From the NCBI GenBank assembly GCA_964291405.2, contig OZ219926.1, forward strand, positions 288,001-352,000: 64,000 nucleotides of DNA. Reading direction: 5' to 3'. Below are positions 1 to 64,000 of the stretch, piece after piece. The translations under genes were made by a program, and so were the position numbers. Source of the DNA: Thermodesulfobacteriota bacterium (GTDB lineage Bacteria > Desulfobacterota > Binatia > Bin18). Under the pieces are notes generated by a model. It ran no database searches. It was not told the origin of the DNA and was given only the letters and a program-made list of their open reading frames with translations. Each line of letters starts with the position of its first letter. Within the stretch, counting starts at the first letter, position 1.

Positions 1-52
1 TGCTACGTTCTCTTCACCCTAACCCATGCTCTGGACGAGCGGAAAGCCTTGA

Positions 53-1324
<1,272 letters not shown>

Positions 1325-1392
1325 AGACCCTTACTCCCTGAGACAAACACCGTAGCGGGACGGCCCACTGCCGCTTTCCTGTAGGGCTTAGT

Positions 1393-2568
1393 ATGGATAT
1401 TCCTGATCAAGCAGATAGCCTTCTCAAAGCCGTACATGACCTCGCTCCCCAGGTCCGTTCGCTCAGTCATCAGATCGAAACCCAGCGTCGCCTTCCCCAG
1501 TCTCTTGTTGATGCTATGGCTGCCGCAGGCCTCTTTCGTCTGCTCATTCCTCGCTCGCTTGGCGGTCTTGAGATTGATGTCTCTACATTCATCCAGATTA
1601 TTGAGGCAGCCGCAGCCTTGGACGGGTCAGTCGGCTGGTCAGCCATGATCGGTGCAACAGGAGGGCTGACGAGCGGCTATCTTCCGCTGGAAACTGCTCG
1701 GGAGATCTATGGCAGCGATCCTCATATCATCACTGCCGGGTCCCTTGCTCCACACGGTAAGGCCAGACTAGTCGAGGGAGGCTATCACGTTACAGGACGT
1801 TGGCCTTTTAACAGTGGTTGTGAATATTGCGCCTGGCTCATGGGCAACTGCATTATCCATGAGGCTGATGAATCTCCCCATCTGCGTTCCGACGGACAGC
1901 CAGATATTCGTCTGATGCTCTTTCCTTCGGCGGAAGCCGAGATCATCGACACGTGGTCAGTCTCCGGCCTGCGAGGAAGCGGCAGTCATGACATCGCGAT
2001 CCATGACCTCTTTATTCCTGCAGAGAGAACCGTAGCATATGGCCTTGAGCCTCCTACGCAGCCTGGTCCGCTCTATGCCTTCCCCACCTTTGGCCTATTG
2101 GCAATCAGTGTTGCCAGCGTAGCCGTAGGCATGGCTCGAGGCGGTATTGATTGTCTTATGGAAGTTGCACGCACCAAGATTCCAACCGGAGGGCGTCGCC
2201 CGCTCTGCGAACGCCCATTCATCCACATGCAGGTGGCACAGGCCAGAGCGCGGCTCCAGGCAGCCCGCGCTGGACTCTTTGCGATAGCCCAAGAGATATG
2301 GGATATGGCGTGTCAGAAAGAAGCAATTCCCCTCGAGCAGCGGGCGGCTATCCGTCTTGCAGCCAACCACGCCACCAGCGAGTCAGCCGCAGTGGTAGAT
2401 AGCATGTATACGGTCGCGGGGACCAGTGCCATCTGGGACACGAGTCCGCTCCAGCGGGCTTTCCGCGACATCCACGTGCTGACCCAACACGCGGTCATCG
2501 CGCCACCCCTGTATGAACTTGCCGGTCGGGTATTGTTTGGCCTCAGAACCGATACGTCGATGCTATAG
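1393..2568 (+). CDS. Acyl-CoA dehydrogenase-fold flavin-dependent monooxygenase (group D, HsaA/IacA-like) oxygenase subunit
   Basis: Motifs AGLFRLLIPRSLGG, GRWPFNSGC, DTWSVSGLRGSGSHD and LQRAFRDIH. Confidence 0.85.
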   Translation: MDIPDQADSLLKAVHDLAPQVRSLSHQIETQRRLPQSLVDAMAAAGLFRLLIPRSLGGLEIDVSTFIQIIEAAAALDGSVGWSAMIGATGGLTSGYLPLETAREIYGSDPHIITAGSLAPHGKARLVEGGYHVTGRWPFNSGCEYCAWLMGNCIIHEADESPHLRSDGQPDIRLMLFPSAEAEIIDTWSVSGLRGSGSHDIAIHDLFIPAERTVAYGLEPPTQPGPLYAFPTFGLLAISVASVAVGMARGGIDCLMEVARTKIPTGGRRPLCERPFIHMQVAQARARLQAARAGLFAIAQEIWDMACQKEAIPLEQRAAIRLAANHATSESAAVVDSMYTVAGTSAIWDTSPLQRAFRDIHVLTQHAVIAPPLYELAGRVLFGLRTDTSML

Positions 2569-2597
2569 CCATCCGGCCACTTTCCTCTTCTCGTATG

Positions 2598-5405
2598 TCA
2601 GGGAACGACTTTTTTGAGCAACTGGAGGCTGACCTGAGGGTCGTGGTACGGGCCGCTGACCTGAAACGGCAGTGCCGTGAGTCGGTCGGTACTCTGGGCG
2701 AGCAGCTTGCCCGCCAACGGGACCTTTTCAACAACACTCGTAATCCCACGCAGTGGAATCACATCGGTTGTGATATCAAGCATTTTCTGCCGTAAGTCCA
2801 CTTGGCCTCGCGCGTCCAGGCGAACGGCCTCTCCGATGAGAGAAAGATTCTCTGTGGTGAGTTCCCCGTGTTTCACAACAATATCTCCAGTCAGCGAAGA
2901 AAAGGGGAGTCCTTCGCGGGGCAACTGCGGCAACGAAAAGCTGAGAAGACTTTGCAGACTGATGGCGGTCCAGAGCCGAACGAGAATCGGGAGTTGCTGA
3001 GCAATCCCATCTTTAACTGAGAGCGTCAATTCACCATCCCATTCCTCTGGGTCATCCCAGAACTCCCAATTGACAACCTCGATGTCGCCGCTGGCATCTA
3101 AGATGCCTGAGAGGGTATCGGTCGGATGGCCAAGAGCCGCAAAAAAATCTGCCGCCTCAACCTGGCTTACCTGCGGTGCGAACGAGAGTGCGGACGAGTC
3201 AAGCCAAAACGTCCCTTCTCCCCGAATATGGCCTGCTGAGACACCAGCTTCTTCGAGGCGAAAATCGACCTGACGATCATGCCGGTCAACAAAGGCCCGG
3301 ACCGGTGCCGCGCTCAATGTCTTATACCGCACCCGGTCGCAGTGGACATCGACACGTACCTTGTTCTGTTCTGCTGTCTCTCTCTTCTCCGGTTGAACGG
3401 CATCAGGGATCAAGATCGAGTCGAAATCCAGCTCGCCACATTCCAGGCTGACGCGCAACTCCAGGGGCTCAAAGCTCAGCAACTCACCCGAGCCCGCCAC
3501 ACTCCCGCCGGGCAGGCTGGCCTGCTCAATGACAAATCGGCCCTGCTGTCCCTGCCAGGAGAATTGTCCGCGCGCGATATCGAGCGGCTCAAGAAACGAC
3601 AGCACGTCCACACGGGCTTGGCTCAGCGCAATCCTCCCCTCGGTCTCCAGGCTGTGACGTTGCGGACCAAACCGGGCAACCAGACTGCCGCTGAGCTGTC
3701 CAGACTGCAGGTCAACCACAGTCTCGTCAAGCAGCGGAACAAAATCCTGGACGGTCGCCTGCGGGATGGACAGGGCAACACGTCCCTGCTGTGAGGCAGT
3801 AAAGGGCCGCTCGATCGTTCCCTCCAGGGACCCGACCGAGGTCCCTACACGAAAACGGATATCCTGTAGCCTTGCCTCCTCCGGCGTGAGATGCACGGTC
3901 CCGTTCACCTCGGACAGGGTCAGCCCCCACTCGGGAAGGGCCATGCCGGCGGAACGCCATTCCAGCGTCGCGGCGTACGAGAGCTGGGTGCTCCTGCCAG
4001 GGGGAAGTTGCGCGCGCAGCCGAAGGTCAGCCTGCCCTGACGGCTGGTGCACTGCTGGCAGGAACGCCTCCCGTTCTTTGCGTGAAACGAATGAGAGCAA
4101 AGAGTCTAGGTCATCGGCGAGATCTATCTGCGCGGCGAGTCTGACTCCGAGCGTTGGCGACTCTTTTGAGAACAGAGGTCCCCAGTCAACACTCAACTCC
4201 GTGAGCACCGAGGATCGTCCGTACGAGCCCCCCAGTTTCGAGGCGTGCAGTTGACCGTCCTGCAAACGAAGTTGTCCCGAGGTCAGACGAGCCGGGAGAC
4301 CATTCTTCACAAACCGGCCCTCCACCTCTTCAAGCGTGGCGTTGAAGATGAGCGAGGCTGAATTTTCAGCCAAATTTTCGAGCAGCCCAGCGACCGGCGC
4401 GACCACTACCCATGAGGAAGCGTAAGGCGGATTCTCCCAGCGCAAGTCTGTCAGGTCGATGCTGCCACGCTCAATCGTCAGGGGTGAAAGACGGGCCTCT
4501 CGTACGCTTATTCGACCCGAGACGGTCGTACTCGCGTTCGCCCTTCCGGTATACTTCCCCGAGAAGTCTGCACGAGCCGAGGGCCAATCTACCCCAAACC
4601 ATGTACCCAACTCCTGGACGGCAACATTCTGGAGGCGAATGTCGCCTCGCCATTCTGCTGGAGACGCGTTCGGTGTCGTCTCCCAGTATGGAGAGTGAGA
4701 ACGGAGCGTCAGTTGTCCAACATCTCCATTCCTACCCAAGTCCGCGCTCAACTCTCCCCATACACCACCTATATCCCAAGCAATCCGTAGCCGCGCACGA
4801 GTGAAGATCACGGGAACTCCGGTAGATATTTGCCGAAAGACAAGCGTCGCATCTTCCAGGACAAGTTGGTGGACCGACAGTTGTGGGGAAAACCAGAGAT
4901 TGGCATCAGACGGAGTTTCCTCAGCCTCGGCTTCTTGGATAAACGGATTCACCTGATGAGAGAACAGGCGCGCAACCGGAGCGGTCGATTCAGCATTCGA
5001 TATCGGTCGCGCGAGCTGGACGCTCGGCTTCAGGAAGAAAATATGACGAAAGAGCAGTTGCCCGCGTAAGAGCGCCTTAAGATCAAGCACGAGATCAATG
5101 CGTTCGGCAGTCATCAATGGATCGGTACCGCCATACGCCTGCACACGGACCGTCTTGAACTGAACCCCCACCCCCTGTCGAAAGGAGAGCGTACTCGATG
5201 CAATCTCCACTTCTGCGCGCAAGAACTCTTCCAGTTCTTGTTCAAGGAAGGCAACATAGCGCTGTTCGGACAAGAACCAGCCGGCGAGAAGAAGCCCCAC
5301 CAGGACGCCACTCAATCCAAGGACAACCAAGCCCAGAGTCAGTCGCCGCAGGTAGCGAAATATTCGGGGTCGCTGTTCTTCCGTTTCCGTCTCAGATCGG
5401 GTCAT
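2598..5405 (-). CDS. AsmA-like / YhdP-family bridge-like lipid transfer protein
   Basis: N-terminal TM anchor, long beta-rich body and AsmA_2-type C-terminus (GLPFSSLTGD...VEKVPLAGKLL...FQVSGPYHDPQV). Confidence 0.85.
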   Translation of the reverse strand: MTRSETETEEQRPRIFRYLRRLTLGLVVLGLSGVLVGLLLAGWFLSEQRYVAFLEQELEEFLRAEVEIASSTLSFRQGVGVQFKTVRVQAYGGTDPLMTAERIDLVLDLKALLRGQLLFRHIFFLKPSVQLARPISNAESTAPVARLFSHQVNPFIQEAEAEETPSDANLWFSPQLSVHQLVLEDATLVFRQISTGVPVIFTRARLRIAWDIGGVWGELSADLGRNGDVGQLTLRSHSPYWETTPNASPAEWRGDIRLQNVAVQELGTWFGVDWPSARADFSGKYTGRANASTTVSGRISVREARLSPLTIERGSIDLTDLRWENPPYASSWVVVAPVAGLLENLAENSASLIFNATLEEVEGRFVKNGLPARLTSGQLRLQDGQLHASKLGGSYGRSSVLTELSVDWGPLFSKESPTLGVRLAAQIDLADDLDSLLSFVSRKEREAFLPAVHQPSGQADLRLRAQLPPGRSTQLSYAATLEWRSAGMALPEWGLTLSEVNGTVHLTPEEARLQDIRFRVGTSVGSLEGTIERPFTASQQGRVALSIPQATVQDFVPLLDETVVDLQSGQLSGSLVARFGPQRHSLETEGRIALSQARVDVLSFLEPLDIARGQFSWQGQQGRFVIEQASLPGGSVAGSGELLSFEPLELRVSLECGELDFDSILIPDAVQPEKRETAEQNKVRVDVHCDRVRYKTLSAAPVRAFVDRHDRQVDFRLEEAGVSAGHIRGEGTFWLDSSALSFAPQVSQVEAADFFAALGHPTDTLSGILDASGDIEVVNWEFWDDPEEWDGELTLSVKDGIAQQLPILVRLWTAISLQSLLSFSLPQLPREGLPFSSLTGDIVVKHGELTTENLSLIGEAVRLDARGQVDLRQKMLDITTDVIPLRGITSVVEKVPLAGKLLAQSTDRLTALPFQVSGPYHDPQVSLQLLKKVVP

Positions 5406-5413
5406 GCTTACGT

Positions 5414-6262
5414 CTATTCAGTCGTACCAGGAGAAAGTTCATCCGCGACGAAGTCGTGAATAGTTTGGAAATACCGTTGCCCAGCAATCCTGTACAGGCC
5501 AACATGTTCCCCACCCGGGACTTCATAAAACTGCTTGGGTTGAGAGGCCAGTTCATACAGGTCGCGCCCCTGCTGAAAGGGCACGAGTCCATCCCGGGTG
5601 CCATGAATAACGAGCAGTGGAACCGTGAGCTTTGGAATAAGCCGGGCTGAGTTGAGATCGTCTTTCACTAAGAAGGCCAGGGGTCGGAGCAGAAGCAGGG
5701 TTTGTCCCATCGCGTGCAGGGAGTAAAACGGGGCTTCCAGAATCATACGTTCCGGGCGCACCTCCAGTGCGGGGTCAACCGCAAGGGCAATCGCGACCGC
5801 ACAGCCCAGGGATTCGCCAAAAAAGACGAGTCGCTTTCCTTTGCTCCAGCCCCGTTCCTGAATGAGCCGAATAGCGGCCCGGCCATCGGATACAATACCG
5901 GGAATCGACGGACGACCATGACTCAGACCGTAGCCCTGGTAATCAAACAAGACGTGGCTGCCGCCAACATGAGTGTGCATCAAATAGGCGTGCTCTAATC
6001 GATGCTTAATATTGCCGCCATTCCCGTGAAACCAGATAAAGATGACGTCCCCCGGGCCGGGAATATACCAGCCGTGCAAGAGCGTCCCATTCTCTCCTCC
6101 AAAGCGAATGTCCTCGTAGGCAAGCTCATAAACGGCTGGCGTGACGTCCACAGTCGAGCTGGGATGGAAAAGGAAAAAATTCTTCAGCCATTCGGCCGGA
6201 GCGACAAGAGTCGAGGCAAAAAAAGCACTCCAGCCAAGAACGATCTGCGTCATGCTTGTCAC
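5414..6262 (-). CDS. Alpha/beta hydrolase (ABHD13/YfhR-like)
   Basis: FHGNGGN, DYQGYG, GESLG nucleophile elbow, HGTRD and GGEH. Confidence 0.88.
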   Translation of the reverse strand: MTSMTQIVLGWSAFFASTLVAPAEWLKNFFLFHPSSTVDVTPAVYELAYEDIRFGGENGTLLHGWYIPGPGDVIFIWFHGNGGNIKHRLEHAYLMHTHVGGSHVLFDYQGYGLSHGRPSIPGIVSDGRAAIRLIQERGWSKGKRLVFFGESLGCAVAIALAVDPALEVRPERMILEAPFYSLHAMGQTLLLLRPLAFLVKDDLNSARLIPKLTVPLLVIHGTRDGLVPFQQGRDLYELASQPKQFYEVPGGEHVGLYRIAGQRYFQTIHDFVADELSPGTTE

Positions 6263-6313
6263 TGTATCGTTGCTCTACTCGCGCAGGCCGGAAGATGGAG
6301 CGTGGAGATGTTC

Positions 6314-6775
6314 CTACGGTTTCACCTTCTGGTGGGCCGGTCGTTTCTTCTTTTGATATAAGCCAGTCCGCCCTTCTAACAAATCACGTTGGGCGAGCTC
6401 TTCTTCCGGACTGTCCTGACCACTCACAAAGCGATAACTAGCCTGCACGAACTCGTCGACCTTTCCTTCGTCCGTCAATGTCTCCGCACTGAGCGCAAGA
6501 TATTCCCGCATCACAAACTCCCCGCCACCGGGATGAAAAAGGTCTCCAGCCCGACTGGCACTCGCGGAAATTAGCTGCATGGCTGGGAGTTTTAAGGCCA
6601 GATCTTCGCCTAGGAGAAAAGAAAAGGGATTACCATTGGCATAGTAGCACAGGCCGCCAAACATGCGGCGATGCGTGACCCCCGTCAGTCCCAAACGGGC
6701 AATTGCTTCATCCAGAGTCAACTGATGACGTGGAGGCGGACGCTTCGCCTTTTGCTTTGATATCTTTTGTGCCAC
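6314..6775 (-). CDS. TfoX/Sxy N-terminal domain protein
   Basis: RRMFGG...YANG...DLALKL and MREY motifs. Probable GTG start at 6775; the longer ORF overlaps the next gene. Confidence 0.7.
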   Translation of the reverse strand: MAQKISKQKAKRPPPRHQLTLDEAIARLGLTGVTHRRMFGGLCYYANGNPFSFLLGEDLALKLPAMQLISASASRAGDLFHPGGGEFVMREYLALSAETLTDEGKVDEFVQASYRFVSGQDSPEEELAQRDLLEGRTGLYQKKKRPAHQKVKP

Positions 6776-6824
6776 GACGATCAAGATAGAAGGGAAAGAT
6801 AGAATGGATACCTGCGTCTGCTGT

Positions 6825-7301
6825 CTACAAGAGATCCTGTGGCCCCTCTCCCTCCATGACGCCTCCAGGGGCGGCGACCAACCCCAATCCGACCAGGACC
6901 CAGAGCAGGACAATACCGCACACAATCCCTATGGCAATCGCGCTCCAGTACGACGCGAGTTCACCACCTTGTTGGATATGCAGGGCAATGGCCCGGCCCT
7001 GCAGACGAGTCGTCAGGAAATACATGACAAACACCTGGAGACCCACCAGTAGCGCCTCAAGCATGCGTTGCTCTTGCGGGATTAATCTGCTGAGGAGCAA
7101 CGAGCCTACCGTCAGCATCCCCGTCCAGAGAAAAACATCTCGAATGGCGCGGGGTTGAGACAGTCTCCGGCAGTTCATTGACAGCAGCACACCACCGGCA
7201 AGGGGAGAACCGAGGAAGGTGGCGAGGACAACTGCCCACACAGAATAGAGAGGCTCCTCCAGGTTATTCGTCCTGTGGCTCGGTAGATCAGTCGGCGGCA
7301 T
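6825..7301 (-). CDS. Hypothetical integral membrane protein (about 4 TM)
   Basis: ATG 7301 after GGAGAGGG; LYS...ATFLGSPLAGG..L..N motif and hydrophobic segments. Confidence 0.7.
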   Translation of the reverse strand: MPPTDLPSHRTNNLEEPLYSVWAVVLATFLGSPLAGGVLLSMNCRRLSQPRAIRDVFLWTGMLTVGSLLLSRLIPQEQRMLEALLVGLQVFVMYFLTTRLQGRAIALHIQQGGELASYWSAIAIGIVCGIVLLWVLVGLGLVAAPGGVMEGEGPQDLL

Positions 7302-7474
7302 AGCCCTCTCCACAAAAGATATTCGTCGGTCACGGTCGGCACACGAAGGTGCTCTGAGGCTACCCTTTGCCCCAGGACAATTCAACTGAGTATGACACCG
7401 GTGCTCGTGCGTGTGTTTGCTTCCTCACCACGGGCTATGCCACACTCAGGGTATGCCGTCCAGGAGGCCAGCGT

Positions 7475-7872
7475 ATGGCAAGAGGCATAGTCATCATCAT
7501 TTTGAGTTTTGGGGTTCTTGCCTGGCCGCAGGTGGGACTTGGGCAAGGCACGATTTACACCTGGGTTGATAGCAAGGGGACCGTCCACTATTCCGACACA
7601 CCAACCCGTGAAGCCCGCTCGATCAATGACGAGCTTCCACCGGCGGCGAGTTTTGGGATGCAACCGGATTCCGTGCCACAATCGGAAACACCACCCCCTG
7701 CTCTTCCGGCCCAAGGAGTGACAGCAGACGCGGCCGCTGATGCCTCTGAGCGTGAAGGGTATTTAACTCATGGGATGAAGAGGCTGAAGGCGGCCCATTC
7801 GGACGAGACGAAGATTTTGCACTCGGTCGAGATGGGCCGTTCGGCACAGACGACAGCGACGCCAACTATTGA
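7475..7872 (+). CDS. DUF4124 domain secreted protein, apparently frameshifted near 7757-7759
   Basis: RBS AGGAGG, signal peptide and IYTWVDSKGTVHYSDTP. Adding one G at GGG 7757-7759 gives an acidic tail ending at TGA 7870-7872 and removes a 110-bp overlap with the convergent gene. Confidence 0.7.
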
Positions 7873-8735
7873 AAGGATTCATCGCACTCAGCAACGGTTT
7901 CAGGATCGGTGGCGACTTGATCGGCCCACTCGCGGGTCTGGAACCAGTACTGGCTTCGCTGCTCAAGCCAGCCGCTAGCCTTGTTGGCCTCGATCCAGGT
8001 ATTGAAGAAATTTAGGGTATCGAGGTCACCTTTCCGCACGGCTATCGCTCCCACTTCCGAGGCAAACGGCGCTTCAGAAGGCCGGTAGAGCGTGGTCGGA
8101 TGGGCTTCAACCCACGTGTTCCGCGTTGTCGCGAACGCCGCCGCGGCATGAGCGTCACCTGCGACGACTGCCTGAAGGACAGCGTTATCGGTATCAAAGA
8201 GCAGTAACATGGCATCAGGAAAAACACTCTCGACAAACCTCACGGACGATGCTCCCCGACGGGTCGCAATCGTAACATCGGCACTGTTAAAATCTGCCAG
8301 TGTTCTCAAGGTGGCGGCTGCTTCGGTATTCGCCACGAGATAGACACCAGTAGAGTTGTACGTTGACGTGAAATTGACCCGGAGATTGCGCTCCGGAAGG
8401 GTCGTCATACCACTAATAATGACGTCAAACTCCTCAGCAATCAGTTCCGAGATGATGTAGGTCCAGTTCGTCCGCGCAAATTCAAGCTCAACCCCCATGT
8501 CTGCGGCTACTTTGGTCGCGACATCGATCTCGAAGCCGATCAGTTCGCCGTCTGCATTGCAGGCCGACCAGGGCTCGAACAGGCCGAGACCAACTTTCAG
8601 AGTCCCACGATCCTGGACCTCCTCGATAACGCTATCGAAAGCCCACCACGGGAAAAACTCGGCCGTCGCGCGCGAGCTGAAACCGCCAATCAGGGCAGTA
8701 ACGACCAGACCACACAATACGTGCTTTATCCGCAT
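7866..8735 (-). CDS. Polar amino-acid ABC transporter substrate-binding protein (family 3)
   Basis: Signal peptide; RGTLKVG, GELIGFEIDVA, FDVIISGMT...ER...VNF; RBS AGGAGG. Confidence 0.9.
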   Translation of the reverse strand: MRIKHVLCGLVVTALIGGFSSRATAEFFPWWAFDSVIEEVQDRGTLKVGLGLFEPWSACNADGELIGFEIDVATKVAADMGVELEFARTNWTYIISELIAEEFDVIISGMTTLPERNLRVNFTSTYNSTGVYLVANTEAAATLRTLADFNSADVTIATRRGASSVRFVESVFPDAMLLLFDTDNAVLQAVVAGDAHAAAAFATTRNTWVEAHPTTLYRPSEAPFASEVGAIAVRKGDLDTLNFFNTWIEANKASGWLEQRSQYWFQTREWADQVATDPETVAECDESFQ

Positions 8736-9019
8736 CGGACACCTCCTTTAAAGATTCGCTCCTCTCAGCCCCTAGCACACGTGACGCGGTTTTCAAAATC
8801 TAAGTGGGCGCTCGGGTGATCGACGTATCCTCTCTCTACGTCACACCACCATTTGCTCCTACCGTTCTTGCTGGGCTTGACCGGGACATCTTCAGCTTAT
8901 CGACCGGCTGTCTCAGGCGAGGTCTGGTCGAAAGCAGAGAACAGCGCTAGTATTGGCTCATACTCACCGCGACGTTCGCAAACCGGCCCACTGCGGCCAA
9001 ACGAAAAAGGGGGTGCAGT

Positions 9020-10216
9020 GTGAGTGCGCTGGATCATATTCGAATACTCGATTTAACCCAATTTGAAGCCGGCCCTTCGTGTACTGAAATTCTGGCCTTT
9101 CTCGGTGCAGACGTGGTGAAGGTGGAGCCGCCCAAAGGAGGGGACCAGGGCCGGTATCTCATTACCGATAAGCCGGGACTCGACTCACCCTACTTTCTCT
9201 TGTTGAACGCCAGCAAAAAAAGCATCAGCATCAATCTCAAAAGCGAAAAAGGGATGAGCATCTTTAAGCAGCTCGTGCCCCATTTTGACGTCCTGGTCGA
9301 GAATTACGGTCCGGGTGCCATCGCCAAACTGGGTCTGGGGTATGACGTTGTCTCGGCAATCAATCCGCGGATTGTCTACGCTCAGGTTAAAGGGTTTGGG
9401 ACCTACGGCCCATATTCTGGATTCAAGAGCTTTGACATGATTGCGCAGGCCACCGGCGGAGCTATGAGCGTCACAGGCACGCAGGACACGCCACCGCTCC
9501 GCCCTGGTCCGACCATAGGCGATACCGGAACCGGAATCCACTGTGCCGTGGGTATTCTCTCTGCCCTGCTCCAGCGCGAGAAGACCGGTACCGGTCAACG
9601 GGTCGAAGTGGCCATGCAGGATGCGGTGGTGAATCTGACCCGCATTGGCATGATGAGTCATTATTACGGCAGCGTCCCGGCCCAACGCTCGGGCAATCGG
9701 CTCGCAGGTCTGGCCCCAACCGATCTCTATCCATGCGCACCGGGCGGTCCCAACGATTATGCCTACATCATTAACACGACCCCGGCGATGTGGGAGGGCA
9801 CCCTGACAACCATCGGACGTGCGGACCTCATCAGCGACCCACGCTTTTGCGACCAGAAGAGTCGCAATGAGCACTTTGACGAAGTGTTTGCCATCATTGC
9901 GGACTGGACGAAACAGCGCGACAAATTTGCGGTTATGAAAGCTTTTGGTAAAGCCGGCGTGCCGTGTGGAGCCGTGCTCGACAGCGGCGATATCCTCGCC
10001 AACGAACACCTCAAAGAGCGCGGTATGATCACAACGGTTGAGCATCCAACGCGTGGGTGTTTCACCATGCCGGGCTGCGCAGTTCAGATGTCAGATTCTC
10101 CATCTGAGGTTCATCCTGCTCCGCTCTTGGGGCAGCACAATGCCGATATTTTCGGCTCCCTCCTGGGTCTGACGGAAGGCGATTTGGCGGGACTCAAGGA
10201 CGACGGCATTATCTAG
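9020..10216 (+). CDS. Family III CoA transferase (formyl-CoA transferase Frc-like)
   Basis: ILDLTQFEAGP, GADVVKVEPP, DVLVENY, catalytic Asp in IGDTGTG and APLLGQH. Confidence 0.9.
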   Translation: MSALDHIRILDLTQFEAGPSCTEILAFLGADVVKVEPPKGGDQGRYLITDKPGLDSPYFLLLNASKKSISINLKSEKGMSIFKQLVPHFDVLVENYGPGAIAKLGLGYDVVSAINPRIVYAQVKGFGTYGPYSGFKSFDMIAQATGGAMSVTGTQDTPPLRPGPTIGDTGTGIHCAVGILSALLQREKTGTGQRVEVAMQDAVVNLTRIGMMSHYYGSVPAQRSGNRLAGLAPTDLYPCAPGGPNDYAYIINTTPAMWEGTLTTIGRADLISDPRFCDQKSRNEHFDEVFAIIADWTKQRDKFAVMKAFGKAGVPCGAVLDSGDILANEHLKERGMITTVEHPTRGCFTMPGCAVQMSDSPSEVHPAPLLGQHNADIFGSLLGLTEGDLAGLKDDGII

Positions 10217-10300
10217 TCGGTGACCCCGTTCCTCAAGAGAGACACCCTTGCGGCTCCGCCTCAAAGCTGACACAAAAAAGAGCCGTACAGGAGGATTGGC

Positions 10301-12418
10301 ATGGAAGAGGTCACCAGAGAAATTTTGTGGAATATCTCACTGACAGGCAAGGTCGTGATGTATATCCTACTGTTCACGACCTTCTTTGGTGCACCGCTCT
10401 ATCTCGCCTACGAATGGTGGAACCGGATTAAGCACGGGTCTGCGACCACGCGGATTGATAATATTCCGGAACGGACCAAACTGTTTCTGCTCGAAGCCTT
10501 TGGACAAGGGAACGTCGTGCAGGAAAAGCCGGGCGGCCTCTACCATCTGACGCTGTTTGTCGCTTTCTTCGGCCTGTTCATTGGGACCGGGTTGGTCACT
10601 CTTGAGCATGACACGCCCATGCACTTCTATTTTGGCGCCTTCTACAAAGTCTATAAATTTGTCCTCGATACCTGCGGGGTATTGCTCATTGCCGCCTGCG
10701 GCCTGTTTCTGTATCGCCGCTACGTCCAGCAGCCAGCGGCTCACGCCGGGCCGGCTCAAGAAAAAATGGTTGATAATTTTGAGAACCGTGTCGGCTATGG
10801 CCTGCCGTTAGTGCTCATCCTGCTCATTGGCGTGACCGGCCTCATGCTCGAAGGGGTGCGCATTCATACCAACCCTGCGAGTCATCCGGGCTGGGCCTAT
10901 GCGGGGATGGCGTTTGCCGGTGTTTTTGCTCTGGCCGACGCAGGAGAGGGTACGCATCAAATCGTGTGGTGGGTACACCTGCTCATTATCACCGCATTTT
11001 TCGGTCTGATTCCGTTTACCAAGATGCGGCATATATTCCTGGCACCGGTCAATATCTTCTTCAGCAATCTGAAACCACGCGGCCGCCTGGAGCCGATTAC
11101 CGACTTTGAAACCGCGGAGACCTTCGGCGTCTCACAGGTTGAGGAGTATAGCTGGAAACAACTGCTCGACATGGCGTCCTGCCTTGAGTGTGGACGCTGT
11201 ACGCTCAACTGTCCTACGGTCAATACGGATAAGCCCCTGAACCCCAAAAAGCTGGTCATGGTTCAACGCGAGCATCTCATCCAAAAGACGCCCTTTCTCT
11301 TGCAACTTGCCGCAGTCAAAGCGCAAAACGCGCAAAACGGCGAGCAGGTTGAACTGCCGGTTTGGGAGGGGGCGGATATGATTACCGAGGTGGCGACCGA
11401 AGATGTCATCTGGGGCTGTACGACGTGTGGTTGGTGTGAGGAAGGCTGTCCGGTCAATATCGAGCATATCCAGCGGATTGTGGACATGCGGCGCTACGAC
11501 GTGATGATGGAAGCACGGTTTCCACAAGAAGTGGTCAACGTCTTCAAAGGCTTGGAAACCAATTCTAACCCGTGGAATCTGGGCTTTGATAAACGCGCGG
11601 ATTGGGCCGCCGGTCTTGGCGTGAAGACCCTGGCCGAAGACCCTGAAGCCGATGTACTGTATTGGGTTGGCTGTGCCGGTTCGTTTGACGAACGTAACCA
11701 AAAAGTCTCTACCGCCATGGTCAACATCTTACAGAAAGCCGGCGTACGCTTCGCCATTCTGGGTAAAGAGGAGGGCTGTACGGGTGATCCGGCACGGCGT
11801 TTGGGCAACGAGTATCTCTACAGCATGCTGGCTGAGCAAAATGTTCAGACTCTGAATGGCTATAATGTCAAGGAAGTGATTACCCAGTGTCCGCACTGCT
11901 TCCACACGATTGCCAACGAATATCCGGACTTGGGCGGGAACTACAAAGTCTACCACAGCTCGGAGTATATCGAGGAGTTGGTCAAGCGAGACAAGATCAG
12001 CCCGCGCGTCCTGAATGAGCAGAACACAACCTTCCACGACCCCTGCTATTTGAGTCGTCACAATGGTCGCTACGCGCCGCCTCGCGAGGCGTTGCGGGCC
12101 ATTCCGGGCATCAAGCTCAATGATGTCGAGCAGTCGAAAAACCGCACCTTCTGTTGCGGTGCTGGCGGTGGCTCGGTCTGGAAAGAAGAGACGCAAGGTT
12201 CACGGATCAACTACACCCGCGTGGACCAACTCATGAAGGCCGATCCCGAGACCATTGCCGTTGGCTGCCCTTACTGCATGATCATGATGGACGATGCCGT
12301 CAAAGGGAAAGACCTTGACGAGCAAGTTCAGGTCAAAGACCTCGTTGAACTCGTCTCCGAATCACTCAATGACGAGGAAGAGACGGCACCCACGGAAGAG
12401 ACGGAAGCAACCCATTAA
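10301..12418 (+). CDS. Membrane-bound Fe-S oxidoreductase (FadF / HdrD-like: NarI-type TM domain, two 4Fe-4S motifs, CCG domains)
   Basis: CLECGRCTLNCP, CTTCGWCEEGCP, YWVGC, CPHC, HDPCY, FCCGAGGG and GCPYC. Confidence 0.9.
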   Translation: MEEVTREILWNISLTGKVVMYILLFTTFFGAPLYLAYEWWNRIKHGSATTRIDNIPERTKLFLLEAFGQGNVVQEKPGGLYHLTLFVAFFGLFIGTGLVTLEHDTPMHFYFGAFYKVYKFVLDTCGVLLIAACGLFLYRRYVQQPAAHAGPAQEKMVDNFENRVGYGLPLVLILLIGVTGLMLEGVRIHTNPASHPGWAYAGMAFAGVFALADAGEGTHQIVWWVHLLIITAFFGLIPFTKMRHIFLAPVNIFFSNLKPRGRLEPITDFETAETFGVSQVEEYSWKQLLDMASCLECGRCTLNCPTVNTDKPLNPKKLVMVQREHLIQKTPFLLQLAAVKAQNAQNGEQVELPVWEGADMITEVATEDVIWGCTTCGWCEEGCPVNIEHIQRIVDMRRYDVMMEARFPQEVVNVFKGLETNSNPWNLGFDKRADWAAGLGVKTLAEDPEADVLYWVGCAGSFDERNQKVSTAMVNILQKAGVRFAILGKEEGCTGDPARRLGNEYLYSMLAEQNVQTLNGYNVKEVITQCPHCFHTIANEYPDLGGNYKVYHSSEYIEELVKRDKISPRVLNEQNTTFHDPCYLSRHNGRYAPPREALRAIPGIKLNDVEQSKNRTFCCGAGGGSVWKEETQGSRINYTRVDQLMKADPETIAVGCPYCMIMMDDAVKGKDLDEQVQVKDLVELVSESLNDEEETAPTEETEATH

Positions 12419-12938
12419 GCTATCACAAGCATTACATACTCTTCCGTTTCAAAAACACCTCCCTCTCTCGAAGAGGAATAAGGCGAAGGGAAAGGCGCTT
12501 CTCCTTCTCTTCTCCGCTGTTCTTTTCGCCTGCCCTGCTACATCTTCCTCTTTTCCCCAGGTCGTTATCCACCCCCAAAGCGGAACCCCCATTCGCGTCG
12601 CGGTCGAAGTTGCAGACACGCAAGAAAAACGTCAGCTTGGCCTCATGTATCGCAACGAACTCCCGGCGTTCGGCGGTATGCTCTTTATTTTCCCGCAGGA
12701 AGGCCCGCTCAGTTTCTGGATGAAAAACACTCCACTGCCGCTCGATATCATCTATATCAACGCGGATTTCACCATCGTTCATATCGCTGAAAACACGGCA
12801 CCCTACTCCACCGCCAACATCCCCTCTAAACACCCGGCCAAATATGTACTTGAAGTCAATGCCGGATTTTGTCGGCAACACAGCATCGTCGCCAAGGATC
12901 GGGTTGAGTTCTCACGGGTTACATCAAAACTCCTGTAA
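12369..12938 (+). CDS. DUF192 family protein, probable lipoprotein (start uncertain)
   Basis: VEVADT...GLMYR...GMLFIF...FWMKNTPLPLDII...YVLEVNAG; lipobox LFAC. Confidence 0.85.
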   Translation: MTRKRRHPRKRRKQPIKLSQALHTLPFQKHLPLSKRNKAKGKALLLLFSAVLFACPATSSSFPQVVIHPQSGTPIRVAVEVADTQEKRQLGLMYRNELPAFGGMLFIFPQEGPLSFWMKNTPLPLDIIYINADFTIVHIAENTAPYSTANIPSKHPAKYVLEVNAGFCRQHSIVAKDRVEFSRVTSKLL

Positions 12939-12964
12939 CAGCTAAGGGGTCGGGAATAATTTGG

Positions 12965-13693
12965 ATGCGCAGTCAAAAAATGATAAGGTTCCGCATCGTG
13001 ACGGTTGCATCATACGTCCCCCTCTTTGTTTTAGCCGTACTCACGCTAGGAGTAACACCACTCCCTGGGCACTCGTCAGCCCTTCTCGGGTTCTTCCCTT
13101 CATCACTGCCTGTCGTCTCAGACGAAAGACTGGAAAAAGGGAATTTCCTCGTTGCAGCAAATCATCTGCATGACCCCAATTTCTCACAGACCGTCATCTA
13201 TCTCGTTGCCTACAGCCAACGGGGTGCTCTGGGTGTAGTAGTCAATCGCCCGACGAACATTCAATTGGTGAGCGCATTACCACATTTGGCAGACCAGCCG
13301 CATGCGGAGGATGTGATCTATGCCGGAGGGCCGGTAGGACGCACCCGGATGCTCTTACTCGTTCGCTCACAGACATTTCCACTTGGAGAAACGCTCCCGA
13401 TCACGGAAGAGGTCTCAGTGACATCCAGTCTCGATAATCTAACCAAGCTGGCCACGACCGCAACGGCACAGTTTCACGTGTACGCGGGCCATGCCGGCTG
13501 GTCGCCCCTTCAGCTTGACTCCGAAGTCGCACGGGGCGACTGGCACGTTATGCCCGGTAACCCGGCAACGCTTTTTGATACAGACTTGAAAAATGTCTGG
13601 TCAGATCTGAGTAATAAGGATGCCCGTAACGCTGCGGAGTGGATCTACCATAGACAGCCCATATATCCGAAGAGACCTCTGGACAGCTACTAA
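12965..13693 (+). CDS. YqgE/AlgH (DUF179) family protein with N-terminal hydrophobic extension
   Basis: LVA...DPNFSQTVI, GALGVVVNRP, GGPV and GHAGWSPLQLDSE...W. Confidence 0.88.
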   Translation: MRSQKMIRFRIVTVASYVPLFVLAVLTLGVTPLPGHSSALLGFFPSSLPVVSDERLEKGNFLVAANHLHDPNFSQTVIYLVAYSQRGALGVVVNRPTNIQLVSALPHLADQPHAEDVIYAGGPVGRTRMLLLVRSQTFPLGETLPITEEVSVTSSLDNLTKLATTATAQFHVYAGHAGWSPLQLDSEVARGDWHVMPGNPATLFDTDLKNVWSDLSNKDARNAAEWIYHRQPIYPKRPLDSY

Positions 13694-13713
13694 AGAGTTC
13701 AGGAGGAAACACC

Positions 13714-14091
13714 ATGGCAAGCATCGAATGGATCACTCGTTTATTTCACTCCATTGACACCAACGACACCAATACTTTTGCGGGCTTCCTCGCCCCTGAT
13801 GCGCTTTTCAAGTTTGCCAACCAAGAGCCAGTCATCGGGAAAGAGGCGGCACGTCAAACGGTAGCTGAATTTCTCTCTAGCATTAAAGCCATTCAGCACA
13901 CCGTCCTGGACATCTGGGAGAAGGAAGGAGCGACGGCGTGTCACGGTATCGTGACCTATACGCGCCACGACTCCAGTCAACTCCGCGTCCCATTTGCCAA
14001 TGTGTTCAAAATGCAGGGCGATCTGATTCAGGAATATCTGATCTACGTCGATGCGTCACAACTCTATACTCCAGAGGGGGACGCGTCGTAG
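13714..14091 (+). CDS. SnoaL-like / NTF2 family protein
   Basis: RBS AGGAGG; FLAPDALFKFAN..PVIG...YTRHD...PFANVF...IQEYLIYVD. Confidence 0.8.
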   Translation: MASIEWITRLFHSIDTNDTNTFAGFLAPDALFKFANQEPVIGKEAARQTVAEFLSSIKAIQHTVLDIWEKEGATACHGIVTYTRHDSSQLRVPFANVFKMQGDLIQEYLIYVDASQLYTPEGDAS

Positions 14092-14189
14092 TGCTATCGG
14101 ATAAGGCGCCCCTGAACGAGAGCCTTGGTGGAGAGGCTGGCCAGAGGGACATTGACAGAGAAAGGCGTCCTCGGATAGGGGCCTTTGAG

Positions 14190-14206
14190 ATGCAAACAGT
14201 ATGCAT
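14190..14206. promoter_or_regulatory. Fur-family-like 7-1-7 inverted repeat upstream of the TonB operon
   Basis: ATGCAAAC-A-GTATGCAT, one mismatch from a perfect palindrome, about 160 bp before the DUF3450 gene. Confidence 0.35.
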
Positions 14207-14367
14207 AGTAGAGATAGAGTAGAGAAACCCTTGTTTTTACTGGTCAGAATCTTTCAAAATGAGGCACTACCAGAATTTGACTTCTTCGCCAGGATATATT
14301 AGCAACCTGTGTACTGATCCCATACGGTCGCGGTAGAAGTGGTTCACGAAGGAGAGACAGGAGAATT

Positions 14368-15144
14368 ATGACACACAAGACATACCTCATATGGCTACTC
14401 GTGTGGGCCTGTTTGAGCGGCTGGTCGGAGCGTGTCAGTGCCCAGCCGGTTGAACAATTGATAGAAACACAAAGTGATGCGGTAACGGAGGCCATCCGCT
14501 CCCAAGACACAATCGATGCTCTTGCAGACGAAACACAGCGCATGCTGAGCACCTATCGGAATGCCATCCAACAGACAGAAAGTCTTGGAGTCTACGTTGA
14601 GCAGCTCGACCGTCTCCTTGATTCCCAACAGAAAGAATCCGCCTCTCTCGAGACTCAACTCCAAGAAATTGAGATCACCCAACGCGACATCGTGCCTTTG
14701 CTCGTCCGCATGCTAGATCATCTCGTCCAGTTCGTCGCCCTGGATATTCCTTTTTTGCCCGAGGAACGTCAGGAGCGGCTGAATCGTCTCCGGAACACCT
14801 TCGATCAATCGGATCTGACGATTACCGAGAAGTATCGGAGCATTATGGAAGCGTACCAGATTGAGACGGACTATGGCAGGACGATCGAGGGCTATCGTGG
14901 AGCAGTCAATGTCGGTGGGCAGGAACGCACGGTTGACTTCTTACGGATTGGACGGCTGGCACTGCTGTATCAGAGCCTGGACGGCCAAGAGGTGGGGCAC
15001 TGGAATCGGAGCACCCAAGAGTGGGAGGCCCTCCCGAGCAGCTATCAACGGGCCATCAATCGGGGGCTACAGATCGCTGCGAAACAATCAGTTCCCAACC
15101 TCCTGTTGCTCCCCGTTCCAGCTCCAAGCGAGGTGACTCAGTGA
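14368..15144 (+). CDS. DUF3450 family periplasmic protein (TtpB-like)
   Basis: Signal peptide, coiled coil, LDIPFL.EER, EKYR..MEAYQIE.DYG and VDFLRIGRLALLYQSLDG. Confidence 0.9.
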   Translation: MTHKTYLIWLLVWACLSGWSERVSAQPVEQLIETQSDAVTEAIRSQDTIDALADETQRMLSTYRNAIQQTESLGVYVEQLDRLLDSQQKESASLETQLQEIEITQRDIVPLLVRMLDHLVQFVALDIPFLPEERQERLNRLRNTFDQSDLTITEKYRSIMEAYQIETDYGRTIEGYRGAVNVGGQERTVDFLRIGRLALLYQSLDGQEVGHWNRSTQEWEALPSSYQRAINRGLQIAAKQSVPNLLLLPVPAPSEVTQ

Positions 15145-16525
15145 ACATATTACGATGGAGTGTTGTGTGGGTGCTCTTCCTGGTCGGGTCCCCCGACTGG
15201 AGGTTTTTGCGCAAGAAGGTCCCCAATCTCTCCAGGAATTGTTTGACCAGGTTCGTGCTGAACGGCAGGCCGACTCCGAAGTGCATAGCGAGCGCGAGTC
15301 TCGTTTCCTGGCAGAGCGTGACCAACGTCAAAGCCTGCTTCAGCAGGCCGAGAGAGAACTCGCCAGCGTCAAACAAGAGAGCGAAGAGAAACAGGCAATC
15401 TTCAGGACAAACGAAGATAATCTGGTGCAACTCCGCAGCCAACTCAAAGAGCGGGCTGCCTCACTGGGCGAACTCTTCGGTGTCGTCCGACAGATCTCAC
15501 GCGATACGGCTGGGATGATCGAGGGGTCGTTCGTTTCCGTCCAGTCCGGCGAGCGAGTCGATTTTCTCAACACGATGGCCGAAAGCACGGAGCTCGCTTC
15601 GCTGGAAGAGCTTGAACGGTTATGGCTCGTCCTGCTGGAGGAAATGACACAGTCCGGACAGGTGGTAAAATTTGCCACGACCGTGACCGAGCCAGATGGT
15701 GCGCAATCAGAGAGGGAAATTGTCCGAGTCGGGACGTTCAATGGCGTCTCTGAAGGACAGTATCTCCGGTACGTGCCGGAGACCCGTCAGCTCGCCGAGC
15801 TGGCACGCCAGCCCGAGGGGCAGTATATCAGCGCCGCGCAAGATCTCGAACAGACAACGGAGGGGTATACGGCGTTTGGTGTTGACCCGTCCCGAGGAGC
15901 TATTCTCGCGGCTCTTGTACAAAGGCCAGGCGCGTGGGAGCGGATTGAGCAAGGTGGCATTATTGGTTTCGTGATCCTCGCCATCGGCCTGATTGCCGCA
16001 GGGCTGATTGTGGAGCGTACGGTCTATCTGTGGCGGGAAGACCGGCGCATGCAGGCGCAACGCCAAATGGATGAGCTCAAAGCCGATAACGCTTTAGGAC
16101 GCGTCATGCTCGTGTACCAATATGACACGGATCAAAATGTTGAAACTCTGGAAGCGCGCTTGGAAGAAGCGATCCTAGAACAAATTCCGATCCTGGAACG
16201 TGGCTTGGCCACGCTCGGAATTTTTGCCGCAGTTGCCCCGCTGCTCGGGCTGCTCGGCACGGTCGTCGGTATGATTGATACCTTTCAGTCCATCACGCTG
16301 TTTGGAGCAGGTGATCCGCGGGTCATGTCAGATGGCATTTCGCAGGCGCTCGTGACCACCCAGCTTGGGTTAAGCGTGGCGATTCCGATCGTCCTCCTGC
16401 ATTCTCTGCTGTCCAGCAAGAGTGGCCGCCTTGTTCATACGTTAGAAGAACAGAGTGCGGGGATGATCGCCCTGTTAGCCGGGCGGTCGTCCTTACTAGC
16501 CGGACAGCCGGGTGAGTCCTCCTGA
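15141..16525 (+). CDS. Long MotA/TolQ/ExbB family protein (TtpC-like), apparently frameshifted at the C-run 15190-15194
   Basis: GTG 15141 overlaps the upstream stop and encodes a signal peptide (VNILRWSVVWVLFLVGSP). The body is in another frame: LGELFGVVRQ, RVGTFN, DPSRG, APLLGLLGTV, GISQALVTT. Confidence 0.85.
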
Positions 16526-17046
16526 TGCTCTATAATCTTCTTATTGGTCCACTCCAACAGTTCTTTGCAACCGGCGGGTCGGCGCTGTGGGCTATTTTTG
16601 TGGTTGCTATCGCCTTGTGGGCACTCATTATCGAACGCTTTGTCTTCTTTTGGACACGCTATCCATTGCTTGAGGATGAAGTCGTTTCTCGTTGGCAAGC
16701 CCGCAGCGACCACCAGTCGTGGTATGCTTTCCAGGTCCGCAAGATGGAAATCATCCAGATGGACTTTCAGCTCCGCAGAGGTCTTTCTCTGATTCGGACC
16801 TTGACCATTGTGCTGCCCATCTTAGGACTCCTGGGAACGGTGAACGGTATGATTTTCACCTTTACCGTCATGCAATTATTTGGAACCGGGAATGCCAACG
16901 GTTTGGCCGGTGGAATTTCCGAAGCGCTGGTCACAACGATGGCCGGATTGGTGTGCGCCGTTCCCGGACTCTATTTCAGTTCCAACTTAGACCGGAGAGC
17001 GGCAAAATCTGCTCAGAGGATAGCCAGTCTCTTACGTGTGGACTAA
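16525..17046 (+). CDS. exbB: MotA/TolQ/ExbB proton channel protein
   Basis: LPILGLLGTVNGMI...GGISEALVTTMAGL; TGATG overlap with the upstream gene. Confidence 0.9.
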   Translation: MLYNLLIGPLQQFFATGGSALWAIFVVAIALWALIIERFVFFWTRYPLLEDEVVSRWQARSDHQSWYAFQVRKMEIIQMDFQLRRGLSLIRTLTIVLPILGLLGTVNGMIFTFTVMQLFGTGNANGLAGGISEALVTTMAGLVCAVPGLYFSSNLDRRAAKSAQRIASLLRVD

Positions 17047-17071
17047 GACGATACCTTAAGGATGGTGCCGA

Positions 17072-17479
17072 ATGAGACGTCGCCGGGACAGACGTGACAG
17101 TGCTCCTGAGATCAATCTGACGCCGATGATAGATATGGTGTTCATCCTCCTGATCTTCTTTCTGGTCGCATCCTCGTTCGTGAAGGAAGCCGGGATTGAG
17201 GTCAACCGACCCGTCGCACAGACAGCTCAGACGCAAGGGCGTGGGACGATTCGTATTGCGCTCTCAGAAACCGGCGAAATATGGATGGAGCGGCGCTCGA
17301 TCGATATTCGGGCCGTCCGGGCAAACGTTGAGCGCATGCTCGCCGAGAGCCCTGAGGCCAGTGTTGTAGTGTTAGCTGATGAAACGGCCCACACCGGACT
17401 GCTGGTACAGGTGATGGATCAAGTCCGGTTGGCCGGCGTAAATGATATCGCGGTTGCCGCCCGACAACAGGAGGGCTGA
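17072..17479 (+). CDS. exbD: Biopolymer transporter ExbD
   Basis: EINLTPMIDMVFILLIFFLV...ADE...G..VQVMD. Confidence 0.93.
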   Translation: MRRRRDRRDSAPEINLTPMIDMVFILLIFFLVASSFVKEAGIEVNRPVAQTAQTQGRGTIRIALSETGEIWMERRSIDIRAVRANVERMLAESPEASVVVLADETAHTGLLVQVMDQVRLAGVNDIAVAARQQEG

Positions 17480-17481
17480 AG

Positions 17482-18119
17482 ATGTTCAGGCGAGCCGTCG
17501 TGTCAGGTCTGGCCGGCCTGACAATTGCCGTCCTGCTCTTTCTGATCATGCACGTACTGATTGCACGTTCCCAGCGCGCACGCTCCTATCCGGATGCCTA
17601 CCCCATCGTTGATTTTGTTCGCCTCCCACCTGAAGCAGAGCCCCCTCCGCGAGATGAGCGTGAACCACCGAGGAACCCGATCCGCCCGAAGTACCGCCAA
17701 CCCCGAGCTTTGCCTTACAGACGGCGAACCAGCCTCAACTTTCGGCACCGCAAATTGAGATGACCGCAGCCATTACTTCGGGTCCTTTGCTCGATATGAC
17801 TCCCCTGGCTGCGCCGGCCAGCAACAAACAGACAGTCCTGTCAGGACATGAATTGATGCCGTTGGTCCGAGTACCGCCCCGTTATCCGGGCCGGGCCGCG
17901 CGTCTTCAGATCGAAGGTTCAGTCACGGTTGAGTTCACCATTACGGCAGACGGCAGCGTAGCCGATCCCGCAGTTATCGAATCCGACCCCCCTCGAGTCT
18001 TTGATAAGGCGGCGCTGCAAGCCATTGTCCAGTGGAAATTCAAACCGCGCGTGGAGAATGGGCAGGCGATTGAATCACGGGCATCACAACGGATTGAGTT
18101 TGCCCTGGGAGGAGGCTGA
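17482..18119 (+). CDS. tonB: Energy transducer TonB, split by an apparent single-base deletion near 17670
   Basis: N-terminal TM anchor and Pro-rich linker (17482-17670) continue in the -1 frame as EEPDPPEVPPTP into the TonB C-domain (PRYP..A....IEG.V.VEFTI...W.FKP). Confidence 0.85.
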
Positions 18120-19360
18120 TGGTGCTCGGGAAAGCATACCACATTGCAGCTTGGCTCCGCGTGCTGTGCAGCCTGGGGATAGTGTCTTTGTGTTTGGCCT
18201 CGCCCGGAATCGCTGTCGGCGAAGAGCCGAGTCTGTCGCAGGAGGTTCACGAGCAGTTGGTAGCCGTGCAGGAGCTGATACAAAGCGAACAGCATCAACA
18301 AGCCCTGACGCAGCTACAGACACTCGCAACAGACACCTCGTTAAGTCCATATGAAACAGCCCTTGTCCAGCAAACGTTAGGATACGCTCACGCCGGCTTG
18401 GAGCAATACGATCAAGCGGTCCATGCCTTTCAGCAATGCTTGGCTGGCGGAGCCTTATCGCCAGCCAACACCCAAATCGTTCGATACAACCTGGCCCAAA
18501 TGCTGATGAGCGCCGAGCGTTACGAAGAGGGGGCACGCGCTCTGGAAACCTGGTTGGCCAACGAGGAGAACCCTCGTCCACAGGCTCGGGTTTTTCTTGC
18601 CCAGGCATATATTGAACTTAAACGTTACGCCCGGGCTGAGCAAAGTATTCAGCAGGCAATCGACGGGACAACGAAATTCCACGAAGCCTGGTACCAGATG
18701 TTGATTGTCGTCCAGATTGAGCAGGAGAAGTTTTCCCAGGCCGCTGCCACACTCCAGCAACTGCTCGGTCAGTATCCGCAGAAAAAAACCTATTGGCAGC
18801 AACTCTCACAGATCTACAGCCAGGAGGAAAAGCATCAACGAGCCGTTGCCACCCTAGCCATGGCCTATAAACTAGGTCTTCTGAATGAACGGGAAGCCAT
18901 ACAGGTCGTGCAGTACTATCTTCATCTCGGCTTGCCCTATAAAGCCGCCAACCTGTTGATGGATGGGTTGGAGAAAAAGATCGTGCAGGATGTGGAGACC
19001 AATCGCGAATTACTTGTTACATGTTGGCTGCACGCGCGAGAGAGTCAACGCGCGTTGGATGTTCTTGAGCAGCTCGCTGACCGGACCCAAACGGGCAAAA
19101 TTGATCTCCGGCGTGCCGAGATATTTGCTCAATTAGAACGTTGGCAGGAAGTGGCCACCACCGTCTCCGAAGGTTTGAGAAAAGGCGGCCTGACCAATAC
19201 GGGCAAGGCATTCATGCTCCTTGGTGTTGCCGAGTACCGGTCCGGAAAACTGGACGAGAGTAAAGTCGCCTTTACCCAGGCGACTTCCCACAGAGCTTCA
19301 GCCAAGCAAGCTCGCCAATGGCTCAGGCTCATTGAACAGGAAATGGCTAAACAGCAATAA
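18119..19360 (+). CDS. Periplasmic TPR protein (TtpD-like)
   Basis: Signal peptide, repeated TPR helices, YW.QL motif and ARQWL C-terminus; last gene of the TonB operon. Confidence 0.85.
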
Positions 19361-19544
19361 TCGAGAGACCGTACAGACCCCGCGTCAAGTCTCCCCTTCC
19401 CTAACTCTCCCCGTTCTCGTTTTCGGTGAGATATCCCGGTCCGAAAAGCGCTGGCACCTGACCACCCCTTCCTTGATCTTTTTTGTCTCGCATAATACAA
19501 GACCAAGGTCCCGCGACTTTGCAAACGGAAGAATAGGAAAGAGT

Positions 19545-21095
19545 ATGGGTCTCAAGGAAACCATCAACAGACTTGAAAACCTCAACCAACAAGCACTCCA
19601 GGGTGGTGGTGCAAAGCGTATTGAACGCCAACACGAGCTCGGCAAAAAAACAGCTCGGGAACGGATCGACGCCTTCCTTGATCCGGGTAGTTTTGTCGAA
19701 TTGGACCGGCTGAAAACCCATCGCTGCACCGACTTTGACATGGATCAAACCAAGATCCCAGGCGATGGTGTTGTCACCGGCTATGGGACGGTCGACGGCC
19801 GTCAGGTTTTTGTTTTCTCACAGGACTTTACCGTTTTTGGCGGCAGTCTCTCCAGTGCGTTTTCCGAAAAAGTGTGTAAGGTCATGGACTTGGCCATGAA
19901 AACGGGCTGTCCGGTGGTGGGCATTAATGACTCGGGCGGCGCTCGGATTCAGGAGGGAGTAGAAAGCCTGGCGGGCTATGGAGAAATTTTTCTTCGTAAC
20001 GTCCTGAGCTCCGGCGTCGTGCCCCAAATATCCGCCATCATGGGTCCATGTGCCGGCGGAGCGGTCTATTCTCCAGCCATCACCGACTTTATCTTCATGG
20101 TTGAGAATTCCAGCTATATGTTTATTACCGGGCCGGATGTCATTAAGACGGTCACGCATGAAGAGGTGACCATGCAGGAGTTGGGTGGAGCAGCAACGCA
20201 TAATGCGACCAGCGGGGTCGCTCATTTTGCTTCTCCTGATGAAGATGAGTGCTTTCACTCGATTCGCGAGCTGCTAAGCTATCTCCCCAGCAATAATATG
20301 GAAGACCCGCCGTTTCAGCCAACCACAGATGACCCGAATCGGCGAGATGAAGCGCTCGACCAGATCGTTCCGGATAATCCCAACCGACCCTACGACGTCA
20401 CCGAAATCATTCGGTCGGTGGCGGACGAGCAGCATTTCTTCGAAGTCCAGAAAGACTATGCGCGCAATATTGTCGTTGGGTTTGCCCGGCTTGGCGGTAA
20501 ACCGGTTGGCGTAGTCGCCAATCAGCCCGCCTTCCTGGCCGGCGTGCTCGATATTGACGCCTCGGTCAAAGGGAGTCGGTTCGTCCGTTTTTGCGATTGT
20601 TTTAATATCCCCATTATCAGCTTTATCGATGTGCCGGGTTTTCTCCCAGGCACCTCCCAGGAATACGGCGGGATTATTCGTCACGGCGCGAAACTGCTCT
20701 ACGCCTACTGCGAAGCCACCGTGCCAAAGATTTCGGTCATTACACGTAAAGCGTACGGTGGTGCCTATGTTGTCATGTCGAGTAAGGCCATCCGCGGGGA
20801 TATTAATCTCGCCTATCCGACTGGCGAGATCGCGGTCATGGGTCCAGACGGTGCGGTGAACATTATTTTCCGTAACGCCATCAAAGACGCAAAAGATCAA
20901 GACACCGAGCGGACCAAATTAGTTGAGGAATATCGCGAGACATTTGCCAATCCATTCAAAGCCGCAGAATTAGGCTATATCGATGAGATCATCATGCCCG
21001 CGGATACGCGTCCCCGCCTCATCCAGGCACTCACGATGCTACAGAACAAGCGTGAGAAAAATCCGCCCAAGAAGCATGGCAATATTCCCTTATAA
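19545..21095 (+). CDS. pccB: Acyl-CoA (propionyl/methylmalonyl-CoA) carboxylase, carboxyltransferase subunit
   Basis: [45 protein letters not shown] and KKHGNIPL; start ATG 19545. Confidence 0.93.
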
Positions 21096-21157
21096 GGGGG
21101 ATAGATGACGGGCGGGTAAGCAAACACCCAGCTCCTAATCTCGCCAAGGTAGGACCT

Positions 21158-22663
21158 ATGTTCAAACGTGTACTGATCGCAAACCGGGGAGAAATCGCCG
21201 TTCGAGTCATTCGCGCCTGCCGTGAACTCGGCATCGAGACCGTTGCCGTGTATTCAGACGCGGACCGCTCTGCCCTGCACGTCCAATACGCCGACCAAGC
21301 CTATCCGATTGGTCCGGCTCCGTCCTCAGAGAGCTATCTGGTGATTGAAAAAATTCTCGACGTGGCCAAGCGAAGCGGCGCGGATGCTGTTCATCCAGGT
21401 TATGGCTTTCTGTCTGAACGCGCGCCGTTTTCCAGAGCGTGTAGTGAGGCGGGTATTACCTTTATTGGACCGCACCCTGAGGCGATTGAAAAGATGGGCG
21501 ATAAGGTGACTGCGCGGGCCATTATGGAAGCGGCAAACGTCCCGGTGGTACCAGGCACCGACGTGTTAGGCGATGAGGACGATGTCGTTGCCGCCGCGGA
21601 AAAAGTTGGCTTTCCCGTCATGTTCAAAGCCTCAGCCGGTGGCGGCGGCAAAGGCATGCGGCTGGTCGAAAAAAAAGAGGATGTACTGTCCGCCCTGCGC
21701 GGGGTGCGCTCTGAGGCGCGGTCGTCGTTTGGCGATGACCGGATGTATATGGAGAAATTTGTTGAAAAGCCACGCCACGTTGAAGTCCAGGTATTGGGCG
21801 ATACGCACGGCAACATTATTCACTTGTACGAACGCGAATGTTCCCTGCAACGTCGGCACCAGAAAGTCATCGAAGAGTCACCCTCGACGGCAATCAATCA
21901 AGACGTCCGCGAGCAAATGGGCAAAGTTGCGGTTGAGGCGGCCAAGGCGGTGAACTATGTCGGGGCTGGAACTGTGGAGTTTTTGGTGGATGCCCGGCAG
22001 AACTTCTACTTCTTGGAGATGAATACCCGCATCCAGGTTGAGCATCCGATTACCGAACTTGTCACCGGAGTGGACTTGGTCAAGGCCCAGATCGAGATTG
22101 CGACCGGAGAGCCCCTGACCATACAGCAAGACGCGGTCCAGCAGCGCGGCTGGGCGATCGAATGTCGGATTTATGCCGAGGACCCGGCGCGAGACTTCTT
22201 TCCGTCCCCTGGGAAAATACAAATTTTACGCACTCCTGGCGGCTACGGCATCCGCGATGACAGCGGCGTGTATGAAGGCTGGGAGGTCCCGATCCATTAC
22301 GATCCCATGATCTCCAAGCTGTGTACCTATGGTCGCACCCGAGACGAAGCCATCCAACGTATGCTACGGGCGCTCCAGGAATACACCGTTGAAGGGATTA
22401 TCACCAATATTCCTTTTCACCGCTGGGCGCTGACCCATCCACGCTTTGTGTCAGGCGACTTGGACACTGGCTTTATTCCTCAGGAGTATGGAGGATTACC
22501 GGAAGAAGAAGACCACCTGCGGCATGAAATCATTCTGGCGGCGGCCGCCCTGGCGGCTTATCATAAGGAAAAAGACCTCGCCAAATCGGTCTCCAGCCCG
22601 CAGGGAAGCCCTGGCAACGTCTCGGCCTGGCGCGCCACAGGCTGGCGCGAAGGCGTCCGTTAG
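21158..22663 (+). CDS. accC: Biotin carboxylase subunit
   Basis: ANRGEIA, HPGYGFLSE, GGGGKGMR, ERECSLQRRHQK and FLEMNTRIQVEH. Confidence 0.93.
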   Translation: MFKRVLIANRGEIAVRVIRACRELGIETVAVYSDADRSALHVQYADQAYPIGPAPSSESYLVIEKILDVAKRSGADAVHPGYGFLSERAPFSRACSEAGITFIGPHPEAIEKMGDKVTARAIMEAANVPVVPGTDVLGDEDDVVAAAEKVGFPVMFKASAGGGGKGMRLVEKKEDVLSALRGVRSEARSSFGDDRMYMEKFVEKPRHVEVQVLGDTHGNIIHLYERECSLQRRHQKVIEESPSTAINQDVREQMGKVAVEAAKAVNYVGAGTVEFLVDARQNFYFLEMNTRIQVEHPITELVTGVDLVKAQIEIATGEPLTIQQDAVQQRGWAIECRIYAEDPARDFFPSPGKIQILRTPGGYGIRDDSGVYEGWEVPIHYDPMISKLCTYGRTRDEAIQRMLRALQEYTVEGIITNIPFHRWALTHPRFVSGDLDTGFIPQEYGGLPEEEDHLRHEIILAAAALAAYHKEKDLAKSVSSPQGSPGNVSAWRATGWREGVR

Positions 22664-22701
22664 CGAACGAAAGGCACCGCCCAAGCAAGGACTGCATCTC
22701 T

Positions 22702-23205
22702 ATGGCCTATAAAGCACTGCTCGGCGACCAGACCTATACCATCAGCGTCCACGAGTTGGACGAACACCAGTACAAAATCGTCATCGACGATGAAGAGCAT
22801 ATCATCGACGGCAGACGCTTGACCGGCCATATGTACTCGCTCATTGTTGAGCACAAGTCGTTTACCGTCGATGTGGCGGAAAAAGACGATGCGTATACCG
22901 TCGCCTATGAAGGCAAAAGTTTTCAGGTTGGGGTGCTCGATGAACGTAAGGCCCGCCGGGGCGGAGCCGGGGCGAGCCTTGGTGGAGCGGACGAGAAAGA
23001 TGTGTGTTCGATGATGCCGGGGAAAGTGGTCGAACTCCTGGTTCAGGCAGGCGATACCGTAGAAAAAGATCAGGGCGTCATCATCATCGAAGCAATGAAA
23101 ATGGAAAATGAAATCCGCGCTCCCGTTGCCGGAACGGTTAAAGCCGTTCACGTTGAGGCGGGTCAGGCGGTTGAGTCCGGAGAACTGCTCGTCGAACTTG
23201 AATAA
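22702..23205 (+). CDS. Biotin carboxyl carrier protein with N-terminal BT-like domain
   Basis: MPGKV and EAMKMENE biotinylation motif. Confidence 0.92.
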   Translation: MAYKALLGDQTYTISVHELDEHQYKIVIDDEEHIIDGRRLTGHMYSLIVEHKSFTVDVAEKDDAYTVAYEGKSFQVGVLDERKARRGGAGASLGGADEKDVCSMMPGKVVELLVQAGDTVEKDQGVIIIEAMKMENEIRAPVAGTVKAVHVEAGQAVESGELLVELE

Positions 23206-23253
23206 GTATCTCCTCGCAAGGTGGCTGCTTGCAGAGCCACACGATTCGCCGTT

Positions 23254-24921
23254 ATGAGCGAAGCCCTTTCTCCCGCAGACACGCAGAAGCTTGCCCCATT
23301 CTTTACCAATCTGACTGAACCCATCTTTGGCCTAAAGCTTCCCCAAGAGGTCGCCGGCGCCCTCTTCTCTCGCTATAGCCGGTCGTCAAAAAGCTTGCGT
23401 CAAATTTTTCTGGATGAATTTCTTGGCCAGGCGGACCTACAGGACAGTCTGTTTGGCGATGGAGCCGCTCCAAGCGACGATAGCCAAGCAATCCGAAAAG
23501 CACGGGCATTCTATGACCGAGTCCTCGTCGGCTATGGTGACGATTCGGTAGCTCAACTTGGTGGCGCGCACATCGCGTGTGAAGAGATTTCAAACGTTGC
23601 CGCCAAAATTCTTGAAGATGCCCGGATCGGCATCGCCCCGCTAGAGAAGTCGACCCGCTATGTCCGATTTGACAGCCACGGTCCTGACGGTGACTATCTC
23701 TTCTATAAGGAACCGACCATCATGGGCTCGTCGCATCGGGAGGCGTATCTCAGCTGTCTGCGCCACTTGTTCGAGACCTATGCCGCCCAAATCGAGCCCA
23801 TGATCGCCTTTGTGCGAGACAGTCTGCCCATCGACACTGTTGAGTGGAAACATCCGCAAACGGGCGATCCCCTCACCTATACAGAGGCACAGCGGGACGA
23901 AACTCTCAGAAGATGGGCCGAGGGAGCGTATCGCTCGACCGTCAGAGCACACGCCTGCGACATCCTGCGATCGTATCTCCCGGCAGCTACGCTAACAAAC
24001 GTTGGTATCTTCGGTGTCGGCCAGGCGTTTGAACACCTGCTCAACAAGCTGTATTCGCTTGACCTAGCCGAGGCTCAGGACCTTGCCAAGCCTATGCACA
24101 AAGCCCTAGAGGCGCTCATTCCGTCTTTTGTCAAACGCGCCCAGCCTAACGAATATTTGGTGCAAACAGCGGTGGATACCCGAGCATTGTCGCAGACACT
24201 CCTGGACGGACAGACCGTTCAATCGACTGGGCCGGTCAGTCTCGTCGATTACGACCGGAACGCTGAGGATCGCATCCTGACGGCCATTCTCTACTCGAAT
24301 GCGCGCCTGCCGCTCGGTCAGGTGCGCTCCCTGGTGAAAAAACTTCCGGCTGAACAACGGGGACAGGTCTTCGACACCTACATCGGACAACGCCGGCATC
24401 GCCGTGACAAACCCGGTCGGGCACTTGAGCATGCATACTATACCTTCGATATCATTGGTAATTTGGGTATTTACCGTGATCTCCAACGGCATAGAATCCT
24501 CACCCAGGAGCGCCAGGATTTCACCACCGTGCATGGATATGACACGCCGCCTGAGATTGAGCAAGCCGGATTTCAGTCATCGTTTACGGAGTGCATGGAA
24601 CGGGCGGCCGCAGTGTACGAGCGAATCTTCGCGGATTTTCCAGCCGAGGCTCAATACGTCGTGCCGTTTGCCTATCGGGTCCGGTGGTATATGAAGCTCA
24701 ACCTGCGCGAGGCCATTCATATGGGGGAACTCCGCACCCTGCCGCAAGGCCACCCCGACTATCGCATTATTGTCCAGGAGATGTGGCGGCTCATCGGCAA
24801 GGTCCACCCGGCCCTCGCCCGGAGTGCCACCTTCCTCGATTGGCAGACTTACCGCCTAGGTCGTCTCCAGTCTGAAATGCGGACCGAGTATAAAAAGTCT
24901 CGGCTTACTCCGGCCACTTGA
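23254..24921 (+). CDS. thyX: FAD-dependent thymidylate synthase, tandem two-domain form
   Basis: ALFSRYSRS, GYGDDSVAQL, EKSTRY, RDLQRHR and ELRT.PQGH.DYR. Confidence 0.88.
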   Translation: MSEALSPADTQKLAPFFTNLTEPIFGLKLPQEVAGALFSRYSRSSKSLRQIFLDEFLGQADLQDSLFGDGAAPSDDSQAIRKARAFYDRVLVGYGDDSVAQLGGAHIACEEISNVAAKILEDARIGIAPLEKSTRYVRFDSHGPDGDYLFYKEPTIMGSSHREAYLSCLRHLFETYAAQIEPMIAFVRDSLPIDTVEWKHPQTGDPLTYTEAQRDETLRRWAEGAYRSTVRAHACDILRSYLPAATLTNVGIFGVGQAFEHLLNKLYSLDLAEAQDLAKPMHKALEALIPSFVKRAQPNEYLVQTAVDTRALSQTLLDGQTVQSTGPVSLVDYDRNAEDRILTAILYSNARLPLGQVRSLVKKLPAEQRGQVFDTYIGQRRHRRDKPGRALEHAYYTFDIIGNLGIYRDLQRHRILTQERQDFTTVHGYDTPPEIEQAGFQSSFTECMERAAAVYERIFADFPAEAQYVVPFAYRVRWYMKLNLREAIHMGELRTLPQGHPDYRIIVQEMWRLIGKVHPALARSATFLDWQTYRLGRLQSEMRTEYKKSRLTPAT

Positions 24922-25579
24922 CCTGATGCTCTTGGGCCATGAAGTTGGTAATGAACGCTTGATCCAGGAATTTCGCTCCATCTGGCCATGAACCTTCGGT
25001 AAATTCTTTTGAATTGACCAGCGTATCCCACGCCGCCAGATCTTCGACCCAGAGTTGGGCCACGCCGTCCCATTTCGGCTCGGCATAGTTATAGGCCGCG
25101 TCGATGGTATGGCACTGCACATAGCGCTGGAGCCCCGGTAGCTCACACACGATCGGACCGTGGACCTCAATCCAGTATTTTCGAAAGTCTTCAAGGTTCA
25201 TGCCCGGCTTTCGTTTGAGTTGAAAAATGCCCTTCACCTGCCGTGGGGTTTGCGGGCCGTCCTTGATGACGCGGTCTTGTGTCACCAACCATTCCACGCG
25301 GTTCATATCGATGAAATTGGGTTCATCGACGAGCGCACCGTTCACATATTCGGCACTCGTGCGCAAAGCATCCATTGCGGCTTGGTCCTCAATCCAGGCT
25401 TCCGCCGCCCCATCATAGGGAGAGTTCGTTCCCTCCACCGGAATACGGTGACTCTGCTCATACCGCCACGTCTGAGCAATGCGCGCGGCAATCGGTCCGT
25501 GGGTGTCCTTCCAATAGCGATGAAACTCCTCATCACTCAAAGATGGCTTTCTGGTAATGAAATAGAGCAGGTGCAGCAT
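24905..25579 (-). CDS. Tandem EthD-domain protein
   Basis: Two repeats of RKP.(L/M)S/N.E.F..YW...HGP....Y.Q.H...(Y/W)DG.A..W; RBS AGGAGG. Confidence 0.85.
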   Translation of the reverse strand: MLHLLYFITRKPSLSDEEFHRYWKDTHGPIAARIAQTWRYEQSHRIPVEGTNSPYDGAAEAWIEDQAAMDALRTSAEYVNGALVDEPNFIDMNRVEWLVTQDRVIKDGPQTPRQVKGIFQLKRKPGMNLEDFRKYWIEVHGPIVCELPGLQRYVQCHTIDAAYNYAEPKWDGVAQLWVEDLAAWDTLVNSKEFTEGSWPDGAKFLDQAFITNFMAQEHQVKWPE

Positions 25580-25663
25580 GTCTTGTCCTCCTTTATATCT
25601 ATGCCTACTCGCTGTCTTGTATACTTTTGGAGCAGCCTGGACAAACGCTTCGTAGGGCGGGTG

Positions 25664-26245
25664 TCACCTCGACTCCGTCGTGGACAGCTTCTCTTCCTGT
25701 TCATTAAACCACCTGAAGGCGCGCGATAAATACTGAAATCCCGAGACAGTGACGGTGGCTCCGGCAAGAATTTCACTTGTGTCCCGGAGGAGTGGGATTT
25801 GCCAGGCAGCATTATGCAGGGCGACCAGAGCCATGATGACCGTCAACAACTGAAAAAAAGTACTGGCCTTTCCAATAAGCGTCGGTCGAACTTCGATAGC
25901 GTGACCCGTAACAAAAAACAGCACACTATAGCCGATCAGAATAATCACATCCCGCATGATGACCAGGACCGCAAGCCAGCGAGGAATATCACCTAAAAAG
26001 GCGAGAATGACAAAGGAGCTCACCAGGAGCAATTTATCGGCCAGGGGATCAATGAAAGCGCCTAATGTCGTGCGCGCGTCCAGCCAGCGAGCAAGTAAGC
26101 CATCCAGAGAGTCGGTAATGCCCGCCAGAATGAAGACGATCAGCGCTTCGGTGTACCGTTCGTCCACCAGCAGGATCAAAAAGACCGGAATCGCCCCTAT
26201 GCGTAATAGGGTAATGAAATTTGGAAGATTGAGTACAGAGAACAC
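25664..26245 (-). CDS. pgsA: CDP-alcohol phosphatidyltransferase (PgsA-like)
   Basis: NLPN.IT..R and TDSLDGLLAR...T.LGAFIDPLADK signature. Confidence 0.8.
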   Translation of the reverse strand: MFSVLNLPNFITLLRIGAIPVFLILLVDERYTEALIVFILAGITDSLDGLLARWLDARTTLGAFIDPLADKLLLVSSFVILAFLGDIPRWLAVLVIMRDVIILIGYSVLFFVTGHAIEVRPTLIGKASTFFQLLTVIMALVALHNAAWQIPLLRDTSEILAGATVTVSGFQYLSRAFRWFNEQEEKLSTTESR

Positions 26246-26274
26246 CGGGAATCAGGAATCCTCTTCTTTAATAT

Positions 26275-27672
26275 CTAGGCCTTAGCGCTCAGGTCAGCCT
26301 GGGCCAGACGTTTCTTGAGTTGGCCTGCTACTTTTGCCGAGACCCGCGTCGCCACCTGCACGCCGGTCTCCGTATACGTTTCTTCTATCACTGTTCCGCT
26401 GCGCCGCAACCAGGCCATCAACTCCCCACTGCCAAGCGGCACCTCAACCTCGATCACCTCTTGATCAAGGGTACACAGCCGAGCGATTTCCTCTACCAGT
26501 GGGTCGATGCCTATCCCCTGCTTTGCAGAGATGCGAAACTCCCTATCTTGGTCATACTCTCGTCCGTTCGTGACACGCGCCGGGGGAGAACTCCACCAGT
26601 CGTCCGTATCGAATTCGTCATCGTAGTGGACTTTCACATCTGCCGGCTGCGTCAGCCTGTCAATCTTATTGAACACGGTAATGGTCGGTTTATTCCGTAC
26701 TCCCATGTCTTCGAGCACACGTTCAGCAATACTTTGATGCTCGGACCAACGCGGATGGGTCGCATCAATCACGTGCAGCAGTACGTCCGCTGTCCGTATC
26801 TCTTCCAGCGTCCCTCTGAACGCGTCCACGAGTTGGTGCGGAAGTTTATTGATCAGTCCGACCGTGTCAGTGATGAGTGCAGATTGACCGTTGGGTAGAT
26901 CAAGCCGGCGGCTCGTTGGGTCCAGCGTAGCAAACAGCTTGTCTTCGACAAAGACCTCGGCCTGGGTCAACCGATTCATCAATGTCGATTTTCCCGCATT
27001 GGTATAGCCAACTAGCGCAACGCAGGGGAAGGGAACCCGAGCCCGTTCCTGCCGGTGCAGGGAGCGGGTACGTTCGACCTCGTGCAGCTTGCGGCGCAAG
27101 GTAGCAATGCGCTCGCGAATACGGCGCCGGTCCACCTCAAGCTGCGATTCACCAGGGCCACGTGTCCCTACCCCGCCACCCAGGCGCGACAGATGGGTCC
27201 ATTGGCGCGTGAGTCGGGGACGCAGGTATTCAAGCTGGGCCAACTCAACTTGTAATTTACCCGCTTGGCTGTGGGCACGTTGAGCAAAGATGTCAAGGAT
27301 TAGTTGGCTTCGGTCGATGACCTTACAGCCTAACGCGCGTTCCAGATTGCGCTGCTGAGCCGGAGACAAGCTCTCGTCAAAGATAACAACTCCGGCCTGG
27401 AGTTCCTCCTGGAGTCGTTTCACTTCCTCAATCTTGCCGGCCCCAATAAACGAGGCGGGATGGACCCCTGTGCGCAAATATTGAATAGTCTGGCCTGAGA
27501 CCGTCAGACCGGCGGTTTCGCTCAGGCGGGCAAGTTCTTCGATCGATTCTTGCGCTGAGAAGAGCCCGGCTCCTGTCTCTCCATTTAGTCCCCCAGAGTC
27601 TGCGCCAACAAGAAAAGCGCGCTCCGGCGGTGGAGTACATTCAGATGCGTGTCGACGGCGACGGCCAGCCAC
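26275..27672 (-). CDS. hflX: Ribosome-splitting GTPase HflX
   Basis: [42 protein letters not shown] and NKID. Confidence 0.96.
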
Positions 27673-27706
27673 AGGAGATTATCTCCCCTTCTTTCCTGTG
27701 CGCACG

Positions 27707-30700
27707 CTACTGAAACGAGGCGACGCCGCGGTCAAATAACTGTTCGATATCCGTCCGCATCTCTGCGGTCGGCGCAACCTTGAGTTGTTCCGGCAATGAG
27801 ATGATCGTTTCGGAATGGTCCGCATGGAGCACGTGCAAAAACGTCCGACACTGGCCCTGGTGTTTTGTCAGGACCGTCTTGAGCTCAACGATATCTTCCT
27901 TGGTCGTACTGTCGGCCGACACTTGGATATGGACCTGCTTGACCTCGGCTTTCGCTACAGAGTCGAGCGGTACAATCTCATTGGCAATAATTTGACACCG
28001 CTCCTCATCGACATCGAGTGAACCGCTCACCAGTACCGGCTGTTCGGAATGGACTTCGGCTTCATGACGCCGATAGGCTTCCGGCCACACAATGACTTCA
28101 ACGCCCCCGGCCTTATCCTCCAGGGTATAAGTCGCGTAGCGGTCTCCTTTTTTGTTGTTCTTGAGTTTCAGCGACTGAACCACGCCGGCGAGACGGACTT
28201 TCTCTTGATGATTGCGTCCTTTGAGGTCCGCCGTGGTCAGAGAGGTCACGCCGTGCAGGCGCCCAACATATTTATCCAGCGGGTGGCCAGTAATAAAAAA
28301 GCCGAGCGTCTCACGCTCCTTATTCAGCTTCTCGATATCTGACCATTCTTCAGTCTGGGGCAATTCAGGCTGGGCCGGGTCCGCTCCACCATTTACAAAT
28401 AAGCCCATCTGATTGGCATTGCTGTGACCACTCGCCTTTTGGGCAGCCCAGCGCATAACGTCTTCAATACCGGCCAGGAGCTGGGCACGGGGCGTCTGAA
28501 ACGAGTCAAACGCCCCACATTTAATTAAACTTTCCATTACTCGTTTATTCGCTTGCGCACTCTGCACCCGAGTACAAAAGTCATGGACATCCGTAAAGGG
28601 TCCGTCCTGGCGGGCTTCCTGAATCACCTCAATCGCCTTCGACCCGATACCCTTCACCGCGCCAAGTCCAAAGCGAATGGTCTGGCCACGAACGGTAAAA
28701 TCCTCACCGCTTTCATTCACATCGGGTGGAAGCACCGGGATATTATGCACTCGGCATTCTGCCATGTTTTTATACGTTTTATTGGTATCGCCCATTTCCA
28801 GGCTAGTGAGTGCCGCCATGAATTCCTGCGGGAAGTGGGCTTTCAAATACGCGGTTTGATAGGAAATCAGGGCATAGGAGGCTGCATGAGACTTATTGAA
28901 TCCATACGCGGCAAACGTCTCCATGGCGTCAAAAATTTCTCCAGCGAGTTTATCCTTAATCTTATTCTCCGATGCGCCCTTCAAGAATTTCGTCCGCTCC
29001 TCCTGCATGACTTCCTTTTTCTTTTTTCCCATGGCGCGGCGCAGATTATCCGCATCACTCAAGGAGTACCCGGCCAGGGTCTGCGCGATCTGCATGACCT
29101 GCTCTTGGTAAATCGTCACTCCGTAGGTTTCTTTGAGAACGGGTTCAAGTAAAGGGTGAGGATAGGACACCGCCTCTTTGCCATGTTTGCGCTTAATAAA
29201 CTGTTCGGCTGCACCGCTGTCGAGCGGTCCGGGGCGAAACAGCGCAATCACGGCAAAGATGTCTTCAAAGCAACTCGGCTTGAGCTGAATGATCAGCTTG
29301 CGAATGCCACTACCCTCCATCTGGAAAACGCCGACCGTGTCTCCTCGGGTCAGCGAGCGATAGGTCTGCCGGTCGTCAATCGGAATCGTATGCAGATCAA
29401 TGGCAATGCCTCGGCTCTGTTTAATCCGCCACACGACATCGTGAATCAGCGTCAATGTTTTTAAGCCAAGAAAATCGAACTTGATCAGCCCAATGGTATC
29501 GACATCTGGGCCGGCATATTGGGTCAGGACATTCTTCTCCTTGTCAACATAGAGCGGCAGGTGCTCAACCAGAGGGGTGGGTGCAATCACAATCCCAGCC
29601 GCGTGTTTCGAGGCATGGCGCAATAAGCCTTCGAGTTTCAGGGAGTGGGCAAAGAGCTTCTGCTCACGCTCCCCATGTTCGCGCACCTCACGCAGCCGCG
29701 GCTCCATATCGAGCGCGGTTTCCAGCGGGTGATCTTTGCCCTGTTTTGGTGCGGGATAGAGTTTTGCAATACGGTCGGTTTCACCGTACGAGAACTCCAA
29801 GGCACGGCCTACGTCTTTAATCGCTTGTTTGCCTTTGAGGGTTCCGAACGTAATGATCTGGGCGACCTTGTCCTCGCCATATTTGTCCTTGATATAACGA
29901 ATGACCTCGTCCCGCCGCTCGTAGCAGAAGTCCACATCGATATCGGGCATACTCTTCCGGCCCGGATTCAGAAACCGTTCAAAAAGCAACTGATAGCGGA
30001 TGGGGTCAATGTCCGTAATCTTGAGCGCATAGGCGACTAGGCTGCCCGCCGCCGACCCACGGCCCGGACCAACCGGAATCCCCTGTGACCGGGCATAGCC
30101 AATGAAGTCAGCCACAATCAGGAAGTAGCCAGGAAAGCCCATTTCCCCAATGACTTTGAGTTCATAGTCCAGGCGGTCTCGATATACCTGTTCTTTGGCG
30201 CTCTCCCAACCTTCCGCGGTGCGCAGGGGTTCGAGGCGTTCTTCCAGGCCTTCGCGAGCCGTCTGTTCCAAACAGTCTTCCAGCGTCCCACCGGACTGCA
30301 CATCATAGTTCGGGAAATAGAAGTTGCCAAAGGACAAGTCGAGGTTACACCGGTCTGCGACTTCGACGGTATTGGCAATCGCGTCGGGACAATGGGAAAA
30401 CTCTGCGGCCATTTCCTCCGGGGTTTTGACGTAGAGTTGGTCGGTCCCGAACCGCCAGCGATTCTCGTCGGACATGACCTTGGCACTCTGGACGCACAGC
30501 AGGACTTCGTGGGCTTCAGCATCCTCGGCTTTCAGGTAATGACAATCATTGGTAGCAATCAGGGGGAGCGAGAGCTGACGGGCCAGTTCGATCAGGGCCG
30601 GGTTGACCTTTTCCTGTTCCGGTAGATGATTGGCCTGAATCTCGACATAAAAGCGATTATTAAAAATCGACGCGTATTCTTCGGCTGCGGCCCGGGCGCG

Positions 30701-31174
30701 CCTGCCATCGTCCCGCAACATGGCGCGGGCCAGTTCGCCGCTGAGGCAGCCGGACAGGGCAATCAGGCCGCCATTGAGTTCGCGCAGCAGCCCGCGGTCA
30801 ACGCGAGGTTTGCGGTAAAAGCCTTCGGTGAATCCGGCTGTCACCAAGCGGCACAGATTCCGATAGCCCTCCAGATTCATGGCCAGCAGAATCAGATGAA
30901 AATTCCCGCCATGCTCCAAGTCCTCCGCGCCCCTAGGCTGCTTATCGAAGCGGCTCTTAGGCGCAACATACATCTCACAGCCAATAATAGGTTTAACGCC
31001 GTGGCTGGCCGCGGTCCGGTAGAAATCGATCGCGCCAAACATATTGCCATGATCGGTCATGGCCACCGCTGACATGCCATGTTTAGCCACCCGCGGCATC
31101 AGGTGCGAGACCTTGTTGGCCCCGTCCAGCAAGCTGTACTGCGTGTGCAAATGGAGATGTACAAACTCCTTCAC
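27707..31174 (-). CDS. dnaE: DNA polymerase III alpha subunit
   Basis: HLHLHTQYSLLDG PHP domain, GRGSAAGS, MPDIDVDF, KFDFLGL and YGFNKSH; no intein seen. Confidence 0.98.
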   Translation of the reverse strand: MKEFVHLHLHTQYSLLDGANKVSHLMPRVAKHGMSAVAMTDHGNMFGAIDFYRTAASHGVKPIIGCEMYVAPKSRFDKQPRGAEDLEHGGNFHLILLAMNLEGYRNLCRLVTAGFTEGFYRKPRVDRGLLRELNGGLIALSGCLSGELARAMLRDDGRRARAAAEEYASIFNNRFYVEIQANHLPEQEKVNPALIELARQLSLPLIATNDCHYLKAEDAEAHEVLLCVQSAKVMSDENRWRFGTDQLYVKTPEEMAAEFSHCPDAIANTVEVADRCNLDLSFGNFYFPNYDVQSGGTLEDCLEQTAREGLEERLEPLRTAEGWESAKEQVYRDRLDYELKVIGEMGFPGYFLIVADFIGYARSQGIPVGPGRGSAAGSLVAYALKITDIDPIRYQLLFERFLNPGRKSMPDIDVDFCYERRDEVIRYIKDKYGEDKVAQIITFGTLKGKQAIKDVGRALEFSYGETDRIAKLYPAPKQGKDHPLETALDMEPRLREVREHGEREQKLFAHSLKLEGLLRHASKHAAGIVIAPTPLVEHLPLYVDKEKNVLTQYAGPDVDTIGLIKFDFLGLKTLTLIHDVVWRIKQSRGIAIDLHTIPIDDRQTYRSLTRGDTVGVFQMEGSGIRKLIIQLKPSCFEDIFAVIALFRPGPLDSGAAEQFIKRKHGKEAVSYPHPLLEPVLKETYGVTIYQEQVMQIAQTLAGYSLSDADNLRRAMGKKKKEVMQEERTKFLKGASENKIKDKLAGEIFDAMETFAAYGFNKSHAASYALISYQTAYLKAHFPQEFMAALTSLEMGDTNKTYKNMAECRVHNIPVLPPDVNESGEDFTVRGQTIRFGLGAVKGIGSKAIEVIQEARQDGPFTDVHDFCTRVQSAQANKRVMESLIKCGAFDSFQTPRAQLLAGIEDVMRWAAQKASGHSNANQMGLFVNGGADPAQPELPQTEEWSDIEKLNKERETLGFFITGHPLDKYVGRLHGVTSLTTADLKGRNHQEKVRLAGVVQSLKLKNNKKGDRYATYTLEDKAGGVEVIVWPEAYRRHEAEVHSEQPVLVSGSLDVDEERCQIIANEIVPLDSVAKAEVKQVHIQVSADSTTKEDIVELKTVLTKHQGQCRTFLHVLHADHSETIISLPEQLKVAPTAEMRTDIEQLFDRGVASFQ

Positions 31175-31186
31175 TGCATCCTCCCC

Positions 31187-32725
31187 TCACTCCCATTCAA
31201 TGGTTGCCGGTGGTTTGGAAGAAATATCGTAGACGACCCGGTTGATGCCTCGGACTTCGTTAATGATACGATTAGATATCGTACCCAACAGCTCACCGGG
31301 CAGGCGCGCCCAGTCCGCTGTCATACCATCCACACTCTCAACGGCCCGGATGGCCACAACATACTCATACGTCCGCGCATCACCCATGACGCCAACCGTC
31401 TTGACCGGTAATAACACGGCAAAGGCCTGCCAGACCCGATCATAATAGCCCGCGGCCCGGATTTCCTCGTCGACAATGGCGTCCGAGGCACGGAGCAGGT
31501 CCAGGAGCTCGGTCCGTACCGGACCGAGTATACGAATCGCTAAACCCGGCCCAGGAAAAGGCTGGCGTCCGACGATGTCTTCGGGAAGACCAAGCAGCCG
31601 GCCCAGCCCACGCGCTTCGTCTTTGAATAATTCTCGCAGCGGTTCCACCAAGCTGAGCCGCATCCGTTCCGGCAGACCGCCGACATTGTGATGACTCTTG
31701 ATGGTGGCCGCCGGCCCCTTAAAGGAAACGGACTCAATCACGTCAGGATACAGCGTTCCTTGGGCCAGGAATTCCACATCCGGCAGCGAAGCCGCTTCTT
31801 CTTCGAAGACCTCAATAAAGACGTGGCCAATAATGCGTCGCTTGTGTTCTGGATCGTCGACCCCAGCGAGGCGCTCAAGAAAACGCTCAGAGGCGTTGAC
31901 TGGCCGGATATTCAGTCCCAGTTGGGAGAATAGGCGCACGACGCTGTCCGCCTCGCCCTGACGCAAGAGGCCGTTGTCAACAAAAATACAGGTCAGACGG
32001 TCGCCAACCGCCCGATGTATCAAGAGAGCGACAACGGCTGAATCCACACCTCCGCTCAGGCCACACACGACCCGTTTGTCTCCAACCTGGTCACGAATGC
32101 GCCGGATTTCGCGTTCGATAAATCCCTCCATCGTCCAGTCCTCAGCACAGCCACAAATCCGGAAAAGGAAATTATGCAGGATGTCTTTCCCCCGTTCGGT
32201 ATGGACAACTTCGGGGTGAAACTGGACGCCAAAATACCGGCCAGAATCATCGCGGCAGGCGGCTATAGGTGAGTTGTCCGAATGGGCTAGGACCGTCCAG
32301 CCTGTTGGCAGGGATTCCATTTTGTCGCCGTGGCTCATCCAGACCTGAGTCGCTACCGTAGACGAGAAACCGGCGAAAAGGTCGGTCGCATCGTCAATAA
32401 CCAGTTGGGCCGGACCAAACTCACGACGGTCCGCCTGAGCAACCTGCCCCCCAGCCAGTTGGTGCAGAACACCCATGCCGTAGCAGATCCCCAAAAACGG
32501 AACCGGAATACCAAGGATTGGAGCGGCGAGCGCTGGAGCGTCTTCATCGTACACGCTGGCAGGCCCTCCCGATAGGATAATCCCTTCGGGATTCATGGCT
32601 TGAATACGGTCCACGGAAATATTGTATGGATGGATCTCGCAGTAGACGTGCGCCTCGCGAATGCGTCGGGCAATCAGCTGGGTATACTGACTACCGAAGT
32701 CAAGAACTAGAATCATAACTGCCAA
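31187..32725 (-). CDS. guaA: GMP synthase (glutamine-hydrolysing)
   Basis: [39 protein letters not shown] and KPPATIEWE. The start may be ATG 32716. Confidence 0.98.
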
Positions 32726-32804
32726 TCACAGATGTTCGCCTGGTATGGCCGGCCATCCCCTCACCAGCGACTATGGACCTCTGCGCCCATAGCCAGTACA
32801 ACCA

Positions 32805-34274
32805 CTACTCCAACCGATAATTGGGCGCTTCTTTTGTGATAATCACGTCGTGGACGTGGTTTTCTCGCAACCCGGCCGGAGAGACACGGACAAATCGAAC
32901 CTTGGTTCTGAGCTCCTCCAGATTCCGGCAGCCGGTATACCCCATACCGGCCTTCAGACCGCCAACCAACTGATCGACGACGACCGATAGTGGCCCCTTG
33001 TACGGCACACGGCCTTCAATCCCCTCGGGCACCAGCTTGCCCGCGCTTTCCTCCGCGTCTTGAAAATACCGGTTCCGGCTCCCTTCCCGCTCGCGCATAG
33101 CCTCAAGCGAGCCCATGCCTCGGTATTGTTTATACGAACGGCCTTGATACAGAATGGTCTCGCCTGGGCTTTCTTCCGTACCAGCGAAGAGGCTACCGAT
33201 CATCACCGCCTGCGCACCGGCGGCTAAGGCTTTCACGATATCGGCGGAAAAACGAATCCCACCGTCAGAAATCACCGGGACTCCGGCTCGTTCGGCAATC
33301 CGGACCGTGTCGACCACTGCTGTCAGCTGCGGCACCCCAACCCCCGAGACCATACGCGTGGTACAGATGGACGCGGGCCCGATGCCGACTTTAATGCCGT
33401 CCGCACCGGCCTCGATCAGCGCTTGCGCGCCCTCGGCAGTGGCGACATTGCCCGCCACGACCTCCAGACCTCTGAAATTCTGTTTCAGAGATCGAAGTGT
33501 CTCAACAACGCTGGTTGTGTGCCCGTGAGCCGTATCAAGGACAACCACATCTGCACCCGCTTCAACCACGGCTTCCGTCCGCGCCTCCCGATCATCGCCT
33601 GTGCCAATAGCAGCCGCCACCCGCAGCCGCCCGTACTCATCCTTGCACGCATGTGGATGCTGGCTCGTCTTCTCAATATCTTTCACGGTGATGAGCCCCT
33701 TGAGATGCATGGCCTCATCAACAACCAGCAATTTTTCAATCCGATGCGTATGAAGAATGTCTTCCGCTTCTTCGCGGCTGATCCCCGGCCAGGCAGTCAC
33801 GAGGTTGTCTTTGGTCATCACTTCCGAGACCAGACGGTCCAGCCGTTTTTCAAAACGGAGATCACGGTTGGTTAAAATACCAACCAGTTTGTCATCTTTG
33901 ATGACTGGTAGCCCGGATATATGAGAGCGATCCATGATCTCCCGCGCCTGGGCGATGGTCGTGTCAGGAGCAATGGTAATAGGATCGATAATGACGCCAC
34001 TCTCATGCTTTTTGACCGTGGCGACCTCGGCGGCCTGGGCTGGAATACCCAGATTGCGATGGATCACTCCGATACCGCCCGCCTGAGCCATGGCAATGGC
34101 GGTCCGCGCCTCAGTCACCGTATCCATAGCTGCGCTCACCAACGGCGTATTCAGGCGAATCGCTCGCGTGACATAGGTCGAGACATCCGCGTCTTTGGGC
34201 AAAAAATCAGATTTATCAGGCAAGAGGAGGATGTCATCAAAGGTGAGACCTTCGGGGATTTCTGCGGGCAGCAT
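32805..34274 (-). CDS. guaB: IMP dehydrogenase with CBS pair
   Basis: [31 protein letters not shown] and VPEGIEG. ATG 34274 is best spaced from RBS GAGGA. Confidence 0.98.
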
Positions 34275-34300
34275 AGGCATATTCCTCAGCTCATAGTTGC

Positions 34301-34335
34301 AAAAAAGCCCATCTCGTCTACGGATGAGATGGGCT
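34301..34335 (-). terminator. Intrinsic terminator inside the guaB leader
   Basis: Minus strand AGCCCAUCUC-AUCCGUAGAC-GAGAUGGGCU-UUUUU: a perfect 10-bp stem with U-tract, ending about 25 nt before the guaB start. Confidence 0.9.
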
Positions 34336-34350
34336 CCATTTCGTGTCGTG

Positions 34351-34371
34351 TCAGACAGTCGTTGCTACCAT
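34351..34371 (-). CDS. Putative leader peptide MVATTV (uORF) upstream of guaB
   Basis: Strong RBS UAAGGAG, then ATG GTA GCA ACG ACT GTC TGA, ending 15 nt before the terminator stem. Confidence 0.6.
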
Positions 34372-34387
34372 GCCTCTCCTTATCAAA

Positions 34388-34440
34388 CCCCTACCCCTTT
34401 CGCAAGCCAGAGCCTGAGGCACAATATATAGGGGTGTCAA
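34388..34440 (-). promoter_or_regulatory. guaB promoter (TTGACA -35) overlapped by an NrdR box, with a degenerate second box 31 bp away
   Basis: TTGACA at 34440-34435. GCACAATATATAGGGG (34419-34434) matches the NrdR consensus aCaCwAtATaTwGtGt; weak partner CCCCTACCCCTTTCGC at 34388-34403. Confidence 0.7.
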
Positions 34441-34452
34441 CGTCTTTTCAAA

Positions 34453-34836
34453 CTAGGCAATCTCTTTCATTTTCTGATAGGTTGCGTGGTCCATCCAGCC
34501 CGAGACCTTACGCGGATTCGTTTCCACCTCAACGTCGTCCAGGACTTGGGTCTGACAGGCCAAGCGGTAGGATTTCCCTTCCCAGGCGACGTGCTTCTCT
34601 TCTTTGACACTCAACGGTGAGAGTGCTCTATGGTCGTTCACTTTCACCCGACACGTCCCACAAAACCCTTTGCCCCGACAATTGAGCAATTTTGCAGGAA
34701 ACGGCATTCCAGTAAATGGATCGGGACCAAAGAGTGGATACAGGTCTATCTTATTTTCTAGGGCGACCTCACGCAGGTTCGATCCTTTGGCCACTTCAAT
34801 TGTCAATTCCTGCTTGATAAACGTTACTAACGGCAT
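34453..34836 (-). CDS. 2Fe-2S ferredoxin-like protein
   Basis: G.NLR..A, CRGKGFCGTC and RLACQ; RBS AGGAGG. Confidence 0.88.
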   Translation of the reverse strand: MPLVTFIKQELTIEVAKGSNLREVALENKIDLYPLFGPDPFTGMPFPAKLLNCRGKGFCGTCRVKVNDHRALSPLSVKEEKHVAWEGKSYRLACQTQVLDDVEVETNPRKVSGWMDHATYQKMKEIA

Positions 34837-34911
34837 GCGCTTGCAGCCTCCTTCACCCTCGTGTTAGGCAGTTGTTTATCTGGTCTGACCACACAAATCC
34901 AGAGGTGGGGC

Positions 34912-35124
34912 ATGTACGTTGATGTGAGTTGCAGAAAATGTGGACAGCAAAAACGGATGGACATTGGCGCTCCCCGCAATGATGCCCTTGAAGATCATCT
35001 GCACTACTTGAAAGAACGCCTCACCCACCAGCCCAGCTTCCAGTGTTTTGGCGGCCATTTTGAGCTGTCCGCTCCGCTGCCTGACTTTTGGGACATTCAC
35101 TGGGAAACGCTCGGAGAAACCTAG
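34912..35124 (+). CDS. Small hypothetical protein with CxxC...CxxxH putative zinc ribbon
   Basis: RBS GAGGTG, then MYVDVSCRKCG...FQCFGGH; 70 aa. Confidence 0.7.
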   Translation: MYVDVSCRKCGQQKRMDIGAPRNDALEDHLHYLKERLTHQPSFQCFGGHFELSAPLPDFWDIHWETLGET

Positions 35125-35166
35125 AAACAGTCGACCTGACTCAATACAACCGGCATTGGAGCATAT

Positions 35167-35664
35167 ATGGCACAGCAACCGGAACAAAGTGGAGAATTCT
35201 TCACTGAAACCACCACGCCGCAAGCCTCGCAGGAAGTCAAGCGGTGGCATCAAGACCCTGACTATCTCCCCCCGTTTAGCATTATCCGCTGGCGTGTCAT
35301 TGATGAGGTGTGGAACGGACAAAGCGCCATCGATGCGGTTGTCCTGGTTGAAGTGAAAAAACAACACGATTTTGGCGCGGCACAAGGGGTGGGAGGCGTC
35401 CATGCGTTGGACCAAGCCCTCCGCCAGGTCCTGACAAAGCACTTCCCCTTTCTCGAGGGTGTGGACCTCGTTGAATTGTATACCCACCGTGGCGGTGCCG
35501 GGACGGCAGCGGAGGTTGTGTCCATCATGAAGTTCGGCGATGGCAGACGGCAGTGGAGTACCATGCGTCAATCACGGGACTTACTCGAATCAGCCTGGCT
35601 GGCCCTGATTGACGGCTACGAGTGGATTATTGTGAAATCTCGTCAGAAAAAGATGTCGCAATAA
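35167..35664 (+). CDS. Stand-alone LeuA/CimA-type allosteric (regulatory) domain protein
   Basis: AQGVGGVHALDQALRQVL...FP.L..V.L.E...GTAAEV...W.T...S.DLLESAW.ALIDGYE resembles the C-terminal domain of citramalate/isopropylmalate synthases; no catalytic barrel; RBS GGAG. Confidence 0.8.
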   Translation: MAQQPEQSGEFFTETTTPQASQEVKRWHQDPDYLPPFSIIRWRVIDEVWNGQSAIDAVVLVEVKKQHDFGAAQGVGGVHALDQALRQVLTKHFPFLEGVDLVELYTHRGGAGTAAEVVSIMKFGDGRRQWSTMRQSRDLLESAWLALIDGYEWIIVKSRQKKMSQ

Positions 35665-35690
35665 AAGAAGGGAAAGGAGGAGAAAGCGAG

Positions 35691-36044
35691 ATGCCAAAGG
35701 CTCGCCTGGACTGGCAGTATCATCGCCCGAGTTGAGTGACCTGCAAAAAAGCGCAAGAGTTTCTTGTGCAGAAAGAGGTGACCGCCGCCAGCGTTGTGAA
35801 TGCGCGCAAAGAACAATTTGATCGCGTTCGGACACTGGAATTGCTGCAACCACTCAGCGAAGTCGTTGCCGTGAAAGGCAAGAAAATTCTTCGTTTTTCT
35901 CTGAAAAAAGACCAGCCACCACCGGACGCCTTGCTTTCGGCCGTCATTGGCCCTTCAGGTAATCTGCGTGCCCCAGCCATACGCGCAGACAAGCTGCTTG
36001 TGGTCGGCTTTCATCCTGCCGTCTATGGTGAGCTTTTTGCATAG
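35691..36044 (+). CDS. ArsC/Spx-family thioredoxin-fold selenoprotein (UxxC), Sec at codon 15
   Basis: RBS AGGAGG, then MPKARLDWQYHRPS-TGA(35733-35735)-VTCKKAQEFL in frame with the 35736 ORF; C-terminal GPSGNLRAP...VGF motif. Confidence 0.88.
35751..35769 (+). promoter_or_regulatory. Putative bacterial SECIS hairpin
   Basis: GCGCAAGA-GUU-UCUUGUGC: 8-bp stem starting 15 nt after the UGA, with G first in the apical loop. Confidence 0.65.
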
Positions 36045-36089
36045 CGGCATACCCACGGATATGGAATGGGTGCCGCTCCTCGACCCGCT

Positions 36090-36764
36090 CTATACCGGTC
36101 GTTTCAACGACGTCCCCCACTGATCCACACAGGTGACCTCCTCAACTCCCATCCGGCGTACGGGACCAAATTTGCCCATGGGATAGCCGACCGGGAGGAG
36201 GGCATAGGTCGAGATGTTATCCGGCAGATTGAGAACAGGCCGCAGTTCTTCCTCGTGCAGCGAACAGACCGTGGTGAGCGTGGTCCCGAGCCCCAAGGCA
36301 CGACAGGCCAGCAGCATATTCTGTACCGCAGGATAAATGCTCGACCCTGACAGACGGGCCAGCTTGGCCGCTAATTGCGCGCCAGCCTCACCCGGCGGCA
36401 TCGGTCGTTCTTTGAGACAGGCGAAAATAAGGACAGGCACTTCAGCCAGATTGTCGGCCAAGTAGCTTGCGGCGTCCAACAATCTTCTGAATTTTCCTTC
36501 TTCCATATGGCTCGGTCCCGGCCGACCATCATAAATGGTCCGCGCTTGTTCCCAGCCTTTTTGATAAATGTGTTGGACCTTTCGTTTGACTTCAGCATCT
36601 TTCACGACGAGAAAGCGCCAGTGCTGGGTATTGCCACCACTGGCAGCCCGGATACCAGCGTCAAGGATTTGATAAATAATGTCGTCTGAGACCGGGTCGG
36701 TTTTCAGCCGACGCATACTCCGGGTCGAAAACATGATGTCGAACAATTCCGCTTCTACTGCCAT
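36090..36764 (-). CDS. Nitroreductase family protein
   Basis: TRSMRRLK.DPV, AASGGNTQHWRF, SIYPAVQNMLLACRALGLG and PVGYP. Confidence 0.9.
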   Translation of the reverse strand: MAVEAELFDIMFSTRSMRRLKTDPVSDDIIYQILDAGIRAASGGNTQHWRFLVVKDAEVKRKVQHIYQKGWEQARTIYDGRPGPSHMEEGKFRRLLDAASYLADNLAEVPVLIFACLKERPMPPGEAGAQLAAKLARLSGSSIYPAVQNMLLACRALGLGTTLTTVCSLHEEELRPVLNLPDNISTYALLPVGYPMGKFGPVRRMGVEEVTCVDQWGTSLKRPV

Positions 36765-36982
36765 GAACCGCCTCCTTACTAACGCCTCGATGCGTGTGCA
36801 TGTTCTCCTGCATCCCCTTGTCGGAATTCCTCAGCACGGCTAGAGTGACCGGCCAGAATTTTATTGTCCACGACAAAATCAAAGAGATGAAGAATGCAGG
36901 TGCATTGTGCGTGTCTGCCCGCCCTGTGTCAAATGGAACACCGCGGTCTTCTCAGGCTGACACGATAAGGAGTAAGCAGGTT

Positions 36983-37930
36983 ATGGATGGGCTTCGAAAC
37001 CGGCAACAATCACATACAGGCAGAGGCGTACTCCTGGTGGTCGCCTTCATCTTGACCGGCTGTGGAGGTTCGGCGCCGAGCCTGACAGGAGAGGAGATTC
37101 AAGCCAGAAATCCAAAGCATACCTATGTGGAAATTGACGGTGTTGCGCTGCATTACCAGCAAACCGGCCTGGGCCGGCCGCTTATTTTCATCCACGGCCT
37201 GCTCGAAGACTACCGTATCTGGCGGCATGTCACCCCAGGGCTGACCTATGGCAACACAGTCTATGAGCTGGACTTGATGGGCTTTGGCCTGTCTGAGAAA
37301 CCGCAAGACAAAACCTACGATCTGGATACCTATCTGTCGCAACTCACGACGTATATTGAGAATTTTCACCTAGAAAACATTATTCTTGCGGGACATGACT
37401 TCGGGGCGGTCATCGCGGCAGCCTATGCCCTCCAGAGCCCGACCAACGTCCATAAACTGATTCTGATGAGTGCCCCAATCTCGGCGCACGAAAGCCTGCC
37501 GCTCAATATACGCCTGCTCGGGGTTCCCCTGATCGGCAGCCTGCTGAGCGGAGACTGGTTTCTCAAGCGCATCCTTCAGGAGGGGGTGTTTGACAAGCAA
37601 GTTATGAGCGACGCCATGGTCAAGCAGTATCTTGAGCCCTTCGAGGATGACCCTGGGGCTCGCGCGGCTCTGCATAAATTTCTCCGCGAGTTTGATCTCG
37701 ACCGCGTCGTTGAAGAGGATATTCTTCCCAATCTGAGTGCTCTCACCATGCCCACCTTGCTCCTCTACGGCGGCCAGGATCAATTTACCTCCATGGATGT
37801 TGCGCGCGAGCTTGATGTGGCCATTCCAGGTGCGGATTTACAAGTCGTCACCCGCAGCGGACACTACATCCTTGAAGACCGTCCGGAAGATGTCCGTCAG
37901 CAAATCAAAGAATGGATTGACAAAGATTAG
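36983..37930 (+). CDS. Alpha/beta hydrolase lipoprotein with Asp nucleophile (epoxide hydrolase / dehalogenase type)
   Basis: Lipobox LTGC, FIHG, DLMGFGLS, GHDFG, G..D and SGHY..ED.P. Confidence 0.82.
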   Translation: MDGLRNRQQSHTGRGVLLVVAFILTGCGGSAPSLTGEEIQARNPKHTYVEIDGVALHYQQTGLGRPLIFIHGLLEDYRIWRHVTPGLTYGNTVYELDLMGFGLSEKPQDKTYDLDTYLSQLTTYIENFHLENIILAGHDFGAVIAAAYALQSPTNVHKLILMSAPISAHESLPLNIRLLGVPLIGSLLSGDWFLKRILQEGVFDKQVMSDAMVKQYLEPFEDDPGARAALHKFLREFDLDRVVEEDILPNLSALTMPTLLLYGGQDQFTSMDVARELDVAIPGADLQVVTRSGHYILEDRPEDVRQQIKEWIDKD

Positions 37931-37950
37931 AGAGAGAGTCCAAAGACCAA

Positions 37951-37980
37951 TTGACAATGTGGACCTTACCAGTCTAGCTT
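37951..37980 (+). promoter_or_regulatory. Sigma70-type promoter of the sufT-like gene
   Basis: TTGACA-18 bp-TAGCTT, about 45 bp before the RBS AAGGAG and ATG. Confidence 0.55.
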
Positions 37981-38025
37981 GGAAGACAGAAAAGAAGATT
38001 CAGTATCCGCTGAAGGAGTAAGACC

Positions 38026-38578
38026 ATGAGCTACGAAGAAATTGAATTCAGCCGGCACTGTGATGCTATCCAAATCCCCCAAGGCATCAAGGTGACTATT
38101 CCCAAAGGCACGCCCGGCGTCATCACTCAGGCATTGGGCGATACCTATACTCTCCAGCTTGCCAACGCTAGGAGGTCTCTACCGCGTCTCCGACACGGAC
38201 GCGGACGCTATTGGAAAAGAAAGTAAGGGACCTGCCCCAGCCGTCACTGCAGGTGCGGGTGGCAACGTTACTGAGGATCAAGTCTGGACGCAACTCAAGA
38301 ATGTCTACGACCCGGAAATCCCGGTGAATATCGTTGATCTCGGTCTGGTGTACGACCTCAGCGTGAAAGACCGGCCGGAAGGTGGGACCGACGTTGATGT
38401 CAAAATGACCCTGACCGCTCAGGGCTGCGGCATGGGACCGGCTATTGCGATGGACGCCCAGATGCGGATTGAAGGCATCCCTGGGGTTGAAGATGCCAAC
38501 GTCGAGGTGGTGTGGGACCCACCCTGGACACCGGCCATGATTTCACCCGAAGGCAAAGAAAAACTCGGTCTTGATTAG
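38026..38578 (+). CDS. sufT: Fe-S cluster assembly protein SufT (DUF59), split by one extra base at 38158-38160
   Basis: N-part R.C.AIQIP.G...ITQALG.TYT joins in the +1 frame to GLYRV...[33 protein letters not shown] and WDPPW. Confidence 0.88.
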
Positions 38579-38696
38579 ACACCAACGGGGTGGTCAGACA
38601 GGCTGCCCTGCCTCCACGTTCAGCCATTTTCCTCACTTCGACTGAAACGCAATCCGTCCACCGTAGTAATATTACTCGATGCCGACGGCGATTCGA

Positions 38697-39531
38697 ATCA
38701 AATGCGCCCCCTATTATTTTATTGGAGATAAAAGCTTAGGGGTTGTAACTATTTTTCTTATGCCGTGAGCATGATCCTCTTTAAATGGATTTTTCTCACA
38801 CCATTCATGTAAAGAGTTAATATTTAATAGCTGACAGCTTTGACTAACATTCCAGGTCACTTGGAGAGGAGAACATGTTTGTTCAGTATACTTTGGCCCT
38901 GTGGTGGAGCCTAAAAACTCTAGAGCGTCACTACGGTCGGGTAGCTGTTTAACTTGATGAAATCCATCTTTAGAAGTAGTCACTGTATAGCGAGAAAAAC
39001 TTGGTGCTTCGTTGTCATTAACTAATAAAAACACCTTGGTCTCAACTCTTAGCTGTGGATTTGCACATGATTCTGAAGAACATGCCTGAAGGCCTTCTCC
39101 TGGTTTAACATCACAGCTTGAGTATACCCAGTGAATTTCTATGGTATCCCCGGGTACAACGTTTTTACAGAATTGATTAGATGCAGGAGCCTCTAGCTGT
39201 GAAGAGGTCAAGGATTGAGTTTCGTTACATTTCCACCCCCCAGCACCATTTCTCTCCGCTGGTAGTGAAAAACCAGATGCTTTGTGTTCAGCATGTTTAT
39301 GAAAGTGGATGTTACACAAATTTAACTGCTTATGGTTGGGAGAAAGGTTAAATTTGACTGGATTTTTGCCTTCTCTTTCAGTTAAATCCCGTGGCGTTTG
39401 TGGACCAAAGTTTTGGCAAATTTCAGCATTTAATACGCCTGAGAATAGCACTGAAAAAATAGTTAATACGGATAGCTTATACATACAGTAATTCCTTTTA
39501 TTTAATTTCTAGTGAGGCAAATGCATTTGAT
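38697..39531. repeat. 9-bp inverted repeat ATCAAATGC / GCATTTGAT bounding the AT-rich segment
   Basis: ATCAAATGC at 38697-38705 and GCATTTGAT at 39523-39531, at the compositional boundaries. Confidence 0.5.
38714..39484 (-). CDS. Secreted delta-class carbonic anhydrase-like protein; AT-rich, probably horizontally acquired
   Basis: GPQTPRD, NLCNIHFH..AEHK, PGDTIEIHWVYSSC, CANPQLRVE, GSTTGP, CSPLQVTW and EDHAHGIR; signal peptide; visibly lower GC than the flanks. Confidence 0.85.
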   Translation of the reverse strand: MYKLSVLTIFSVLFSGVLNAEICQNFGPQTPRDLTEREGKNPVKFNLSPNHKQLNLCNIHFHKHAEHKASGFSLPAERNGAGGWKCNETQSLTSSQLEAPASNQFCKNVVPGDTIEIHWVYSSCDVKPGEGLQACSSESCANPQLRVETKVFLLVNDNEAPSFSRYTVTTSKDGFHQVKQLPDRSDALEFLGSTTGPKYTEQTCSPLQVTWNVSQSCQLLNINSLHEWCEKNPFKEDHAHGIRKIVTTPKLLSPIK

Positions 39532-39628
39532 GCTGGAGTAGAATGGACCGGCGACTTTCGTCTCGTTGCAGGAGAATTGGCAACACGCTGTAAGAACTTG
39601 CTGCGAGTTTTATACACTCATTGTACTC

Positions 39629-40153
39629 TTATGTATCCTGTCCTTTCCATTTGGGCTGAAAGTCTTCCCTGCCCATGAGCTTCCGGTACGCCTCGGGTGG
39701 CGGACAGTCCGTGAGCGCCACCTGAAAGAAACTCCCGCCTCCGTCCGCTCGCAAGACACTGACAACAATCTCTTCACGCGGATTATACGTCCTCAACAGG
39801 CGTATCGCGTCTTTTTTCTGTGCGGTTTGTGACAGCGCGGCAATCCGCCCCTCTGGCAGGTAGCCGAGTTGAACTTCTCTCCGCGCGGTCTCCTTCTCTG
39901 TAGACGCACCCTCGTTCACAGCTTCGTTGATGTCCTGGTCGGCCTCATCTGGCCACTGCCGGGCGTCCATGAGCACAAGGCCACGGCCATAACGCAATAG
40001 CCCGCTCCAACTCAACGCGCCGAACTTCTGCCGGTTCTCCCAGATAAAGCGTTCATAGGGGTCCTTGAGGTCTGGAACGTTCCGCTCTGTCGCGTCGGAG
40101 GGATCGACTGTCGGTTTGCTGACGTCAGCTTGAGATTCGTCTTGTTCGCTCAT
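39629..40153 (-). CDS. Hypothetical protein resembling cyanobacterial CcmS-related proteins
   Basis: RFIWENRQKFGALSW...YLPEGRIAAL...LLRTYNPREEIVV...PPPEAY recalls the CcmS pattern; recognised from memory only. Confidence 0.55.
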   Translation of the reverse strand: MSEQDESQADVSKPTVDPSDATERNVPDLKDPYERFIWENRQKFGALSWSGLLRYGRGLVLMDARQWPDEADQDINEAVNEGASTEKETARREVQLGYLPEGRIAALSQTAQKKDAIRLLRTYNPREEIVVSVLRADGGGSFFQVALTDCPPPEAYRKLMGREDFQPKWKGQDT

Positions 40154-40183
40154 ACAACGCCGAAGCCTGTAGCCGGGAACCGC

Positions 40184-40414
40184 TCAGTCTTCAATAATAG
40201 CGCTCAACGACGTCCGCCAGCCGGACATGGCAAAGCGTTGCTCCAGGCCGTACCGCTTGATTTCGTCGAGTCCGGGCATACGCGTGACCTTCCAGCCCTC
40301 GCATTTCGCCGAGCTACACGGACAGGGGTCCGTCATTGCGTCGAGCAGCGCCGTCGGCATATCCAACCCTTTTGCCAAACGGGCGACAAATTCTTCTTTT
40401 GAAATATGAGCCAT
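40184..40414 (-). CDS. Small hypothetical protein with CPCxxxxCxGW motif
   Basis: Co-directional and tightly packed between its neighbours; DPCPCSSAKCEGW. Confidence 0.65.
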   Translation of the reverse strand: MAHISKEEFVARLAKGLDMPTALLDAMTDPCPCSSAKCEGWKVTRMPGLDEIKRYGLEQRFAMSGWRTSLSAIIED

Positions 40415-40422
40415 ATCCAACG

Positions 40423-40536
40423 CTAGGCGTTTCTCTTTCCTTCTGAAACCGCAATCACAATAACGGCGATGATCACGCCGAGGGCCGCGCCAACAAGAAT
40501 CGGACTGTCTGAAAAGAACTCATACAGCGCGCCCAT
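40423..40536 (-). CDS. 37-aa single-TM small protein (not in ORF track)
   Basis: RBS GGTGGAG, then MGALYEFFSDSPILVGAALGVIIAVIVIAVSEGKRNA-TAG; exactly fills the gap between two genes. Confidence 0.75.
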   Translation of the reverse strand: MGALYEFFSDSPILVGAALGVIIAVIVIAVSEGKRNA

Positions 40537-40546
40537 GGTACTCCAC

Positions 40547-41584
40547 CTAGCCAGAATGCCCCTGCTGCAATTCTGCCCGGACCAGCCAAGCCCCATCGGC
40601 AAGGGCCTGCATCTTTCCTCGCGCTGCGGTGCGCGAGCGCGGAATCATACCACAGTCCGTACAGGGATAGAGATGCTCAGGCGCCACATACTGCAACGCT
40701 GTCCGAATACGCGCCGCAACCGTTTCACGCGTTTCCACCTCTTCGGTGCCAACGTCAATAACCCCGACCATCAAATCTTTGCCCTTGGCCTCGGCTAACA
40801 CTGCCGGATTGACGCCAGAGGCGGCACACTCGACTGAGATCATATCAATCGCGCTGGTCCGCAGCAGCGGCAGCGTACGCGCATAATGGCCCCAGTCCGT
40901 GTTCTGGCTCTTCCACTCAACGACCGCAGGGATACCGTATCCATAACAGATATGGACTGCAGTTTTAGCCTGCACCCCTTGAGCGCACTGTTCGAGCGTC
41001 TGGATGCCCCACTCTTCCACCGCATCGAGATAGATATTGAAACACGGCTCGTCGAACTGCACGATATCACACCCGTTCTCTGCCAGCTCACACGCCTCTT
41101 CATTTACCAGCCGCGCCAGTTCGGTCGCCAGCTTCCGGCGCTCCCCGTAGTACTCATCCGCAACCGTATCCGCGATGGTCATCGGACCGGGCAAGGTGAC
41201 TTTGACCGGCTTTGTCGTGTGCTGCTTCATAAAACGAAGCGCCTCAACCAACACCGACCGTGGACGACGCAACTGCTCGACCACCCGGGCGGCCCGGACT
41301 TTGATGCCGTAGCGGTTCCCTCGCGTTTCGATCTCAACCAAACGGCTGAAGTCCAACCCGGTCAGCCCTTCAACGAACCCCCAGATATAATGCCGACGCC
41401 GCTGTTCGCCGTCGGTCACGATATTGAGACCCGCCGCGTCCTGGTCAGCAAGCGCGAGCAGCACAGCATCGTCCTGGCCCTCACTCAGCATATCATCTTG
41501 CAGCTTCCACGAGACATACATGGCGTTCGGGGGAACGAGCCAGGTTGGACGGGGTAAGCTCCCGACAATCATGGTTTGCAGCAT
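40547..41584 (-). CDS. Core (MetE C-terminal-only) cobalamin-independent methionine synthase-like protein, MesD-like
   Basis: VGSLPRP.WL, DGEQRR, LPGPMT, QFDEP, zinc ligands HICYGYG / SVEC / PCTDCG; no N-terminal folate-binding barrel. Confidence 0.85.
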   Translation of the reverse strand: MLQTMIVGSLPRPTWLVPPNAMYVSWKLQDDMLSEGQDDAVLLALADQDAAGLNIVTDGEQRRRHYIWGFVEGLTGLDFSRLVEIETRGNRYGIKVRAARVVEQLRRPRSVLVEALRFMKQHTTKPVKVTLPGPMTIADTVADEYYGERRKLATELARLVNEEACELAENGCDIVQFDEPCFNIYLDAVEEWGIQTLEQCAQGVQAKTAVHICYGYGIPAVVEWKSQNTDWGHYARTLPLLRTSAIDMISVECAASGVNPAVLAEAKGKDLMVGVIDVGTEEVETRETVAARIRTALQYVAPEHLYPCTDCGMIPRSRTAARGKMQALADGAWLVRAELQQGHSG

Positions 41585-42628
41585 CTATAGTTCCTGTTCT
41601 CTGTACCAGCCGAGGGCCTTCATCACCGGCGCGTCAGAAAAAGAGAAAAGAACTGCGTCTACGGACGCCGAGGTATTCTCATGCGCATGACTCGCCCAAG
41701 TTGGGACAGCAAACACATCGCCCGGCCCCCATTCAAGGGTCCTGCCGTTGACAACTGTCTGCCCAGTCCCCTCAACCGTAAGATAGACCTTACTTATACT
41801 TTGCCTACGCGCCTGCGTTTTCTGGCCGGGTCGGAGGCGCTGCAGGAAGCTGGCCATGGTCGCGAGCGACGGGCCGCCTGTTACCGGATTCACATATTCC
41901 AGCGTGGTGCCGTCAAATGGACTGTCAGCGTCTCTGCCGAGGTCTAGCAGCGCGGGGCGTGCCTCGCTCCACGCATATTTGAGTAAAGACGACTGCCCAT
42001 CAGATGGGCGTTGCCAGGTTGGCAGGAGTCCGCCGCGTTTATAGCCGCGCGTTGAGCTATCCTCCGGCTTGGTCAAGTCTTGCGACTCGGTCCGACCGGG
42101 TTCAAAAAATGTTCCGGCCAGCATGCCGGCCAAGGGCAGGTCCAGTCCGTCGAGCCAGACAACGGGTTCCGTGCCTTCACTGCCGTGCTCATGCCACGTC
42201 CAGTTCGGGGTTAAGACAAAATCCCCCGGCTCCATAGGCAGCTTTTCACCATCGACGACCGTATAGGCCCCCTGTCCTTCCATGATGAAACGGAGTGCGT
42301 TGGGTGTGTGCCGGTGGGTTCGCGCGACCTCACCGGGCAGGATGAGCTGAATCCCGGCATACAACGTGTGGGTTGTGGCAACCCGACCTTCGAGCCCTGG
42401 GTTGAGCAGCATGAGCACCCGCCGTTCGGCTTCGGCTGCGGAGACGAGTTCGCCTGAGCGCAGGAGTTGGGGACGCAGGTCTTTCCAGCGCCACAGATAC
42501 GGCTTGACCGGTGTTTCCGGTGTAGGTGTGAGCTGTTTACCAAGCACCTTCCATAGCGGCCCGACATCGTACTGAGACAGACCGGTCAGAAAGGTCTCTA
42601 CTTCGTGCGATTGGGTTGGTTGCGCCAT
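41585..42628 (-). CDS. Gentisate 1,2-dioxygenase-family bicupin
   Basis: AERRVL.L.NPG, LYAGIQLILPGE.A..HRH, TPNWTWHEH, WLDGLD.P, YVNPVTGG and FSFSDAP. Confidence 0.88.
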   Translation of the reverse strand: MAQPTQSHEVETFLTGLSQYDVGPLWKVLGKQLTPTPETPVKPYLWRWKDLRPQLLRSGELVSAAEAERRVLMLLNPGLEGRVATTHTLYAGIQLILPGEVARTHRHTPNALRFIMEGQGAYTVVDGEKLPMEPGDFVLTPNWTWHEHGSEGTEPVVWLDGLDLPLAGMLAGTFFEPGRTESQDLTKPEDSSTRGYKRGGLLPTWQRPSDGQSSLLKYAWSEARPALLDLGRDADSPFDGTTLEYVNPVTGGPSLATMASFLQRLRPGQKTQARRQSISKVYLTVEGTGQTVVNGRTLEWGPGDVFAVPTWASHAHENTSASVDAVLFSFSDAPVMKALGWYREQEL

Positions 42629-42658
42629 AGTGTTGTGCTCAGTTCTCAGCGGTGTCTT

Positions 42659-43018
42659 TTAGTCGGGCGCGGCGATCTCCTCGCACAGCATGACCTGGAA
42701 ATTCAGACCGGCGTATTTTTCATCAGGACCGTGTACGGACCAGCGCTGCGTCCAGCCCTGGGCAAATTTCTGGAGTTCCTCATTCCCCCAGACTTTCTCC
42801 CAGGCTTCCAGATCGTTGATCTCAAGCAGGTCATAGTGCGTAAACTGCACCGTCCCCAGTTTTTCATCCAGCACTTTCCAATTCGCATAGCGCTTGACAC
42901 CTGGAACGCTGTTGAAAAACGGATTATCCACGTCACGGAGCCACTGCTCGTACTCCGCATGATTAACGTGTTCCCCAAGGGTATAGGTCAATAGCAGCAT
43001 TGCTCTGCGTGTGGTCAT
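42659..43018 (-). CDS. RedY/HapK-like (EthD-fold) small protein
   Basis: Y.L...V...EYEQWLR.VD.P..NS.PGV..Y...HYDLLEI dimeric alpha/beta barrel pattern. Confidence 0.6.
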   Translation of the reverse strand: MTTRRAMLLLTYTLGEHVNHAEYEQWLRDVDNPFFNSVPGVKRYANWKVLDEKLGTVQFTHYDLLEINDLEAWEKVWGNEELQKFAQGWTQRWSVHGPDEKYAGLNFQVMLCEEIAAPD

Positions 43019-43042
43019 TTCAAAAGCCTCGTATCAGGCCAG

Positions 43043-43072
43043 ACCATACCGCACCCAGAAGCGTAACGTCAA
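43043..43072 (-). promoter_or_regulatory. Sigma70-type promoter for the RedY-like/dioxygenase/MesD-like operon
   Basis: TTGACG-18 bp-TATGGT on the minus strand. Confidence 0.45.
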
Positions 43073-43119
43073 CGAGGAAGGTATAAGTTGTCGGGGCATA
43101 GCATGCCATATTGGGCGAG

Positions 43120-44016
43120 CTATGCCGCTGGTGGCAGGAGGGCACTCACACTGCTCTGGCGGAGTCGCTCAAAAATAAGCTGGGTCGCTCGGGAGCGATT
43201 CAGGGTGTAGAAGTGAATGCCGGGCGCGCCACCGGCGAGCAGGGCTTCACACTGCTGCCACGCCCAGTCAACCCCGATTTCAAACACCGCGTCACTCTCC
43301 TCAGCGACCGGCTCCAAGCGTTCTTGCAGCGCGAGCGGAATGGATGCCCCGCACATCCGGGTGAAGCGGACGATCTGACGGTAGTTCAGAATGGGCATGA
43401 TGCCAGGAATAATGCGCTGCCGAACCCCAAGCTGTCTCGCCAGCGCCACAAAGTCGAAATAGTCCTGTGCGTCGAAAAACAACTGGGTGGTCACAAAATC
43501 GGCCCCACAGTCCACCTTTGCCTTGAGATGCTGCAAGTCCTGAAGCGCATCCATACTTTCCGGGTGCGCCTCGGGATAGCCCGCAACCCCAATACAAAAG
43601 TCTCCGCTGCGGCGGGCCAGGGCAACCAACTCGGCGGCGTGCGCAAAACCGTTCGGGGCCGGGGTAAACGCGGTTTCGCCGCGGGGCGGGTCACCACGCA
43701 GACACATGAGGTTCTCGACACCACGGTCTTTCAGCTCAAACAGAATATCTCTGAGTTCTGTTTGGCTGTGACCCACACAGGTCAGGTGGGCCATACCGAT
43801 GAGCCCCAGTTCGGCTTGGAAACGACACACCAGATCGATGGTATTCTTTCGTGTCGAACCCCCGGCCCCGTAGGTCACAGAGCAAAAACTGGCCCCCAAC
43901 TTCTGGAGTTCGCGGGCTCGATCAAAGAGCGCCTCTCCATCTTCTGCTGTCTTTGGGGGAAAAAATTCAAACGAAAACGTCTGCGGGTGAGAATCAAAGA
44001 GTCTTCGGATTTTCAT
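43120..44016 (-). CDS. metF: 5,10-methylenetetrahydrofolate reductase
   Basis: SFEFFPPK, SVTYGAGG, AHLTC, LRGDPP, AGYPE.H, TQLFF and HFYTLN. Confidence 0.96.
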   Translation of the reverse strand: MKIRRLFDSHPQTFSFEFFPPKTAEDGEALFDRARELQKLGASFCSVTYGAGGSTRKNTIDLVCRFQAELGLIGMAHLTCVGHSQTELRDILFELKDRGVENLMCLRGDPPRGETAFTPAPNGFAHAAELVALARRSGDFCIGVAGYPEAHPESMDALQDLQHLKAKVDCGADFVTTQLFFDAQDYFDFVALARQLGVRQRIIPGIMPILNYRQIVRFTRMCGASIPLALQERLEPVAEESDAVFEIGVDWAWQQCEALLAGGAPGIHFYTLNRSRATQLIFERLRQSSVSALLPPAA

Positions 44017-44072
44017 GTTCTCCAAGCTGTATTTTCCACCTTTGAGATAAAACTTTTAGTGAGTCATTCGCT

Positions 44073-44101
44073 ATGCTACCAAGCAGCCTGAAACGAGTCA
44101 A
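44073..44101 (-). promoter_or_regulatory. Sigma70-type promoter of metF
   Basis: TTGACT-17 bp-TAGCAT with extended -10 TG. Confidence 0.6.
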
Positions 44102-44197
44102 AGCCGGTCTGCGTCAGGCGTTCTGCCGTTTCACCTTTACAACCCGATCTTTCCCAGTATACGATTCAGCGCGCGTACGGAAAGCAAAGGAGGACTT

Positions 44198-45385
44198 ATG
44201 TACCCGCTGAAAGACCAAGCCTGTATCGTCGGCGTGGGCGAGACCGCTTATACCCGGGGATCGGGGAAAACCGATCTCGTGCTGATGCTCGAAGCCTCAA
44301 TGCACGCCCTGAGCGATGCGGGTCTGAGTCCGCATGACATCGACGGCATTATCCCCCCCCCGCTGCCGTCAACCTCTGAACATTTTGCCGCCAACCTTGG
44401 AGTCGAGGACCTGCGCTATGCGGTCACGGTACACATGGGCGGGGCCAGTCCGGTCACTTCGCTCCAAAGCGCGGCCATGGCAGTTGCCTGCGGGGTAGCG
44501 AAAAATGTCCTCGTGCCGCTGGGCTGGAACGGCTACTCCACGATGCGTGTCCGCGACATGGGCAATAAGAGTAAAGGCAACGGCGGTGGGGGCAGCGGGG
44601 CACCCGGCGCCCTGGCCAACACGATTGGCGAATACTATCTGCCCTATGGGGCCAACGTTCCGGTACAGTGGTACGCTTGGCTCGCCACCCGCCATAAAGA
44701 ACTGTACGGCACCCCGGACGAGGCCATGGGCACCGTGGCGGTCACCTCACGCAAGCATGCCCAACTGAACGATAAAGCCTATATGCAGGGCCGCCCGCTC
44801 AGCATGGAGGACTATCTGAACGCCCGCTGGGTGTCCAAACCCTTTCGGCTGTTTGACTGTTGTCTGGAAACGGATGGGGCTGCCGCAGTGGTCGTGACCT
44901 CGCCGGAACGGGCTCGCGATCTCAAACACGACCCGGTGTATATTTCGGGTATTGCCGAAGGCCACCCCTACCCTGCGGATGACATTCCTGCCCGGCCTGA
45001 TCCGTTTACGATCGGGCTCAGCTTTGCCACGCCAAATGCGCTGCAAATGGCTGAGGTCGATCTCAAAGACCTCGACTTTGCCGAAATCTACGACTGTTTT
45101 ACCTACGTCGTGCTGCTCCAGATGGAAGCGCTCGGGTTGTGCAAACGGGGAGAGGTTGGTGAGTACGCGCGGGGGGACAGATTTACGCTGGACGGCGAAC
45201 TGCCCTTGAATACCCATGGCGGCCTGCATTCCGAAGCGCATGTGTGGGGCATGAATCATATTGTAGAAGCCACCCATCAACTCCGTCATGAAGCCGGTGA
45301 GCGTCAAGTCAAAGACGCCCAACTCGGTCTGGTTACGGGCTGGGGAGATTTTGGTGACGGAAGTCTGGCAATTATGCGCCGATAA
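44198..45385 (+). CDS. Thiolase-like protein (SCP2/Ltp2-type, probable aldolase)
   Basis: Lacks the catalytic Cys (MGGAS); has [12 protein letters not shown] and NTHGG.HSEAH. Confidence 0.88.
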
Positions 45386-45401
45386 CAGGAGAGCGGCTAT
45401 C

Positions 45402-45821
45402 ATGGCAGAAACCCAGGAATATCGGCGTCCGGTCCCGAAAATGCGGGGCTTCGCGGCCGAGTTTTACGCGTATTGCAAACAGCACGAACTGCGCTTTCAA
45501 CGCTGCACGAATTGCGGCACTTGGCGCCATGTGCCGCGCGATATGTGCGCCAGGTGCGGCTCGTTTGAATGGGAGTGGGCCAAGTCTTCGGGCAAAGGCA
45601 AACTCTTTTCATGGACGACGGCCATGCAGCCCATGTTGCCGCAGTTTGCCGACTTGGTGCCCTACAGTCCGGTGGTGGTGGAACTGGAAGAAGGAGTCCG
45701 GATGCTCAGCTGGCTGACCGATGTGGAGGACGCTGATTTGCGGCTGGATCTGCCGCTTGAGGTCGTGTTTGACGATGTCACCTCAGAGGTGACTTTACCC
45801 AAATTCAGACGGGCGGGTTGA
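45402..45821 (+). CDS. DUF35 Zn-ribbon / OB-fold protein
   Basis: QRCTNCG...PR..CARCGS, SGKG...WT, PY...VELEEG.R and LPKF. Confidence 0.9.
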   Translation: MAETQEYRRPVPKMRGFAAEFYAYCKQHELRFQRCTNCGTWRHVPRDMCARCGSFEWEWAKSSGKGKLFSWTTAMQPMLPQFADLVPYSPVVVELEEGVRMLSWLTDVEDADLRLDLPLEVVFDDVTSEVTLPKFRRAG

Positions 45822-45848
45822 CCCTCCCTCCAACCGCGAGCATGTCTC

Positions 45849-47012
45849 ATGAACGATTTCCAAGGCTATACCCTGCCCGAAGAACTCACCCTGCTGCAAG
45901 ATCAAATTCGTCGTTTTGTGCGCGAGGAAATTATCCCAGCTGAACAAGCCATTGATCCCGATGCAGCGGACCTGCCCGACGACGTCTATACGCGTCTGTC
46001 AGCCAAAACCAAGGCCGCCGGTCTCTGGTGTCCGGGCGCCCCCAAGGAGTACGGGGGCGGGGGGCTAAACACCTTTAGCATGTCCATCGCCTTGGAAGAG
46101 ATGGCCCAGCATCGCATGGGTTTATACAATCCTGGCTGCGGAACATTTGGACGTTATCCACCGAACCCTATTTATGCCGGTACCCCGGAGCAGATTCAAA
46201 AATATGCCGTGCCCACGCTGAAAAACGGCCTCTACACCTTTTTTGCGATTACTGAACCGAGCGGCGGTTCAGACCCGGCTGGGGCCATTCAAACCCGAGC
46301 CGTACGCGACGGGGACTCGTGGGTGATTAACGGCTCCAAGATTTTCATTTCGCACGCACACGAAGCCGAATGGGGTGTGGTCTTTGTCCGGACCGACCCG
46401 GAAAAAGGCCGCAAAGGCATTAGCTGCTTTATTATTGACAAAGGAACCCCTGGCTTTACTGCCCGCCCGTTTAGGACTATTCGGACTGTCTCACTGCCTA
46501 ACGAGGTCTCATTTGAAGATTGCCGGGTGCCGGCCGAAAATATGATCGGTGGAGAAGGCCAGGGACTCTACCTCTGCTTTGATCTGCTGACCAAAGCGCG
46601 CTTTCCCTACTCGGCCGCAAACCTCGGGGTTGCCGTGGCTGCCCATCGGATGGCGATCGAACACGCCAAGCAGCGGGAAACGTTTGGCGAGCTCTTGAGC
46701 CGGCGCCAGGCGATTCAGTGGATGCTGGCCGATGCGGAAGTTGAGTTGCGCGCAACGCGCCTGCTCATCTGGGACGGTGCCTGGAAAGCCGACCGCGGAG
46801 AAGATGCGCGCGTTGAAGCCTCAATAGCCAAACTGTATTCGAGCGAGGTCTTGGGCCGTGTAATCGATAACGCCGTCCAGATTCATGGCGGCTATGGCGT
46901 ATCAAAAGAGTTTCCGCTGGAACGCTGGTATCGTGAGGCCCGAGTCCGACGCATTGGAGAAGGGCCATCCGAGGTCCACCGTATGGTGATTGCGCGGGCC
47001 TTATTGCGTTAG
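45849..47012 (+). CDS. Acyl-CoA dehydrogenase
   Basis: FAITEP.GGSD, INGSKIFIS, RETFG, AVQIHGGYG and RIGEGPSE. Confidence 0.93.
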   Translation: MNDFQGYTLPEELTLLQDQIRRFVREEIIPAEQAIDPDAADLPDDVYTRLSAKTKAAGLWCPGAPKEYGGGGLNTFSMSIALEEMAQHRMGLYNPGCGTFGRYPPNPIYAGTPEQIQKYAVPTLKNGLYTFFAITEPSGGSDPAGAIQTRAVRDGDSWVINGSKIFISHAHEAEWGVVFVRTDPEKGRKGISCFIIDKGTPGFTARPFRTIRTVSLPNEVSFEDCRVPAENMIGGEGQGLYLCFDLLTKARFPYSAANLGVAVAAHRMAIEHAKQRETFGELLSRRQAIQWMLADAEVELRATRLLIWDGAWKADRGEDARVEASIAKLYSSEVLGRVIDNAVQIHGGYGVSKEFPLERWYREARVRRIGEGPSEVHRMVIARALLR

Positions 47013-47048
47013 CACAGAACCTTGTTCGCACAGAGAAACCCCAGAGAG

Positions 47049-48617
47049 ATGCGCGCTACTCGGACGCGTCCCACCGCGGTCCCCGCAGATTCGCCCTTAT
47101 ACCGATGCCGCTCTTTATTCAGACTCGCCTTTATCCTGGCGGCCGGCGCCCTGGGGATCGTTATCTTTGCATTCCCACAGAATGTCCGAGCGCAGCCTGC
47201 TCCGGAGACGCTCAAGCACTTGCTTCAACAACATCAGCTAGACCCCCAGGACGTTGGCTACCACCTGTTTCGTCTGACAGACGGCCAGGTTGTTGATACC
47301 TATGACGCTGACACGCCCCGCATCCCGGCTTCAACCACGAAACTCATCACCGCCCTCGCAGCTCTAGAAATTTTAGGGGGGGCCTATCGATTTAAGACTC
47401 GCTTGCTCGTAAGCGGAGAAGTACACGAGTCCACCCTGCACGGAGACCTCTATCTGGTCGGGGGTGGAGATCCGACGTTATCGACGAATGATCTCCAAGG
47501 CTTTGTTGACACCCTAAAAGCCGCCGGCATTACCCAAGTGAGGGGACGGTTTGCTTTTGATGAAAGCTTTCTCACAACGACGCAGGAGATTAATCCCAAG
47601 CAACCGGCCGCAGCCGCGTATAACCCCAGTGTGAGCGCCCTCTCGCTTAACTACAACCGTGTTCAGTTACGCTGGAAGGGCAGGCCCGGAGCCAAGAATT
47701 TTCAGACTTGGCTGCGGTCGCCGGCGGACGGTATTTTTCTTCCAGTTGCCGACGTCAGTACTGGGCTGATTCCCATAGGCGCGCAATCCGATACCCCCAT
47801 TCTCCTTGATGGAGGGAACACGGACCACTGGCTGCTCTCGCGTCAGCTTCCGGCACGAGGTTTCAAAGAACTTCCGATCAGGCGCGCCCCAGGAAAGGTC
47901 GCGGCCTCTCTGTTTCGTACCTACTGTCTGCAACGGGGTATTACCCTGCCCCTGCCCCAAGCCGCTCCGGCCCCAACCAACACACGCCTCCTCTATACTC
48001 ATTACAGTAAACCCCTGCCGGAAATTCTGAGTGGGATGCTATTCCACAGCAATAATCTGTCCGCCGAACTCGTCGGCCTCGTCACCTCACGCACGCTAAG
48101 AGACCTCCCGTTATCCATTACAGACTCAGCAGCACTGTTGACAGACTGGTATCAGCGTCGTCTTCCGCGGACAGACTGGAGCGGATTTGTGAGCATGAAC
48201 CATTCAGGACTGAGCAGCATGTCTCGCCATTCACCGCGCCATCTCACCACAATACTCTATAATGGAGCGACCCTCACATCCGGACAAACCGGGTACGACG
48301 GGCCGGAGACGCCCCCTCCTTTACTCGACCTCCTGCCGCATCCGGAGTGGAAGAACGAGTGGGCGGAACTCGGGGAAAAAGTGCGGGCCAAGTCAGGCAC
48401 GATGAGCTATGTAGATAGTCTGACCGGTATCCTGACAACACGCAAAGGCCGCCAGTTAGGCTTCGCCCTCCTCCTGACAGACTTTGCCAGACGAGCGGCA
48501 TTTGATGCGGCCCGTCATGCCGAGAAAGTCCAAACGCCCCCAGAAGCAGAGGCGTGGACTGAGCGGGCCAAAGCGTTTGAGCAGGCCTTGCTCTCATATT
48601 GGAGACGCACTTATTGA
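47049..48617 (+). CDS. dacB: D-alanyl-D-alanine carboxypeptidase/endopeptidase (PBP4, peptidase S13)
   Basis: PASTTK (SxxK), GGGDP, SNN, SGLS and AKSGT; start uncertain. Confidence 0.88.
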   Translation: MRATRTRPTAVPADSPLYRCRSLFRLAFILAAGALGIVIFAFPQNVRAQPAPETLKHLLQQHQLDPQDVGYHLFRLTDGQVVDTYDADTPRIPASTTKLITALAALEILGGAYRFKTRLLVSGEVHESTLHGDLYLVGGGDPTLSTNDLQGFVDTLKAAGITQVRGRFAFDESFLTTTQEINPKQPAAAAYNPSVSALSLNYNRVQLRWKGRPGAKNFQTWLRSPADGIFLPVADVSTGLIPIGAQSDTPILLDGGNTDHWLLSRQLPARGFKELPIRRAPGKVAASLFRTYCLQRGITLPLPQAAPAPTNTRLLYTHYSKPLPEILSGMLFHSNNLSAELVGLVTSRTLRDLPLSITDSAALLTDWYQRRLPRTDWSGFVSMNHSGLSSMSRHSPRHLTTILYNGATLTSGQTGYDGPETPPPLLDLLPHPEWKNEWAELGEKVRAKSGTMSYVDSLTGILTTRKGRQLGFALLLTDFARRAAFDAARHAEKVQTPPEAEAWTERAKAFEQALLSYWRRTY

Positions 48618-48667
48618 CGATTCAGTCGGTTGACTGGTCGACAATCTTGAACAGTCTTTGGGAGCAG

Positions 48668-50038
48668 TCAGAGCTGCAACGGGATCAGGAACATCGCTAC
48701 CAGATTGAACACGACCAGAAATCCGGCCAGAAGCAGACAGTAGCCCATAATGTCGCCAAAGCGCAGCCCGGCAACGGTGAGAATGGGAATCGCCCAGAAC
48801 GGTTGCAACAGATTGGTCGTCATATCTCCATACGCATAGCTCAGGGTGACGGTTGGGATGGAGAGTCCCAAGGTCTGTCCGGCCGGGATGAGATAGGAGG
48901 CTTCAACGATCCATTTCGATCCGCCCGACGGCACGAAATAGTTCAGCACCCCGGAATACAGATACACAATGGAGGGAAAGGTGCGCGGTGAACTGGCGTC
49001 AATGAAAAAGGCCGTCAGCACCTCACCCAGAGCCGTATATGACATCAGTCCGAAAATTCCTGCGTACAACGGATATTGGATGACGATCCCCCAGGTGTTG
49101 CGAATCCCTTGTTCACAGGCGTGTAAAAAGGACTTGGGGTACCAGTGCAGGAGAAGACCCAAAGCCAGGAAAATGAGATTGTAGTTGTCAATCGTCCAGG
49201 TCTGGCCAAAACCTTTTTCGAGAATCTGAAGCCCGAAGTAGAGCAGCATGGCGCTGCTGGCAATCAGAGACCAGCCGGGCCACCATTCCATTTTCTCTGC
49301 CGGGCGTGTCGCATCCGGTTTCTGTATGGGTTGGTTCAACGCTTCCAAACGATCGGCCTGTTCGGCTGAGGCAGTCACCGCGTCCGCTGCTGGCGGGACG
49401 AGAATGGCCGCAACGAAAATGCCCACCAGCCCGGCCACAAGCGCGTACCATAAATTAAATGTAGCGAACATGGTCTGCGTGGTCGGAATGGTTTCCGATA
49501 AGATTCCAGCCTGGATGAGGAAATTATCCGGCGTGGCAATAATGAGCGGAGCCGAGCCAGACAGGCCGGTATGCCACACGGTTCCGACACCGAGATAGGC
49601 ACAGGTTACGAGCAGGCGGAAGTCCACGCGCGGGTTAGCGCGCACAATAAAAGGGAGAAACGCCGCCGAAATGACCAGACACAAGGCCCAGTTGAGCCAG
49701 GCGGTGATGGTCGAAAATACAGCCATGAGGATGATTGCCTGGCGCGGCTTGTCAGGGTCAGGACGCGAGGCTAGCCACACGAACACCCGCTTGAGCGGCG
49801 GGGAGACGGCGCAGGCGTACGCCACGACCATCATGACGGTAAACTGCATGGTGAGACTGAGCAGGGCCCACAAGCCATCTCCCCACGCGGTCAAAACTGT
49901 TGCAGGTGAAGCGCCCCCGACCGTGAGGGCGAGGAGGGCCACCACGAGCGTCAACATGACGGCAATGACCCACGAGTCGGGTATCCAGCGCTCCGTCCAG
50001 CGCGTCAGGCTCATACCCCAGCGGGCCAACCATCCCAT
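48668..50038 (-). CDS. atoE: Short-chain fatty acid transporter (AtoE family)
   Basis: ERWIPD, WG.G.W.L, GLSGSAPL, QYPLYAGI, FVPSGG.KW and NLLQPFWAIP. Confidence 0.9.
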   Translation of the reverse strand: MGWLARWGMSLTRWTERWIPDSWVIAVMLTLVVALLALTVGGASPATVLTAWGDGLWALLSLTMQFTVMMVVAYACAVSPPLKRVFVWLASRPDPDKPRQAIILMAVFSTITAWLNWALCLVISAAFLPFIVRANPRVDFRLLVTCAYLGVGTVWHTGLSGSAPLIIATPDNFLIQAGILSETIPTTQTMFATFNLWYALVAGLVGIFVAAILVPPAADAVTASAEQADRLEALNQPIQKPDATRPAEKMEWWPGWSLIASSAMLLYFGLQILEKGFGQTWTIDNYNLIFLALGLLLHWYPKSFLHACEQGIRNTWGIVIQYPLYAGIFGLMSYTALGEVLTAFFIDASSPRTFPSIVYLYSGVLNYFVPSGGSKWIVEASYLIPAGQTLGLSIPTVTLSYAYGDMTTNLLQPFWAIPILTVAGLRFGDIMGYCLLLAGFLVVFNLVAMFLIPLQL

Positions 50039-50101
50039 TATGATACTCCGTTATGCCCTCTCGTTCGTCGGGCGGTGAGCGCTCGTCAGCGGCTCTGCCA
50101 C

Positions 50102-51013
50102 TTACTTCAGTAATTCCAGTTCGCGCAACAACCCCATGCTATTCGTCCATCCTTTTGAAACTTTGACAAAAAGTTCCAGATACACCCGGCAGCCAAAAAA
50201 GGCCTCCATACGCTGACGCGCGGCCTGACCGATTTTTTTGAGCCGTACTCCCTTTTGACCAATCACAATAGCCTTCTGGGATGGCCGTTCAACGTGGATG
50301 GTCGCGTAAATACGTAACAGCGATTTCTCGGCAGGCTCTTCAAACTGCTCAACAATAACAGCCGTACGGTACGGGATTTCCTGCTGAGTGTGGAAAAAGA
50401 GCTGTTCCCGGACCATCTCCTGGGCGAGGACTCGTTCACTCTGGTCCGTGATATTATCATCCGGGTAGAGTGCCGGACCGGGCGGGAGAACAGCCATCAG
50501 TGTGGACATGAGTTCGGCCGTATTCTCCCCTTTGAGGGCGCTGATAGGAATGACGTCACGCTCAGGTATCAGACGCCCCACCTGTTCAAGGAGCGGGATG
50601 AGTGCTCTTTTTGGGACAAGGTCAATCTTGTTCAATCCGACCAAGACCCGGGTCCTGAGCTGAGGGAAGCGCTGGGCGATCCGGGCATCGGCTGAGGTCA
50701 GCCCCTGCGCCGCATCGAGCAGGAAGAGCGTGACATCGGTCTCCTGTAGAGCACGCAAGGCAGTATCAACCATGTGTCGGTTGAGGAGAGACCGCTGACC
50801 GCCATGAATTCCTGGGGTATCAACAAAAATGAGCTGGGCGTTGGACTGGGTTTTGATCCCGGTTATGCGCGTTCGTGTGGTTTGGGGTTTGGGCGAGACG
50901 ATGGCGATCTGCGCCCCTATCAGCGTATTGAGCAGCGTTGATTTCCCGACGTTGGGACGGCCGACAAGCGCAATAAAACCACACCGATGGGTCAGGTCAG
51001 GCGAGGATGGCAT
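50102..51013 (-). CDS. era: GTPase Era
   Basis: GRPNVGKSTL, PQTTR, DTPG, NKID and KH domain IVIG.KG. Confidence 0.97.
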   Translation of the reverse strand: MPSSPDLTHRCGFIALVGRPNVGKSTLLNTLIGAQIAIVSPKPQTTRTRITGIKTQSNAQLIFVDTPGIHGGQRSLLNRHMVDTALRALQETDVTLFLLDAAQGLTSADARIAQRFPQLRTRVLVGLNKIDLVPKRALIPLLEQVGRLIPERDVIPISALKGENTAELMSTLMAVLPPGPALYPDDNITDQSERVLAQEMVREQLFFHTQQEIPYRTAVIVEQFEEPAEKSLLRIYATIHVERPSQKAIVIGQKGVRLKKIGQAARQRMEAFFGCRVYLELFVKVSKGWTNSMGLLRELELLK

Positions 51014-51019
51014 GGCACG

Positions 51020-52234
51020 TCAAGAGGGGGGCGTTACCTCTGGTCCAAAGACAACCTTCAGAATGCGCCGTTTCCCAACCTGGAGGACCACCTCTCCTTG
51101 CGCGGGAACCTGCAACTCCACGTCACTGACCCGCTCCCCATCGATCCTCACCCCACCCTGTCGGATGAGCCGACGAGCCTCACTCGTGGATTTCACCAAG
51201 TCTGGGGTCTTCAGCAAATGGCACACCCACACGTGGGACTCTGTCCCAGACCAGGCGTACGACGGTATCTCCTCCGGACGTTGCCCGTGCTGAAAACGTC
51301 GAGAAAATTCTCCGGCCGCTCGTGCGGCCGCCGGACCATCATGAAAACGAGTCACCAGCTCGGCCGCTAGTTGTTTCTTGGCCTCCATCGGATGGACGCG
51401 TCCATCCGCAACCGCTTGAACGTGAGCGGCATCAACGGTACTGAGCAGTTCGTAGTAGCTCAGCATCAGCTCGTCAGAGATCGACATGATCTTGCCGTAC
51501 ATGTCGTCCGGCGGGTCGGTGATGCCGACCGCATTACCGAGCGATTTGCTCATCTTTTGCGTTCCATTAATGCCTTCGAGAATAGGCGTCGTCAGAATCA
51601 CCTGAGGTTCCTGACCAAAGCCGCGCTGTATCTCACGTCCAACCAGGAGATTGAAGCGTTGATCCGTTCCACCCAGTTCAACATCAGCCTGAAGAGCAAC
51701 GGAATCATAGCCCTGGAGCAACGGGTACAGGAACTCATGCACATGAATCGGCACCCCGGTTTGGAGGCGCTTCGAAAAATCATCCCGTTCAAGTAACCGG
51801 GCCACGGTGTAGTGGCCGCATAGTTTGACCATATCGGAGGGCGAAAGTGGATCGATCCATTCTGAATTAAAGCGGAGTTCGGTGAGGTCCGGATCAAGAA
51901 CCTTGAAGACCTGCTGGGTGTAGGTCTCCGCATTCGCCTTGACCTGCTCGCGTGTCAGGGCCTTCCGCGTTTCGGAACGACCGGTAGGGTCACCGATCAT
52001 GGCAGTAAAGTCACCGATTAAAAAAATGACCGTGTGCCCTAACTCCTGAAACTGGCGGAGTTTATTCAGCACGACGGTATGACCGAGATGCAGGTCCGGG
52101 GCGGACGGGTCCGCCCCCCATTTCACCCGTAAAGGTTCTCCGCGTTCGAGCTTTTGCACGAGTTCTTGCCACGGAATAATATCCACGGCTCCACGTCCAA
52201 TTTCCTTGAGTTGTTCCTCAACTGACAGGGTCAT
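51020..52234 (-). CDS. tyrS: Tyrosine--tRNA ligase
   Basis: [30 protein letters not shown] and C-terminal S4 domain. Confidence 0.97.
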
Positions 52235-52249
52235 AGCCTCGCTGACCTT

Positions 52250-53800
52250 TTACCGTGCGTATTCGGTGGATCGTGATTCACGAATGACGGTGACTTTAAT
52301 CTGACCAGGATACGTCATCTCAGTCTCAATTTGCTTGGCAACCTCTCTGGCGATACTGGAGGCATCACCGTCCGACACTGAGCCTGGATTCACCATAATG
52401 CGCACTTCGCGGCCGGCCTGCACCGCAAACGACTTCTCTACGCCATTGAATGAACTGCTGATACGCTCCAGGTCTTCGAGTCGTTTGACATAGCTCTCCA
52501 GAACCTCGCGCCGAGCGCCCGGCCGAGCACCGGACAACGCATCCGCGGCATCAACAATAGGGGCCAGAACGGTTTCTGCCCGGACCTCCTCGTGGTGGGC
52601 AGCAATGGCGTTGACTATTTTTGCCGACTCACCGTATTTTCGAGCTACTTCTCCGCCGATGATCGCGTGCGAGCCTTCAATCTCGTGTGAGACCGCTTTC
52701 CCAATATCGTGGAGCAGTCCAGAACGTTTGGCCTGTTTCTCATTAAGCCCGAGTTCGGCTGCGATAATACCGCAGATATACGCCGTTTCTATTGAGTGCA
52801 TGAGGACATTCTGGCCATAGCTATATCGATACTTCAACATTCCGACCAGCTTGACGATCTCGGGATGAACCCCATTGATCCCAAGTTCAAGCACGGCTCG
52901 TTGACCAGCCTCGCGGACCGATTCTTCAACCTCGCCTTCCGCTTTTTTTACGACCTCCTCGATACGGCCCGGATTAATACGCCCATCCGATATCAGGCGT
53001 TCAAGCGCTACGCGCGTAATTTCTCGTCGAATGGGACTATGACTCGAAACCAGCACCGTTTCGGGCGTATCATCAATAACCAGATCGACCCCGGTCGCAG
53101 CCTCAAACGCCCGGATATTGCGTCCCTCACGGCCAATAATACGACCCTTCATATCGTCGCTGGGAAGATGAATAACTGACGCGGTCCGCTCGGAAACAAA
53201 CTCACCGGACAGGCGTTCAATCGCAATACTAATAATTTTTCGAGCTCGCCGGGTCGCTTCTTCTCGGGCTTCTTCTTCGACGGTCATAATCCGGCGTGAG
53301 GCGTCCTGGCGGGCCTCCTCGGTCATCTGGTCAACCAGGACTTGTTTCGCCTCATCCCGACTCAGGCCAGCTATTTGTTCAAGTTTCTGGCGCGTTTGGT
53401 CTATTAAGCGATTGTACTCTTGCTCTTTTTTCTGCTGACTGTCTGCTTTGCTCTTGAGGCTTTGTTCACGCCGATTCAAGCCCTCTTCCCGATCAGCCAG
53501 TGCCTCGGAGCGCTTCTCCAGCGCTTCATCTCGTCCTTGGAGACGGCGCTCAACCTGTTGAATTTCTTTCCGTCTTTCGTTTATCTCCTTCTCTACTTCG
53601 CTTTTCGCCTGCAAAATCGTATCTTTAGCCTGAACTTGGGCTTCTCGTTTAATGACCGATCCTTCTTTTTTTGCCTCATCGAGAATCTGCTGTGCAGCCT
53701 CCTCTGCACTGTGTATGGTTTCTTGGTTCCATTTTTGTCGCAGGAAGACGAGTCCTCCGGCACCAGCTGCTCCTATCAGCAGTCCTAAGACAAGTTCCAT
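52250..53800 (-). CDS. rny: Ribonuclease Y
   Basis: TM anchor, coiled coil, KGRIIGREGRNIR KH domain and LLHDIGK HD domain; RBS AAGGAGG. Confidence 0.97.
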   Translation of the reverse strand: MELVLGLLIGAAGAGGLVFLRQKWNQETIHSAEEAAQQILDEAKKEGSVIKREAQVQAKDTILQAKSEVEKEINERRKEIQQVERRLQGRDEALEKRSEALADREEGLNRREQSLKSKADSQQKKEQEYNRLIDQTRQKLEQIAGLSRDEAKQVLVDQMTEEARQDASRRIMTVEEEAREEATRRARKIISIAIERLSGEFVSERTASVIHLPSDDMKGRIIGREGRNIRAFEAATGVDLVIDDTPETVLVSSHSPIRREITRVALERLISDGRINPGRIEEVVKKAEGEVEESVREAGQRAVLELGINGVHPEIVKLVGMLKYRYSYGQNVLMHSIETAYICGIIAAELGLNEKQAKRSGLLHDIGKAVSHEIEGSHAIIGGEVARKYGESAKIVNAIAAHHEEVRAETVLAPIVDAADALSGARPGARREVLESYVKRLEDLERISSSFNGVEKSFAVQAGREVRIMVNPGSVSDGDASSIAREVAKQIETEMTYPGQIKVTVIRESRSTEYAR

Positions 53801-53846
53801 TATTACCCTCCTTACCACACTCAGGTCGAATAACCTCGCTGTGGTA

Positions 53847-54027
53847 GCTACTACCCCCTATACGCATCCTCTTCGTAGATATCCTTTCTGATCAATACGT
53901 ATGGTCTCGGAGGCCACGCTCAATAAGCGCGGCTCCTGCAATAACAACCAGCACAGACCATTATCAGTTGTCACAGTCTCCTTCCTTCTTCACCCAAGGG
54001 CGGAAGGAGCGCAAGAGGGGGGCGTGC
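53847..54027 (-). ncRNA. Structured RNA, candidate divergent 6S RNA (or rny leader)
   Basis: 181 nt directly downstream of zapA. The 5' end GCACGCCCCCCUCUUGCGCUCCUUC pairs with the 3' end GAAGAGGAUGCGUAUAGGGGGUAGUAGC; central bubble; inner stems CUGAU/AUCAG and AUGGUCU/AGACCAU. G-U wobbles favour the minus strand. Confidence 0.5.
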
Positions 54028-54098
54028 AATCGAAGTCACTCGCCTTCAGAATGCGAGTGGTGTTACGTGCTCTCTTCTCAGTCGAGAGTTGCAGACAA

Positions 54099-54446
54099 CT
54101 AGCCGGTAGAGTGTGAGTTCAACGGATTATCAGCCGTTGTCTCATCTGCGCGGCTTTCGGCTTCCTCCAAACGCTGAAGAAGTCGGCTTGAAATCAACTC
54201 AGCTTCCTGGATGAGCTGGGTTTCTTGCTGGTTCGATTCCTGCTGACCGGACTTGGCCAATTCGTCGGCAATACTCAACGCCGCCATAATCGCGACTCGA
54301 AAAGGGACCGTCACTTTTGCACTTTCCGCAATCTGGCGCATGCGCTGGTCAACAAAAGAAGCAATTTCTCGAACATATTGCTCATCATCTTCACTCGTCA
54401 CCGTGAAGGTTTGTCCAAAAATATGCACTTCCATTAATCGCTTCAT
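54099..54446 (-). CDS. zapA: Cell division protein ZapA
   Basis: EVHIFGQTF...YVREIA.FVD.RM...AIMAALSIADE. Confidence 0.92.
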   Translation of the reverse strand: MKRLMEVHIFGQTFTVTSEDDEQYVREIASFVDQRMRQIAESAKVTVPFRVAIMAALSIADELAKSGQQESNQQETQLIQEAELISSRLLQRLEEAESRADETTADNPLNSHSTG

Positions 54447-54449
54447 CGC

Positions 54450-54692
54450 CTAGCCTTCGTCCTCCCAGGCAATCCCCAAATGGCTGAATTGAGTCAGGAT
54501 TTTCTCCAAGCGGCTCCGAATCTCGTTTCGCTCCGCTTCGTATTGCTGGATTCGCTTAAGCAAGAGCGCATATTCGTGCTCTTGTTCATCAATTCGAATC
54601 AGCAGTGCACTATTTGCACTCTGGACCTGCTCGTGGCGTTCCAAGAATCCATCCAGTTTCGCCTCAAGAAGTTTTAGGCTTTCCAGCGCCAT
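54450..54692 (-). CDS. ZapB-like coiled-coil cell division protein
   Basis: L..LE.K...ER..IRSRLEKIL coiled coil immediately upstream of zapA. Confidence 0.75.
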   Translation of the reverse strand: MALESLKLLEAKLDGFLERHEQVQSANSALLIRIDEQEHEYALLLKRIQQYEAERNEIRSRLEKILTQFSHLGIAWEDEG

Positions 54693-54719
54693 TACCACCC
54701 TAGAATAAAGTAAAAGTTT

Positions 54720-54748
54720 ACCCTATTGCCTCTTAGACGTGGCGTCAA
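54720..54748 (-). promoter_or_regulatory. Sigma70-type promoter of zapB-zapA
   Basis: TTGACG-17 bp-TAGGGT. Confidence 0.5.
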
Positions 54749-54757
54749 GAGAAATAT

Positions 54758-55786
54758 TTATTCCGTAGGATGGTCGAAGAGTGCCGTAATAAAATCATCC
54801 GGGGAAAAGACTTCTAAATCTTCAAGCTGTTCTCCAAGTCCAATATACTGAATCGGCACACCAAGCTGGCTCCCGACAGCTAGGGCAACTCCGCCTTTTG
54901 CTGATCCATCCATTTTCGATAAGATCACACCGGTAAGCGGGAAGGCCGCCTGAAAGGTCCGTGCTTGGCTGAGAGCATTCTGTCCAGTTCCGGCATCCAA
55001 AACCAGCAAAACCTCATGCGGTGCCCCAGAAATCTCCCGCCCAATGACTCGGTGTGTTTTTTTGAGCTCCTCCATAAGCGGCGTTTTGGTATGGAGCCGC
55101 CCAGCCGTATCAATCAGGACGACATCGACCCCACGTGCCACCGCAGCACGGACACCGTCAAAGACCACGGCTGAGGGCGAGGCGCCGTCCTGATGCTTAA
55201 TGATATCAAGGCCTAAGCGCTCGGCCCAGACTGAGAGTTGCTCAATGGCAGCGGCTCGAAAAGTATCTCCGGCGACCAGCAGGACCGTTTTTCCTTCTTC
55301 TTTCAGCCGCGCCGCTAACTTCGCAATAGAGGTTGTCTTCCCCGCACCATTAACACCGACAACCAGAATGACTCTTGGACATGCGCCATCACTCCATTCA
55401 ACGGGCTGAGCCTCACTCTCAAGAAGGGACTGGAGTTCAGCCTTGAGATCAGAACGGAGCGATTCGGCCTCGTCCTGAGACGGTTTACCTATCTGGACTG
55501 TATGTGTACGGGCACGTAGACGCTCTACAATCTGCAAGGAGGTTTCAACTCCAACATCGGCTTGGATAAGGACCTCCTCCAGGTCGGAGAAGAAGATTTC
55601 TCTCGACTGTCGGCGCTGCTCTGACGAGACATCAAAGGGACGACGCAAAAGGTCCCGCAATCGAGTGAGTCCACGTCGCCAGCGCGCATCTTTCGGAATC
55701 GGGGCAGGAGTATGTGTATCTACGACCGGGGGAGAAGCAGAGTCCGTCTGCACCTTCTCTTTTCGCTGCCAAAATCGGAGAGCCAT
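54758..55786 (-). CDS. ftsY: Signal recognition particle receptor FtsY
   Basis: GVNGAGKTT, DTFRAAA, DTAGR, GQNA and KMDGSAKGG. Confidence 0.97.
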   Translation of the reverse strand: MALRFWQRKEKVQTDSASPPVVDTHTPAPIPKDARWRRGLTRLRDLLRRPFDVSSEQRRQSREIFFSDLEEVLIQADVGVETSLQIVERLRARTHTVQIGKPSQDEAESLRSDLKAELQSLLESEAQPVEWSDGACPRVILVVGVNGAGKTTSIAKLAARLKEEGKTVLLVAGDTFRAAAIEQLSVWAERLGLDIIKHQDGASPSAVVFDGVRAAVARGVDVVLIDTAGRLHTKTPLMEELKKTHRVIGREISGAPHEVLLVLDAGTGQNALSQARTFQAAFPLTGVILSKMDGSAKGGVALAVGSQLGVPIQYIGLGEQLEDLEVFSPDDFITALFDHPTE

Positions 55787-58700
55787 CAGGACACACGCAC
55801 GGACACCATGGTCGACACACCCGGATCCTGCATAGTGACGCCGTAGAGCGTATCCGCCACCTCCATAGTGCGCTTATTATGCGTAATCAGAACAATCTGC
55901 GTCGTCTCGCTCATTTCTCGCAATAACTGGTTAAACCGCCCAACGTTGGCATCGTCCAGCGGCGCATCGACCTCATCGAGAATACAGAACGGACTCGGCC
56001 GTATCAAAAACAGGGCAAATGTGAAACTCAGCGCGGCCAGGGCCTTCTCTCCTCCAGAAAGAAGCTGCATAGAGCGGAGGCGTTTACCTGGAGGTTGAAC
56101 CTCTAGTTCGACACCACTCTCAGACAAATCCGCTTCATTGGTCAGAGTAATATGGGCCTGACCACCCTCAACTAAACGCGCGTACACCTCATCAAACTTC
56201 GCGTTCACCTGGTGGAAGGTTTCCCGAAAACGATCCCGCGACTCACGGTTTAACTTATTGATTGTACTTTGCAAATCTTCAATTGAATGCAACAGGTCAG
56301 CCTTCTGGGATTCAATAGAAGTAAAGCGCTCCTGGACCTCATCAAGCTCAACCGCAGCGTTGGGATTGACCTCACCAAGCCGAGCAAGCTTCTCGCGTAA
56401 TTCCTGACGGCGCGATTCTCCCTCAGCTTGGTCAAGTTCCTGGTGACTATAGACTGAGAGGACTTCTGTCAGCTTCACCTGATAGCGTTCCTGAACCGTC
56501 TCCTCAAGATGTTCACGACTCACCCGCTTTTCAGCCAGACTCACCTCAACCTGTCTTTTTTCCTCTTGCAGCTGAGTTGCCGCCTGTCGATTCTCTTCGA
56601 TAAGCGTTTCACACTGCTGGGCAGTTGCCCGGAGCTGGGCACACTCAGCATCGTGACGGGTGCGTTTTGCTTCCGCCGAATCAAGGCTGGAGAGCGTCTG
56701 GGTCACCTGATCTTCTAACGCAGCCTTTTCCAACAGGAGACGCTCTGCCTCTTGCTTGCCAGCCTGGATATCAGCTTGGCCGGCCTGTATCCGTTCTTCC
56801 AAGTCCTGCATCTGGCGTCTGAGTTGGTCCACCTGAGTCTGGAGGCCACCGTAGCGTTCTCGGTGTTCGGCAAGGCGGACACGCAGGTCATCCATCTGCG
56901 TACGGTGCCGGTCACACACGACTTTTGCTTCTTCCATCTCTACTTGTCGAACGGCTAGCAGGTCTTCACGCTCCTGACGTTGCGTCGCAATAGCGAGTGC
57001 CTGCGTGTGGGCCTTCTGTATGTCAGCCTGTAAAGACTGACTTTCTTGTTCCAAGGCGTTCTGCTCGTAGCTTACCCCTTCTCCACGGTCAAGCAAGCGG
57101 CGTACTTCACCTTCAAGCTGCCCCGCCTCGCGCTGAAGTGCTTCATTCTCTTGGCCCAGCTTCTGGGCTTGCACGTCAAGACTCCGCAACTCACCTTCGA
57201 GTACCTGTTGGCGTTGCTTCAGGGTTTGCCGTTGTTCGACAAGGTTGGACACGCGCTCAGCCTGTTGGGATAGTTCCTGCCGCAACCCTCGAATTTCACG
57301 TCGCCGCTCAAGGAGGACTGCTCCCGCAACGCCACCACTCCCTCCACTGACTCCACCAAGAGCGGAAATGACTTCTCCCTGTGGCGTAACATAGGTCTGG
57401 GCGTCCTTGCTCTGGTTCCAGAGTTCCAGCCCAACCCGGAGGTTGGGAACGAGCACCACATCACCCAGGAGGGCTTCGACCATCTGTCTATAGTCGGGCG
57501 GAATATCAACGTGGCGGATGAGGGGAGACACTCCCTCTCCAACAGTCGCCCACATCGGCCCGTCAGCCCTAGTCAGACTCGGCGTCTGTTTGTCACACTG
57601 GAGTTGGAGCGGAATAAAATGCCCGTGCCCAGACTGCATCTGGTTCAAATAGTCAACCGCAGCGACACCGGCCTCGGTGTCTGTCACCACCATATACTCC
57701 AGCTTCTCCCGTAACACAGCGGCAACCGCGCGCTCATAGGCTTGCGGCACTTCTATCATTTGCGCCACGACTCCAAGAATGGCGGCAGGAAAGTCGCAGT
57801 CAGTCATGACCGACTGGACGCCTTGGTCATAGCGGTCGTACCCTTGTTCGAGCTCTTCCAAGGTCGTCAAGCGCGCTTGCATTTCTGCTTGCTTGGCCCT
57901 CGCCTCAGAGAGAGTTGTATCCAGTTGTTCTCCAGCACGAATAGCTACCCGCAGTTCTCTATCCTTTTCTTCGCGCTGCTGCTGTCCGTGTTGGACGCGC
58001 TGGTGAAGAGCCGATGATTTTTCCTGGAGCACGGCAAGTGCCTGCTCACGATCTGCCTGGAGTTGGCCAACCTGCTTGGCGTCGTCAGCCAGCACTTCTA
58101 ACCGCAGGGTAACCTTCTCAGTCTGCTCACGGGAGTTGGCCAGTGTGTTTTGGACTTGCGATTCCTGAGTGAGAAGATCAACCATTTCGGTCTTGAGTTC
58201 TTCAACCTGGGATTCATGCTGCAGGGCAGTGTCTTGCAGGTCGATGAGGGTGTGCTCTTGTGCCTGCAGGGCGTCTTCATCGTGTCGTATCTGCTGAGCC
58301 ACCTCTGCCGCACTCGCCATTCGCTGAGAGAACTCTTGTTCCACCTGCTCTTTTTTCTCTGACACCAGACGATAGTCATGCTCCGCGTTGGTAAGACGTG
58401 ATTGGACCTGCTCCTCCTGCTGTGCTCGGAACGACTGTTTCTGCTCGGACTGCTGAAGCGTACTTTCCAGCGCGTGGAGGCGCTCCTCAAGTTCTCGGAG
58501 CGCGTCCTCCTCACGTGCAACCCGCTCTGCTGTGGACATCCGCTCTGCTTGAAGGGTGTGGATCTTTTGGCTGAGTTGCTCTTCTTCTCGTCCGACCGCG
58601 GCCTGTCGGCTAACCAAGCTGTGGACCTCTGCTGTCAATGCCTGGTAGGCGCGACTCTGGAGCGTGATATCAATGGTTTTCAACTCGTCCTGGAGCACCT

Positions 58701-59397
58701 TATATTGTTCGGCCTTTTTTGCCTGACGACGGAGGGTACCCAACTGACGGTCCATCTCATGCAGCAGATCAGAGACCCGAGACAAATTCTCTCGGGTTCG
58801 TTCGAGTTTGCGCTCGGCAGCCAAACGGCGACTACGATACAAACTCACTCCGGCGGCTTCTTCCACGAGTACCCGGATATCTTGTGCTTTGGCGTTAATC
58901 AGCGCCTCGACACGACCTTGCTCAATAATGGCGTAGGCTTTCGTGCCCGCTCCGGTCCCAAGAAAGAATTCAACAATATCGCGCAAACGGCAGGGGACCT
59001 TGTTGAAAAGATATTCAGAGTCTCCAGACCGAAAATAGCGCCGCGATACCATGACTTCGGTCCAGTCCGGCCCGGTGCCATTCTTATGGGCACCGTTGTG
59101 GCCATTCGTCCCGTTAACGGACAGGCCGGGGGGGGCCACATTTTCCAAGAGGAGGGAGACATCGGCCATGCCGAGCGGCGCACTGCTGTCATTCCCGGCA
59201 AAGACCACATCACTCATCTCCTGACCACGGAGATGTTTGGCGCTCTGCTCGCCCAGAACCCAGCGTAAGGCGTCGACAATATTCGACTTCCCGCAGCCGT
59301 TTGGACCAACGACGGCAGTAATTCCTTTCGGAAAGGTGAGCGTCGTCTTCTGCTTAAAAGATTTAAATCCGAGGAGTTCGAGCTGTTTGATCCGCAT
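55786..59397 (-). CDS. smc: Chromosome segregation protein SMC
   Basis: GFKSF, GPNGCGKSN, coiled coils, hinge, LSGGE and DEVDAPLD; start ATG 59397. Confidence 0.97.
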   Translation of the reverse strand: MRIKQLELLGFKSFKQKTTLTFPKGITAVVGPNGCGKSNIVDALRWVLGEQSAKHLRGQEMSDVVFAGNDSSAPLGMADVSLLLENVAPPGLSVNGTNGHNGAHKNGTGPDWTEVMVSRRYFRSGDSEYLFNKVPCRLRDIVEFFLGTGAGTKAYAIIEQGRVEALINAKAQDIRVLVEEAAGVSLYRSRRLAAERKLERTRENLSRVSDLLHEMDRQLGTLRRQAKKAEQYKVLQDELKTIDITLQSRAYQALTAEVHSLVSRQAAVGREEEQLSQKIHTLQAERMSTAERVAREEDALRELEERLHALESTLQQSEQKQSFRAQQEEQVQSRLTNAEHDYRLVSEKKEQVEQEFSQRMASAAEVAQQIRHDEDALQAQEHTLIDLQDTALQHESQVEELKTEMVDLLTQESQVQNTLANSREQTEKVTLRLEVLADDAKQVGQLQADREQALAVLQEKSSALHQRVQHGQQQREEKDRELRVAIRAGEQLDTTLSEARAKQAEMQARLTTLEELEQGYDRYDQGVQSVMTDCDFPAAILGVVAQMIEVPQAYERAVAAVLREKLEYMVVTDTEAGVAAVDYLNQMQSGHGHFIPLQLQCDKQTPSLTRADGPMWATVGEGVSPLIRHVDIPPDYRQMVEALLGDVVLVPNLRVGLELWNQSKDAQTYVTPQGEVISALGGVSGGSGGVAGAVLLERRREIRGLRQELSQQAERVSNLVEQRQTLKQRQQVLEGELRSLDVQAQKLGQENEALQREAGQLEGEVRRLLDRGEGVSYEQNALEQESQSLQADIQKAHTQALAIATQRQEREDLLAVRQVEMEEAKVVCDRHRTQMDDLRVRLAEHRERYGGLQTQVDQLRRQMQDLEERIQAGQADIQAGKQEAERLLLEKAALEDQVTQTLSSLDSAEAKRTRHDAECAQLRATAQQCETLIEENRQAATQLQEEKRQVEVSLAEKRVSREHLEETVQERYQVKLTEVLSVYSHQELDQAEGESRRQELREKLARLGEVNPNAAVELDEVQERFTSIESQKADLLHSIEDLQSTINKLNRESRDRFRETFHQVNAKFDEVYARLVEGGQAHITLTNEADLSESGVELEVQPPGKRLRSMQLLSGGEKALAALSFTFALFLIRPSPFCILDEVDAPLDDANVGRFNQLLREMSETTQIVLITHNKRTMEVADTLYGVTMQDPGVSTMVSVRVS

Positions 59398-59471
59398 TTG
59401 CCCCACAACGCCTCCAAATCCTCCCCGCCTCTTTCCTCGTACCAAGGGTAGCACCGACTCACTGGCTACTC

Positions 59472-59518
59472 ACGCAAGAGAAAGGGCTCTGAGATCATAC
59501 TGCTACTATATCTTGTGG
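59472..59518. promoter_or_regulatory. Tandem NrdR boxes upstream of smc
   Basis: CTACTATATCTTGTGG (59503-59518) is near-consensus; degenerate ACGCAAGAGAAAGGGC (59472-59487) is offset by 31 bp. They flank a minus-strand TATGAT -10 element at 59499-59494. Confidence 0.7.
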
Positions 59519-59563
59519 ATACAAGAAAATCCAGCAGGAATCAGAGAGAAGGAGGTCTGAAGA

Positions 59564-60169
59564 CTACCGTTCCAGGAGCTCGGTATTCCAGTAGGCCGCA
59601 TCGACCTCGTTGAGAAAAGGCAACCATTCCTGGTAGCGCTTGAAGGTGAACGTCTCAAGCATAAAGGGGGTCCACTCGGGTTGAACCGGCTTCTTGATCA
59701 ACCTCATTCTTGCTTCTTCAGGCCGGCGGCCACCTTTCACGCGGTTGCAGCGTAAACAGGAGCAGACAATATTTGCCCAGGTCGAGAGACCACCCTGGGA
59801 GCGGGGGATGACGTGGTCGAGATTCAGCTCGCTACGCGAAAGACGCCGGCCACAGTATTGACACGTATTCTTATCGCGCGCAAAAACGTTGAAGCGGCTG
59901 AACCGCACCTGGCGTCGCGGAATCCGATCATACGAAACGAGCAGAATGACGCGTGGCACCCGAATGGCACGCCCGATAAGACCAATGGTATCATCGTGGA
60001 CGGTTGCTGACAGTGCGCTCCAGCTCTCATAGTCAAACGTGCGATACTGCTCATCGACCGCTTTCGCAATGCCCTGATAGAGCAGGGAGAATGCCCGCCG
60101 GACCGATGTGACATGCACCGGAAAGTAAGACCGATTAAGAACGAGCACTTTGGTATTGAGAACGCTCAT
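59564..60169 (-). CDS. HNH endonuclease (McrA-like)
   Basis: VLVLN, RFSR.NVFARD...CQYCG, DHVIPRSQGG...W.N.V.SC..CN..KG; RBS AGGAG. Confidence 0.92.
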   Translation of the reverse strand: MSVLNTKVLVLNRSYFPVHVTSVRRAFSLLYQGIAKAVDEQYRTFDYESWSALSATVHDDTIGLIGRAIRVPRVILLVSYDRIPRRQVRFSRFNVFARDKNTCQYCGRRLSRSELNLDHVIPRSQGGLSTWANIVCSCLRCNRVKGGRRPEEARMRLIKKPVQPEWTPFMLETFTFKRYQEWLPFLNEVDAAYWNTELLER

Positions 60170-60379
60170 GTGCTCCTAACCCATCAAGAAAAACAGGGTT
60201 TTCCGTTGATCGAGAATATCGGACCCGTATACCCAGCCCTGTTCTACGTGTCAAGGTTTTCACCAGAATTTAACGTGATGATTTGACACACCATCCAAAG
60301 GGGGATGTCTTCTCCTTGCGGGGCTGTCGGGGTTTCCGATATAAAGAAGTATGAAGAGAGGTATCTATTGAGTGCGGGG

Positions 60380-63250
60380 ATGAGGAAGGAGACCGACCTC
60401 CGACAGGCGTACGCCACCATTCTTCCGTTGGTTGAACAGCCTTCTCGTTATACAGGCGGCGAACTCGGGACCATCATCAAAGACCCTACGGATATACGCC
60501 TACGCTTCGCACTGGCCTTCCCCGAGGTCTACGAAATCGCGCAGTCCCACTTCGGCTTACAAGTTCTGTATAATTTACTCAACAATCGTCCCGATATTCA
60601 GGCGGAACGCGTCTATGCCCCGTGGCTGGACATGGAAGAGCAGCTCCGCCAGCACCATTTGCCGCTCGTCTCCCTTGAAACCTACCGGCCATTATCCGCC
60701 TTTGAGATCATTGGCTTCAGTCTCCAGTACGAACTGACCTATACCAACGTCCTGGCCATGCTGGACCTTGGCGGGATTCCCTTGCTCTCGCACGACCGCG
60801 GTGCGTCTCATCCACTGGTGATTGCCGGCGGACCCTGCGCATTTCATCCAGAGCCCATCGCCGACTTTATCGATGCCTTCCTCCTCGGAGATGGTGAGGA
60901 GGCGATTTTTGATATCTGTGACGCCTATTTAGCCTGGGATGGAAAAGACCGGGAATCCCTCCTCCAAGCGCTGCGCCACATTCCAGGTGTATACATTCCA
61001 GCCTTTTTTGAGCCGGAATATACCCCGAGCGGCACGCTGAGCGGCACCCGCCCTCGCTATGCGGACTCCACGGTTGTCAAAAAACGAATTGTTGAAGACC
61101 TCAATACCATCCCCCAGCTCACCACCCAGGTCGTGCCGAATGTGAATATCGTACACGACCGCGTTGCTGCGGAAGTCATGCGCGGCTGCGTGCGCGGGTG
61201 TCGCTTTTGCCAGGCGGGATATATCTATCGCCCCCTGCGGGAGCGCGACCCCCGCGCCCTCCAGGAACAGATAGACCAATTAGTCAAAAAGAGCGGCTAT
61301 GAAGAGGTTTCCCTGCTCAGTTTGAGTACCGGCGACTATAGCTGTGTGAACCCGCTCCTGCGGTCTATCATGAATCGTTTTTCAGACCTCAAAGTCTCTG
61401 TCTCTCTGCCCTCGACACGTGTAGACGCCCTCTCCCCCCATATCCTGGAAGAAATCCGCCGGGTACGAAAAACGGGATTCACGCTTGCACCCGAGGCTGG
61501 CTCACAGCGTCTCCGAGATGTGATCCAAAAGGAATATCAGGAAGAAGAACTGATCGAGGCGGCGCGTCTGCTATTTGGTCTGGGATGGAAAAGCGTGAAA
61601 TTATACTTCATGCTCGGACAGCCGACCGAGACAGAAGAAGACCTGCTGGGCATCGTTGACCTGAGCCGGAAGGTCTCTGCGGCCGGTAAGCATCAGCGCC
61701 AAGTCACGGCCAGTGTCTCGACTTTTATCCCCAAACCGCATACGCCGTTTCAATGGGCCGCCCAAGTCGACCTGGAGGAAACCGAAGCGCGGCAGCAGCT
61801 CCTACGGCGGGAACTGCGGCGTTACGGGATTCAATTCAAATGGCACGATGCGCGGCTGTCTTTTCTTGAGGGTGTTTTCGCTCGGGGCGACCGGCGCTTA
61901 GGCGCTCCGCTGTTGACCGCCTATCGGCTCGGCTGTCGGTTTGACGGCTGGACAGAGCAATTCCGGCTCGATCTGTGGCAGCAGGCCTTTCGTGCGCACC
62001 ACATCGAGTCCAATTTGTATCTCCGGCGGCGCCTGCTTGGTGAGCCGCTTCCATGGGACCATTTGGATAGTGGCGTCACCAAGCAATGGCTCCAGCGTGA
62101 TCTGGCAAAAGCACTCGAAGGCACTCTCACCCCCGACTGTAGCGTGGAACGCTGCTCGTATTGTGGAGCATGTGACTTTAAGAGCGTCCGCAATGTTACC
62201 TATCATCTAAGCGGCGCTAAAGGCGCCGACCATAGAGGACCGGAGGTCGATCCTTGGGCGCGAGCAACCCTGCCCGCCCAGGATAGATGGGGCACCCGGC
62301 AATGGCAGATGATGCAAAAGAAGAAGGCAGAGCAACAGCGGGCAAGAATCAAACGCTATAGCGGCATATTGGATGAAGACAAGCTGAAAGCGACCCCCCT
62401 TGGAGCACTGAGTACCGCTCCATCCGAGGCGCCCCAGCCTGCCGCTCAGCCTCCAATTTCGGGCAACGCCGATGAATGGCTTGCCGGTGATCCCAATACC
62501 ATTGCGGCGAGCCAAGGTAAGCCGCAACGGGCCATCATGCGTTTTCGACTGCGGTATAGCAAGCTCGACATGGCTCGCTTTCTGGGCGCGAAAGAAGTTG
62601 CGACACTCTTTGCCCGCTCCTGTCGTCGGGCGTGCCTCCCCCTTGCCTACAGTCAAGGCTTTCATCCCTTACCTCGTATGAGTTTTGGCCCGGCTCTCCC
62701 GGTCGGCATGGAGAGCGAGGAGGAATTCCTTGATATTCTCCTGTATGAAGAAATGTCGGCAAAAGCGATACAGCAGCGCCTGAACGCCGAGCTGCCGAGC
62801 GGCTTTCAGATCCAGCAGGTGCAGCAGATCGACCTGGACAGGCCAAGCATCGATGTGAGTATTGCTACCCAGCGCTATCAGGTTGCCCTCGATACGCTTG
62901 CCTCGAAAAAACGTGACCCGCGCTTCGTACAGGAGCGGTTAGGTCAGTTTCATCAAGCCCAGACCTTCCCCATCCGCAAACGGACCCGTCATCGGGAGCG
63001 CACCCTTGACGCCAAGCAGTTGGTCTCAGCTATCACCCTGGAAACACCGCTCACACTCTCAGTCGACATCGCCATGACAGATGTGGGCACCCTTAAACCC
63101 CATGAATTCATTGGTTCCCTCCTCACCTTGTCCCCGCAAGAGGTGAAAATCTTACGGGTGACAAAAACCGTCACACAATTTCGCTCGGATGCCTTTCCTC
63201 AGAGAAGGCCTCAACCCCCCGAGCAAGAACTGCTTCCGACAACAGGCTAA
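60380..63250 (+). CDS. TIGR03960-family radical SAM protein fused to a TIGR03936 (DUF2344) domain
   Basis: PSRYTGGE, RGCVRGCRFC, APEAGSQRLR, PKPHTPFQW, LPWDH, CxxCGAC; C-terminal YSQGFHPLPRMSFGPALPVG. Confidence 0.92.
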   Translation: MRKETDLRQAYATILPLVEQPSRYTGGELGTIIKDPTDIRLRFALAFPEVYEIAQSHFGLQVLYNLLNNRPDIQAERVYAPWLDMEEQLRQHHLPLVSLETYRPLSAFEIIGFSLQYELTYTNVLAMLDLGGIPLLSHDRGASHPLVIAGGPCAFHPEPIADFIDAFLLGDGEEAIFDICDAYLAWDGKDRESLLQALRHIPGVYIPAFFEPEYTPSGTLSGTRPRYADSTVVKKRIVEDLNTIPQLTTQVVPNVNIVHDRVAAEVMRGCVRGCRFCQAGYIYRPLRERDPRALQEQIDQLVKKSGYEEVSLLSLSTGDYSCVNPLLRSIMNRFSDLKVSVSLPSTRVDALSPHILEEIRRVRKTGFTLAPEAGSQRLRDVIQKEYQEEELIEAARLLFGLGWKSVKLYFMLGQPTETEEDLLGIVDLSRKVSAAGKHQRQVTASVSTFIPKPHTPFQWAAQVDLEETEARQQLLRRELRRYGIQFKWHDARLSFLEGVFARGDRRLGAPLLTAYRLGCRFDGWTEQFRLDLWQQAFRAHHIESNLYLRRRLLGEPLPWDHLDSGVTKQWLQRDLAKALEGTLTPDCSVERCSYCGACDFKSVRNVTYHLSGAKGADHRGPEVDPWARATLPAQDRWGTRQWQMMQKKKAEQQRARIKRYSGILDEDKLKATPLGALSTAPSEAPQPAAQPPISGNADEWLAGDPNTIAASQGKPQRAIMRFRLRYSKLDMARFLGAKEVATLFARSCRRACLPLAYSQGFHPLPRMSFGPALPVGMESEEEFLDILLYEEMSAKAIQQRLNAELPSGFQIQQVQQIDLDRPSIDVSIATQRYQVALDTLASKKRDPRFVQERLGQFHQAQTFPIRKRTRHRERTLDAKQLVSAITLETPLTLSVDIAMTDVGTLKPHEFIGSLLTLSPQEVKILRVTKTVTQFRSDAFPQRRPQPPEQELLPTTG

Positions 63251-63255
63251 TACTC

Positions 63256-64000
63256 GTGCGTCACAGAATCGTTATTAATTCGACCCACCAAGAGGCCCGT
63301 GTGGCCCTCCTCGAAAACGAAACGCTCGTAGAGATTCACATTGAGCGCGCTCAGCAGCGCAATGTTGCGGGCAACATCTATCTTGGACGCGTCAATCGTG
63401 TCCTCCCAGGGATACAGGCGGCGTTCGTTGATATCGGACTCGAAAAAGCCGGCTTCATCCATGCTTCGGATGTGTTTGGCGGCCCGTTGCCCCCCGGTAT
63501 GATCGATGACGTCGACGACCAGGACCCAGACACAGACGATCTGCTGAGCGCATTTGACTTGGCCGACCCTGAGAGCGAGCCTGACGAGGAAGAGGAACCG
63601 CCCTCGAATGTCGAGCCCAAACCCACACGTGGGCGTCGCCGTTCCCGTTCCGAGCCGCGGATTCCACTCGAACAAAAGCTGAAAGAAAATCAGGAAATTC
63701 TTGTCCAGGTCGCCAAAGAGCCGATCGGGACGAAAGGTCCCCGACTCACCGCGCATCTCTCTCTGCCCGGACGACAGCTGGTGTACACACCGACCATCGA
63801 ACATATTGGTGTGTCCCGGCGCATTGCGGATGGCAAAGAGCGGAGCCGGCTCAGAGAAGCGGTCACCAGCCTGCGGCCGGCTGAGGGCGGTTTTATTGTC
63901 CGCACCGCCTGCGAGGGTCTGACCAAAAAAGAAATTCACGACGACATGAAATTCTTGCTCAAGCTCTGGGGCAGGATCACCAAAAAACGTGAGCAGCACG
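63256..64000 (+). CDS. rng: Rne/Rng family ribonuclease (RNase G), 5' part, truncated by the window end
   Basis: GTG start, then RIVIN...EARVALLEN..LVEIHIER...GNIYLGRV.RVLPG.QAAFVDIGLEKAGFIH and VQVAKEPIGTKGPRLT; absent from the ORF track because it has no stop. Confidence 0.93.
   Translation, partial: MRHRIVINSTHQEARVALLENETLVEIHIERAQQRNVAGNIYLGRVNRVLPGIQAAFVDIGLEKAGFIHASDVFGGPLPPGMIDDVDDQDPDTDDLLSAFDLADPESEPDEEEEPPSNVEPKPTRGRRRSRSEPRIPLEQKLKENQEILVQVAKEPIGTKGPRLTAHLSLPGRQLVYTPTIEHIGVSRRIADGKERSRLREAVTSLRPAEGGFIVRTACEGLTKKEIHDDMKFLLKLWGRITKKREQH

Follow-up and report, generated by a model that had tools for sequence, protein, structure and literature searches.

The locus described here raises the question of what a MesD-like, single-domain relative of methionine synthase does where MesX is missing and a gentisate-type dioxygenase gene stands directly upstream. 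MesD/MesX is a core methionine synthase that depends on O2 but on neither folate nor B12; it works in E. coli on glucose with MetF not required, and besides O2, MesD relies on a partner protein rather than on cobalamin (Price, Deutschbauer and Arkin 2021, PMC7857596). That paper does not settle the methyl donor or the reason for the O2 need, and our literature search found no later one that does. The locus lies in a window of 64,000 nucleotides (C3:288001-352000), the whole stretch of DNA that was analysed. The host is an uncultured marine bacterium.

The genes of interest lie on the minus strand in the order metF (methylenetetrahydrofolate reductase, MTHFR; 43120..44015, or 44025), P0003 (a small protein of 119 aa; 42659..43018), the bicupin P0002 (347 aa; 41585..42628) and the MesD-like P0001 (345 aa; 40547..41584). 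The last two meet at the junction ...GAA CTA TAG ATG CTG..., where, as the initial annotation had described, the bicupin stop codon (41587-41585) directly abuts the start at 41584. Sigma-70-like sites on the same strand lie upstream of P0003 (43043..43072; TTGACG-18-TATGGT, 9/12) and upstream of metF (44073..44101; TTGACT-17-TAGCAT with TG, 9/12), both of them consensus matches only. The initial annotation took metF for a separate gene with its own promoter; the comparative data below suggest that metF is part of a conserved module. It is the first gene of that module, 101 bp ahead of P0003 and on the same strand, and a consensus scan found no terminator-like site between the two. Sponge RNA libraries yielded contigs that take in every gene of the module and span the P0003/bicupin and bicupin/P0001 junctions, which is compatible with co-transcription and is no proof of a single promoter; such contigs are uninformative on strand, level or single transcripts, and the parts left uncovered carry no meaning. 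Rfam searches of the window at gathering thresholds, and of 40300-44400 at E up to 1, returned no riboswitch or other RNA family, SAM and B12 riboswitches included. Alpha/beta hydrolases are encoded two to four genes downstream of the module.

P0001 matches PF01717 (residues 4-330) as its only Pfam domain, with Meth_synt_1 staying below threshold, and has no folate-binding N-terminal domain, in keeping with its first description as a protein made of the MetE C-terminal part alone. Against the ‘methionine synthase’ model NF006589 (PRK09121) it scores 412.1 bits for a cut-off of 392, compared with 392.7 for a 73% identical paralogue and 706 for canonical Rahnella MesD; by sequence it is a fringe member of that family, and it lies far under every cut-off of the remaining NCBIfam ‘methionine synthase’ models. 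The Shewanella MesD structure 3RPD, cited as such by Price 2021 (PMC7857596), gives 343 bits with P0001 (phmmer), and the best MesX-linked MesD relatives share 47.8-49.7% identity with it (295-304 bits, tblastn), Acinetobacter baumannii among them (48.2%, 297 bits). These values, measured here against MesX-linked relatives and 3RPD, fall under the Price 2021 thresholds for MesD, set against ACIAD3523-type MesD at a minimum of 390 bits in BLASTp (roughly 55% identity) or 560 bits in phmmer. The tree places P0001 in the sister group of canonical MesX-linked MesD (48-50% identity) and not nested inside it.

The predicted active site of P0001 is nonetheless that of the family. The zinc ligands H211, C213, E252 and C311 and the homocysteine-binding residues S9, E60 and D178 are invariant in an alignment of 25 sequences reaching down to 33% identity, and they correspond to the residue roles described for zinc (His641/Cys643/Glu665/Cys726) and homocysteine (Ser433/Glu484/Asp599) in PMC7857596. 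We therefore predict that P0001 acts as a homocysteine S-methyl(alkyl)transferase, from a clade sister to canonical MesD. Relatives of 68-78% identity also occur in other contexts, for example next to an alpha/beta hydrolase and a luciferase-like monooxygenase, or next to NIPSNAP and CoA-transferase genes, among others.

Gentisate dioxygenases use Fe(II) to open the ring of 2-hydroxybenzoates oxygenolytically. P0002 resembles the gentisate/salicylate 1,2-dioxygenases (2D40, 3BU7, 2PHD) in its bicupin architecture of two Cupin_2 stretches, in the HxH...H iron site of its N-terminal cupin and in an aligned set of Arg/Gln/Arg/His/Asp, matching 2D40 at 310.7 bits and 3BU7 at 285.7 bits. It differs from them in scoring under the equivalog cut-off of the gentisate 1,2-dioxygenase model TIGR02272 (361.5 against 442.1 bits) and in not being clustered with a maleylpyruvate isomerase or fumarylpyruvate hydrolase. 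Residues H105, H107, H146, R69, Q94, R113, H148 and D160, invariant in 18 orthologues, align to H119, H121, H160, R83, Q108, R127, H162 and D174 of 2PHD, which we take to be its iron, substrate and catalytic residues. Going by this alignment, P0002 keeps a complete predicted gentisate/salicylate dioxygenase iron and catalytic site, so it probably needs an aromatic substrate, of which central metabolism offers no obvious supply; MesD/MesX, by comparison, is functional in E. coli on glucose, and the difference counts against the main reading given below. As first noted, the window holds neither a maleylpyruvate isomerase nor a fumarylpyruvate hydrolase: of 7 FAA_hydrolase (PF01557) matches in the genome none lies in the window, the 31 maiA-like GST matches all stay below cut-off and outside the window, and the nearest matches are more than 100 kb away. 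Elsewhere in the genome, an FAA-hydrolase and a GST about 1.4 kb apart (C3:4431537 and C3:4433592) could take maleylpyruvate onward if the bicupin were an ordinary gentisate-type dioxygenase.

The remaining genes are less distinctive. P0003 plausibly is ‘RedY/EthD-like’, with a weak match to HapK (E 0.02, 15.8 bits for a cut-off of 25), a language-model/atlas lead to HapK/EthD clusters (0.94) and a low-confidence structure model (pLDDT 61) whose order, beta-alpha-beta-beta-alpha-beta, is compatible with a RedY/HapK/EthD alpha+beta barrel. The metF product is a clear family member (PF02219, 315 bits; TIGR00676, 318.1 bits for a cut-off of 293.7).

The absence of a DUF1852/MesX gene, first remarked for the window, extends to the whole genome (97.5% complete), where PF08908 has 0 matches and a MesX protein query finds nothing; as a positive control, the same model recovered 3/3 plasmid records known to carry mesX. 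PF08908 likewise had matches in 0/5 of the other genomes with P0001 relatives that were searched. Scanning 151 genomes of the class around G001 for MesX gave nothing over cut-off, a result that serves neither as a control nor as a distribution. MetH is present in the genome, whereas searches of it returned no MetE N-domain gene or full MetE and no CbiC, the CbiC control search matching in 6. The host is a predicted B12 auxotroph, and its pattern (MetH present; MetE and CbiC absent) is the same as that of the MesD/MesX hosts in PMC7857596.

The canonical loci that we looked at have DUF1852 as the gene immediately before mesD (3/3), and the bicupin occupies the position held by mesX in these mesX-mesD operons. 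P0001 resembles MesD in its lineage, in consisting of a single MetE-C-terminal domain and in having a partner gene of roughly 330-350 aa directly upstream, a partner that is expected to use O2; it differs in that MTHFR belongs to the module, the partner is a bicupin and MesX is absent from the genome. MesX as a hidden cupin was considered and rejected: BLASTP of MesX against P0002 reached only E 0.61, and hhalign of a 20-sequence MesX alignment with the bicupin alignment gave a probability of 0.25%. No sequence relative of MesX was found in the PDB. Foldseek matched its AlphaFold2 model (pLDDT 74, pTM 0.77) to nothing at E up to 0.001, and a wide structural search gave weak GNAT-like rows only, in the chance range (best Z 4.5, rmsd 4.6 over 152 residues). 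As judged by sequence comparison and this model, MesX and the bicupin show no likeness in sequence or fold, and nothing about the bicupin can be read from MesX.

The linkage of the two genes holds across further genomes and phyla. Among 80 genome loci centred on MesD-like genes, a bicupin lies within 400 bp in 39, and 4 more are cut at a contig edge. Two of the 39 are from Dehalococcoidia, where the pair is divergently arranged; in one (L086) its neighbours are another MetE-like gene and genes for an alpha/beta hydrolase and a luciferase-like monooxygenase. P0003 is present in 20/39 and confined to the closest relatives of the module. A metagenome scan centred on the bicupin found a MesD-like gene downstream in 6/6 assessable contigs with 68-72% identical bicupins, while the QFDEP motif occurred in 0/74 contigs with bicupins of at most 57% identity; these loci were screened by that degenerate DNA motif and a few ORF/Pfam checks. 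Orthologous bicupins (at least 68% identity) thus form a group of their own, always followed by a MesD-like gene in the loci examined. A phylum-wide bicupin search of 201 genomes returned only G000, a result of little weight as the sample included one congener. Module DNA recurs in sponge and coral metagenomes, and in metagenome contig L105 the bicupin and MesD-like ORFs overlap by 4 nt. None of the 7 listed long relatives, which measure 605-2000 aa and reach E up to 1e-30, fuses the two, in contrast to MesX and MesD, for which fusion proteins exist (P0277, P0278); another candidate, P0283 (alpha/beta hydrolase plus Meth_synt_2), was set aside as what looks like a frameshifted merge of neighbouring genes with long Arg/Ala-rich stretches. 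Our literature search found no published description of a gentisate-dioxygenase or cupin paired with a MetE-like protein.

The upstream MTHFR gene shares in this conservation. It lies within 2.6 kb upstream in 34/39 cupin-linked loci and also in metagenome contigs L104 and L107, and in L105 its place is taken by a non-orthologous fusion of S-methyl_trans (homocysteine methyltransferase) and MTHFR, which suggests that metF belongs to the module. Much of the metF linkage comes from lineages with wider shared synteny, so that it could be partly inherited gene order. In two congeners with 100% complete genomes (G265 and G370), the bicupin and this type of metF are missing and no MesD-like relative exceeds 37% identity, while MetH and a divergent MTHFR are retained. 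A third genome, G373 (L022), carries a dead bicupin that has lost 76 codons, two iron ligands included, and has a frameshift in addition; the MesD-like gene beside it is intact (94% identity), so the MesD-like enzyme can persist without its bicupin partner.

The reading that best accommodates these data, to which we give a probability of roughly 40%, is that metF-(P0003)-bicupin-MesD-like constitutes a conserved module that would alkylate homocysteine independently of B12 and MesX and probably with a need for O2, the dioxygenase taking the place of MesX. P0001 would make methionine from homocysteine and the bicupin would be a non-homologous stand-in for MesX, using O2 to convert a gentisate-like compound into the molecule that gives its methyl group to P0001; P0003 would play an accessory part, limited to the closest relatives. 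In the most concrete version the starting compound would be a methoxylated salicylate, whose inert aryl methyl ether would become a (vinylogous) methyl ester on ring cleavage and then be demethylated by the zinc-thiolate. Such a conversion is plausible given the precedent of syringate catabolism, in which 3-O-methylgallate is cleaved to the methyl ester CHMOD, an alpha/beta hydrolase (DesC/DesD, MgaC) releases methanol, and LigM/DesA and MetF serve methyl-THF (PMC12314914). The resemblance to that pathway lies in a ring-cleaving dioxygenase yielding an ester-type methyl, as proposed here for a methoxylated substrate, and in the accompanying alpha/beta hydrolase and MTHFR genes, alpha/beta hydrolases being found near the MesD-like paralogue too. 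The difference is that its dioxygenases are LigB-type and not cupins, and that the methyl leaves as methanol or passes to tetrahydrofolate through GcvT-family enzymes, the pathway having no known MetE-family enzyme. A complex prediction for P0001 and P0002, both entered as alignments, scored 0.00, which speaks neither for nor against binding.

The initial annotation had proposed either a new O2-dependent route to methionine or a repurposed thiol-adding or isomerising enzyme of ring cleavage. Its interpretation gains from the absence of mesX, the sister-group placement and the conserved cupin linkage, whereas obligate pairing is weakened by the full gentisate-dioxygenase site, the dead bicupin in G373 and the paralogues in other contexts. 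Of the two proposed mechanisms, the methionine route fits better, given the invariant homocysteine and zinc residues, an upstream MTHFR in two non-orthologous forms and the lack of MetE and CbiC.

An unlikely alternative is that P0001 is an autonomous methionine synthase, fed with 5-methyl-THF by the adjacent MTHFR or with another small donor, and that the bicupin is an ordinary gentisate-type dioxygenase kept nearby by operon history. The observations that weaken obligate pairing speak for it, namely the intact G373 gene beside a dead bicupin, the paralogues that do without one and the retention of every gentisate-dioxygenase residue, as do the FAA-hydrolase and GST genes elsewhere and the MTHFR or homocysteine-methyltransferase/MTHFR fusion upstream in nearly all loci. 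However, P0001 is without the N-domain that binds folate, MetF is dispensable for canonical MesD (PMC7857596), and operon history sits poorly with genes that abut or overlap, with an adjacency that survives rearrangement in Dehalococcoidia, with the joint absence of both genes from the two complete congeners, and with an orthologous bicupin never seen apart from a MesD-like gene in the 6/6 assessable metagenome contigs and 39 genome loci.

Thiol chemistry on oxygenase products has precedents. Epoxyalkane:coenzyme M transferase is a MetE-family zinc-thiolate enzyme acting on an oxygenase product, and maleylpyruvate isomerases are thiol-dependent and act on the product of gentisate ring cleavage; compared with these by description only, P0001 differs in keeping the homocysteine amino-acid-binding triad. 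Less likely still is an undescribed aromatic ring-cleavage pathway in which the zinc enzyme directs a thiol (homocysteine or cysteine) onto the dioxygenase product, for cis-trans isomerisation of a maleylpyruvate-like compound or a thioether adduct: the intact dioxygenase site, the missing isomerase and hydrolase in the window (with no maiA match above cut-off in the genome), the catabolic-looking neighbours at L086 and the same kind of neighbours around the 73% paralogue, and the asymmetric dependence of the bicupin on the MesD-like gene would suit it, but the conserved module includes no aromatic-pathway hydroxylase, transporter, regulator or hydrolase, its upstream MTHFR or fusion points to methionine and one-carbon metabolism, and, as true methionine synthases do, P0001 and its relatives keep without variation the residues that grip homocysteine by its amino-acid end.

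A broader and doubtful extension of the dioxygenase-for-MesX reading is that MesD-lineage enzymes are in general ‘oxygenase-coupled’ homocysteine methyltransferases, with a partner that varies by lineage and is here a bicupin acting on methoxylated salicylate or gentisate. An O2-using partner would turn an inert methyl into an ester- or vinylogous ester-type methyl, which the zinc-thiolate of homocysteine would then take; the partner would be MesX in Proteobacteria and Actinobacteria, the bicupin here and, for the paralogue, possibly the luciferase-like monooxygenase. The lineage studied here is sponge-associated, and in it the methyl of a methoxylated salicylate or gentisate could then pass into methionine directly, without folate or B12.

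The module is a natural experiment, offering a near relative of MesD that lacks MesX and whose close genetic partner is an enzyme with chemistry that is well understood. If the pair does not cooperate, an automatic annotation is corrected, as the ‘methionine synthase’ label of the clade rests on a score just over cut-off. If it does cooperate, the module would represent a third kind of oxygen-dependent, B12-free methionine route or, alternatively, a salvage pathway that supplies the SAM cycle with methyl taken from methoxylated aromatics. Since it is well understood which class of substrates gentisate dioxygenases act on, the pair would, should the oxygenase-coupled reading be true, open a first tractable way into how the MesD family obtains its methyl group, and the conserved pairing may help to locate the methyl source of that family.

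The module consists of four tandem genes on the minus strand of the window (C3:288001-352000 of genome G000): metF (43120-44015 from its ATG; the ORF list has a TTG start at 44025), P0003, encoding a 119-aa putatively RedY/HapK/EthD-like protein (42659-43018; 101 bp from metF), P0002, encoding a 347-aa bicupin (41585-42628; 30 bp from P0003), and P0001, encoding a 345-aa MesD-like protein (40547-41584; no gap). The initial annotation had the bicupin stop codon abutting the start codon of P0001, and the junction sequence, GAA CTA TAG ATG CTG, bears this out. Promoter-like sites (consensus matches) lie upstream of metF and of P0003, and a weak terminator-like site lies 3’ of P0001, its hairpin falling inside a 37-codon ORF. 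In sponge RNA libraries from three studies, contigs partially cover all four module genes and span both the P0003/bicupin and the bicupin/P0001 junctions, and in a 91%-alike relative such contigs extend from the bicupin through P0003 to metF; they are compatible with both expression and co-transcription of the module. Additionally, 14 metagenome runs, seven labelled sponge and one coral, contain at least half of the module’s sampled words. The genome under study, G000 (4.95 Mb, 97.5% complete), has as its closest public relatives MAGs titled Candidatus Binatia, with protein identities of 93-99%.

Further along the minus strand, the 37-codon ORF (40423-40536) starts 11 nt past the P0001 stop and encodes a hydrophobic peptide; together with a 78-codon ORF (40184-40420) it lies between P0001 and P0005 (39629-40153), a 174-aa protein with neither a Pfam nor an NCBIfam match that many related loci keep 3’ of the module. 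Two genes downstream lies a delta-class carbonic anhydrase (38714-39484; PF10563, 202 bits) that looks secreted and is kept in at least 11 related loci.

P0001 contains the MetE catalytic domain (PF01717) alone. It narrowly passes the NCBIfam ‘methionine synthase’ model NF006589 (412 bits; cut-off 392), on which a Rahnella protein with an upstream neighbor annotated DUF1852 scores 706 bits; the model is in effect one of MesD. Its top solved structure is 3RPD (343 bits), which Price et al. cite as a MesD structure (PMC7857596). Identity to plasmid-borne MesX-linked MesD proteins is 47.8-49.7%, with all 454 matching records below 60%, which falls under the working thresholds that Price et al. 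set out (PMC7857596). In an alignment of 25 sequences with identities down to 33%, S9, E60, D178, H211, C213, E252 and C311 are invariant, corresponding to the MetE residues which that source describes as binding homocysteine (Ser/Glu/Asp) and zinc (His/Cys/Glu/Cys) (PMC7857596). A 100-row tree (IQ-TREE quick search, SH-aLRT support) was built from all genome loci but L073 (79 of 80), the query, its own paralogue in G000, three MesX-linked proteins and 16 distant representatives. The MesX-linked proteins cluster with one representative, P0128 (support 95), and their sister is an 82-row group (support 89) that contains P0001 together with all of its relatives; the union of these groups has support 96, under a root placed by the distant, long-branched representatives and therefore imperfect. 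On these grounds P0001 is a MesD-lineage enzyme, though outside canonical MesD.

The canonical enzyme is accompanied by MesX, whose DUF1852 gene lies directly 5’ of mesD in all three canonical loci inspected, and two MesX-MesD fusion proteins (P0277 and P0278; PF08908 plus PF01717; 680 and 691 aa) are a Rosetta-stone link for that pair. No PF08908 match was found in the whole G000 genome or in five other genomes with P0001 relatives, and a MesX protein query of G000 likewise returned no match; the same profile detects all three mesX-carrying plasmid records at 581-632 bits. MesX is 65-83% identical across Actinobacteria and Proteobacteria. Searches of G000 also found no gene for the MetE N-terminal domain and no CbiC, a marker of corrin synthesis that was recovered in six known producers, and MetH is present as a 1184-aa frame. 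G000 thus resembles the hosts that Price et al. describe in having MetH and being B12-auxotrophic, but differs from them in the absence of MesX (PMC7857596). MetH was found in 57 of 61 relatives, and therefore the module is never the sole candidate synthase. About eight additional Meth_synt_2 paralogues in G000 are 28-33% identical to P0001 and fall under every NCBIfam cut-off, the exception being a 73.5%-identical copy at C3:2000392-2001411 that scores 392.7 on NF006589.

The bicupin resembles MesX in its position 5’ of a MesD-type gene and in its size (347 aa against 327-350 aa). As a MesX homologue it was rejected, with no relation by BLASTP, profile comparison or predicted fold within the limits of these tests; no structural relative stands out for the AlphaFold2 model of MesX (pLDDT 74), whose top matches are weak and GNAT-like (Z 4.5). 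Should the bicupin perform the MesX role, it would do so as a non-homologous substitute. P0002 contains two cupins and belongs to the gentisate 1,2-dioxygenase family (TIGR02272, 361.5 bits, below the cut-off of 442.1), with structure matches to 2D40 of E. coli O157 (310.7 bits), 3BU7 of Silicibacter (285.7) and the salicylate dioxygenase 2PHD (216). Eight residues invariant in its 18 orthologues, H105, H107, H146, H148, R69, Q94, R113 and D160, align to H119, H121, H160, H162, R83, Q108, R127 and D174 of 2PHD, which we take to be the iron ligands and residues required for catalysis. Because these are kept, P0002 looks like a working ring-cleaving dioxygenase acting on a gentisate-like 2-hydroxybenzoate. 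It has no close bicupin relative elsewhere in G000. Whole-genome searches for an FAA-family hydrolase and a maiA-type isomerase returned hits only outside the window; among them are 31 GST-like hits, all below the maiA cut-off, and the FAA-hydrolase at C3:4431537 and the GST at C3:4433592, ~1.4 kb apart, could be a fumaryl/maleyl-type pair.

The pairing noted at the outset extends beyond G000, as the bicupin linkage is kept in other genomes and in metagenome contigs. Among 80 genome loci centered on the MesD-like gene, a bicupin lies within 400 bp together with metF and P0003 in 20 and with metF in 14; in five it stands alone or a contig edge cuts it. Four loci meet a 5’ contig edge and are not assessable, 18 have an alpha/beta hydrolase and/or a luciferase-like monooxygenase, five have NIPSNAP and/or two CoA-transferases, and 14 have other neighbors. 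The bicupin-to-MesD-like gap is 0-12 nt in most loci. In the tree, bicupin-linked rows, including Dehalococcoidia loci with a divergent bicupin and MesD-like gene (L085 and L086), are scattered across deep branches of the 82-row group, and one derived clade holds the hydrolase context, another the NIPSNAP context. A metagenome scan centered on the bicupin, queried with its alignment, returned 80 contigs, six of which carry a bicupin 68-72% identical to P0002; in five of these the MesD-like QFDEP motif lies just 3’, and in the sixth (L107) a Meth_synt_2 ORF is cut by the contig end after 119 codons. The motif was found in none of the 74 contigs with 44-57% identical bicupins, many of them short; it is a fair probe, detecting all 80 genome loci and all three canonical mesD genes. 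Furthermore, of the 27 genomes in the genus, 25 carry an orthologous bicupin, as do 32 of the 36 in the family. Two congeners (G265 and G370, each 100% complete) have no bicupin, no P0001 relative above 37% identity and no module-type metF; they keep MetH, and their MTHFR is divergent (133 and 130 bits on PF02219 versus 309-314 bits).

A folate link recurs with the pair: 34 of the 39 bicupin-linked loci have metF upstream, as do the metagenome contigs L104 and L107. Much of this linkage falls in lineages with shared flanking thiolase-like, OB-fold and acyl-CoA-dehydrogenase genes as well, and therefore inherited gene order could account for part of this linkage. In contig L105, where the bicupin ORF shares 4 nt with the MesD-like ORF, a 643-aa homocysteine S-methyltransferase-domain/MTHFR fusion (1897-3828) directly 5’ of the pair replaces plain metF. 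Because this non-orthologous replacement preserves a ‘homocysteine / methyl-folate’ function, it argues that the tie to methionine metabolism is functional.

The pair may nevertheless consist of an autonomous synthase and a separate gentisate dioxygenase. Genome G373 carries the bicupin as a pseudogene (L022:5150-6000), in which a 228-nt in-frame deletion removes codons ~56-131 and with them the HxH iron motif, two of the three iron ligands, alongside a 1-nt insertion and many substitutions, while the neighboring P0003 and MesD-like genes are intact at 94% identity. This dead bicupin beside an intact MesD-like gene counts against an obligate pair, as do close P0001 paralogues in other contexts and the MetH found in most relatives. 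The association is not symmetric: the MesD-like gene is common without the bicupin, but the bicupin never turned up without the MesD-like gene. Autonomy is weakened, however, by the stop-start abutment, the cupin-centered linkage, the survival of adjacency under rearrangement and the co-loss.

Several of these other contexts can be described. The 73.5% paralogue (L091:7345-8412, minus strand), which has an alpha/beta hydrolase after it, faces a luciferase-like monooxygenase and an SDR, with a TrpB-like PLP enzyme, a triple RidA protein, an OYE-type flavoprotein and a reductive-dehalogenase-like Fe-S protein nearby; this context is kept in 18 of 80 loci, all one clade. A Dehalococcoidia cluster (L086:1123-7044) unites two contexts found apart in G000, with an alpha/beta hydrolase, a luciferase-like monooxygenase, a 436-aa second MetE-like gene, a divergent bicupin and a MesD-like gene. 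Small alpha+beta-barrel-type proteins also recur beside genes of the MesD lineage: on a Rahnella plasmid an ABM monooxygenase close to mesX-mesD (L093:3400-3735), NIPSNAP immediately 5’ of the MesD-like gene in three loci (e.g. L040:5589-5939), and P0003 as the putative HapK/EthD-like counterpart here, the three presumably sharing one clan.

Family assignment, key residues, gene position, linkage and distribution among genomes are observed, and we infer the reactions: P0001 would alkylate homocysteine, most likely by a methyl transfer that gives methionine, and the bicupin would use O2 to produce the compound donating the group. Ring cleavage of 3-O-methylgallate, as outlined in PMC12314914, yields the methyl ester CHMOD, from which alpha/beta hydrolases free the methyl as methanol. 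By analogy, gentisate-type cleavage of 5-methoxy-2-hydroxybenzoate would place the methoxy on an enol conjugated to a 2-oxo acid, and a zinc-thiolate could demethylate it. Such a scheme would fit the paralogue’s alpha/beta hydrolase and flavin monooxygenase neighbors and the mixed Dehalococcoidia cluster. The pair may instead serve a ring-cleavage pathway in which a thiol adds to, or isomerizes, the dioxygenase product, a reading weakened by the MTHFR context and by a conserved module devoid of any other aromatic-pathway gene.

The observation of the initial annotation, a MesD-like gene without MesX coupled to a gentisate-type dioxygenase, is confirmed. Its interpretation, which offered either a methionine route or ring cleavage, is supported in part: the feature stands as real, conserved and distinct from canonical MesD, and the methionine-linked reading is the favored candidate. 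We regard the module as a predicted core methionine synthase of the MesD lineage, with a partner that differs from MesX and would use oxygen, and with a link to folate reductase.
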